Assembly (NCBI GenBank): GCA_951406725.2
Contig: OX597823.1
Span: 72,850,001 to 72,914,000, forward strand
DNA: 64,000 nucleotides
From: Octopus vulgaris
Lineage: Eukaryota
Direction: 5' to 3'
The notes beneath the pieces are model-generated. The model saw only the letters and a program-made list of their open reading frames with translations, was not told where the DNA came from and did no database searches. This document shows, one piece after another, positions 1 to 64,000 of this stretch (positions are counted from its first letter, which is position 1; every line of letters begins with the position of its first letter). A program made the translations under genes and the position numbers.

Positions 1-165
1 ACATATATCCATTCATAATGCAAGAATATATATGCATATATATCTGTACACACACAAACACACACACACACACACACATATAGATATGCACACGTATATA
101 TACATAATATATTCGTATACATTCATACATGCATTCATATACATATTTATACACGCACACTTATA

Positions 166-207
<42 letters not shown>

Positions 208-262
208 TGCATACAAACAAACACACGCACATATATATATATATATATGTACATGCATACAA

Positions 263-301
<39 letters not shown>

Positions 302-339
302 CATACATACATATATCTATATGTATATATATATATCTG

Positions 340-369
340 TATATAGATAGATAGACAGACAGACAGACG

Positions 370-453
<84 letters not shown>

Positions 454-1047
454 TCACAGTATTGCTATAGCTAAATAGCGAATGTTGTTTTGAAGCAGGA
501 GAGAAAGGGGGGAGAAAGAGAGAGAAAAAAAACAAGAGTGAGAGAGAGAATGGGACACAAAAGGAGGCATTGAAATGAAGATAGAAAATGTTGATCTGCA
601 GTACTTCTTATGCAGTATTTTACTGGGTCTTGGTGAGTAGAGGACGGAATGCGAAATTTCACTGGTCAACATAATACTGTATATCAAAATGTAGAAGCAT
701 TATATTGCAGGGATTTTATGCATTGGTTCGAATTTCATAATTCATGTAGAGTATATCGCATAGGAATAGAGCTAACAATCCATGATGATAGTGTTTATAA
801 TACCGTGATTAATAATTTTTTTTATATCTAACAACACAATAAAACAAGATTAATAATAACAATAATAATAATAATGATACCAACAATAATAATGGTGAGG
901 GTATCAAATTTTGGCAGAAAGCCAGTAATTTCAGGAAGGGGGTATGTTGATCGTATCGCCCCCAGTTTTTAACCGGAACTTATTTTATCGACCCTGATAA
1001 AATATGAATAGTGATAAAATCAACAGACAAATAGATTGATAGATAGC

Positions 1048-1117
<70 letters not shown>

Positions 1118-1322
1118 TACTCACAGACAGAATCGCAGCTATATGAATAGATATATAGATAGATAAATACTCCGACCGACGTACAGGCAGATAGGCAGAT
1201 ATAGAGGCAGACAAACAGAGGCATGCAGACAGGCAGACAGCCTGACAAACAGATAGATGGATAGATAGGTAGAAAGACAGACAGACAGATTGATAGATAG
1301 ATAGATAGATATATAGATATAT

Positions 1323-1368
<46 letters not shown>

Positions 1369-1433
1369 GTTGACAGACTGGTAGGTAGGTAGATAGATAA
1401 ACAGATAGACAGACAGATAGACAGACAGACAGT

Positions 1434-1475
<42 letters not shown>

Positions 1476-1500
1476 CATAGATAGATAGATAGATAGATAG
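340..1500. repeat. (AGAT)n/(AGAC)n tetranucleotide microsatellite arrays (340-452 and 1030-1500)
   Basis: Direct reading; explains the YLSI-repeat ORFs. Confidence 0.95.
900..1022 (-). mobile_element. Degraded 3' part of the Nin/Deu-like-core SINE family
   Basis: Reverse complement resembles GTCGATAAAATAAGT..CCAG and ..AAAATTTGA seen in better copies at 14019 and 62605. Confidence 0.6.
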
Positions 1501-2543
1501 ATGAGTCGTCGCATGGAATACTAGCTAATTATAATAAGAAACTTGAAATGAGAATCAACAATGGTGGAGTTGTGGCATTTATTGTTGTCGTTATCATTGC
1601 TGCCGTCTTGTAATTCCTTGTTTTGTATATCTATTTTAAAATATATATTAACGAAGACCTACAAATTTTATAATGAATGAAGCTATCAGTTTTCTTTATT
1701 AGGTATATTAACTGAAATCCGAAAGATGCAACATCACATTGCTTCGGAATAAACGAAGAAGGAAATTAATATAAGAGAAATACGGGTGGTTACATACTTT
1801 AACGGAAAAATATCGAGCTAAACGTGCTTGAGGAAGTAAGAAATGGTGATAAAAAAAAAAAGCACAGTTGTAAAAGAGATTGAAGAAATAAATGAGGGAG
1901 TGAAATGATAAGTGAACGAATATTTGAGTTGTAGAAATTTCGCTCCAACTACAACACTTGTATGGAAAAGACTTCCGCATGGATAGAATGTTGTATAGGG
2001 GAATTTTCACTGGAAACTAAAGACTAGATGTGGCAACTCGTTCGTGAGTCTTCAGCACAACGGCATGGTGTATGATGGTGGTGATGCTCTCGCTGCTGCA
2101 GCAGCAGAATCTAGTGGTGTTGATGATGATACTGATGATGATGATGATGATGGTGAGTGGTGGTTGTGTTGGTGTTGGTGTTGGTGGTGAGGGTAGTTAT
2201 GGTGGAGGTAGCGGTGGCTATTGTTGTAGATGTTGTTGTTGTTGTGGTGGTGGTGGTGATGGGGGTGGGGTGGGGTTGTTGACGACTACGATGACGACGA
2301 CGACGGTTAAGACGATGAAGGCGACGATGAAGACGAGGACGGCCGTGCAGCTATGTTACGACTACTATTGCTGGTACTGCCGCCACTGTTGATGTTGACG
2401 ATGATGATTATTTCAGGGACACTATAAACTACGACAACGATAATAATAATAATAATGATGAAGGAGATTATTACGATGGTATATCTAACACGAATGTCAT
2501 AAATTGAAATTATTTTCTGCGAAACAAAATAATATTATTAGTG

Positions 2544-2618
<75 letters not shown>

Positions 2619-2917
2619 TGACTTTAAGAAGAATGAATTCTCTAACTGAAAATTTTGCGATGCTCATGCCTCTCCTTTACTAGGGTACTACTACTGGCTC
2701 CAGCCGGGAATGGAAACCGGATTTGCGGAATACGTTCACCGAGATTTTATCGCAGCATCTTTGCGCTCGCCAGACAGTAATGATAATAATGCTCGTTGTT
2801 TATCATTCTGATATGGGGTACTACTAATGATGTGGCGATAATGAGATTGACGAAGACAACATCATCATCATCATCACTATCAACAACAACAACAACAACA
2901 ACAATAGTAATAATAGT

Positions 2918-2958
<41 letters not shown>

Positions 2959-3108
2959 AATTCTTACCTTATCGTTTCCAGAAATGTTATACCGAAGGTT
3001 TGTATAAAAAATTGATGAACATACAACATAAATAAATTTTACTATGGAAATATCCTTTGCACTTGCTTTGACTTTGAAGTGATTTCGCTTGCGATATTTG
3101 GCATAAAG

Positions 3109-3170
<62 letters not shown>

Positions 3171-3498
3171 TAGTATATGATATATGATATTTATATATAC
3201 ATATATATCAATATACATACATACATAGAATATATGTATGTGTGTATATATATACGATGTATATGTGTATCCTTGTATGTTATATCATATATAATCTGCT
3301 AAGTAAACCGAATGTTGACAATTGAGAAGAAATAAAGTAGGATGGAGGAAGCACCGAAATCCTTTCAATTTATAATAGAGTAAAATCCTGCTTGATTTTC
3401 GTGGAAAGTCTCTTGCCATGTGATTGCTACTGAATCTTCTTGTAAAAATATAATCCGAACCAGCGTTATTTGTCATAGGCAGGAACCGCTGCTATTAA

Positions 3499-3542
<44 letters not shown>

Positions 3543-3568
3543 ATATTATATATGTATATTATATATAC

Positions 3569-3620
<52 letters not shown>

Positions 3621-3635
3621 ATATATATATATATG

Positions 3636-3689
<54 letters not shown>

Positions 3690-4478
3690 TTTAATATACT
3701 AGGGGGAGAAATTCGTTAATTACTCATATTGTTTTTGTTCTTGTGAAGGTTGAGTAAGTTTTTTTTTTTTCTTTAGAATTGCGTCAACATGATCTCTTTC
3801 TTTTCTGGTCGCTTTAATTTAAATTTTTTTTTTTTATCTTTTAAGGTGGGGTGCGCTCGCTGGCTTTGAAGTCTTTTGGAAATAATTATTTCATCTTGTA
3901 TGACACCGCATTGCAACAAATTACCGTGTTGATAGCGGGTGTTTTCTTGTCTACGTTCTCTGTTGTTTCTTCTTCTTTCTTTTTTTCTTTCTTCAGCAGA
4001 AAAACAACAACAGAAGCAACAAAAACAACGAAAATAATTATGAACCCACCCTTTAAACCGAAGAGAGTCAAGCACCGCTCCTCAGCGGCACACACCACAC
4101 ACACACACACACACACCACCTCTCTTAACGCCACCGACACAAACCAACTTTGGAGCTTCTGCTACCACAGCGAACTACCAACAACACCAACACCAGCCAC
4201 ATCCTCGCCGCCGTCACCTCCGCTGCCGACTCTACCATCGCCGTCAACACCACTGCTGCCACTCTCTCCTTTTTTGCCATCAACACCGACACATCCTCTA
4301 TCACCAGGCCCATCGCCTGCATCATCGTAATCTTCATCGCTGTCATTGTCATCAGAGTTATTATTTATTATTGTTATTATTATTTTTATCTTATGCTTTT
4401 GTTATTGGTCCTTGTAGTATTTCCTGGTTCGTTGCCCTTTTGGCAAATAATAATAATAATGATAATAATAATAAAAAA

Positions 4479-4525
<47 letters not shown>

Positions 4526-4639
4526 CTAACAATAATAATATTTGTTTCTAACAATAATTTTTTTATTTACAGCAACACCAACAACAACGGTAACAAAACA
4601 ACAGTAAAATGATAATAATAATAATAATAACAATAATAC

Positions 4640-4697
<58 letters not shown>

Positions 4698-5016
4698 GTA
4701 ATAATAATAATGATGATGATGATGATATTGATGACAATAATAAATTTGTCTATAGGAATTTATTTTGTCTTTTTACTTCATATTTGTTTTGATATTATTT
4801 ATATTAATTAAAAATTGCCTAATTAAAATCATAATTGTTGCTGTTATTGCAGTCGATGCTTTCTTTAATCTTTGTTGCTGCTGTAGTATAGTTTGTTATT
4901 ATATTTGCTCTTGCTAGTGTCAATGAAACTCCTACCAGTAATATGCAGGGAACAATTAATTTTGATGTGTGTGTGTATACATATATATATATATATATAT
5001 ATACGCTCACACACAC

Positions 5017-5116
<100 letters not shown>

Positions 5117-6449
5117 TCTCTTTGGTAAAAGCTCTCCCTGGATCACTTTCTATGTATTTTGATTTAAGATTAGTCCTCCTTTCTTTTCCCCGTCTTCTTC
5201 TTACTCTTCTTTTTCTTCCATTTTACTGTTGTTTTTCTTATTATCTGTTCCCTCCACCTCCGACTCCCACTCATTCGGCTGCCCCTTCTATTTTTCTATT
5301 TCTTTTCTTCCTCCGCCTCACCTACGGATCTCCCCCATTGACCACCGTGCAGATAGCTAAACCAACAGACACACGGTTCGGCAAAACCGCCTTGCCGCAT
5401 CTCTTAATGATCCATGTCTTTAAGCTGGTCGGCTGCATAGTCGTTGAATATACGTTGACTAACTTATTGAGGTGCGGAGTTTGCGTGTTGGTGGGCTACA
5501 GATTCTTTCCTTAAACGTAGCCTCACCACAACCAACTCGGCCATACCAAATATGTTACAACATCAACGAACATATCGACATATACATACAAGTAACACAG
5601 CACACCCTCTTTTCACTTCTCTTACTATATCTTCATTTTAATCAGATAGTGTCTATCTTTGTTTCTATCTGCAAATATGTATTTATGAGTGACCGCACGT
5701 TTAGATTTATAAGTAATTTTGGACGTATCTATGTTTTGTGCATATATATGCACGCATGCATTTGTGCATGTATGTCTTTCCTTTAGCTAATACATCTACA
5801 TATGTATCGCCATTCAGTAGTATCTCTGTAGTATATTTTTGCCTGCATGCCTGTCTGTCCTTTCTCTTACACCCTCTCCGTGTCTCTCTCATTTTCTCTC
5901 CCTCTCGCACTCTTTCCTATTCTTTCTATCTCAACCTTTGGTTCTATGGCGTTTGTTTCAGCGAGAGTATTTGAGAAAGTGTGAAGAACGTAAAGGCAGA
6001 TAGAGTAGAGCTAGCTAGACGCTAGTAGCACTAGTTATTACGATGTCAACCAATAGTCGCAGCTGTAAAACTGAATCTCTTTATATAGTCTTATAGATGT
6101 ACCTAGCTTAAATGAATGAGAATTTTGTATATACGCCAACAGACACATGTATACATATTTACAGCTTTATATATATGTGCGTATGTTTACGCACACACAC
6201 GGATATATATATATATATGCATGTATTTATATATACATGCATATACATTTATTCATATACGTACACATATGCATATATTTATGCACATTGTCTACAAGTA
6301 CATGCATATATTTGTGTGTGTGTATATATAAGTGTGTGCATACATATAAGCAGATATATGTAGGCATATATGTGTACATATACATATTTATTTGTATATA
6401 TATTTTGCGTGTGTGTGTTTGCATATATATGCATACTTTTGTATGCATA

Positions 6450-6492
<43 letters not shown>

Positions 6493-7207
6493 TTGAGAGA
6501 CAATTATTTAATCTTAAATATATATTTTACATAAGTCGTATATATATATATATATATATATATTCATATATATATGTGTTTATGTATATATATATGTGTG
6601 TGTGTGTATGTGTGTGTATATGTGTGTATGACTAGTATAGGCACATATAGTAGAGATATAAATATTATATAACATATTTAAAATGTACATTTGGGTATGT
6701 GTTTATTATCTACGTACACAGTTGAGAACACTTGTACACACACGCACGCGCACATGTACATCCCACACCCTATATATGAGTGTTGATGTGTGTTTGAGTA
6801 AGTGTGTGTGTATGTGTGTGTGTGTGTGTGTGTGCGTGTGTGTGTAATTCATTCGTAACGATTTTGATTGGATAATTTGCTATTATCATGTTTAGGTAAC
6901 CCAAAGCAATCAATATAATTACACCGCAGGATTTCTTTTAGCATGGGCACAAACAATTGCTCAACTGTAAAATAAATATATATAACGGATGTTTCTTGGC
7001 AGAGGTTAAGTATTCTACCACTGATGAGGCTCTAACAAGTTAGAAACTGATCATATACATCACATGTAATCAGCCCGCATGAAAAAAGAAAACTTTCTCT
7101 TATTTTACTCATTGAAAAGGTGAAACAGGCATGTTCCATAAAAACACACACAGAGCAAAGACTTACAAATGCATGTATACATATAAGAAAATATGTATAT
7201 ATGCATG

Positions 7208-7312
<105 letters not shown>

Positions 7313-7363
7313 GTAACAATATATAAGAATATATATGTATACAGACATATATATATATATATA

Positions 7364-7425
<62 letters not shown>

Positions 7426-7593
7426 GATGAAAGATTTCCTACAGCGTAGGGCCTACACTATACATATATATATATACATATATATATTTAAATACACACA
7501 CATACACACACGCACATACACACACACATACACACACGCACATACACACACACATACACACACACACACACACACATACACACACACACACAT

Positions 7594-7649
<56 letters not shown>

Positions 7650-8308
7650 ATGGCCACAAGAAGCACTACAAACAGCACCTACATTACTATCAAGCTATAT
7701 ATCACTTCTATAAAAAAAATAAAGGCGGCGATTTAGTTTAGATAATTATATCAAAGTTTTAAAATCTATCGCAACTTTATTGAAGTATTTACCGCTTTCA
7801 GTATTTCATACGATTGATGTTGATATTAGGAATAAAATATATGAGCAAAGATATCCGGATATATTACGGAATATCATTAGCTATCGAGACTGGATGAATT
7901 GCCAAAGAGAAATTGACTGTTGTCAGAGAGGCGACGGACTTAAACTTATCCTCTGTAAAATACTGACACTCAACTAGATGTATTGTGTACTTTGCCCCTT
8001 TTGTAAACACAAACGGTTATCAATATACGCACATGCACGCACAGCGCTCACGCACGCACACAAATACTAACACAAACAATCATACAATCACATGTGTATA
8101 TGTGCATGTGTATGGAAGTATGTATGTGTATACGAGTGTGTGTGTGTGTGTGTGTGTGTATCTATGTACCTCTGTCTGTGCGCGTGCATGTGGGTAAATA
8201 CTGACGATGGTGAGAGTGTGTATGCATATATATGTGTATATATATTTATATGTATATATATATATACACATATATATGAATATATATGTATATATATAAT
8301 ATTTATAA

Positions 8309-8344
<36 letters not shown>

Positions 8345-8356
8345 GCACACACATAG

Positions 8357-8422
<66 letters not shown>

Positions 8423-8479
8423 GCACACACATAGACACACATATATATATTTATATATATATATATATATATACACACG

Positions 8480-8538
<59 letters not shown>

Positions 8539-8819
8539 ATGAAAGATTTCCTACAGTGCAGGGCCTACACTTAACTTGTTACATAGGAGAATATATATTT
8601 TAATATTATTATATCCTAGTATAACTGAAACATTAAGAACAATATGTGTTTCTGCAGAGAGGGAGAGAGAGGTGGGAGGGAGCAGAAAGAGTCGTGCTGA
8701 GAAAACGTAAGTAGATAGATAGATAGATGGATGGATAGTTGGATACATACACACCTTCGTACGTAGTAGATACACAAATATTTACAAACACAATGTGATG
8801 TGTATATATGCATGTATAT

Positions 8820-8954
<135 letters not shown>

Positions 8955-10118
8955 TATATATGTATATATATATAGAGAGAGAGAGAGGGTAGAAAAGAAA
9001 GAGAGAGCTAGAGCGATATTCATAAAATAATATGCGTAAATAGGTTTGTGTTTTTGTAAATGTGAATATATACACGCATAAGCACTGACAAACACATACA
9101 CACTCACATATAAAGATATATATGCATGTGGGCATTCACGTCTGCGGGCTATGGTATAGGGTAATGAAATAGAAAATAATTCTGTTATCAATACGGGTCG
9201 TAACATCTCCATTATCATCTTCCTAATCATCAGTAGAAGCAGTTTCAGTATCAACAGCATCGTAATCATACACACCAGGCTGTTGTTCGGAACACTAATA
9301 TACGGGTAGCTGCATTTAATATGTAGTTTTCAGTGAAGATTCCTCTCTACAATGTAATATCGATGCGGAAGTCGATACCGGTGAAGTGTGGTAATTCGAA
9401 TTGAAAGCTCCGTTGTTTCACGGGTTTGTTAACATTGCTTTCCACAACTTCAGGTTTTTGCTATTTTCCTGCATGAGATAAGTACCTTATGCTATATTTT
9501 AATGATCACTATTTCTTTTTTTATTTTACTATTTAGCCATTGGTCAACAGAATCAGGATTAAATGCCTTTCAATCATGACCATATGTTCCCTTCTCAGTA
9601 TCAGTGGCTGAATTATCTAATGCAATTTCACTTATGTCGTGTAGTATTCGATTCGGAGAAGAATATTTCACTGCTATTTCTAGAACAGCCAAACAGATTC
9701 TTGCTGTTTTTCTTGCCGTTGGTTGCAGCTTCATTATCATTTTTATTTATATACTTGAGACCAGTAGTCTCAATGGTTACATGTTTCAAACCAGTCAATT
9801 ATTGGTTAAATGTACTGCTTATGGTGAATTTGAGAAGTACCTCTGCACTCGGCATTTTGAAAGCTTATTTGTCAGCAAAATGGCTCACGTTACAGTTACG
9901 AAACGTTTGCTCCAAATTTTGATAGATAAGTGCGGAATGCTACAGGCTAAAGTGTTAGGTGTGGCATCATGTTTTGAGAGACATTAGGCTTGCATGAATG
10001 ACTGTCCCTGCTAAATCGTCCTCATACACTGCAGCTTCAAAGTTGCTTTCATTACTTCTGAGATTTCGTGCAGCACAGTGAAACCTATTGTTGAAAGCTT
10101 CAGATTCGGGTTTTATAT

Positions 10119-10169
<51 letters not shown>

Positions 10170-10328
10170 GCGCACACACACACACAGAAATACATACACA
10201 CATACAAACTCACACATACACACGCATACATACATATATGTATGTGTGTGTTTGTGTATTTACGGTCAATATTTGAAGTGCATTTAACTGGTGGTAGTTT
10301 TATTAGTTATTTTACCACTTTATGTGAA

Positions 10329-10650
10329 GGCGCGTGGCTTAGTGGTTAGGGCATTCAGCTCACGATCGTAAGGTCGTGAGTTCAATTCCCGGCGACGCGT
10401 TGTGTCCTTGATCAAGGTACTTTATTTCACGTTGCTCCAGTCCAATCAGCTGGCAAAAATGAGTTGTACTTGTATTTCAAAGGGCCGGCCTTGTCACATT
10501 CTGTATCACGCTGAATATCCCTGAGAACTACGTTAGGGGTGACGTGTCTGTGTATTGCTCAGTCACTTGCACGTTAATTTCACGAGCAAGATGTTCCCTT
10601 CATCGTATCAGCTGTGACCCTCGTCGTCGTAACCGACGGAGTGCTCCTTT
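10329..10650 (+). mobile_element. Full-length tRNA-derived SINE (family 1, CORE/Meta-like centre)
   Basis: A box TGGCTTAGTGG, B box GAGTTCAATTCCC, then TTGTGTCCTTGATCAAGGTACTTT centre; related copies at 30325, 51039 and 56680. Confidence 0.85.
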
Positions 10651-10754
10651 GCCACTTGAATTCCAAGAAGCTGGATTTCCCTTCAGATTTATCTCCGATA
10701 TTTTTTGAAAAGTAAAATAGTAATATATATCCTAAAATGAAAATTGTTGACAAC

Positions 10755-10886
10755 TGCTTCCCAACCACCTGGTTCCGGGTTCAGTCCCAGTGCGTGGCAC
10801 CTTCGCTATGTATCTTTTACTATAGCCTCGGGCCGACCAAAGCCTTGTGAGTAGATTTGGTAGACCGAAAGTGAAAGAAGACCGTC

Positions 10887-10939
<53 letters not shown>

Positions 10940-11468
10940 ATCCAAACAAGGAAACACAAAAAAACACAGCAACGCTAGGACGTGGAACAAATAAATATTA
11001 TTGGACGCTCAGGAATGAAGGGAAGAAGGAGGGCTTAACGTTTCGAGCGGAGCTCTTCGTCGGAAACAAAGGAGAAGGAAATATCCCGAGAAGGGAAGAC
11101 AGGAAAAAAAATTGCTGGCGGTGCGCACGACGTGTGTGTGTGTGTGATTGTGTGTGTGTGTATGTGTGTGTGTTTGTGCGTGTGCGAGTGCGTGTGTGTA
11201 TATGTGTGTATATGTGTGTCTATGTGTGTTTATTTATGTGTGTGTGTATTCGTATCTGTGTTTGTTCCCACCATGGCTTGAGAAACGATATCCGTGTGTG
11301 TATGTTCCCGCAACCAAGCGTTTCGGCAAAAAACAACTGATAGAATAAGTACTAGGCTTACAAGGAATAAGTCCCGGAGTTGATTTGTTCGACAAGAACA
11401 ATTTAAGGTGGTGCTCCAGCAAGGATTCGGTCAAATGATTGAACCAATTAAAAGAATAAAAGAATAAA
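10755..11468 (+). mobile_element. 5'-truncated tRNA-derived SINE (family 2), split by an insertion in its internal (TA)n/(TG)n tract
   Basis: Both halves are colinear with the uninterrupted copy at 35765-36105; ends in (AAAAGAAT)n. Confidence 0.8.
11033..11067 (-). ncRNA. Minimal type-I hammerhead motif (U4C variant) in a Penelope-type terminal-repeat fragment (10936-11131)
   Basis: GTTT-CCGACGA-A-GAGC-TCC-GCTC-GAA-ACGT-T-AAGC: stems I and II pair, stem III is the palindrome ACGT. Confidence 0.65.
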
Positions 11469-12042
11469 ATAACTTTCAACTAACCTAGTAGAGAATTCGC
11501 AATTAAACTTCCAAAATGAGTTTGTCCGTTTAGCAAATTTAAACATATACAGATTTAGTCTACTTATTTCAACTTTACACGGAAATTGATCCTCCTAACC
11601 CGCTAAATATAATTCAGCTAATATTCATATCACACGCCGATGAAATTACGTTGCTCTAACTCAATGACCATACAATTGTAATTGTTTATCAAAGGTTACT
11701 ATTTATCATTTTAACGCTTGAAAATCCCAGCAGCTCTAAAGTTTATAAGAATCTCCCAGAAATTTTATTCGCATGGATATTCCTTTAGAAATGCTATACA
11801 GAAATTGAAAAGTGTAAAATTCTTGGTTATAGAAATTAGTAAATAAAAAATACATTTCGTTACATGTAATGAATATCTAAGGTAAACCAAGCTAATAATT
11901 TTCTTAGATGACCATTATTAAATAAACGTTCTGAATTCATTGACACGTAGCATAATGATTTCAATGATTCCTTGAATCTAATCCTTGCAAAGCAAAATGA
12001 ATTTTTCCCGTAACGTATAATGCTCACATATAGTAGTAATCA

Positions 12043-12555
<513 letters not shown>

Positions 12556-12940
12556 CTTTGCACAGCTTCTATCGCTGGAGAGGTACTACAGTGCCAGCTG
12601 TTCACTACCAGTTAACTAAGAGTAACACCTCTTATTTTTCGAGCACCTTCCGTAGTATTCGAGCGGTTCTAATCAGTGCTGTTTTCTGCAAGTGCTCCAC
12701 CCCCATTGCAGCCCCTATTTGTTCCACGAACTCACTCGAGATTTTTGCTCTCTGTCCCCAGAGCTCCAACAATTATTGGTACTACTGCTATCTTTTTCAT
12801 CGATCACAACTGCTTAACTTTAACTCGATTTTTCTTTCTTCCTTATCGCATACCTTGTAGTCAGCTGGGCATGCTATATCTATGGTCCAACATGGTTTGT
12901 TTTCTTTCTCAATTACAACCATGTCTAGTGGAGATTTCAC
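12556..12940 (-). mobile_element. 5'-truncated R4/Dong-like LINE, endonuclease end
   Basis: Translates WTIDIACP..VVPIIVGALG..LQKTALIRTARILRKVLEK*, then an (AAC)/(AAT)n tail. Confidence 0.8.
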
Positions 12941-14018
12941 TTTGGGTTAGGATTGTATTCATTCTATCAGTAACGACGTCTGTATTATATTCTGTGCGGT
13001 TTTACGTGATTTTGGAGACATGCTTTGTGATGTGCTATTTTTGTTGGATTGTAGCCCGTTATTTGTAGGTTGATAGGTGGGTGTTTTTGTTTCAGTGTGT
13101 ATATTTTACATGTGTTTGTCTATTTGGGCTTTTGGAAATTATTGCAGAGTATATCATCGGACGTTTGCAAATGTGTTTTGCGTAATGTTTATCCTTATAA
13201 CTTTTGTTATTTTTCTTCCATATTTTATGTTTCTGTTATTATTCCTGTCTTGTTTTAGATATAGTGTTGCAGTTCAGATTGCATGCAATACTTTCATGTA
13301 GTCGTCATTTGTCGATCGTTCTCTTTCGTTTTGTTTATCGTTTGGGCAATTGCATTAGGAGATGAGACAGTCTGGTCAGTGTTACTTTCTGACAGAATAC
13401 CGCCTCTGGACGTGTACTAAGGGTTCTTTCGCATCGTGATAGCCTGGCGGATCCCTTATCAAAATAACCCTCTATTTTTACCTGATATTTTTCTTACCAA
13501 ACATAACCGCTTTTTATCCCCTGTGTTTAAAATGAAGCGTGTTGCATATTTTGTCAAATTTATCTAAATACTGCATATTCGATGCTTGTTCTGTTCACAA
13601 GTGTGTGAATTGTGTAAATATTATATTTGCTGATGTATAAGCAAGAAGCAGTAGATTGTATATGTCTGTAAATGGGAATGAATGTGATTTTCGGATTCAC
13701 AGTTTTGTTATATACGAATCTCGTAGTTCCTCGTGATTTTGTGATTTTGTGATTTCACGCACATGTTTTGCTGTGATACGATATCTAGCAGAAATAATGC
13801 TTCATATATCAGAGAAATCTTTCGGTTTATTGAAATGAGTTATAATGAAAGGTAATTTTCTTTCGTTTTCTAGCAGTTTATTGAAACCAATTTGGCGATG
13901 ATTTAAGATTATATTTTTCTTCTAAGAGGACTCATTGATGCACGACCCTTATGTTCTCGCACGTCATAGACCTTATAGCTATTATCATCGTTGTTGTTGT
14001 TGTGGTTGTTGTTATTAA

Positions 14019-14220
14019 AGCGGCGAGATGACAGACTTTTAGTGCATTACAGTATTGCGTCGTCTTTACGTTATGAGTTCAAATTCCGCCGAGGTCGTCT
14101 TAACCTTTCATCATTTCGCGGTCGATAAATTAAGTACCAGTTGAGTACTGGGGCCTATGTAATCGACTTAACCCCTCTCCCCAAATTTCAGGCCTTCTGC
14201 CTAAAGTAGAAGGGATTATT
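14019..14220 (+). mobile_element. tRNA-derived SINE with Nin/Deu-like core (family 3)
   Basis: B box GAGTTCAAATTCC, core GCCGAGGTCG..CCTTTCATC..GGTCGATAAATTAAGTACCAG, (ATT)n tail. Confidence 0.85.
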
Positions 14221-14241
14221 AGTATTATCATTATTATTATT

Positions 14242-14465
14242 GTTTTGAGTCTCGCTGTTCTCTTTGCGGTTGTTCTTTACTTGAAGGCAGGCAATAACAA
14301 AATCACCAAAGTTTTCAAGTAGTCCCTTCCCCTGTGACTCAAAGAGAAATACCCTCCTTAGAATGCGAGTTGTACTCAACGTTTCTGTCTTCTGGATTAC
14401 TTCGAGCCTGACAGCAGCTCCAATGTTCTTAATATGTTTCTCAAAGCTCCTGGAAACTGCTCACA
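14242..14465 (-). mobile_element. Short 3' fragment of an R4/Dong-like LINE
   Basis: SFEKHIKNIGAAVRLEVIQKT..STTRILRRV followed by an (AAT)n tail. Confidence 0.7.
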
Positions 14466-14506
14466 GCCTTAAAAGGCCTCACAGCCTTAATAATAATAAC
14501 AACAAC

Positions 14507-14574
<68 letters not shown>

Positions 14575-14587
14575 CAACAATAATAAT

Positions 14588-14799
14588 GGCTTCAAATTTT
14601 GCCACATGGACAAACATTTTGGGGGAGGAGATGAGTCGATTACATCGACACCAATGTTTTACTGGTACTTAATTTATTGACCCTGAAGCGATAAAAAGCA
14701 ATATCGACTTCAGCGGAATTTGAACTTGCAACGTAAATATGGACGAAATACCGTTAAGGATTTCACCTGGCGTGCTAACGAATCTACTAGCCAACCAGC
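14588..14799 (-). mobile_element. SINE family 3 copy
   Basis: Reverse complement is colinear with 14019-14220. Confidence 0.8.
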
Positions 14800-15068
14800 A
14801 TGATAATAATCTTATAATAATTCTGCCTGTCATTGCGTTACTTAGACTGTCGGCAATGTTCTCACGTGATTAGAGAAGGTCGGAGAACGGCAAGAGGGAG
14901 AGAAAAGAATAAGGCGAAGATTGAGACAGAGAGCGAAAGAAAACAAGAGAAAAAAAGAGGGAGAGAGAAGAGAGAGATAGAAGCGTCCGTGACGTGAGGT
15001 AGGGGAATGTAAATACTTTAGCGCAGGGGTGATGTTCTAATGATGATGTTGAAGAAAGGTAGAGAGGG

Positions 15069-15099
<31 letters not shown>

Positions 15100-16145
15100 G
15101 GGGGAGGGAGGGAAGGAGGAAGAAGAGAGAGAGGATGATAGTGGGAGAGAGAGGAGGAGAAGTTGAGACAGAGGAGGAGAGATAGATGATGAAAGTGGTG
15201 GTGGTCGTAATGGTGGTGATTGGATAGTAAAAAGTATTTTCTCTTAATTGAACTAAGATTTTTTATATCAGCTATCACTCAACGCATGTGCATAAGTGCA
15301 ATTCACGCTTATTTATGTGGCAATTATATATATTTTAAACAACGGCTGTATCATATGTACGGATGCTGGTTTTTTGTTTATAGGGAAGATGGAAAAATAA
15401 GTGTGAATATTTATTTTATGGGTTGTGTGAAGTCTATAAAATTGTGCATAAAGTATGTAAAGCGTATATATATATATATATATATAAAGTGCATTAAGTA
15501 AACATGGTACTCCAATTTCTTTCACTTTCCAATGAGTAGCAGTTGGGGAACAATATTTCTATGCAGATACAACACAGGCTACACTTTCGGATAGTTTTCG
15601 ATAAATTTTTTAGAAATAATGCAATAGGTTTACCGTTCCTTCCATGCAGTTCACGGGTCCCGCTATTACACTAAGAAGCTCTCTCCACAAAACAAACCCA
15701 TCGGTGCGGTGGAAGGAAAACTTCGCAATACAACTACGGGAAAAGTTCTGTGAAAGCAGAGGAACTAAAAAACGGAAAGATTGTTTGTTTCTTACATGCA
15801 CGATATCTCAATGCAGCATACGTGGGAAGTCGAAAGCAACACTCGAAAATATGGAAATACACCACTTACACAGTAAGTACGGAATTTAAATAATGCAACT
15901 GTCCCCTCATCCATGTGCACATGTTAATATTCATAAGCAACATAAATAATGCATACATGAGATAAACGTACACACATGATAGAAAGAAAAAAAACACGTT
16001 CACGAGCTACGCCGTGCAGAAATAAAACAAAGCGACTTCCCAAACACGAATATAAAACGGAGCAAATTTGTCACTAACCAAACAGCTATGCTGGAAACCA
16101 TTGCTACTAAAAGAATACAGACGATTTTCGATATGTCGGCCTCTA

Positions 16146-16225
<80 letters not shown>

Positions 16226-16254
16226 ATATAGATATAGATATATACATACATACT

Positions 16255-18790
16255 CATTCGAAGAACAAAGAAGCGGTGTCGGGTAAGAAAGTCAACTCTG
16301 AACCCGTTTTCTATTGTCTCAGTCGATGCCTTAATGACAAGCCAAAAGTCCTGCCGGCTCCCTCGTCAACCGGGACAACAAGGACCGCGTTACTCAGTGG
16401 GGAACCAGACTGGAATCCAGAAGTCTGCTGTTGGAACAAACACTCTCAGAAACGATCTACTAGGTAACCAGATCCAGGATAACACTAACATTAGCCCCGT
16501 AGTGACGCCACAGAAAACATCACCTAGAGTTAAACGCTTAAAATGGACTAGAGAGGATTATAGTGATGCTTTGAAAGCTTTCTATACAACCCAACTAAAC
16601 CCAAACAATAACCTCATAGTACAAACTTGAGAAACTTAGTAAGCAATGAAGTACGCAGATATATAGATGCAAATAAATTAAGTAATTTACGTAGAGACAC
16701 CATTAAGAATAAAATGTTAAATGACGCTTAAATTAGCTAAATTGGGATACAAATATCTCATGGTAGGCCAAATGAAAACAGCAACAAAACATATGAAATA
16801 GCTAACAGGTGCACAAAACCCAGTGTACGAGCTGTACATCCCAACGAGGAAGAGCTGATAAAGTATAGCGAAGAACAGATATGCGGAAAAGTGGAGAAAG
16901 GAGGCTTACCTCAAGAATACCAGAATATGTCTAACATAATTTGAGGTGAATAATAAAGAGAAGACGATAGAAGCAAAACAAAATATTATCAGACAATTCA
17001 CCAAGACTGGATGTACTGACGTCATCAATAGAGAACCACTGGCAATGTTCTCAAACAGCATAAAAAACAACAACAAAATCATAATATATAACGCTGCCCT
17101 TAGACAGATCTTAAGTAATAAGGGAAATGACTTCACCTTAAATAACCTCATCTATTCCACTGCTGAAGTTGTAACTGGTCAACTAGGTATTAGGGCAACA
17201 AAGAATAGGACCAACCAAGTCAATAGAGCGCTTAAGTGGAAATTAGCAATACAAAAGAAGATCGAATCTCGATGAACTTGCTAGAGGAGTAAATGTAAGA
17301 CGAAAGGAGCTAGAAAAACCATGCAAAAATACAAAATCAAACATTTTATAAACCTCCCTGCAACCAAAGAACGACTGAAACAACGAATACAACTGAAAGC
17401 CCAACGGCTTAGGAGGTATTACAAAAGAATCAAATTTTATCGACAAAACGAGATATTCAAAACGGATGCCAGGGTAATTTATAGGGAAATTAGCAAAAGT
17501 AGGATAGAAGTAGAGGAGCCACCAGCAACGGAGGAAATGGAAGAGTTCTGGAAGAATATGATGCAACGAAAAAGAATATAATACTAACTCCTGAGAACAT
17601 GCACCACCAAAAGCAGCTGTTGATCCTCTGAACCTACCTAGAAGTAATGGGGCAAGAGGAATGATGAATGTAGAACTGTGCTATTAGAACTCCACGATGG
17701 CAATAAACAGGTACCTATCTAATACAGAGGAATGGATGCTCCAACTTGTGTGCAAACACGAAAAAAAAGAAAACAGTCACATTCTATTGTCAAGCAAGCT
17801 TTCTAATTCACAAGGGAACTTGGCATTAATCCTGAAATATTTGAAGAAACTGAAACCACTGCCACAAACCAAGCAAAATGGGTCAATCAGACTGCAAATA
17901 AGAGCGAGCATAAGCAAACTGAGGAGCGATGGAGTGAGTCATAAGCCTCTGTATGGATAATATATACTTCGAAGTCAAAATGCTGATATAGATCAGCAAC
18001 AACCCATCAGTGACTGAGACGTTTATGACTGAAAGCAGAGGCTGAAGATTTCGTATTGGCGGCACAAGACCAAAGCTTGCTCACAAAAAAAAACTACTAG
18101 GCAAACGTTCTTCAAAACGGTTCTCACCCTAAATGCAGATTCTGGGACACATTTGACGAAAGAAGAGAACATCTCGTCTCGGGATGTCCTGTGCAGACAC
18201 CAAGCGAATCTAAAAATCGTCACGATTGGGTAGGACAGCATTTACATTGGAATATATGTAAACACTACAAAATTAACCCTCCTGCTTATTGGTACGAAGA
18301 TAGATCGATCAAGGCTAATTGACCTGATATAATTATTAAAGATGAGGAAGAAAATAATTGTAGAATAATTGATGTAAGTGTTCCCAATGAATAAAATATA
18401 TGTCAAGGAATTTGACAAACTAAATAAATGTAAGTACCTGGAAATTGAGCTACAAAAGATGTGGCAACTTAAAACGAGAACTGTTCCTCTTATTGTGGGT
18501 GCATTAAGTATGATAATAAAGGGATGTCAGAAACATCTAGATAAGATCCCAGGAGAACCATGTCTCAGAAAAATCCAAAAGTTTGTACTGGTCAGTACTG
18601 CCCATATCCTTAGAAAAACCCTATCCATTAAAATGTCTCTGTTGTACTACATGAAGATATTTCGGTACTTCCCGTCCTGAAGCTTTCAGTCACACTATAA
18701 CATTCTTTATCCTTCACTCGCTCCAGGACATTGGGTGAGTCTCGGCAAGGGAGTGTATCAAAGATGCAGATTGAAAGTAAATAAGTAAAT
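16255..18790 (+). mobile_element. R4/Dong-like non-LTR element, decayed, lacking the whole RT domain
   Basis: N-terminal KRLKWTREDY motif and KAQRLRRY..YRQN..EEFWK joined near 17590 to the post-RT region, LAAQDQSLL, zinc-knuckle remnant, PDII..IDVSVP, LIVGAL..HILRKTL; (TAA)n tail. Confidence 0.9.
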
Positions 18791-18813
18791 AATAATAATA
18801 ATAATAATAATAA

Positions 18814-19246
18814 TACCACAGATTTGCTTGTCAGTTGTTTGACCATAACCAGTTGAGTATGTCCCTTGGTGGCTGACGATATGTGCATCGCTGATCATGA
18901 GCAGGCGTAGTGGGGGAGCTTCATAGCTGTGTTTTGAAAGGAATTCTTAGAGGTTTGGATAATTTACCTTTAGAAACTTGACTGGCTCGTTCAACATCCT
19001 TAAACAATCCTTATTCAGGGATCTTTTGAGCGGGATGGGCTATTCGACCAGGAGAAAATTTTCACTGGGCCCCACCTGCAAGGTCAAATGCTGTTTATCT
19101 TGATATGAGATCACCGTGTCGTGCACATATGGTCGTGATGCATGTGCCTGGTGTACCCTTATCAGATAGGTAGTCATGATGGGTATATTGGGCTTCGTAT
19201 AGTTTACCCAAGTGTCACTTTGACGGCATGCACTGCTCTCTCACCC
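18814..19246 (+). mobile_element. Non-coding (AAT)n-flanked interspersed repeat, 5'-truncated copy
   Basis: Homologous to 23067-23170 and 37110-37518 (both reverse strand); shares the 3' end ..CTCTCTCAC(C/T)C-(AAT)n with the 23067 copy. Confidence 0.8.
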
Positions 19247-19259
19247 AATAATAGTAATA

Positions 19260-19364
<105 letters not shown>

Positions 19365-19490
19365 AGTAATAGTAATAGTAATAATAAATTAAGGAGGTAA
19401 GTTCCTGCCAATATATACAAACTGCACAATTGCAAAAACTGAAAACTACACCAAAACCTATAAAAAGAAAATTCAACGATGTGAACATCA

Positions 19491-19538
<48 letters not shown>

Positions 19539-20070
19539 ATATATTTATCATTCTTTTTATACTTTTTGAAAAACAATAAAAAAATAAATAAATACATAAA
19601 TAAATAAATATATATATGTATATATTAATTTTATATATATTAGTTGTTAATTATGTATTGGTTTATGTCTATCACTGTTTGAGTTGCATAATAGTGGATT
19701 TATCTCTAATTCATATTATATATATATATATATTCTATCAGTAATTAAAAATAGAACAACGGGAATTCCTTCTTTTCAAGGCCAAGGTCAGCGTTCTCAT
19801 TGATCACTAGCAGTACTAAACACATTTGACCTCTGCTGATCCAAAAGGTGTGCGGACTCTTTTGTCTCCTTATCGCACAGGAACGTCCATTGCTAACCTT
19901 CTCACCATCTGGCGAATCTATTTACGGACATGTTGAACTTGGTCTATTCACCAAGCTGCTACTCTTCCTGCCATTATTCCCTTCAGCACAACATATTTAT
20001 GATAATCATAAGTAGAAGACAAAAGTTGAAACTAAACAATACTTAATAATACCTTTTGATAATAAATGGA

Positions 20071-20143
<73 letters not shown>

Positions 20144-20174
20144 TTTATAATAATAATAATATTAATAATAATAA

Positions 20175-20375
20175 TTAGTGTTAACTGCAAACGTAAACAG
20201 ACTGTATATGAAAAGAAAGAATGGGAATGATGACAGAGTACTAATTAGTAAAGACCATTGTATAAGGAGTGAAAGGGGAACGCTGACCAATTATTTGGTA
20301 AATAATGAGGACGATCTGCTGCAATATATTGGGACCCATAATATTATCGATAATTCTGAAATTCTGCAGGTAGAA
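20175..20375 (+). mobile_element. Internal R4-like LINE fragment after (TAA)n
   Basis: ANVNRLYMKRKNG matches the (D)VDRLY.PR..GGRG motif. Confidence 0.6.
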
Positions 20376-20450
20376 CGATGGTGGTAATGATAATCACTGT
20401 AGTTTTGGAAGCGACACAATGCAAGTACGTTATTTATATATATTTATATA

Positions 20451-20544
<94 letters not shown>

Positions 20545-20609
20545 TGTGTGTATGTGTGTGTGTGTATATTTACATACATGCACACGTATATGTACAAATA
20601 AAGAGAGGA

Positions 20610-23045
20610 AGAGAGAGATGGGATGTTAATATCAACTCTCGTGGAACCCCATGAACGACTCATGAAATCAAAAAATCAACACAACAAGGAATGAATTAAT
20701 GGCGAGAATGAAGCTATAGCCGATCATGGTGAAGGTTTCCCACCCGGCACGGCCGAAACCGCCCACATCATGGGCAGTGAACTGGCCTCGGACGGGCGTT
20801 ATGTCACAACAGACCACATACATGGTGTGTGCAAAAACAGACATAAGTGGACGAAGGAAGAGTATGATACATTTATTGAATGTCACGAAAAAGCAAAGCT
20901 GGAAAAAAGTCGTGGAGTAGGACGACGTACCTTGAAATGTTGGATGGAAAAGTACATGTGTCCAACGTCAGAAAATATATTAATGAACTGGAGTAGAAAT
21001 ATCTTTGATTAGTGAGAGTCTGAGTGACCCTGCGGATGGGCTACAAAGGATGGTCGGATTTGAAAATAGGGAGGTGGAATTTGAAAGCAGGGAGGAGAGG
21101 AGACAGGAGGAAGAAGGGAATGGTGATGGGGCTGTTAAGGATGGGGGACAGGAACGTTATACACTGAACCCTGATAATATGGTGTGTGAACATGCAGTGG
21201 AAATGAACCAACTAGATAATGAATAGCTTGAAATTCAAAGACGACTCACCGACTTGATGAATGCTCCAAAAGAAAAAGTCCCCTTGAATATGAGAAGGGT
21301 AGATAGGAGTATGATACATAAAGTTACACAAAAGATAAATACCAGACATTCAGACAGATGACGTAACACAAATAAGGAATCTTCTCAGAGCTATTGCGCT
21401 ACTTGTTGAAGTGAAATTACAGCATGAGAACAAAAAATGGTGGAGCAAAAGAACCATAGTGGAAACGACGCATTGAAAAGGACATAATGCGGGCAAGGCA
21501 AGATTTAGGATAAATTGAGCGTTGATTAAGAGGAAACTGGAAAATGGGGAAAAGACCGACAGAGAGAAATGAGTGAAGAAATATAAAATACGGAAAAACG
21601 GGTTTGATACAGTAATAGAGCAGTTGAAACAGAGGATCATGCCAAAAACCAGAAGATCAGAAGATTTGTGAACAGAAAGAAGCAGTTCGAGGAGAACAGA
21701 TTGTTCAAAAATAACCCGAAGCAATTCTTCCAAACGTTAGAAGGAGACAAAGGGGAAAATGTTGCTCCAGATACAAATCAAGGCGAAGTCTGGAGTGGAT
21801 TATGTGGAAACAACATGGTGCGTAAAAGGGATGCAATGTGGATAGGAACTATCAAGGCAGAACTACAAGGGGGAACGAAACAAATAAATATTGTCATAAC
21901 ACGGGTGGTATGAAAGGACAAGTGGGTAACATGCCTAACTGGAAATTCCCCGGATCAGGTGGAATTCATGGCTTCTGGTTGAAGAGATACCACGCGGTGC
22001 ATGAAAAACTAGCTGTTCAATTGAATGAGGGTGTCCAGAAAGTTACAGTCCCCGCGTGAATGGTGACTGGGAGGACAACACTTGTAAGGAAAGATAGAAG
22101 AAAGGGGAATATAGTGGTAAACCACCGTCCCATAGCATGCCTAAACATAATCTCCAAGATACTCACTAGAATATGTGCAGCAAAGGCATACACTTTCCTG
22201 CACAGGAAGAAATACTATCAAAGGAACAAAAAGGATGTAGGAAGAGTAGAGTTCTCAGGGTAACAAGGATCACCTGGTCATCGATAAAATAGTTTTGAAG
22301 CATTGTAAAAAACATCATACAAACATGTCCGTGGCTTGGATTGACTTTAAGAAGGTATAACATATGGTGCCACATTCTTTGATCGTTGAATGCCTGCAAA
22401 TGTTTGGTGTTGCTGACAACATCACACATTTTCTGATACATAGCATGAAAGAGTAGAAAACCAAATTGTACTCAAGTAATGTATTCTTTGGAGAAGTTAA
22501 TATTAAAAGGAAAGTCTTCCAAAGTGACACGTTTTCTCCGTTACTTTTGTTATTGCACTAATACCCATAACAATGACGTTTAGGAAATTTAAGATGGATT
22601 ACCGATGTGGGAAGAAAGGCCCATCATTGAACTATCTTCCGTTTATGGATGACCTGAAATTGTTGGACAAAATAGTCCAGACGTGTGGTAGGGTATGGAA
22701 TTTGGAATTACCAAATGCTCAGTACTTAATATGAAAAGAGGGAAGAAATCAGCCTATAGAGGATTGCGGTTACCATCAGGAGAAACCATGGGTGAACCCG
22801 ACGGCAGTGGGTACAGATATTTAAGGATTTGGAGCTGGATGTCATTCTACTCAGGGAAATGAAACTCAAGGTCAGCGAAGCATATTAAAAAAGAGTGAAG
22901 ATGGTGTTAAATGCAACCTGAACTCCAAAAATTTGATTACTGGTGGTCAGATATAATGTCTCCATTCTCAAATGGGCTAAGGAGGAAATATCAACCCTGG
23001 GTAGAAGGACGAGAAAGCTGATGATGCTACATGGTGTGCTACATC
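20610..23045 (+). mobile_element. Old R4/Dong-like LINE (distinct subfamily), 5' half with RT, many stops and frameshifts
   Basis: RHKWTKEEY, WKFPGSGGIHGFWLK, HRPIACLN, WIDFKK, FQSDTFSPLL, FMDDLKL, GMEFGITKC motifs in order. Confidence 0.9.
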
Positions 23046-23066
23046 ATCATCATTATTAATATTATT

Positions 23067-23170
23067 GAGTGAGAGAGAAGCGCATGCCATCAAAGTGACA
23101 CTGGGGTACAAATATATAAGGCCTAATATACTTATCATGGCTAACCGTCTGATGAGAGTACACCAGACAT
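23067..23170 (-). mobile_element. 3'-terminal fragment of the 18814-type repeat
   Basis: Reverse complement matches about 19143-19246; TTA-rich flanks. Confidence 0.8.
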
Positions 23171-23187
23171 TAATATTATTATTATTG

Positions 23188-23385
23188 TTAGCCTACCGTG
23201 CAAAATGCTTCACAGAATTTCATCTGAAATCACATTCTAAGTTCAAATTCCACCGAAATCGACATAGCCTTTCATCGTTTCGTGGTCGACGAAATAAGGA
23301 CCAATTACGCTCTGGGGTTGATATAATCGACTACTACCCTCCCCCAAAATTTCAGCCCTTGTGCCTATAGTGGAATTGATTATTC
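23188..23385 (+). mobile_element. SINE family 3 copy
   Basis: GTTCAAATTCC B box and core as at 14019. Confidence 0.75.
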
Positions 23386-23398
23386 TTGTTGTTGTTCA

Positions 23399-23444
<46 letters not shown>

Positions 23445-23463
23445 TGTAGTAGTAGTAGTAGTG

Positions 23464-23508
<45 letters not shown>

Positions 23509-24339
23509 AAAACTCATTTTCCTTTATCAATTTTTTAAAATTGGGAATGTGAATTTTTGTTTAAAAATTAGTCGTTTATTATACACAAATACTCACACAT
23601 ACAGAAATATGTGAGTGCGTATAGCTAAGTATAGCTATAAATATAGATATATATATCTCAATGTATAAAGTTTAGCGTAGATGGTATATAATTCTTCATA
23701 GTAGTGAAATGACCACCTCCGGGCGATTTTCTACTCGTCAAATTATATTGCTTACATATTTGAGTCCCGTTTTATGTATGATTTTTTTTTCTAATATGTT
23801 ACGTCTAATTCTCCTTTGGTTTGTTCATTCGTCAAATAGTACTAGATCAGTAAGTAATTTTAGAATAACGCCAAAACTTCCGAGACATTCAAACACATTT
23901 TGATAAAGATATATCAAACTTCTAATCTATAAGTATTTACTAGTTGGTGTAGACATTAATACGTTTTGTCTTTTAGTACAAGTTACATCCTCTGAGCTAA
24001 TTAATTAGCATCATTATTATAGTATAGATATTCTATAACTTACTGTAACAGTCATTCGTTTCTTTCAGTCTATTTTCTCTAATTAACATCATTCTCTAGT
24101 TAATTAATCGTTTAGGAATTTTCTTGTTGATTATTTTGTTCTTATTTATTATTTTCTTCCTTTTATTTATTACCTACGAACTCCAATTTTTTTCAGCTGA
24201 CTGGTTGCAAATGTTTACATAAATATTGGTATGTGTTCGTTCAGCGACGTCTAGGTCCGCATTGTTTTCTTTACATGTAAGTATAAGCGCCTATATGTAT
24301 ATAGATATACATACAGAGCAATATTTCTAGCTATGTAAT

Positions 24340-24976
24340 ATAAGGTGACTGGTATGTTAGAAGCACCTACATTGCAGGATATAAGAGCTAAAATACTCCA
24401 AAGTTGTAGTCAAAGCACATAATCGTATAGAAAACACCATTCAAGAATTCCTTATACTGAATGCAATTTCAGCCGCCTCATCAGAATGGACTGGCTCTAC
24501 TTCGGTAGTTTTCGGACTTAAATCTCTGTATATATGTTTTAATCATAGAAATTTATGGATGTTTTAGTAAATCGCTAGTGAGTATATATAAAATTGAAAT
24601 CGACAGCAGTTTGCAATATTTTACCATAAAGGAAAATTACGAATGTCACTAAATATGACTAGGGTGGTAGAAACACCTACATTGCTAGAAGTAAGACCTA
24701 AAATGCTCTAAAGCTGCTGCCACAGTGCATAATTCTATACATATACACTGACGGGGACTGTAATCGTCCAAAAGCACCATTCACTATAAGGAATTTTCGA
24801 AAGGTGTTTTTGGACGATTGTGGTCCCTGTCTATATATATGCATATAATTATGTGCTTTAACTACAGCATTAGAGCACTTTAGGTCTTACTTCTAGCAAT
24901 GTAGGCGTTTCTAACAACCTCTTCATATTTATTGACAATAATAGTTTTCCTTTTCGGTACAACATTGCAAACTGCT
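24340..24976. mobile_element. Penelope-type terminal-repeat cluster: tandem minus-strand units plus an inverted unit (arms 24605-24778 / 24803-24976)
   Basis: About 175-bp inverted repeat; same family as 60240-60527; decayed hammerhead at 24449-24490. Confidence 0.75.
24449..24490 (-). ncRNA. Degenerate hammerhead (stem II largely deleted)
   Basis: CTGATGA-GGCGGCT-GAAA-TTGCATTCA-GTA-TAAGGA, positionally homologous to the intact motif at 60375. Confidence 0.5.
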
Positions 24977-25129
24977 TTCTCGCGCCATTTCCGCTCTACC
25001 GGTCACTCGTTGCAACACCTGTCCGTGTTCGGACTGTCCTTGCATAGGGGCCATCCGGACTCCCGCTTGCGCCGTGAACAGAGATTAATATTCTCTCTTC
25101 ACTCCTTTGCGTCCAATGGGCTCAACTCT
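24977..25129 (+). pseudogene. C-terminus of a Penelope-like GIY-YIG endonuclease, followed by a pyrimidine-rich 3' region to about 25890
   Basis: SRHFRSTGHSLQHLSVFGL..RLRREQRLIFSLHSFASNGLNS matches the HF...GHS...R..RE...I..L....PNGLN end of PLE ORFs. Confidence 0.8.
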
Positions 25130-25579
25130 CCTCCCCTCGCCTCTCTCTCCCTCACACCTACATCCTCCCACCCACGTCTTCTCTCTTACACAGACTCCTA
25201 CTTCTTCCTTTCACTTCACTCCTACCCACCTTTTCTTCTCTTTATTCCTACCTACCTTCCCCTTCCTCCCTTCATCGTCACCCCTCCCTCGTAAGCCCAC
25301 CCGACCCCTACACATTGAAACCCCACCTTCCCTATTCTTCCTCAGCCCACGCCACCTCACCCCTTACACCAACGCCTGCATCCCCACCTTTACTCTCACC
25401 CTCCGCCTACTCACACCAACCTCTACCCCCACCCTCAGCCTAACCCACACCCCATTTTTCTTTCCCCATTCCCGCTTCCCCCACCTCCCAATACCATCAC
25501 ATCACACCACATACCACTACACCTTACACCACCATACCACACTACACATCATATCGCAACACACGACCACGCACACATC

Positions 25580-25780
25580 CGGGTTGCGGATCCGTGGAAT
25601 AAGCTGCCGGACGAGATAGTGAAGATGCCGACGACCGCTCGGTTCAAAGTCTCCCTTGACCACAAATGGCTTGAACTCTTTGCATGAACACCAGCCTGTA
25701 CATAACTCCATGTCCCCCTACATGGCCTTGCGTTTTGCTTTTTGAGCCAAAGAATTAACTTAACTAACTTAACTTAACTA
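25580..25780 (+). mobile_element. 5'-truncated CR1/L2-like LINE 3' end
   Basis: RVADPWNKLPDEIVKMPTTARFKVSLDHKW..*, short UTR, (TAACT)n tail. Confidence 0.8.
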
Positions 25781-25951
25781 GCACTGACCACTTCCCAGAC
25801 CAACATTTTCACACCTACACACACGCACACGTCAAGATCACAAGCCCTCTTCTGCACTCACTTACAACTCTCTTATACACAAGCACACAGATATATAAGG
25901 GAAATATGACAAGGTAGAAAATGCTAAAATAATTTTATCATGAAGAACATT

Positions 25952-25989
25952 TTAGTACCGGTTTCAGTCTCTGCGACTTTTTCAACTTC
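25952..25989 (-). ncRNA. Minimal hammerhead-like motif with U3-A8 core
   Basis: TTGAAAA-AGTC-GCAGA-GACT-GAA-ACCGGT-A; palindromic stem III, but stem I only 2 bp in this copy. Confidence 0.5.
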
Positions 25990-26333
25990 GAGTAAAACAT
26001 GAAATACAATTAAATTGTGGAAAAATTGAATGAAATGAAATGTTTTTTTAAAAATATTTCCATACTTTTCAAATACAAGGGACATTTTACGTTTTTCTGT
26101 CTGTCTGTCTGTCTGTCTCTGTCTCTCTCTCTCTCTCTCTCTCTGTGTTTCAATTTTGTGAAGGCTCGGTAGTAGGCAGTAAGTAGGGTGAAGAGGAAGG
26201 GGAAGGGGAAGTAGAGAAAGAAGAAGAAGAAGAAGAAGAAGAAGAAGAAGAAGAAGAAGAAGAAGAAGAAGAAACAGATCAAGAACAAGAACAAGAGGGA
26301 GTAGGAAAAGAAGAGAAAGAATAATATATACAC

Positions 26334-26386
<53 letters not shown>

Positions 26387-26639
26387 GCATATATACACAT
26401 GCATGTATAATTAAGTATATCTATAAGCATGTGTCAAAAATTTTTTGGACTTTCACAGAATGATCTTTGGCAACTTGCATCTCCATATCGCATCATTAAT
26501 GTATTACTTCTTGTTGCCCAATAATTGCTGAATTGGTTATTCTTTGTTTTCGTGCACAACATCGTAAATATATATTCCTATTTATTCTTTATTTTACAGC
26601 TTTAATAAGTGGTGAAAACAATTTGGTATTTGAGCCATA

Positions 26640-26990
26640 TGAAAAGAGGATTGAGTGTGAGGACAGCGAAATAGAAATTAATGATTTGGAAGCTCCACGA
26701 GTTATCAACGAACGTGTGGCCCAAAACGTATTCAGGTGCTTTGAGGAAGGTCGCACCAGTCTCGAAGTACATTGTTCGAAGGACGTAGGCCTTAACAAAG
26801 TACAATCAGACGACATCTCCTTACGCTCGATCTCGTGAATAGGCGCTGTCTAGGAGTTCCTCGTTAACTGAGAAATGACCTGTCTCAACGACGTGTGAAC
26901 GTTTGTTCTCAACTGCTGACAAATTCTTGAGATGTCTGGTTTTAGAGTCGAATTGTAGCTGGGTATGAGAAATCGATGTAATTTTCGTAA
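26640..26990 (+). mobile_element. Decayed mariner transposase fragment
   Basis: INERVAQNVFRCFEEGRTSLE (HTH region) and VPR*LRNDLSQRRVNVCSQLL (WVPHEL region). Confidence 0.6.
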
Positions 26991-27024
26991 ACCAGTAAAT
27001 AGAAAAATGTGTCGGAAAATCTTA

Positions 27025-28400
27025 TCTAGGGTCAGAGCGTTCTGAAGAACGTTAGCCTGATAGTTATTTTGTGAGCAAGCTTTGATCTTGTACCGCATAG
27101 CTTCTAAACTTCTCAGCCACTGATGGGTTTTTGCTTGATCTACATTAGCATTTCGACTTCGAAGTCTATGCTGTCCATGCAGAGGCTTGTGACTCCATCC
27201 CTCCTCTATTCGTTTCTGCTTGTTCTCTTTTAAACTCTGCTTGATCCATTTTGCTTTCTTTGTATCATTGGTTTCAGGTTCTTCAACTGTTTCAGGGCTA
27301 ATGCCAAGTTCCCTTGCGAATTTGAAAGCTTCCTTGACAATCAAATGTGATTATTTGCTTCTTTCGTGTTTCAACATATGTTGCATCGTCCAGTCCCCTG
27401 TACTAGATAAGTAACTGTTCATTGCTATTGTGAAGCTCTTATAATACAGTTCTACCTTCATCATTCCTCTTCCGCCATTACTTCCAGGTAGATACAGACG
27501 ATCAACATCTGCTTTTGGGTAGCGCATGTTCTTAGAAGTTAGCATTTTCCTTGTCTTCCTGTCCAGGCGTTGAAGCTCTATAAGATTACAGTTTATGTTG
27601 TTGAAACTATATTGGACTACTGGTATGAGTCTTATTCTCCTATTATATTCCTTTCTTATTTTTTCCTTTATGGTAGCATGTTGTATACCATCTTCACAGT
27701 TTATTCCCAGGTATCTGTAATTTTCTCGCGGGTCAAGCTCTTTGATGTCATTATCGGTATCTAATTTAATTCAAATATATTTGCCTGAGGCAAATAAATT
27801 TGGCTTTTGTAAGAGGCAAGCGCCTCTTACAAAAGTTGCTTTAGCACACTTATCAAGACCAAAATCCACCCCAATGTCATGCTACCGTGTAAGAATTTGG
27901 AGACGATAGGAGAGATCTTATATATCTCAAAGGTCATGAGTAGCCAATTATGTGGGTCACTATCAAACGCTTTCCTGTAGACTATTAATGCCATACTCCA
28001 GTTTTTCTTTTTGCTCCAGCAATTCTCTACAACTACTTTTCTATATAAAAGAGATGGTCTATTGTCGTATTGTAAACTTTGAACCCATGCCTGGTGTTAT
28101 GTAGCTCGTTTCAGAGTGGAATCAGTGCCATGCAAAAGAGTAATGGGGAGAGGGAATCACCTTGAAAGATGCCTCGTTTGATGTTGATGTTGTTAGTTTG
28201 GCTGATACCATTACTATGGTTTAGAAGGAAACCTGCATTCCACTTGGCCATACTACCTTGTAAGACTTTGGAGATGACAGGAGAGATCTTATATATCTCA
28301 AGGGCCTTGAGTATCCAATTATGTGAGATACTATCAAACACTTTCCTGTCGTCTACCCATGCCATACTCAGGGTTTTCATTTTGCTATACCTGGACACTT
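27025..28400 (-). mobile_element. Internal R4/Dong-like LINE fragment (RT to post-RT)
   Basis: RGIFQGDSLSPLLFC, FGLDKCAK, PKADVDRLYLP, KPLHGQ, YQANVLQN. Confidence 0.9.
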
Positions 28401-28648
28401 AATAGAACCAGCTTTTACAAACACCCCACGCTGAGTATTGAATACGTCGTCTTACAGAAAGGCCTAGAGATGTTCACTCAATGCAGTCAATGTGGTGACG
28501 ATGCAGAGAAGATAAGGTGTAAACAGTCGACTTGTTCGCCATCATTGCTAAGCAATTATAAGTGGTTGAAATAACTCAATGGCACTTGCAAACGAACAAC
28601 TTATTGCGTTTTAGTGTGTGTAAATTTATTTCTGTATTTAGCCTATGC

Positions 28649-28716
<68 letters not shown>

Positions 28717-30010
28717 ATTTTGCGCATGTATACGTGTGATACATACATTGTTAATGCATATATACATATATTTATCTGAATAAGTATATGCTGTGTCTAC
28801 ATATGAATGATATATAATTCATTGTACATTAAATAAAACTTTAAGAAATATTTAAAATTTAAAACTCATATTGTATTATATATATTATATATTTTGAAAT
28901 ATTATATATAGGTACATGGATAAATGTGTGTGTGTGTGTGTGTGTCCGTGCGTTCGTGCGTGTATAGTATGTATATGTGCGTATACGTGCATGAGGGCGT
29001 GTATGTGTTTCAAAAGAGAATATTTTCACGATATTACCCGGAAAAATATTTCCAGCTTTATACATGCAGTATAAAGCTAGAAATATTTATCCGCGTAATA
29101 TCGTGAAAATATTCTCTTTTGAAACACTTATGTAATTTTGTAGCCCCGAATAAAAAGTATGCATTGTGTTTTGTATTAAAATAGTTATCCCTCCGCATAC
29201 GCGCAAATACATTGATATGAATATATATAAACATACACACACAGATATGCATTCTTACGCGCCTCTGTGTGTGTGTGTGTCTGTCTGTGTGTGTGTGCAT
29301 GTGCGCGTGTTAGAATGTTGGTATTAAGGATTATTATAGCAATTTACACTACAAAATAACAGTTATTTAATAATTGTTCAACTTCCATCCGTATTACTTT
29401 TGCTTCAGTATATGATTTGCGTGAATTAATTCCATTACATCTGCTCTAGTGTCGTAAATTAGGTGTTGAATAGTGGCTGTGAATCGTTTCTGGAGTGCAG
29501 TGAAATTGCTTTGTTTAGTGCAGGAGACAAACTAAATTAATATTAGTCTTATTGCATAAGACATCCCATCAACTTGATGACCTTAGAACGCATCGTTTCA
29601 GACAATACAGGAATTTTAAAACATTACATGCAATGAAAATTACTTACACGCAAGCACGATATGTACATATATGAATATATACATACATAAAAACATAAGC
29701 AGGACACTGGCAGTTATATAATATACTGGAGATTTGAAAACATTGCGTGCATGTCCAGACTTCATGCAGACGAGAACATTAAGAAGCTTAAGCAGGTAAG
29801 AATTTAGAATCGTGTTTCAATAGCCGTAGAAATATGCAACAACATTACCGTTCCGTAAATGAAAGCTCACACAATATCTGTTCGTAAATTCATAACAAGG
29901 ATATTAAGGTTGGCAGCAAGTTGATTCTAACACAGTTGCCAATATATATGTGTGTGTGTGTGTGCATATGTGTGTTTATATGTATGTGTGTGTGTATAAT
30001 GATACATTTC

Positions 30011-30058
<48 letters not shown>

Positions 30059-30103
30059 GAAATGTATCATTATACACACACACATACATATAAACACACA
30101 TAT

Positions 30104-30160
<57 letters not shown>

Positions 30161-30475
30161 CGACCTGCTTCTTTCAGTTGCCGCCGACCAAATCCACTCA
30201 CAAAGCTTTGGTCGACTCAAGGCTATAGTAGAAGACATTTGCCCAAGGTGCCACGCAGTGGGACAGGACCCAGAACCATGTGGTTGGCAAGCAAGCTACT
30301 TACCATGAAGCCAACCACTCTGTGGGTTCCGACCACGAGGGTCACAGATGATCCGATCTAGGGAACAGCCTGCTCTTTACGTTAACGTGCAAGTGGCTGA
30401 GCACTCCACAGACACGTATACCTGTAACGTATAACTAGATCTGATTGAGATTCAGCATGACAGAGTGTGACATAT
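30161..30475 (-). mobile_element. Adjacent SINE family 2 5' half (30161-30320) and family 1 3' part (30325-30475)
   Basis: Reverse complements match the 35765 and 10329 copies. Confidence 0.75.
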
Positions 30476-30955
30476 TTTCTTCTCCGACTGTCCGTCGTTG
30501 GTCGACGTTGACTGTCCTTGCTCAGTAATCATCTCTAGCAGGCTCGCATGTGAACTCAAAGCCTGCACTTGATCTGCAGCAACGGTGACATCTTTTGCAT
30601 GTGAAGTTATTTGGCGCAATAGAGAAGTGACACTTCTCGTGTACACTTTCGTATTCTCTCCGCTGGAATTACGGACCTCAGAAATTGGTGCAATTCATCG
30701 TGACGCAGAGCCTTATCTTTCCAGATGTCTGGGGAGATGCCGAATAACTTCATATATGTATATATATATTGAGAACTTCCCTATATCGCAATCATTGACC
30801 GCCACAGCACTGCCTGCCCAGCCGCGGTTCAGCTTAGAAAAATATTTTTGTGTTCTGTCGCCCATTATCCAGCAAACATATCCTGTCCGCTGGAGCTTCG
30901 ATGGGCTGAAAGACCTCCACATTTACTGCACCAGCGCTGCGTTGGACCTCTACAT

Positions 30956-30989
<34 letters not shown>

Positions 30990-31167
30990 TGTATGTATGT
31001 ATGAATTATTTTAAATATACATGCATGCAGGTCTCTGTATCTAACTATCTATCTATACATATATATATATATGTGTGTGTATGTGTGTGTCCATATATAT
31101 ATATATATATGTATGTGTGTACATGCAAGTATATGTATATATATATGTGTGTATGTGAGTGTATGTA

Positions 31168-31224
<57 letters not shown>

Positions 31225-31349
31225 GCACATACCCATATACACATACATATATGCGCGTGTAAGCATGTGTCTGGCTTTTCCTTTATATCGAAAATGATAC
31301 TTAAGTTTTATAATATGACAGCAGAGTGGAAGTTTTTTAAAGACTATTA

Positions 31350-31379
31350 TTATTTGAAAATGACGAAGTGTTCTGACAA
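31350..31379 (-). CDS. Candidate terminal coding exon (LSEHFVIFK*) of the putative secreted-peptide gene
   Basis: Acceptor ttctttaatatttcag; phase 0 fits the preceding candidate exon; ends TAA TAA TAG. Confidence 0.25.
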   Translation of the reverse strand: MSEHFVIFK

Positions 31380-31569
31380 CTGAAATATTAAAGAACTAAT
31401 CTGGAGATGGAAAATTTAAGTGCTGCCTTAATATTCTTTTACTTTAATATTCTTTATCCAGTACAACGTTTTGACACTAATAAATTTAATGTGCCTTGAT
31501 TATTCACCTGGCTTTTAGGAGTAAAATTAACACACCTCTTGTTGCTTTTACACAAAATTCAAAAATTAC

Positions 31570-31583
31570 TTCCATCTGCGAGT
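31570..31583 (-). CDS. Candidate 14-nt micro-exon ((D)SQME, phase 1 to 0)
   Basis: Acceptor ctaattacattttcag, donor GAA|gtaatt. Confidence 0.3.
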
Positions 31584-31950
31584 CTGAAAATGTAATTAGA
31601 GATTTTGTAATATCGGTACATTTATTTTTATTTATGCTGATTTTTTCTTTTTGCATTTCATAAGTTCTGCTTGTAGCTGGACGAATTATTTCATTTAAGA
31701 CAGCATATGACTAAGTTTCTGTTTCAAATCCAAATAGTGCAAAACAAACGTTTTAGGTAACAAAAAGAGAAAGCTACTTCTTTATCCTTGAATTCCAACG
31801 GTTTAGTTTCCAGAAGGATGTTAACCTCTTCATAATCCTAATAATAATCCAGAGTCAACCATGTCTCATTTTGAATATGATCAAAGAGAATTACCGATAA
31901 AAATATGATCAAAGTATATTTTGTATTGACTCTCCCATTCCTTTACTTAC

Positions 31951-31965
31951 CATGTATCTTTCTGA
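31951..31965 (-). CDS. Candidate 15-nt micro-exon ((V)RKIH, phase 1-1)
   Basis: Acceptor catactccag, consensus donor ATG|gtaagt. Confidence 0.3.
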
Positions 31966-32061
31966 CTGGAGTATGATTTTAAATTCCACGTACTATATAT
32001 ATTTTAGTCACAATAAATAAATTAATTAAATTTTAAAATAAGCAGTACGTTAAAAATTTAC

Positions 32062-32082
32062 CAGTCATTGCGCCAGTTGCCA
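32062..32082 (-). CDS. Candidate 21-nt micro-exon ((L)ATGAMT, phase 1-1)
   Basis: Acceptor cattttgctgttgcag, donor CTG|gtaaat. Confidence 0.35.
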
Positions 32083-35000
32083 CTGCAACAGCAAAATGAT
32101 CGCAGTGCAAATTCTAACACAAATATTGTTCAGAGGACATTGAAATATGAGAGTATACTTCCAGAAATCTAGTGTAAATTTCCTATGTCTATGAGCATCA
32201 ACAAGTTTATTTTTCAACTTAAAATAAATTCGAGTAAATCTTCGTGCTAATGACTCCTACTACGTATTATTCGTCAAATTTACGAAATGTTTTGACATTT
32301 TGGAATGAGAAAGCTTTTTCAAGATAAGTCTTTTCAAATTAGATGGATTTGTGTTTAAATTTATGATTACTGTATTAAAAGAGGACGAAAGCGGAAATGG
32401 AAAACATTTAATGCCGATAGTGCGAACAGAAATACTGCTTGTTCAGTTTCCTAGTGATATATCTTTTTAGATTGAGGGCACTCTTTGTAGATTGCAGAGC
32501 GTACACATAGTCTTAATCCAGCCTTTAACTTTCGACAATCATCTCGCATTCATTTCCCATGTTCACTTATTTATCTGATTGTTTCTTGAATGTAAAAGAA
32601 ACAATAATTTTTATCAACACTACATTCATGAAAAGCATAAAAATTAATTTTTTTCTTATAGATTTAAGAAAAAAATACACCAACGGATGTTTTATTCACT
32701 TTCAGCAACATAACCAAGGAGATGCTGTTACGATACTAAAGTTATCCTTTACATAACGCAAGACTTAAAATGAATAGAGAGGCAGTATACATGAACATTT
32801 ATCAAGTATGTGAAATGCAATATATCGCCTTTTACCGAAACCGTGCTGTTGGACTAGTTTCTGCTACTCTATATGAGTTTACTTCTAGTCGAAGATGCTT
32901 TCAATAAGATATTCCTAACTTTTATTCGAGTGTTGGTATTTTGTGTTTAGGTACTGCTCTTTAGATTTTGATGGGATCACAAATGAGATGATGTGACAAA
33001 GGCAAACTCTATGGTAATCCCCCCATTAGCTTTCATTGAGATGCTAATAATTGAAGTTATTTCAACCAAGACCATCCTCTATTTTATTCAGAAATAATCT
33101 GAGCTACTAATATTCTATGTGCCCTCCATCTTAAAAAGTGATTTGTTGCTATTTCTATCAGGCTCAACAACTACGTAGCTGTCATGTGTTTTGTCATTAG
33201 ATGTTGAAGAGGAGAAATTAATAGTTCCAGAAGCATTCTGTCAAATACTGTTGAGAAATTGACAAAATATAAAATTACCCAAGTCTATTTCACATTCAAA
33301 TTGTATCACAAAATAATATTAGACAATCTCTAGCTTAGTAGGGTAATTAGCGGATTTATCAGTAAACATTTCAGTCATTGATTTCCTGTGTTCCTTATCA
33401 ATGTTTAGAAACATATCCTGAACTAAAATCCATGATTTTCCTTTTGGATGCAAATAGATATTTCAGGAAGTTTACAGAAGAAATCATGTTTACATATCAC
33501 TTATAGCCATTCACTTAGCAACTTTACATAAGGCAAGTTTGTGTGCATGACACCAATGATGACATCCAGGCGATAGTTTCTCTAATTATCCTATGATAAT
33601 CAATATAGATAACGGTTATTATAAGTGTGAACACGCAAAAATTCACAACAATATATCGGGCGATAGGAGTATATACGGTGCTTGCCACTTTCGTTTTGTC
33701 TCACCTTACATTGTCTCCTACTATATCTATATGTTGTGTGTATTCACACACAGACACAGACACACACACGCACACACACATATGTACTTGTATTAGTAAA
33801 TGCCTATATGTATTAGACATAAAAGAAAGGATATATACATGTATACATACATATATTTAGAAAGATGTGTATTAACACATAGATACACGCATACATCGTA
33901 CACGCACACACATATGTATATATGAATATATACACATATATAGAAATGTATGTAAATGAACGTATAGAGAGAAAGAGAGAGAGAAAGAGAGGGAGAGAAG
34001 GAGGGATGGAGAGAGAGATTAGATTAGATTAGAAAATACTGTGAAGAAATAGTTGCAAGCGTGAACGTTCAAAGTGATTCGGTGTAGATCAGTATAAATC
34101 CGCAAAAATCATATTTAAGTTCGTAGAGTAGAAAAACATTTCTAGAAGCTTTTCGCTTTGATTCAATCAGCATAGGTAGGTAACGTTCAAAGTGTCACTA
34201 CTTAAAATCTTGCAGGTGATAGGTGGGAAGGTGTAAGAATAATTTAGGTGCACTTTAGAGGTAAGCCTTTATATTTTGCCGACGTACACAGAAGATAGAT
34301 TGCTGCAATATTCTCTATATATTGCAACACAGTATAAGTGATCTAAGTGACTTATCCCAACGTCAGAAGATATGTGTAAGAGCGAAAATTGAAGAAGTAT
34401 AAATAGAAATGTAATTTGATATGTCAAATATCATAGCCTTAATGAGATTTGAAGGAGTTAGGGCTTGGGTGAATAAAGAGAATAATGGCGTCAATGGTAT
34501 AGGCGTAATGCTGATATAGTGGACGGTCAATCTGGATGGTCAGTCTGCACGAAAATGGTGGGATTAAGTAGAGTAAGTGATAAAAGAAGGATGTGGAAAG
34601 GGTTAAGGTTTTGCATTAAGGCACCCTGCTAGCTAATGTACGCAGATCTGTCTAGTATCAAGTGGCAAGAAGAGGAAAGCAATAAATTATATAGAGACAT
34701 TAAAAGGATGTGAAGATCGAATAAAGAAACGTCGATCTGGTAGGGATAGCGGTGCGTAAGGTTCCAGTATTAACGCAACGACTAAATTTAATATATGTAA
34801 TTACTTAATAAGAATACGTGAAAGACCAATACAATGTATAATCAAAGATATGAAGGTAGGAAAAGATAGAGAACTTAGAAACTCCATTAAGTAAATTGAT
34901 AATAAAGAGGTAGCTGTATTTGCGGCAGAACAATGCCGACATATGGTAAGATTAGGATCGATCAACGCAGATGCTTACCGCCACAATTTGGATGTTCAAA

Positions 35001-35210
35001 AGGCAATGGGGATTATACTCTAAGATCTCGATGCAGTCTTTGCTACAAAGATCTCATGGTGCTCTGCCACCAGATAACGCAATAACGGATGTTATTATTT
35101 TGGAACCGGTGTATGTGATTACCCAGTGAGGTAGAAGTTTTGGGTTTTGTAGCCGCAAACAATGTGAGATGTAATAAAATCGAAGATTACGATTAACCGA
35201 AGAGCCTATA

Positions 35211-35299
<89 letters not shown>

Positions 35300-35764
35300 C
35301 TGGAGTTCTGCTGTTTATTTTACAATGTGCACTGCGTAACATATATTATAACACAGATATAATATAGTGTATACACCAATTTATATCTTCAGTAGCGGGC
35401 ATTCAGAAGGCAATTATCAGGAATCTTTATATTGCATTGCCTTCGATCAGATGGTGTTCCGTGATCTCAGTTTTTGTCATTATTATTATGAATTATATCG
35501 ATAGTTAAACTATTACTAATGTAACACGAGTAAAATCTATTAATCATATTGTGCTTAATGTGTTCTTACTACTGGGACTACTGACCCAGCCAGTGTTAAC
35601 ATACCTATCATTATAGATCAGAGTCTCTCTTCTCCCAGGTATGGTTGCTACGATTTAAGTAGAATGGTTACTACTTTTATTGCTACCATTAGTGATAATC
35701 CAAACAGTATTAAAATAATTACTGCTTTCCCGATCACTACGTCTGGTTATTATTTATAGAAATA

Positions 35765-36105
35765 GGCGCAGGAGTGGCTGTGTAGTAAGGAGCTTGCTTA
35801 CCAACCACATAGTTGCAGGTTCAGTCCCAATGCGTGGTACCTTGGGTAAGTGTCTTCTACTATAGCCTCGAGCCGACCAAAGCTTTGTGAGTGGATTTGG
35901 TAGACGGAAACTGAAAGAAGCCTGTCGTATATATGTATATGTGTGTGTATGTTTGTGTACGTGTGTTTGTCCCCCCCCCCAACATCGCCGATAAAATAAG
36001 TTCTAGGCTTACAAATAATAAGTCCTGGGATCGATTTGCTCGACTAAAGGCCGTGCTCCAGTATAGCCACAGTCAAATGACTGAAACAAGTAAAAGAGTA
36101 TAAGA
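35765..36105 (+). mobile_element. Near full-length tRNA-derived SINE family 2
   Basis: A-box-like TGGCTGTGTAGTA, B-box-like GGTTCAGTCCC, internal (TA)(TG) tract, AAGAGT-type tail. Confidence 0.85.
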
Positions 36106-36117
36106 GTGAGTAAATAT

Positions 36118-36275
36118 AAGATGGTGAGCTGGTAGAATCGTTGGCACACCGGGAAAAATGTGAATCGGTATTTCATCTATCTTTACGTTCTGAGTTCAGA
36201 TTTCTTTTGGGGTCGATGCAAATTACCCACCAGCTCCCATCAAAATTGCTGACCTTGTACCAAAATCTGAAGTCA
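36118..36275 (+). mobile_element. Internally deleted SINE family 3 copy
   Basis: GGTGAGCTGGTAGAATCGTT head, GAGTTCAGATT, GGGGTCGAT, AAAATCTGAA end. Confidence 0.7.
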
Positions 36276-36765
36276 TTATTTCTGGAAATATACACCCTAT
36301 TATAGATGTTATAATTAAAGCGAGTACTTCGAAATCATACATACGAGTACGTCGTGTGTATTCCTCAGTAAGTTCCTGAATGGCCATCAATTATAATTAT
36401 GTAGTTTTTCTCTTCAGTTCTTTTAATTATCCTAAATGTTGCTCCGATTAAGAATAAAACTGTTTCGCTGTTTCGACACACTTTCCATTTTGATATCGAA
36501 TTTTTGACAGCTGAAATTTCCTTATACATTCTCAAAGAAATTCAGCAAAGTATAAAAAGAAAAAAAGTGTTCTCAACGAACGTTACTTTACAATATGGCC
36601 TACATCATTACTGCCAAAATTGATTGAATACAACGAGAAAAATTCAAAACAAGCAATTCACTCGTCTTGTATAATTAAATCTTTTTTCTAAAGTCGAATT
36701 AAAACGGTGTTGAATTGAAATAGTTCAAATCAAAGAACTTGTATGTATGTATTTCTCTACCAAAG

Positions 36766-36811
<46 letters not shown>

Positions 36812-36818
36812 CGTATAT

Positions 36819-36874
<56 letters not shown>

Positions 36875-37109
36875 GCGTGTGAGTTTGTGGAGCCTGTGTG
36901 AGTGTGTCTGTCTGTGTTAGTATATATGTATATATATATATATATATATCAGAAGGTTTGGAGGTGATGTACAGGTATTATATATGAGAAGAAATAAGGT
37001 ACTCAGAAATCTGGATGGTTTTATGTTTACAGATTTATATTAATATGTCACATGTTTTTATAAATCATATATTAGCGCTTGCATCCACACTAGTGGATTT
37101 TTCGGATTT

Positions 37110-37518
37110 TCTCAACATACGCCACATTGTGATCTCATATCAAGATTAACAGCGCATGGCCTTACAAGTGGAACCCAGATAGAATTTTCTTCAGGTCGAG
37201 AAAGGTTGTTAAAGGATATTGAACGAAGCACCTATGTTTCCAGGGGTGAATTATCCGAACCCCAGAGAATTTGTTTAAAATCATGGCTATGATGCCCCCC
37301 ACTACTTCTGCTCGTGATCAGAGACGTACATATCGTCAGCCACTAAGGGACAAGTTCAACTCGTGACGGTCACTAACAAGCAAATCAGTGGTACTGAGCA
37401 GAATATTTGCTCTAGCCCATCTTTTATACCAATGCAAAACAATATATATGATAACATTTTCAATCAGTTAAGATGAGAAGCCATGAAAGCCTCTGCCTGG
37501 AACTGCATCAGTGCATTT
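37110..37518 (-). mobile_element. 5' part of the 18814-type non-coding repeat
   Basis: Reverse complement aligns with 18814-19120 and extends further 5' to an (AAT)n tract. Confidence 0.8.
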
Positions 37519-37599
37519 ATAATTATCATTATTATTATTATTGTTGTTGTTGTGGTGTTGTTGCTTTTCTTGTTGTCATTATTATTATCATTATTATAT

Positions 37600-39110
37600 A
37601 AAAACTCACAGCTTATTTTACTGGCTATGATGGAAAATGTCAGCTGTCCACAGCCAGCAGACTAAGGTGACACTTGTTTACTGGTCAGGTTTCAAGAACC
37701 CTGCGAAGAATTCTTGCAGTTCCAAGTAATGCTGATTCTTGTACGTGTTCTAGCTTCAAACTTGCACCAATCTTTTTCAGCCATTTTGATACTTTCAGCA
37801 TGCTGATATTTCACGTGCACCAAATAATATTGGTATCACGTCTACTCACTTCATTGATCACAGCCTTCGTATTTCCCAGTTGTTTATTTCATTGCTGCTT
37901 ATTTTGCCTTCCTCTTTCACATTGGTTCTGTCGTCACCGACGCATGCTATGTCGATTTTCATGCATGTTCTGCCTTTTGTACTCACAATAACAATGTCCG
38001 TTATTGTTGTGTGGATTGCCCCAGACGATGAAGTAAGCTAGCCCAATACGTAGATATAGAGAGAGATGTCTAGACGTCGGGCGAGAGTTGAGTAGAGGTC
38101 ATCAGAACGTGCGATATAACAGTGGCGACGAAAATTTCGTAGCTCACTCGATATAACAGGTATTCTTATGCGATGTCTAGTCGGGTTATCGCACTGAATT
38201 ATTGCAACCCATAGAATTTAGCAATTTTCGTTTTCCATCATTCCTGGAGTTCGCTCATACCACGTCACTGCTCCTAGTAGGCCGGGATTTCCACAGAGCT
38301 ACCAATGGATCATTCTTGCCACATTGTCATGGTGTCGGTTGTATTTATGTTGTTCCAATTTCGGGCATTCGCTAATGATGTGCCATACCGTTTCATTCCA
38401 CTCACCACACATCATGCATATGTCGCTTTCGGTAATATGGTCTATTTTGCACTTCATGTCGTTTGTCCTTAACACTTGTTCCTGAGCTACGCATAAGAGT
38501 GATTCGTCTCTATCTTCAGGTCACTCCTCCTCATCCTTAGTGACCGGTCCTCTGTAACTGTCTTCGAGTTCATATCTCTTGCAAACTGAACATACATTTA
38601 CTTTTCCTTCCATATTTCTTCATTTCTTGTTTAAATTCTTCTTTAGATTACACAATTTTCACTGTTGAGGACGCTGGTTTTCTTTGTGTTTCAACAGTAG
38701 CTCCACGGCATTTTTATATACCACACTAGGCTGTTTTCATCTGATTCTGTACAGTCCTGGCAACTGATTAAACCTCTCCCAACTTTCGGTATGATTCTTA
38801 GGGTGGAAGGCTCCGTGTACTGTTAACATATATCTGGTTGTGGTATCCATTTTATTCATTTCTCGCCTTTACCATTTTATAATTCCTGCTTCATACTAAA
38901 GTTATGCTATCACACACCTATTATCTGCTTGGATTTTATTCAGTACAGTAAATTTTGAGCGCAACACCAACCCCACTTTTCCTTAATACTCCACCCTCAA
39001 TTGCTCTTCATTTCCTTTTCTATTATCTCGTTGAACTCTAGTACACCATGGTATTTGTATGCTTCGGTTTCAATTTGTTTAATCAAGTCTCTGTTCGGTA
39101 ATTCTATCCC

Positions 39111-39113
<3 letters not shown>
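37600..39113 (-). mobile_element. 5'-truncated, decayed R4/Dong-like LINE
   Basis: GIELPN..YKYHGVLE, AQEQVLRT, IQCD..RHR..PDIV, SALLGTARILRRVLET*; (TAA)n on both sides. Confidence 0.85.
38005..38158 (+). mobile_element. Miniature LTR-retrotransposon remnant nested in the LINE
   Basis: Starts TGT; CGATATAACA followed by PBS-like GTGGCGACGA; second CGATATAACA end; flanked by GTTAT/GGTAT. Confidence 0.55.
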
Positions 39114-39147
<34 letters not shown>

Positions 39148-39202
39148 GTTATTGTTATTGTTGTTGTTATTGTCGTCGTTGTCGTCGTCATTATTATTAT
39201 TA

Positions 39203-39233
<31 letters not shown>

Positions 39234-39247
39234 CATTATTATTATTA

Positions 39248-39278
<31 letters not shown>

Positions 39279-39299
39279 CATTATTATTATTATCATTAT

Positions 39300-42200
39300 T
39301 TTTTTTTTCTTGTTTCAAATTTGCTTCCATTTCTTGCCGAGTGTCTTCCCGACTCCTAGGGCAAAGAAACTCATAGTATACATTGGTAGGCCATTAAACC
39401 AAACTCAGTAGTTCGTTCATTTTTTTTTTTAAAGTTAAATTAAAATACATGAGCAGCAACAGTTCTCACATCGACAATGCTCTTCTCAATACGTGTGATG
39501 TACCAGTTAAGACAAGCTTTTGCACTTCTTGCAGGGATGGTAAGCCAGGGATCATTCTCATATAATTTTCGGTTCCCTTCTTGATCATTCCTAGTGCTCC
39601 TACGATCACTGGTATTGTAACCGCCTTGAGATGCCACATTTTCTCAATTTCAATGAGTAGGTCTTTATATTTTCTGAGCTTGTCAAACTCTTTCGCTGAG
39701 ATATTATGATCACAGGGGATGCTCATGTCGATCAATAAGCAAACTTTATTGTTTTGGTCTTTCACAACAATATCTGATTTATTGGCCTTGATGGTTCGGT
39801 CTGTATGTACTGGAAAGTCCCACAGAATGGTTACATTTTCTCCTTCAGTTACAGCCTCAGTGTGGTGATTATACCACTTGTCGGCAGTTTTGATATTGTA
39901 ATGCCGACTTATTAGCCAGTGTAGATATTAGCCAACTCTGTCATGTCTTAATTTATACTCCACTGGTGCTAAGACTTTACATCCAGAGATTAGGTCGTCC
40001 ACTGTTTCAATCATGTCGTTGCAGAATCGGCATTTTGGGTCTGCTCCATTTTTCATCACATTGGCCTGGTAGTTCCGGGTTAATAGGCTTTGATCTTGAG
40101 CAGCCAGGATGAAACCTTCGCTCTCTGCTTTTAGCCCTGAGCTCTGTAGCCACTGATGGGTTTGCTTCTGGTCAACATCAGCTTGTTTGCTGCGGGTCAC
40201 ATATTTGCCGTGCAGAGGTTTCTCCTCCCACCTATCAGCCAATTGCTCGTGCGCTTTTTTCATTGCCATCATTTTCACCTTCTTTGCAACAAATTTTGCC
40301 GTACTTCCCTCGGGTTGTTCTGTTTGGGTATCCTGCACGAGATCAATAGCAAATTTTTTGCTTTCCTTTATGATAGAATGAAGCTTCTTTCGTTTCTCGT
40401 GATTTTCCACGAGCTTTAGCATCCAGTCATTCGATATTTCGAGATATTTGGCCAGTCTAATTGTGGTTGTTTTGTAAGCTAGTTCAAATTGGATCAGGCC
40501 TCGACCTCCTTGGGCTCTGGGAAGGTAAAGGCGATCTACGTCTGCCTTTGGGTGGTGCATCCTATTACAACTCAGCAGCTTGCGTATTTTCCTATCTATA
40601 TTCTTTACTTCACTCATATTCCAGTTCAACACATTGTAGCTATAAGTAACAACTGGAACTGCTAAGGAATTTATAGCTAACACCTTGTTACGTGCATTTA
40701 GTTCAGATTTCAGGACTGCACGAACTCTCCTATAACATTCCTTCCTGATTTTCTCTTTCATGCTTGCATGCTGAATACCAGAGCCTTCTTTTATACCCAT
40801 ACCCTGTTCTGTTTAATTCACTTGTAAGGGGTATTAGGGCTATGCAGAATATTAAAGGTGAAAGTGAGTCACCTTGAAAAATTCCACAGTTGATGTTTAT
40901 ATTTTCTGAGGCAAGTACTCCATTAGAGTGGTATAATTGGAGATTCGTATTCCACAACGACATATTGTGCTTCAGGAAGTTTGAAATCACAGGGGAAATT
41001 TTGAAGATGTCCAGCGATCTCAAGATCCATGGATGCGGTATACTGTCGAAGGCCTTTTTATAGTCAATCCATGCGGTGCTGAGATTTCTGCGCTTATTGT
41101 GACAGTTCTCAAGGATCATACGATTGATTAGCAGTTGATCTTTGCATCCGTAAGAGCCTCGGCGGCACCCTTTTTGTTCAATAGGGAAAATATCGTTCTT
41201 CTCCATGAATGCATATGTTTTCTCCGCCAGGATAGATGTTAGGATTTTATACGTGGTGGATAGACAGGTTATAGGCCGATAGTTTTTTGGAAGGTTGGTT
41301 TCGTTATTCTTTGGGAGTAGGTAAGTAATGCCACTTGCTAACCATTCAGGTGTTTTCTTTGGGTCTCTCATAATTCCATTGAGCAGCTGAACTAGCTTAC
41401 CGTGTGCGCATGGGAGCGATGCGAGCCAGAAATTCGGCACCCTATCTTTACCGGGAGATTTCCAATTATGGGCCTTCGTGAGTGCCTTTCTTAGGTCTGC
41501 TTTTGTGATGTCTTCCCATGCTTGTTGTTGTAAATTTTGGTAGGATCCTTCAGTTTGTATTCTTGTCACTCCAAATCCTTTTCCAAAAGTTTTGAACTTC
41601 TTCCATGGGAGGGGGGTCTTTAACGGTTACTTTCTCCTTCCCTATTTCTCTGTAGAATTTTTTGGCATTGGATGTGAACAGCTTATTTTGCTTGTAAAAC
41701 TTGTTTCTCTTCTCAAATCTTCGTATTCTTTGGGCTTTTGCTAGGACTTTTTGTTTCAGCGTTTCTTTTATTGATATAAGTTCTTCTCTTGGTGAGGATC
41801 CAAAGTTTCTCTTCATCTTTCTTTCTGTTCTGGATCTTACATTATTTCCACATATTAGTTCATTTAATATTGATATTTCCCCTCTCATAAATTCAATCTC
41901 TTTTTCAATTTTACTTCTCCAGATTTGATTTCTTCCCAGGTTTTGTTTTCTTTGTTTTTTCGGGGGCATACAGCTGGTTTCAATTGCCCTAGCAGAAGCG
42001 TAAATAATTTCATTTAACTCAGTAAAATCAGGTTTTAATTCTCGTATTATTTCATTTGTTACATAGTTGCCAATTTGGATTTGTTTTTTATTTTGGTTTG
42101 TATTTGAGAGTTTATGAAGTGGTTCTCTATCATTCATACTTGTATGTCTTACAACTTCAAGCGTATTCAGGATTTTCTGCCTCATTTCTGCCATAGACTC

Positions 42201-42935
42201 TCTGTGTTCTTCAGCAAATGCGAGATCTTCAGTTACTGTTGTTTTTTCGTTTTCCTGGCTATCTTTAACAGATACAGTAGAATTTCTTGTATCTTCAGGC
42301 CTTTGCGTACTTTGGTCAGATGGCAGTCTTTCAATTAAGCCTCGTGGCGGGCTATACTGTTCATCTGATTCTTCATTTCCTTTGTGTCTTATATTTATGT
42401 CATTTTCCGTTGCGTGCTTGATCGCGCTTATTTCACTGTCTGTGAGTCTGTTATTTCTAAGGATATCCCTCCTCACATTTGCTAATTTGTTCTCGTCCAA
42501 ATAGGGCCTACTGTCTTGATTCCGTGTTCTCCATATACTGTAAGAGTTTGCGGTGTGTCTCTCTTGAGATGGCCTACCTAATGCATAGTAATAAGCGTAT
42601 ATTACTTCTTTATACTCTTCTCGGGTCCATTTGTTCCGCTTACATTTTTCTTTCTGTGGTGGTTGTGGTGGTGAACTTGGAGGACTCGAGTTGGGGGATT
42701 TCCCGTTGAAGTGACCATCCATGTCCGTATTCGGAGAAGAGTTTGTGCCAGTTGATGACTTTTCGATCCCAGGCTGGCCCTTCCCTGGGGGACGCGCTTT
42801 CAGATTAACCATAGGACAAGCGATTTGGTATACTGATTTAGTTTTCCTTTTAGTTTCCAAAAACATTTTGGTGCTACGATAATGTTATCATTTTTTAGCT
42901 TTGATTGGCTCGCGGGGAGACGGCCATCATTGCCG
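39300..42935 (-). mobile_element. Near full-length, relatively young R4/Dong-clade non-LTR retrotransposon
   Basis: Single-ORF layout: N-terminal domain, RT, zinc knuckle, restriction-like endonuclease; A-rich/(AAT)n 3' end. Confidence 0.95.
39466..42866 (-). pseudogene. Disrupted R4/Dong polyprotein (RT + restriction-like endonuclease)
   Basis: ORFs 41550-42866 (KRNKWTREEY), 40730-41569 (NYRPITCL, WIDYKKAFDS, GIFQGDSLSP), 39928-40800 (CRFC..LISGC), 39466-39765 (IDMSIP, KLRKY); frameshifts near 41560 and 40795, stop at 39928, YMDD segment absent, PD changed to SD. Confidence 0.93.
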
Positions 42936-43260
42936 TTACAATTATAATCGTACCATTATAGCAGCCGTAGTCGGCTTATTATTGTTATCATCACCATTAC
43001 CATCACTATCATCATTATCACCACCATTACCATCATCATTATCATCATCACCATCACCATCACCACCATCATCATCAATGATATTGTTTTATGTGTTGTC
43101 ACAGCAGTATCTTATTATTGTTATTTTTGTTTTTTTATCATTATCACCATCACGGTAGTGTCTGTCTGTCTCGTTGGCTGGCTTGGTGGTTGGCTGGCTG
43201 ACTGTCTTCAAGTACCAGAGTTCTTGCCTGTCAAATAATACTTTCTTTGTGTTGGTTGAA

Positions 43261-43347
<87 letters not shown>

Positions 43348-43385
43348 CATTATTATTATTATTATTATTAGCATTATTATTATTA

Positions 43386-43432
<47 letters not shown>

Positions 43433-44165
43433 TTCGTCATCATATGCTTCTGGGACGTAAATAAAAGACTTGAATAAAGTAAAGACACTGGCGTTCAGTT
43501 TAGGAACTTCAAAGTAACAGACAACCGGATCGGCTCAAACAAGATATTTCCATTTACACATTACACAGGTGTGTGTGTGTGTGAATACGTACACTTGCAT
43601 ACACACACATAGAGATACACACACACAACCGCACATATATGGAGATAAATCTGTAGATAGATTAGGTAGACAGACAGATGTACACACAAACACACACACA
43701 CACACATATATATATATATGTGCGTGTGTGTGTGTATATGTATTTATGTATGTATTCATGTATACCTGTACCCCACATATAAATATGTGTGTACGTCGTA
43801 GTTCTTCCGGTGTACGCGCATATATGCATAAAAGCGTATTTATATGTATATGTACACGGTTAATGTCTGAAGGTGACCTCGGATATATGTGGTCTTCGTT
43901 TTCGAAAAAAATTGAATAAAATCAAACATTTTCATACTTCGACCAGAGTAATATGATCGATACCCAGACGATAACCATGCTATAAATCTTTAAAATTATA
44001 GCAAACTTTATATATATTACAATCGAAATAAATTTTGGTTTGTTTGCATTAGATAATAATTATTAAAATAGATATATATTGAAATTTCGAAGAATTCAGT
44101 AAAATTCCTCTAATATGCACTCACTATTCACTGCCATAATGCTATAGTATTACTTTTGAAGTATA

Positions 44166-44358
44166 AGGCAGAATCGTTAGCACGCCGGGCAAAATGCCTA
44201 ACGGTATTTCGTTCGCATTTATATTTTGAGTTCAAATTCAGCCGAGGTGGATTCGCTTCTCATCATTGCGGGGTAGATAAAAAAGTAGGGCAGTAGAATT
44301 GATAAAATCAACTTCGCTTCTCCACCTAAATTATCGGCCTTGCGTCAAAATTTTGAAC
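44166..44358 (+). mobile_element. SINE family 3 copy
   Basis: GGCAGAATCGTTAGCACGCCGGGC head, GAGTTCAAATTC B box, core. Confidence 0.75.
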
Positions 44359-44878
44359 AAGTATTGCTGATGAAGTTACAAGTCGATCAGATATCATTTA
44401 AATTGACTGAACTTTGTAGGAACAGAGGAGTTTATTTTCTATAGTATCAGTATGGTGTTTTACTTTAAAATTGTTGTTGCAGTCGTTATTGTCCAATTTG
44501 CTACATAATAATGAACATGAAAAATTTCTGCACTTCCTTGACAACAAATTTAAAACAATATGAGAGCATCAAACTCACTTATCGGCGAGAAATATATTAC
44601 ATATATTAATTCCTGATATTTAGACGTATTATTATTCTTATACTTTGTTTTGTTTTGCTTTTCATCATTACATTTATTTCTCGTCTTCTTTTCTATATTG
44701 TCTAAAGGGAATATATCACAAATCGAAATTTCTGTGCGTGCTAATTCCATTTATAATAAAGAACGATATCCCAATTAACGCATAACAATATAAATACACT
44801 ATACACTCAATAACTCAATTTCTTGGATATGTATCATACTTTTACACACAAACACACACACATATATATATGTTTATG

Positions 44879-44947
<69 letters not shown>

Positions 44948-45059
44948 ATATACATGCATACATACATATAATAAAAACATGTTACAAAAAGAATATAGAA
45001 GCTACACGTCGAAATATAAAGGGAAAGTAAGAAGAAAAATAAGCGAAAGTGTGCATTGG

Positions 45060-46651
45060 AAATAGAAAAATGTAAAGGATTTTTATGAAAAGTAACGATA
45101 GATATATACAATTATATGACCTGAGGTAGGAATAAAAGTAATAAAAATTATTTTTGTGAATTATTAAACAGATTCAAAAGCATACTGGTTTCGTAAAATT
45201 GTTGATCACTGATTACTGAACAGTGTCAGGTCTACTAGTCCGCGAATAAAAAGATTGTGTGAAGGGAGGTAAGTAGTTCTGGATTTGGTGCAATTAGTGT
45301 AGACACAGATCTGTAATGTGAATGGTGTATGGGATGAATGGGGGTTAGTGGTGTTAATTGAAAGGTTAGTAGTGTTCTGTATTGTGTTATGTGTTCATAT
45401 TGAGTTGTGGAATATATTTATTGATGAAAGTTGCCTCTTTATTAATTGTTTGTTGTATTGAGTTGTTCTGTGACCATTGATAAAAGGGGAAAATTAGGAA
45501 ATTAGGATTAAGGCTCCTAGCACATATTTCTAAGCGTTCACTGAGCTGTATCTGTCTGTGTTGTGAGTAGCGGATTTGTTCTTTATAGAGAGTTGTTCTT
45601 CGACGGTGTGATATTCCTGTTTGGCCAATATAATGATTACCACACACTAAGCATATAATGGCATAGATTAGATTTTTCGAGGTACTGGTCAAATTTGATT
45701 TGATCTTAAATATTTCACCTTGTTTAAAGTGGAACTCTGAACCCTCCACAATATGGGGGCATGTACCGCAGTTAGGTCGACCATATTTTTTCACTTTTGG
45801 TTCAGTTGTTCATGGAGATAGTCTTGCGCTGGTTAATTTTTTTTTTTTATGATTTCGGTTGCATTTTGCTTTTGATAATTTTGTGTGAGCTTAATATTTT
45901 GTTCATTGTTTTATCTCGTGTGAGGATGGGGAGATTTTGGATGATAATGTTGAAGGCTTTATTGTTTCTATGGTTATGTGTGGAGATGTATGGGAGTATT
46001 TTTAAGTCTGGTGTAGTATTTCTGATGACTTCTCTCAATGTTCGTATATCTATTTCCTTAGCTCGTTTAATGCCATCATTTATTACTGATATAGAGTAAT
46101 ATCTTGAATAGTATTGATCTGAATGTAGGAGTCTTCGTTCTCGGGTAGAGGTGTCCGAAACTATGGTACAGATTCTTTTCGCTAGATTAATATATATTTT
46201 AATTTTTATATGTTTTGGGTAGCCTGAGTTGAATAATAGGTATTGTTTAGAATCTGTGGGTTTATAGAAGATATCTGCTTCGATGTGGTTATTGACTATT
46301 TTAATTAGGATGTCAAGAAAGGGGAGGTGCTAATTGCTGTACTCCATGAGGAATTGTATGTTGCTAATAATATTGTTAAGCATTATTTTGGAATCGAGGC
46401 GTTTGTCCATACTGTCTTTCCAAATTATAAAGCAATCATCCAAATAGCTCTTCCAGTTCTCCTTTAAATGGCAATAGAATGGGATGCCATATTTTTGTTG
46501 TGATGATTGGTATATTTTAAGCTCTAGGTAACCCAATACAAGGTTCGCAATCACTGGAGAAGCTCGAGTTCCCATTGCAGTTCCACATTATTGTCGATGG
46601 TAAACTGTATCGAATATGAAATAGTTCTGCAGTAGGATGAATTTGAGTGCT
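45060..46651 (-). mobile_element. 5'-truncated Penelope-like element (Neptune-type layout): RT C-half, Cys linker, GIY-YIG, 3' terminal repeat
   Basis: GTAMGTR, YLDDCF, LPFLDI, FYKPTD, RPNCGTCPHI, NLIYAIICLVCGNHYIGQTG; stops and frameshifts. Confidence 0.92.
45179..45227 (-). ncRNA. Decayed hammerhead in the 3' terminal repeat of the Penelope-like element
   Basis: CTGTTCA-GTAA..TTAC-GAAA-C-CA-GTA; two core substitutions, but in the expected position downstream of GIY-YIG. Confidence 0.4.
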
Positions 46652-46715
46652 GTGTGTCTATGTATGTCTATATATGTGGATATATGTGTGTGTGTAACAC
46701 ACACATACACACATA

Positions 46716-47987
46716 CGAGGGACGTTCAATAAGTAATGCCTCTGACCGACTTGCCGTTGTTTGATCTAGCTGAAATTTTGCATGTGCAATCATTTATATC
46801 TCTATAGAGTGAGTGGCAACTTACAGCTCTGAATTAATTGTGGTTTCTGATTAACAGGTGTTTGAACCGAATCAAGTGTTAAATGGAGCCTGTTGAGTGT
46901 CGAGCAGTGATCCGGTTTTTGTATTTGAAAGGACGCACACCACGGGAGACTTTTGATGAAATGAAAGTAACTTATGGTGATGATGCCCCATCATATGACC
47001 TTGTAAAACGCTGGCATCGTGAATTCAAACATGGTCGGAACTCTGTGGAAACAGCTCCCAGATCTGGTCGCCCCCTTCTGCCATTGATGAGGTATCTGTC
47101 CGTCAAGTTGAGGCTGCCATTTTGGAAGATCGACGCATAATTATTCGCCAAATAGCCCATGAGGTCAAGATTAGTACCGGGTCTGTGGAAACTATCATTC
47201 ATGACCATTTGCATATGAAAAAGGTGTCTGCCAGATGGATTCCCAGGTTGCTCACGCCTTTCCAGAAGCAAGAACGCGTCGAGTGCTCGAGGGTGAATTT
47301 GGAGATGTGCCAAGAAGATGAGTCAAAATTTTTCAAAAGACTGATTACACAGGATGAATCCTGGGTCCATCACGATGATCCAGAGACCAAAGCCCAGTCA
47401 ATGCAGTGGAAGCAGCGTGACTCACCCCCTCCAAAGAAGGCAAGGGTGCAGCCCTCCGCTGGCAAGGTCATGCTCACAGTCTTCTGGGACTAGGACGGAA
47501 TAGTGATGACAGATTTCCTGGCAAAGGGTACCACAATTACAGGAGCCTATTATGCTTCACTTTTGAGGAAATTAAGATAAGTTATCAAAATCAAGAGGCG
47601 GGGCAAGATCAGCAAAGGCATCCTCCTCCTGCAGGACAACGCTCCGGTCCACAACTCACCTGTCGCCAGATCAGAAGCACGGGCGTATGGCTACGAACTC
47701 CTCCCCATCCCCCCTAGTTTCCTGACCTTGCACTCTCTGATTTTCACCTCTTCCCAATCATGAAGTTGATTTTGAAAGGAAAGCGTTTCCCAGATGATGG
47801 AGGTTGGAGGTTGGAGGACCAAGCTGGGTTCTTCTACAAAAACGGTCTCCAGAGCCGCATCAAACGATGGGAGAAATGCGTAACTCTGGGTGGTTCCTAT
47901 GTAGAAAAAGACTAATAAGTGTGCCAAGTTTCGTTGCTCTACTGCTATGTGAAGTGGGTTAGGGGCATTACTTATTGAATGCACCTC

Positions 47988-47988
<1 letters not shown>
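46716..47988 (+). mobile_element. Full-length (1273 bp) mariner DNA transposon
   Basis: TIRs CGAGGGACGTTCAATAAGTAATGCC / GGCATTACTTATTGAATGCACCTCG, TA on both sides. Confidence 0.95.
46883..47915 (+). pseudogene. Mariner DD34D-type transposase with frameshifts and stops
   Basis: WIPRLL, ITQDESW, LLQDNAPVH, HPP*FPDLALSDFHLF, GSYVEKD*. Confidence 0.92.
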
Positions 47989-48030
<42 letters not shown>

Positions 48031-48618
48031 CATGTATGTATTATATGTATACACACACAAATATATACACACTGTGTGCGTATAGTTTTCGATATCTGTG
48101 CTCATATGTTACCACAAATATCCATATACATGCATAGACAACAGCACACACATGCACACATATACTGACTAGCATTGCTTTGTGAACATTAATATAGCAA
48201 AATACAACTTTCTATAAAAATGTCATGACCTGAATTTGACTGAACTCAAAACAAGAGCAAAATTCCCACAGCATCCCGGATTTAATTTCCCCACAACAAA
48301 TATGTTAACCCTCAGCATTATTATGGCGCTCTTCATTCTATCTTTCAATATCACATTCTCCCACACGACTACGTTCAAAGTGTACCTAAACCACACCCAA
48401 TTATCACTTCACACGGCTCCATCAACGTAGAAAAAAACGACTTACCAAAGGCTATATTGAGCTATAACGAACCCAATTATAACACAATTTCAGGAAGGCA
48501 AGCAAGCCATAACTACAAAGTCATTGTCGAAATATTTCTTCTGAAAGTTTCATAAACATAGACGCTTCTTTCAGTTTAATGATAAATTGCTTATATATAT
48601 CTGTACGTATGTATGATG

Positions 48619-48684
<66 letters not shown>

Positions 48685-49072
48685 TATGTGTGTGTGTATA
48701 TATATACGTATATATATCTGTACGTATGTATGATGTATATATATATGTGTGTGTATATATATACGTATATATATATATATATATATATATGAATATATGT
48801 ATTTGTGTACACCCGAGTAAAACATTATTACGTATATGTATATATGTATAAACTCACGCGTGTATACACGCACATACATACATATATTTCCAAATGACTA
48901 TATATGTAAACATGCACACACCCACGCGCACACACACACATATATATATATATATACATATTTTTACGTAGTTATAGATTTATATTTATATATTTATACA
49001 TATATATAGCTATATATATATTAATATATACATATATACATACTTATATACCTTTTTATATATACACACACA

Positions 49073-49113
<41 letters not shown>

Positions 49114-49127
49114 ATGTTTATATGTAT

Positions 49128-49158
<31 letters not shown>

Positions 49159-50129
49159 GTTATAGTTACAGATAGACAGAAAGACAGGCAGATAAATGCA
49201 TGCATAGATACATAGGAACATAGATAGATATATTGTATGTATGTATGTATGTATGTATGTACATACCTTTCTGTTATTGTTTTGTCTGATGAATAATAAC
49301 CGCCCTATGTTTTTTTTAATCTGAAAATGGTTTTCAGGTTGTAATTCCTATTTATCTTTAATATCATATCACTCAAGAAGTGCTATTTGTCACGTAAACA
49401 TTTGTTTGCTTAAGTAAAATAGGATTCGAGAAACACACACTGGAAATTCTATGAAAGTCATAACTCGTTTTTTATATTTTATAAATACACAATCTTTTCC
49501 ATCTAATTACGGTGCATATAACTTTCAATATTACAATGAAAATGTTGATATGCTCTTTTTATAATATATATATTTTATCATATCTATCTGAATATGTGTC
49601 CAACTTTAATTAGAATGTGTAATGTATATGTGTATGAATATTGCAAATATTATCTGGCACATTCAATTATGATATGTTTATAGAATGATATATTGCATGG
49701 GAAAGTAATCCCCAATATTCAGTTATTTAGAATGTTCCATTTAAGATAGATCCAATAAGAGCAAATACAATGTAAGAGAAAAAAGTGAAGAGAGATAAAA
49801 TTGTTTGAAGGATAAATTAATGTGATAGCATTAAAAGAATAACCAAACACATATATACACTCCTACACCCATTTTCACACAAAAAGACATGTATGCACTA
49901 ACGCACACATTACACCTCAAGTAAGTAATATAAAGCATCTTTCTCATTTCTTTCCAGAGCTACAACTGTCTATAATTCCATTATTTTTCTCGTATGTTAT
50001 GTTTTTACTACAGAATTTAAGCGATAAAAAGCAACCTGACCTCTGACTTCCAGTGCAGTTTCCATGCAGGATCCATTCTATAGTAAATGAAAAAGCAATG
50101 AATTGTTTTTCTTCATGACGTGAGTGACG

Positions 50130-50330
50130 GCAATGCTGGTGCTCCTGACGTCCTCACTACCTTCATCTTTAAGTCTAACCTGTGAAATTTATAGACAGGT
50201 TTCCTGCTAATAAGATCTTCAGGTTTACGTCAGACAACCACACCTCTGTGATTTGTAGCAGCCTCTATTTCCCGGTCACATTCATTCAAGTCGGGCAAAG
50301 TAAGGTTCAACTTTGTCACACTGACCCTTT
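50130..50330 (-). mobile_element. Possible ancient LINE APE-endonuclease remnant
   Basis: LLQITEVWLSD resembles the ITETWL motif, followed by KFHRLD; short and weak. Confidence 0.3.
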
Positions 50331-50399
50331 ATTTTGGATATCTCTCTTCCCATTGCTATATAGAAATGACAATACTCTTAACTTACCCACAATATTTTT

Positions 50400-51590
50400 C
50401 TAAGTCTAAGTAAAAAGAAGTTAACTGTGCTGAAATCATCACTAAAAACGCCTGTAGACATTTTTTTGAAAACGTTCAGTAAGGAATCCGATGCAACGAC
50501 CGAAGCGGGTTCCACTGTGTCATGGAATATTCCAGCGCTAAACGCCCACATCCTGATGCTGAATTTGTAAAGAATGTAGCTGACGTTGCTGTATTAAATC
50601 CAAATAATAATAAAAAACTTAAACAACCAATAGCACGAACACCAATTTCACGCCACTCAACAGAAAGGCGTATCTTTCAGATCAGTGGTGTTGTTGCAAG
50701 CAAAATGCATAATGTTTTGAAAAATTCCCTCGCATTCAGTTTAGTGATTAACGAAACGACTGACATACATGGGAACCCAAAAATAGCAGTATTTATTCAT
50801 TATGTTTCTTCTGAGGTATTTGTGGAAACAAAACGTCAGATTTGGGGAAATTAAAAGAAATAATTCCTGGTGTTCAGATTAAGAAAGAAGCGTTTGACAG
50901 ACCCTTAGCCAATACTGGTGTTCTCTTGAATAAAATTGGTAGTGTTGTAACCTTCTACAATGATGGGGGTGGAAATGCGGGATTAACAGCACGTATGAAA
51001 AGTGATCCCACCTTTCCAGTGTTTCTCCCTGTTCATCGAAGTGGAGGAGTGATGACTTAGTGTGTGGTTTCAATTCCAGGACCAAGCGACGCATTCTGTT
51101 CTTGCGAAGAACACTTCATTTCACGTTGCACAAGTCCACTCGAGTGGCACAAATGAATCATCCTTCAACGGAACAACGTCCCATCCAGGGGACGAATATA
51201 TGTGCCAGAGAAACCTGGAAACCGACCATATGAATTTGTATTATTCAAGAACGACATGTCCTTTATCCTGTTCATTGTAGTATTATTCATCGTGAACAAC
51301 TGGTAACCAGTTACATCTGTGCTTCAAATTGTAAATTCCATACGTTTAGTTAGGAAGACCATCCGATAATTCAGAAATATTACTGAAAAACTGGAATTTT
51401 AAGAATAACCTAGTGATATTTCTATATAATGCAGTGTGAGGTGCCTATCATCCAGTCATGTCGTGAGTAGGTTTGTGGGTCTGTTGTAGTCTATTATTAG
51501 TTTAAAAAACAAGCTTCTATCCTCAACTGATAAATGATGAATGGCTGTTAATCTGATGTTATTTACTGATATAATGAGGCATTATCGCTT
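50400..51590 (+). mobile_element. Decayed hAT (Charlie/Buster, GTF2IRD2-like) transposase
   Basis: PISRHSTERRI, FSLVINETTDI..IAVFIHYV, and PVHCSIIHREQL (CxxH-like) restored after removing the nested SINE. Confidence 0.8.
51039..51266 (+). mobile_element. SINE (family-1-related) nested in the hAT with an 11-bp TSD
   Basis: CCTGTTCATCG (51028-51038) / CCTGTTCATTG (51267-51277); centre CACTTCATTTCACGTTGC..AGTCCACTC. Confidence 0.75.
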
Positions 51591-51944
51591 ACGCACAAAA
51601 TGTATATGTAACATTTAAAACACACTTTTCTTTGAGTGATTTCATTCATAATACTACGGCCATGCTTCAGCACCAACTCCAGGAATTTAGTCTATTATAT
51701 CAATCCCAGTACTTATTGATTTCAAAGTTGCTATTTATTTTATCGATTTAAATTATGGAACATAAACACAGACATGGATTCAAATGCAAACACAGTGTAA
51801 ATTTTGAATATGTTTAGCGGCTCTTCAACATCTGATCTTAGCGGATTTAGCGAATACGTTAAGCAAGTTTGGCCACCTCTGGGTTATATAATCATCACAA
51901 TTCTTAAATATATCCGTTCAATGCGTAAATATTGCTCTGGCTCC

Positions 51945-52340
51945 AATATGCTTGGTATCGCAGCGACACCGCTTCAAGGAGTACACTCAAACCATAGTAC
52001 ACTAGAGATCCTATTCGGCACTCACCTAGAACGCCGCCCATAATACGTGGTTGAGACTTCAGCAAGGTCATCAAGGATACAACTATCATTGATATTGATG
52101 AAGCACCAATGACTATCAAGCCAGTTTATGAAGCAATGGTTCCCCCTTTTCAAGACGTTATGGCAGTTAATAACCCCATGAGTGGCATCCCCAAATTATT
52201 GTTTAGGGACTTCAAAAATATCCTTCATGTATTTGAAAGTGACACAATGTCCAACATCTTCAATATGAACCTGAAAACGTAGACGCTTTGCTGTCACATT
52301 ATTATCAGTAACTTGACTATTGACATGAGAAGCCACCAAA
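51945..52340 (+). mobile_element. Helitron PIF1-helicase remnant
   Basis: GIAATPLQG..HST, IDEAPM, PMSGIP.LLFRDFKNILHV, LTIDMR correspond to PIF1 motifs GIAATLL, DEAPM, GDFRQILPV, LTTNMR. Confidence 0.8.
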
Positions 52341-52769
52341 GTTAAATACTGTTACGGTTCTGATGAATATGAAACCATCAAAACAGGTGAATATATTATC
52401 TTTCGATTCCATGCTAACAACATTAAAGTCATAAACTTCTGCGATAGAGTTACTGTCATTCTGCCAATAATTCTACCGTCCAGAAAGTGAGATTACCTTC
52501 AAGTTTAAATTCTTTAAATTCTAAGAAAGCCGTAGTTTGCTATAAATCAGGTACAAGCACAGAATTTAAAGTGATCTCGTACGTTTCTTGTTGACAATTA
52601 TACATTTCAGCTCCTAGAACCCGAAATTTAGAGAGATTAATAAACACGGCTCCAGATTCACAAACGATATATATAATTGTACAGTTCTATATTTAAGATA
52701 TGAGTATTTATGTACATTATTTACATTATTTACATTACACGGATATTTGTCCTCATCTTGTTTGTTGTT

Positions 52770-52815
52770 AACACAATATTTCGGCTGATTTGCCTTCCAG
52801 CCTTCATCAGGTGTC
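52770..52815 (-). ncRNA. Type-I hammerhead ribozyme with intact core
   Basis: GACAC-CTGATGA-A-GGCTG-GAAGGCAAAT-CAGCC-GAA-ATAT-T-GTGTT: 5-bp stems I and II, palindromic loopless stem III. Confidence 0.8.
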
Positions 52816-52867
52816 TTTGGGGAATTTCGAACCTGAGTTCTCATTTCTAAGGTATTAATTATTTTAT

Positions 52868-52940
52868 CGGGCATATGGCGTAGTGGTTAAGAGCGCGAGC
52901 TACTAACGCTAAGATTCCGAGTTCGATTCCAAGCAGTGAC
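52868..52940 (+). mobile_element. tRNA-Thr-like SINE head (Pol III internal promoter) of a hammerhead-bearing element ending near 53204
   Basis: A box TGGCGTAGTGG 52876-52886, B box GAGTTCGATTCC 52919-52930; colinear with eukaryotic tRNA-Thr(AGU) but stems do not pair, so not a functional tRNA. Confidence 0.75.
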
Positions 52941-52968
52941 AATAACAATAATAATAATAATAATATTA

Positions 52969-53010
<42 letters not shown>

Positions 53011-53105
53011 TTTATTATGATAATAACAACAACAGCAACAACAACAACAACAACAACATCAAACAATACCTTAGGAATGAGAACCCCGGTTCGAAATTTC
53101 CTCGA

Positions 53106-53151
53106 GACGCCTGATGAAAGCTAGAGGGTATATCAGCCGAAACATTGTGAT
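53106..53151 (+). ncRNA. Second, more decayed hammerhead copy (inverted partner of 52770-52815)
   Basis: GACGC-CTGATGA-A-AGCTA-GAGGGTATAT-CAGCC-GAA-ACAT-T-GTGAT. Confidence 0.65.
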
Positions 53152-53679
53152 AACAACAAACAAGATGAGGAAAAATATCCGTCAAATGTAAATATTGTAA
53201 ATAATAACTATGATCTACCGAGATGTTTTATCAGATCGATACGCTTCTGAAACCAGTGAGTGGAGTTCAGATGTTCAGATATAATTTATTGATAATAACA
53301 TATAAGTTCAACATAGCTTAATTTTATTCTTAATTAGCCAAGAAGAAAAATCAACTTGTCGCTTAAGTATTTGACGGAGGTCAGTTAAAACAAGTTTGTA
53401 ACATATTTCATCTTTTGAAGGCAAATTCACTGCAGTTACAGTGGACAAAAATATCACACTTATTGTAAAAAGGTGTAAAACAAACACGAGATAGTGCTGC
53501 CCTCTGTCGGAATATCAGACGCGTTTCTAGCTCTTTAGGCGTTACCAATGGGAAATACCAACGCGTTATATATATATATATAACGGGAAAGTTTACGAAA
53601 ATAAACTAAAGATGAAGGCAGGTGGAGTACAAACAAACAAATGTATTAGTATAGCGCTCAAGAATAGAAATAGAGAAAG

Positions 53680-53717
53680 TCTTTTACGTTTCGAGCCTAC
53701 GCTCTTCGACAGAAAGA
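53680..53717 (-). ncRNA. Minimal hammerhead (A6U variant) in a (TA)n-flanked Penelope-type terminal repeat (53583-53778)
   Basis: TCTTT-CTGTCGA-A-GAGC-GTAG-GCTC-GAA-ACGT-A-AAAGA; all stems pair. Confidence 0.7.
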
Positions 53718-53898
53718 TACACAGAAAAAAACAAGGAGAGAAAAAAATGCGTGAAGGAGCTAACGATCTATCATGGCGTATATATATATATATATATATT
53801 GGTAAAAACGTTAAGATAACAAAAGAAAGAGACCTCAATATTATGTAAATAGAGGAAATTTATCTGTAAAATAATATGTGACAATAATTCAATAGCCA

Positions 53899-53961
53899 AG
53901 ATAAAACTCTGAGTTTCGGATGCCGAGGTAGAAATGAACAACACCATCTCTTCAGTTATCT
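53899..53961 (-). ncRNA. Type-I hammerhead with long stem II, left arm of a palindrome
   Basis: AGATAA-CTGAAGA-GATG..CATC-C-GAA-ACT-CAG-AGT-T-TTATCT: 6-bp stem I, 3-bp stem III, GUU site. Confidence 0.75.
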
Positions 53962-53969
53962 GGATGGCT

Positions 53970-54031
53970 AGATAACCGAAGAGATGGTGTTGTGGATTTC
54001 CACCTCGGCATTCGAAATTCAGAGTTTTATC
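53970..54031 (+). ncRNA. Inverted second copy of the same hammerhead (U4C)
   Basis: AGATAA-CCGAAGA-GATG..GTGG-ATTT-CCAC..CATT-C-GAA-ATTCAGAGT-T-TTATC. Confidence 0.65.
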
Positions 54032-54065
54032 ATGGCTATTGAATTATTGTCACATACTATTTTAA

Positions 54066-54228
<163 letters not shown>

Positions 54229-64000: not shown

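Follow-up and report, generated by a model that had tools for sequence, protein, structure and literature searches.

The insertion analysed here is a typical tail-out insertion of a Penelope element and not a free-standing SINE, and by every feature tested it belongs to the Penelope/Poseidon PLEs. Its best explanation is probably that a coding Penelope/Poseidon element inserted here as a short copy with two arms, the tRNA-derived head of its pseudo-LTR likely serving as an internal Pol III promoter. The evidence comes from the window, a 64,000-nt stretch of Octopus vulgaris contig OX597823.1, and from a search for copies in the 2.8-Gb genome, which includes the window.

Anatomy of the insertion in the window

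The initial annotation had described a head with A and B boxes at about 52868-52940, a triplet spacer behind it, a forward body at 53065-53204 and an inverted body at 52679-52856, 11 nt from the head. All of these are present, with the limits given in Table 1. By BLAST, the two bodies match at 86.5% identity over 141 nt; they flank the head in divergent orientation, and the inverted arm is 87% identical to the majority sequence of the family. A tail on the inverted arm, absent from the forward arm of this copy, had been missed. The reported lack of poly(A) at this copy was agreed, and no clear target-site duplication (TSD) was found around the insertion, where the best match is 6 nt. The TTTTT run in the spacer, which had been expected to stop Pol III, is indeed there but private to this copy; the majority sequence of 49 copies is without T4. 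A second B-box-like stretch reported in the body turned out to be codons 4-8 of the Penelope ORF.

Table 1. Parts of the two-armed insertion, in positions of the window
Feature	Position	Strand	Description and basis
Inverted, 5'-truncated arm	52682..52856	-	5' leader and first ~55 Penelope ORF codons; ATG at 52844; frame open through the tail; ends at the long (tail) end; BLAST
Penelope tail extension (~28 nt)	52682..52709	-	inverted arm only
Minimal type-I hammerhead in inverted arm	52770..52815	-	predicted cut after 52775; fold and co-fold
Junction between arms (11 nt)	52857..52867	.	sequence
tRNA-derived head	52868..52941	+	part of the coding element's pseudo-LTR; putative Pol III promoter
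A box	52876-52886	+	read from sequence
B box	52919-52930	+	read from sequence
Triplet microsatellite spacer	52942..53055	+	copy-specific (ATT)n block; TTTTT at 53009-53013
Forward arm	53056..53205	+	5' leader and first ~43 ORF codons; no tail; ATG at 53077; stop gained at codon 16; short end inside 9-nt repeats
Decayed hammerhead in forward arm	53106..53151	+	predicted cut after 53146; fold

Judged by its sequence, the head is tRNA-related and not Thr-like, as it had been labelled, with the best score for Arg among the 7 amino-acid types sampled. It was scored against 13 of the genome's own tRNA genes, many isotypes lying outside this sample, and reached 17 with Arg-TCG (shuffle maximum 7), 14 with Arg-TCT (shuffle maximum 14), 13 with Ala and 3-10 with Thr. 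ARAGORN and Rfam made no tRNA call on the head in the window and four loci; its A and B boxes are kept although the cloverleaf is lost. Elsewhere in the window, the stretch at 52000-52290 (+) resembles, by eye, a decayed PIF1/Helitron helicase fragment (putative).

The coding element and its insertion products

Head and body were found to lie within a coding Penelope/Poseidon element. A second RT type, detected by local tblastn with a Neptune-type ORF, was located just upstream of the head in three loci (L039, L158 and L160). The head begins ~25 nt downstream of the stop codon of an 835-codon ORF carrying RT and GIY-YIG domains, and the order of the element is head, spacer, 835-codon ORF, ~25 nt and next head. 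The body represents the first ~50 codons of this ORF with the hammerhead inside, and both the hammerhead and the two 3'-end sites fall within its first 155 nt. Among 30 ORF-picked loci, 27 show the head behind the ORF end (18 of 21 once 9 duplicated copies on contig C31 are removed), as do 21 of 30 RT-picked loci, most of the nine RT-picked misses breaking off before the ORF end; the tail continues into the ORF at 130 places. Partial tandems that form pseudo-LTRs, as in EN+ PLEs, were seen in L220 and in L221+L214, the latter consisting of ORF end, head, body, ORF, head and body. A coding Penelope partner sharing the 3' end, as envisaged in the initial annotation, thus exists, but it contains the whole unit, head included.

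The majority sequence of 49 copies has a single 835-codon frame, which starts inside the body and bears the motifs DKG, YVDD and the GIY-YIG-type VYSIPC..YKGET..EH.K, that is, a single ORF with RT plus a GIY-YIG endonuclease (EN) at the C terminus as in EN+ PLEs. The EN assignment rests on the motif and on alignment to homologs; Pfam gave no significant match on four short natural ORF fragments. The majority protein has 148 homologs at E<=1e-20, mostly RVT_1-bearing. It is 37% identical over residues 35-830 to an Anolis 836-aa protein, which we infer to be that of PAc (Poseidon of Anolis carolinensis), and 31% over part of its length to a Neptune-type ORF; the scores are 488 bits to the Anolis protein against 159 to the Neptune-type L067. 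The CX2-5CxxC finger between RT and EN is absent, as in the Penelope/Poseidon clade. The element is placed in Penelope/Poseidon because of these motifs and the sequence similarity, with the clade features taken from the available part of PMC8557442. The body is regarded as coding since a natural 847-aa homolog (56% identity) keeps the peptide that it encodes and since, in 52 of 54 cases, its variants in length are 9 nt apart. Copies show a non-CpG divergence of ~4%, and none of the ~60 coding loci seen holds an intact ORF.

Some related observations were made in the course of these searches. A Pfam GIY-YIG search of the genome gave 148 matches; the 30 that were fetched are Neptune-type, with a C-terminal EN and linker CxxC, and were rejected as partners, none of them having head or body. 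L067, L072 and others form a young Neptune-type PLE family, 16 of the 148 GIY-YIG matches lying in open frames of 781 aa, and the window itself holds a decayed Neptune-type PLE ORF with RT and GIY-YIG at 45399-46698 (-), 46-51% identical to L067. Protein relatives of the element at 56-76% identity (P0001, P0008 and P0015) come from ENA records and a barnacle; going by sequence, their patchy spread could reflect horizontal transfer. No DNA context of the protein relatives was found in metagenome or viral contigs. The ten copies of one ORF-bearing insertion on contig C31 (L167, L169, L172, L173, L177, L179, L181, L184, L185 and L190) share flanks that are about 90-97% alike and were amplified with a larger repeat unit, not by transposition.

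The copies of the unit have two fixed end sites, one within the 9-nt repeats at ORF nt ~109-130 and the other at the end of the tail (ORF nt 154). Among 51 automatically paired tail-out arms, from which 11 duplicated and 4 repeated loci were dropped and a few complex loci kept, exactly one arm carries a tail of ~25-30 nt in 48 pairs and neither arm in 3, while pairs with both tails number 0 against 25 expected (p ~1e-11). An inverted 5'-truncated arm with the tail at one end only is likewise a feature of EN+ PLEs, in which, according to the available text of PMC8557442, the tail is often confined to one end. TSDs of at least 10 nt, allowing one mismatch, flank 30 of the 51 pairs against 2.1% of shuffled flanks, and paired arms share few private variants (5 of 256 sites against a null of 1.2%), which would fit one RNA template as well as two. 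LINE-type tails and TSDs had been named beforehand as signs against Penelope mobilisation; TSDs are common, yet the copies have two fixed PLE-type ends in place of a LINE-type end with poly(A) or simple-repeat tail, and the TSDs do not point to a LINE. Mobilisation by Penelope machinery is supported. The anole Poseidon protein, in the available part of PMC11167929, nicks both strands and primes internally at two sites bounding the tail, with an internal start at +111-118 followed by a 30-40 nt tail, and the octopus sites at ORF nt ~+109-130 and +154 match this arrangement.

The family is abundant. Six loci were present in forty unselected 10-kb stretches, which corresponds to about 40,000 loci genome-wide within a wide range of roughly 15,000-90,000, and from exact 20-mer counts, with divergence put at ~4.5%, we estimate about 16,000 arms with a tail. 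Sequence words of the element also occur in organisms A-F, with no RNA run listed among the holders, a neutral outcome. Most copies begin with the tRNA-derived head and its A and B boxes, a feature of tRNA-SINEs. The co-occurrence of head and body, proposed as a check in the initial annotation, is borne out: a body lies behind the head, in the same orientation, in 25 of 28 loci picked by the head (after removal of one duplicate and the window locus), 19 of 29 picked by the body and 22 of 30 picked by the hammerhead.

Proposed transcription of the element and competing readings

Under the favoured explanation, Pol III would start 6-7 nt upstream of the head and, as TTTT is absent, could read the ORF and continue into the next tandem unit. 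The RT/endonuclease of the element would nick both target strands ~12 nt apart, and cDNA would be primed internally at two sites, by analogy with anole Poseidon in vitro; one nick would take the tail site, its partner the upstream one, which would produce a tail-out pair. Priming at the first pseudo-LTR of the transcript would yield the ~270-nt SINE-like copy, running off at the RNA 5' end, and priming at the second pseudo-LTR the rarer ORF-bearing copies. The hammerhead would stay uncut in the template RNA. A bolder version, which we regard as possible but put forward only tentatively, is that the whole 2.8-kb coding Penelope is transcribed by Pol III from a captured tRNA promoter, keeps its ORF free of TTTT and mass-produces its own 'SINE', SM-alpha-type hammerhead SINEs being of like origin.

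The 5' ends of copies were counted on 62 head-bearing arms, none picked on the head. Truncation inside the head affects 23 of them, which counts against the favoured explanation, and 39 reach its first bases; of the latter, 33 stop at most 8 nt upstream, one stops at -15 and five continue into the ORF. This wall before the head is also where 2 of 16 ORF read-through copies begin. The main rival, though an unlikely one, holds that the head is a tRNA/SINE fragment that landed behind the ORF stop and is merely carried along, with Pol II transcription and with the 5' wall arising from stalling or fold-back of the RT at a hairpin. A 5-bp hairpin does overlap the wall, where a halted RT could thus look like a transcription start, and 4 of the 33 arms stopping there are hairpin junctions, with the cDNA end apparently folded back, a configuration found in several loci. 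Penelope pLTRs, moreover, normally hold promoters according to the available part of PMC6765202. Against a passive head, the hairpin has only 5 bp, the boxes have remained intact while the cloverleaf was lost, and a TATA-like word, read from the majority sequence, lies ~25-30 nt upstream of a pyrimidine-purine start.

The distribution of T4 bears on the same question. No TTTT occurs in the 2.8-kb majority sequence of 49 copies, which speaks against a passive head, and the 2.49-kb ORF has 0 against 2.7-4.3 expected (P 0.036, 0.027 and 0.011 in synonymous, codon and base shuffles, respectively), whereas two Neptune-type ORFs of equal T content have 7 and 6 such runs in 1.8 kb. The deficit is nevertheless modest, a point in favour of the passive head, and the argument is weakened further because G4 is absent from the ORF too (P 0.05-0.28).

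Three raw RNA-seq runs, fragmented, of unknown strandedness and labelled as organism B, a label other than that of the source, showed equal depth on both strands, with 68-71% of reads running into unlike flanks and with loose ends at the two known 3' sites; no pile-up of starts was found in them. This signal is read-through of embedded copies and is compatible with or without a Pol III transcript. That only read-through is seen suits a passive head, and the lack of any direct sign of Pol III transcription in these runs counts against the favoured explanation, as do the need to translate an uncapped Pol III RNA and the lack of an intact ORF among the coding loci. Each of the three RNA runs showed, with 26-65 reads, an opposite-strand joint at L180:2463 and 2492 that was not listed for the contig run; it is probably one expressed inverted copy.

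The short copies could also constitute a true SINE, that is, a self-propagating non-autonomous family in which Pol III would transcribe the tail-bearing members and the coding element would move them again in trans. We consider this improbable, even though it can coexist with the favoured explanation. Genome-wide, exact 20-mers taken upstream of the head, from the head, from the tail and from the ORF after the tail number 856, 5148, 6543 and 109, respectively. The rise from 856 to 5148 agrees with the wall before the head in the favoured explanation, and the ~60-fold excess of tail over ORF-start 20-mers agrees with such a family, as do the absence of the ORF from all 6 unselected loci and the retention of the boxes in short copies. 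Short and ORF-linked copies, on the other hand, are of equal age (non-CpG divergence 3.6 and 3.8%) and have an identical majority body; no diagnostic differences between them were seen, the one head difference between the two sets tracing to locus picking by the window's own allele. Indels stay in frame, no common 3' flanks beyond the tail are apparent by eye, and the anole protein needs ORF sequence past the tail, namely the first 172 nt, in the available text of PMC11167929. No non-autonomous lineage apart from the partner is visible, and the head is found within the partner itself, so the free-standing SINE of the initial annotation was abandoned. The unit is SINE-like at its 5' end, but it fails as a SINE on independence from the partner and on the type of tail.

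A retrozyme-like route, in which hammerhead cleavage of dimeric RNA would supply monomers or circles as templates, is very improbable. The hammerhead element is not a chance occurrence, since its 46-nt word has 848 exact copies in the genome against 0 for the reversed control; Rfam found no hammerhead even at E 10 in the window and four loci. The predicted fold is type-I: stem I has 5 bp, the core is intact, stem II is preceded by an extra A, and stem III is palindromic and lacks a loop. It corresponds to the minimal hammerhead in the pseudo-LTRs of EN+ PLEs. One such motif had been claimed for each body: the inverted arm keeps core, stems and palindrome, whereas the forward arm has an intact core but has lost the stem III palindrome and has damaged stems I and II. 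Because stem III is loop-less and palindromic, activity is predicted only as a dimer, as the minimal PLE form requires in the available part of PMC4209133; a monomer-active hammerhead is not supported for the same reason. This dimer-competent form in the majority sequence is in keeping with a retrozyme-like route, and core plus palindrome are kept in 18 of 69 unselected arms. At L016:1113-1666, three head-less bodies, each with a tail, stand in direct tandem, the only retrozyme-like layout seen, with the junction away from the hammerhead cut site. The prevailing layout is inverted and not tandem, however, and among 147 body matches only 1 ends and 2 start near the cut. The three RNA-seq runs labelled organism B show no pile-up of read ends at the cut site. 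Self-cleavage by way of dimeric or circular RNA, as first proposed, has therefore left no trace in copy ends or read ends, and the copy ends do not outline the cleavage-bounded tandem monomers of retrozymes and SM-alpha. Catalytic positions decay at the neutral rate (4.2 vs 4.4%), hence no selection acts on catalytic bases within copies, as expected of dead copies, and hammerhead cleavage is dispensable in the anole Poseidon element according to the available text of PMC11167929.

That head and body are separate insertions, or that the unit is a LINE-mobilised SINE, is hardly credible: TSDs exist as after LINE insertion and nothing else speaks for it, while the linkage in 25 of 28 head-picked loci and the position within a coding element rule out a separately inserted head, and poly(A) or simple-repeat tails are missing where the two fixed 3' ends and the one-tail rule hold.

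Three other hammerhead-like motifs occur in the same part of the window. The one at 53675-53725 (-) is short; its core has an altered start and its stem III is nearly palindromic. With 13 matches in the 400 kb of unselected DNA, it is about twice as frequent as the element studied here. At 53880-54065 (-), another PLE-type hammerhead, whose stem III is longer, lies in a repeat with a nearby inverted partial copy and has 2 matches in the same 400 kb. The third, at 53500-53560 (-), is degenerate with a palindromic stem III, and no match to it was found in the unselected 400-kb sample.

Comparison with known systems

The short form may already be catalogued as an octopus SINE. Ohshima and Okada reportedly described in 1994 the octopus tRNA-derived retroposon families OK, OR1 and OR2, of Arg origin, and the short unit, with its tRNA-Arg-like head and length of a few hundred nt, may be one of these retroposons. 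Metazoan non-LTR retrozymes and newt satellite 2 carry a minimal type-I hammerhead with palindromic stem III in tandem or circular, non-coding units; the hammerhead type is common to both, whereas the octopus unit derives from a coding element and is inverted in most cases.

The open-licence literature yielded no account of a PLE whose pseudo-LTR carries a tRNA/Pol III head, nor of a hammerhead SINE in octopus, and octopus repeat papers, in their available parts, list SINEs and PLEs separately (PMC13282606, PMC8967140). Going by this literature, the tRNA head in a PLE pseudo-LTR would be new. The insertion signature is known in kind because the available texts of PMC11167929 and PMC8557442 describe it, the count of 48 of 51 coming from the present analysis. 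The element shows how a SINE-like family can come from a Penelope element with neither a LINE nor a separate non-autonomous lineage, and part of the SINE annotation in such genomes is Penelope pseudo-LTR. The one-tail rule, together with the 12-nt duplications, serves as a genomic, strand-paired readout of the two in vitro priming sites.

PAc, as far as it is described in the available parts of PMC11167929 and PMC8557442, is similar in having a single RT plus C-terminal GIY-YIG ORF (~835 aa), a hammerhead overlapping the ORF start, partial tandems, an inverted 5' arm, a tail at one end only and a pair of 3' ends that lie about 30 nt from each other in the first ~155 ORF nt. The octopus element has a tRNA-derived A/B-box head in the pseudo-LTR, with most copies starting there and measuring ~270 nt, and lacks sense-strand T4, features that do not appear in those texts.

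The TRIMp3 elements Cassandra, Helenus and Ajax are non-autonomous LTR elements whose autonomous partners are argued to need Pol II (PMC10886601, in its available part). They share with the octopus element a small-RNA-derived Pol III promoter in the terminal repeat, here a promoter-like head, but in octopus the element that bears this head is itself coding, a PLE. Reading of the ORF by Pol III, if it occurs, would contradict that published expectation and would leave the translation of an uncapped RNA to be explained.

Finally, the schistosome SM-alpha and Sj-alpha SINE-like repeats, as presented in the available part of PMC6765202, are tandem, non-coding and cleavage-processed, with no partner named there. 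Like the octopus unit, they are short, high-copy repeats in which a hammerhead follows a Pol III-type promoter; the octopus unit differs in lying within a coding element, in being mainly inverted and in having no ends at the cut site. The octopus element suggests a testable origin for these schistosome hammerhead SINEs.
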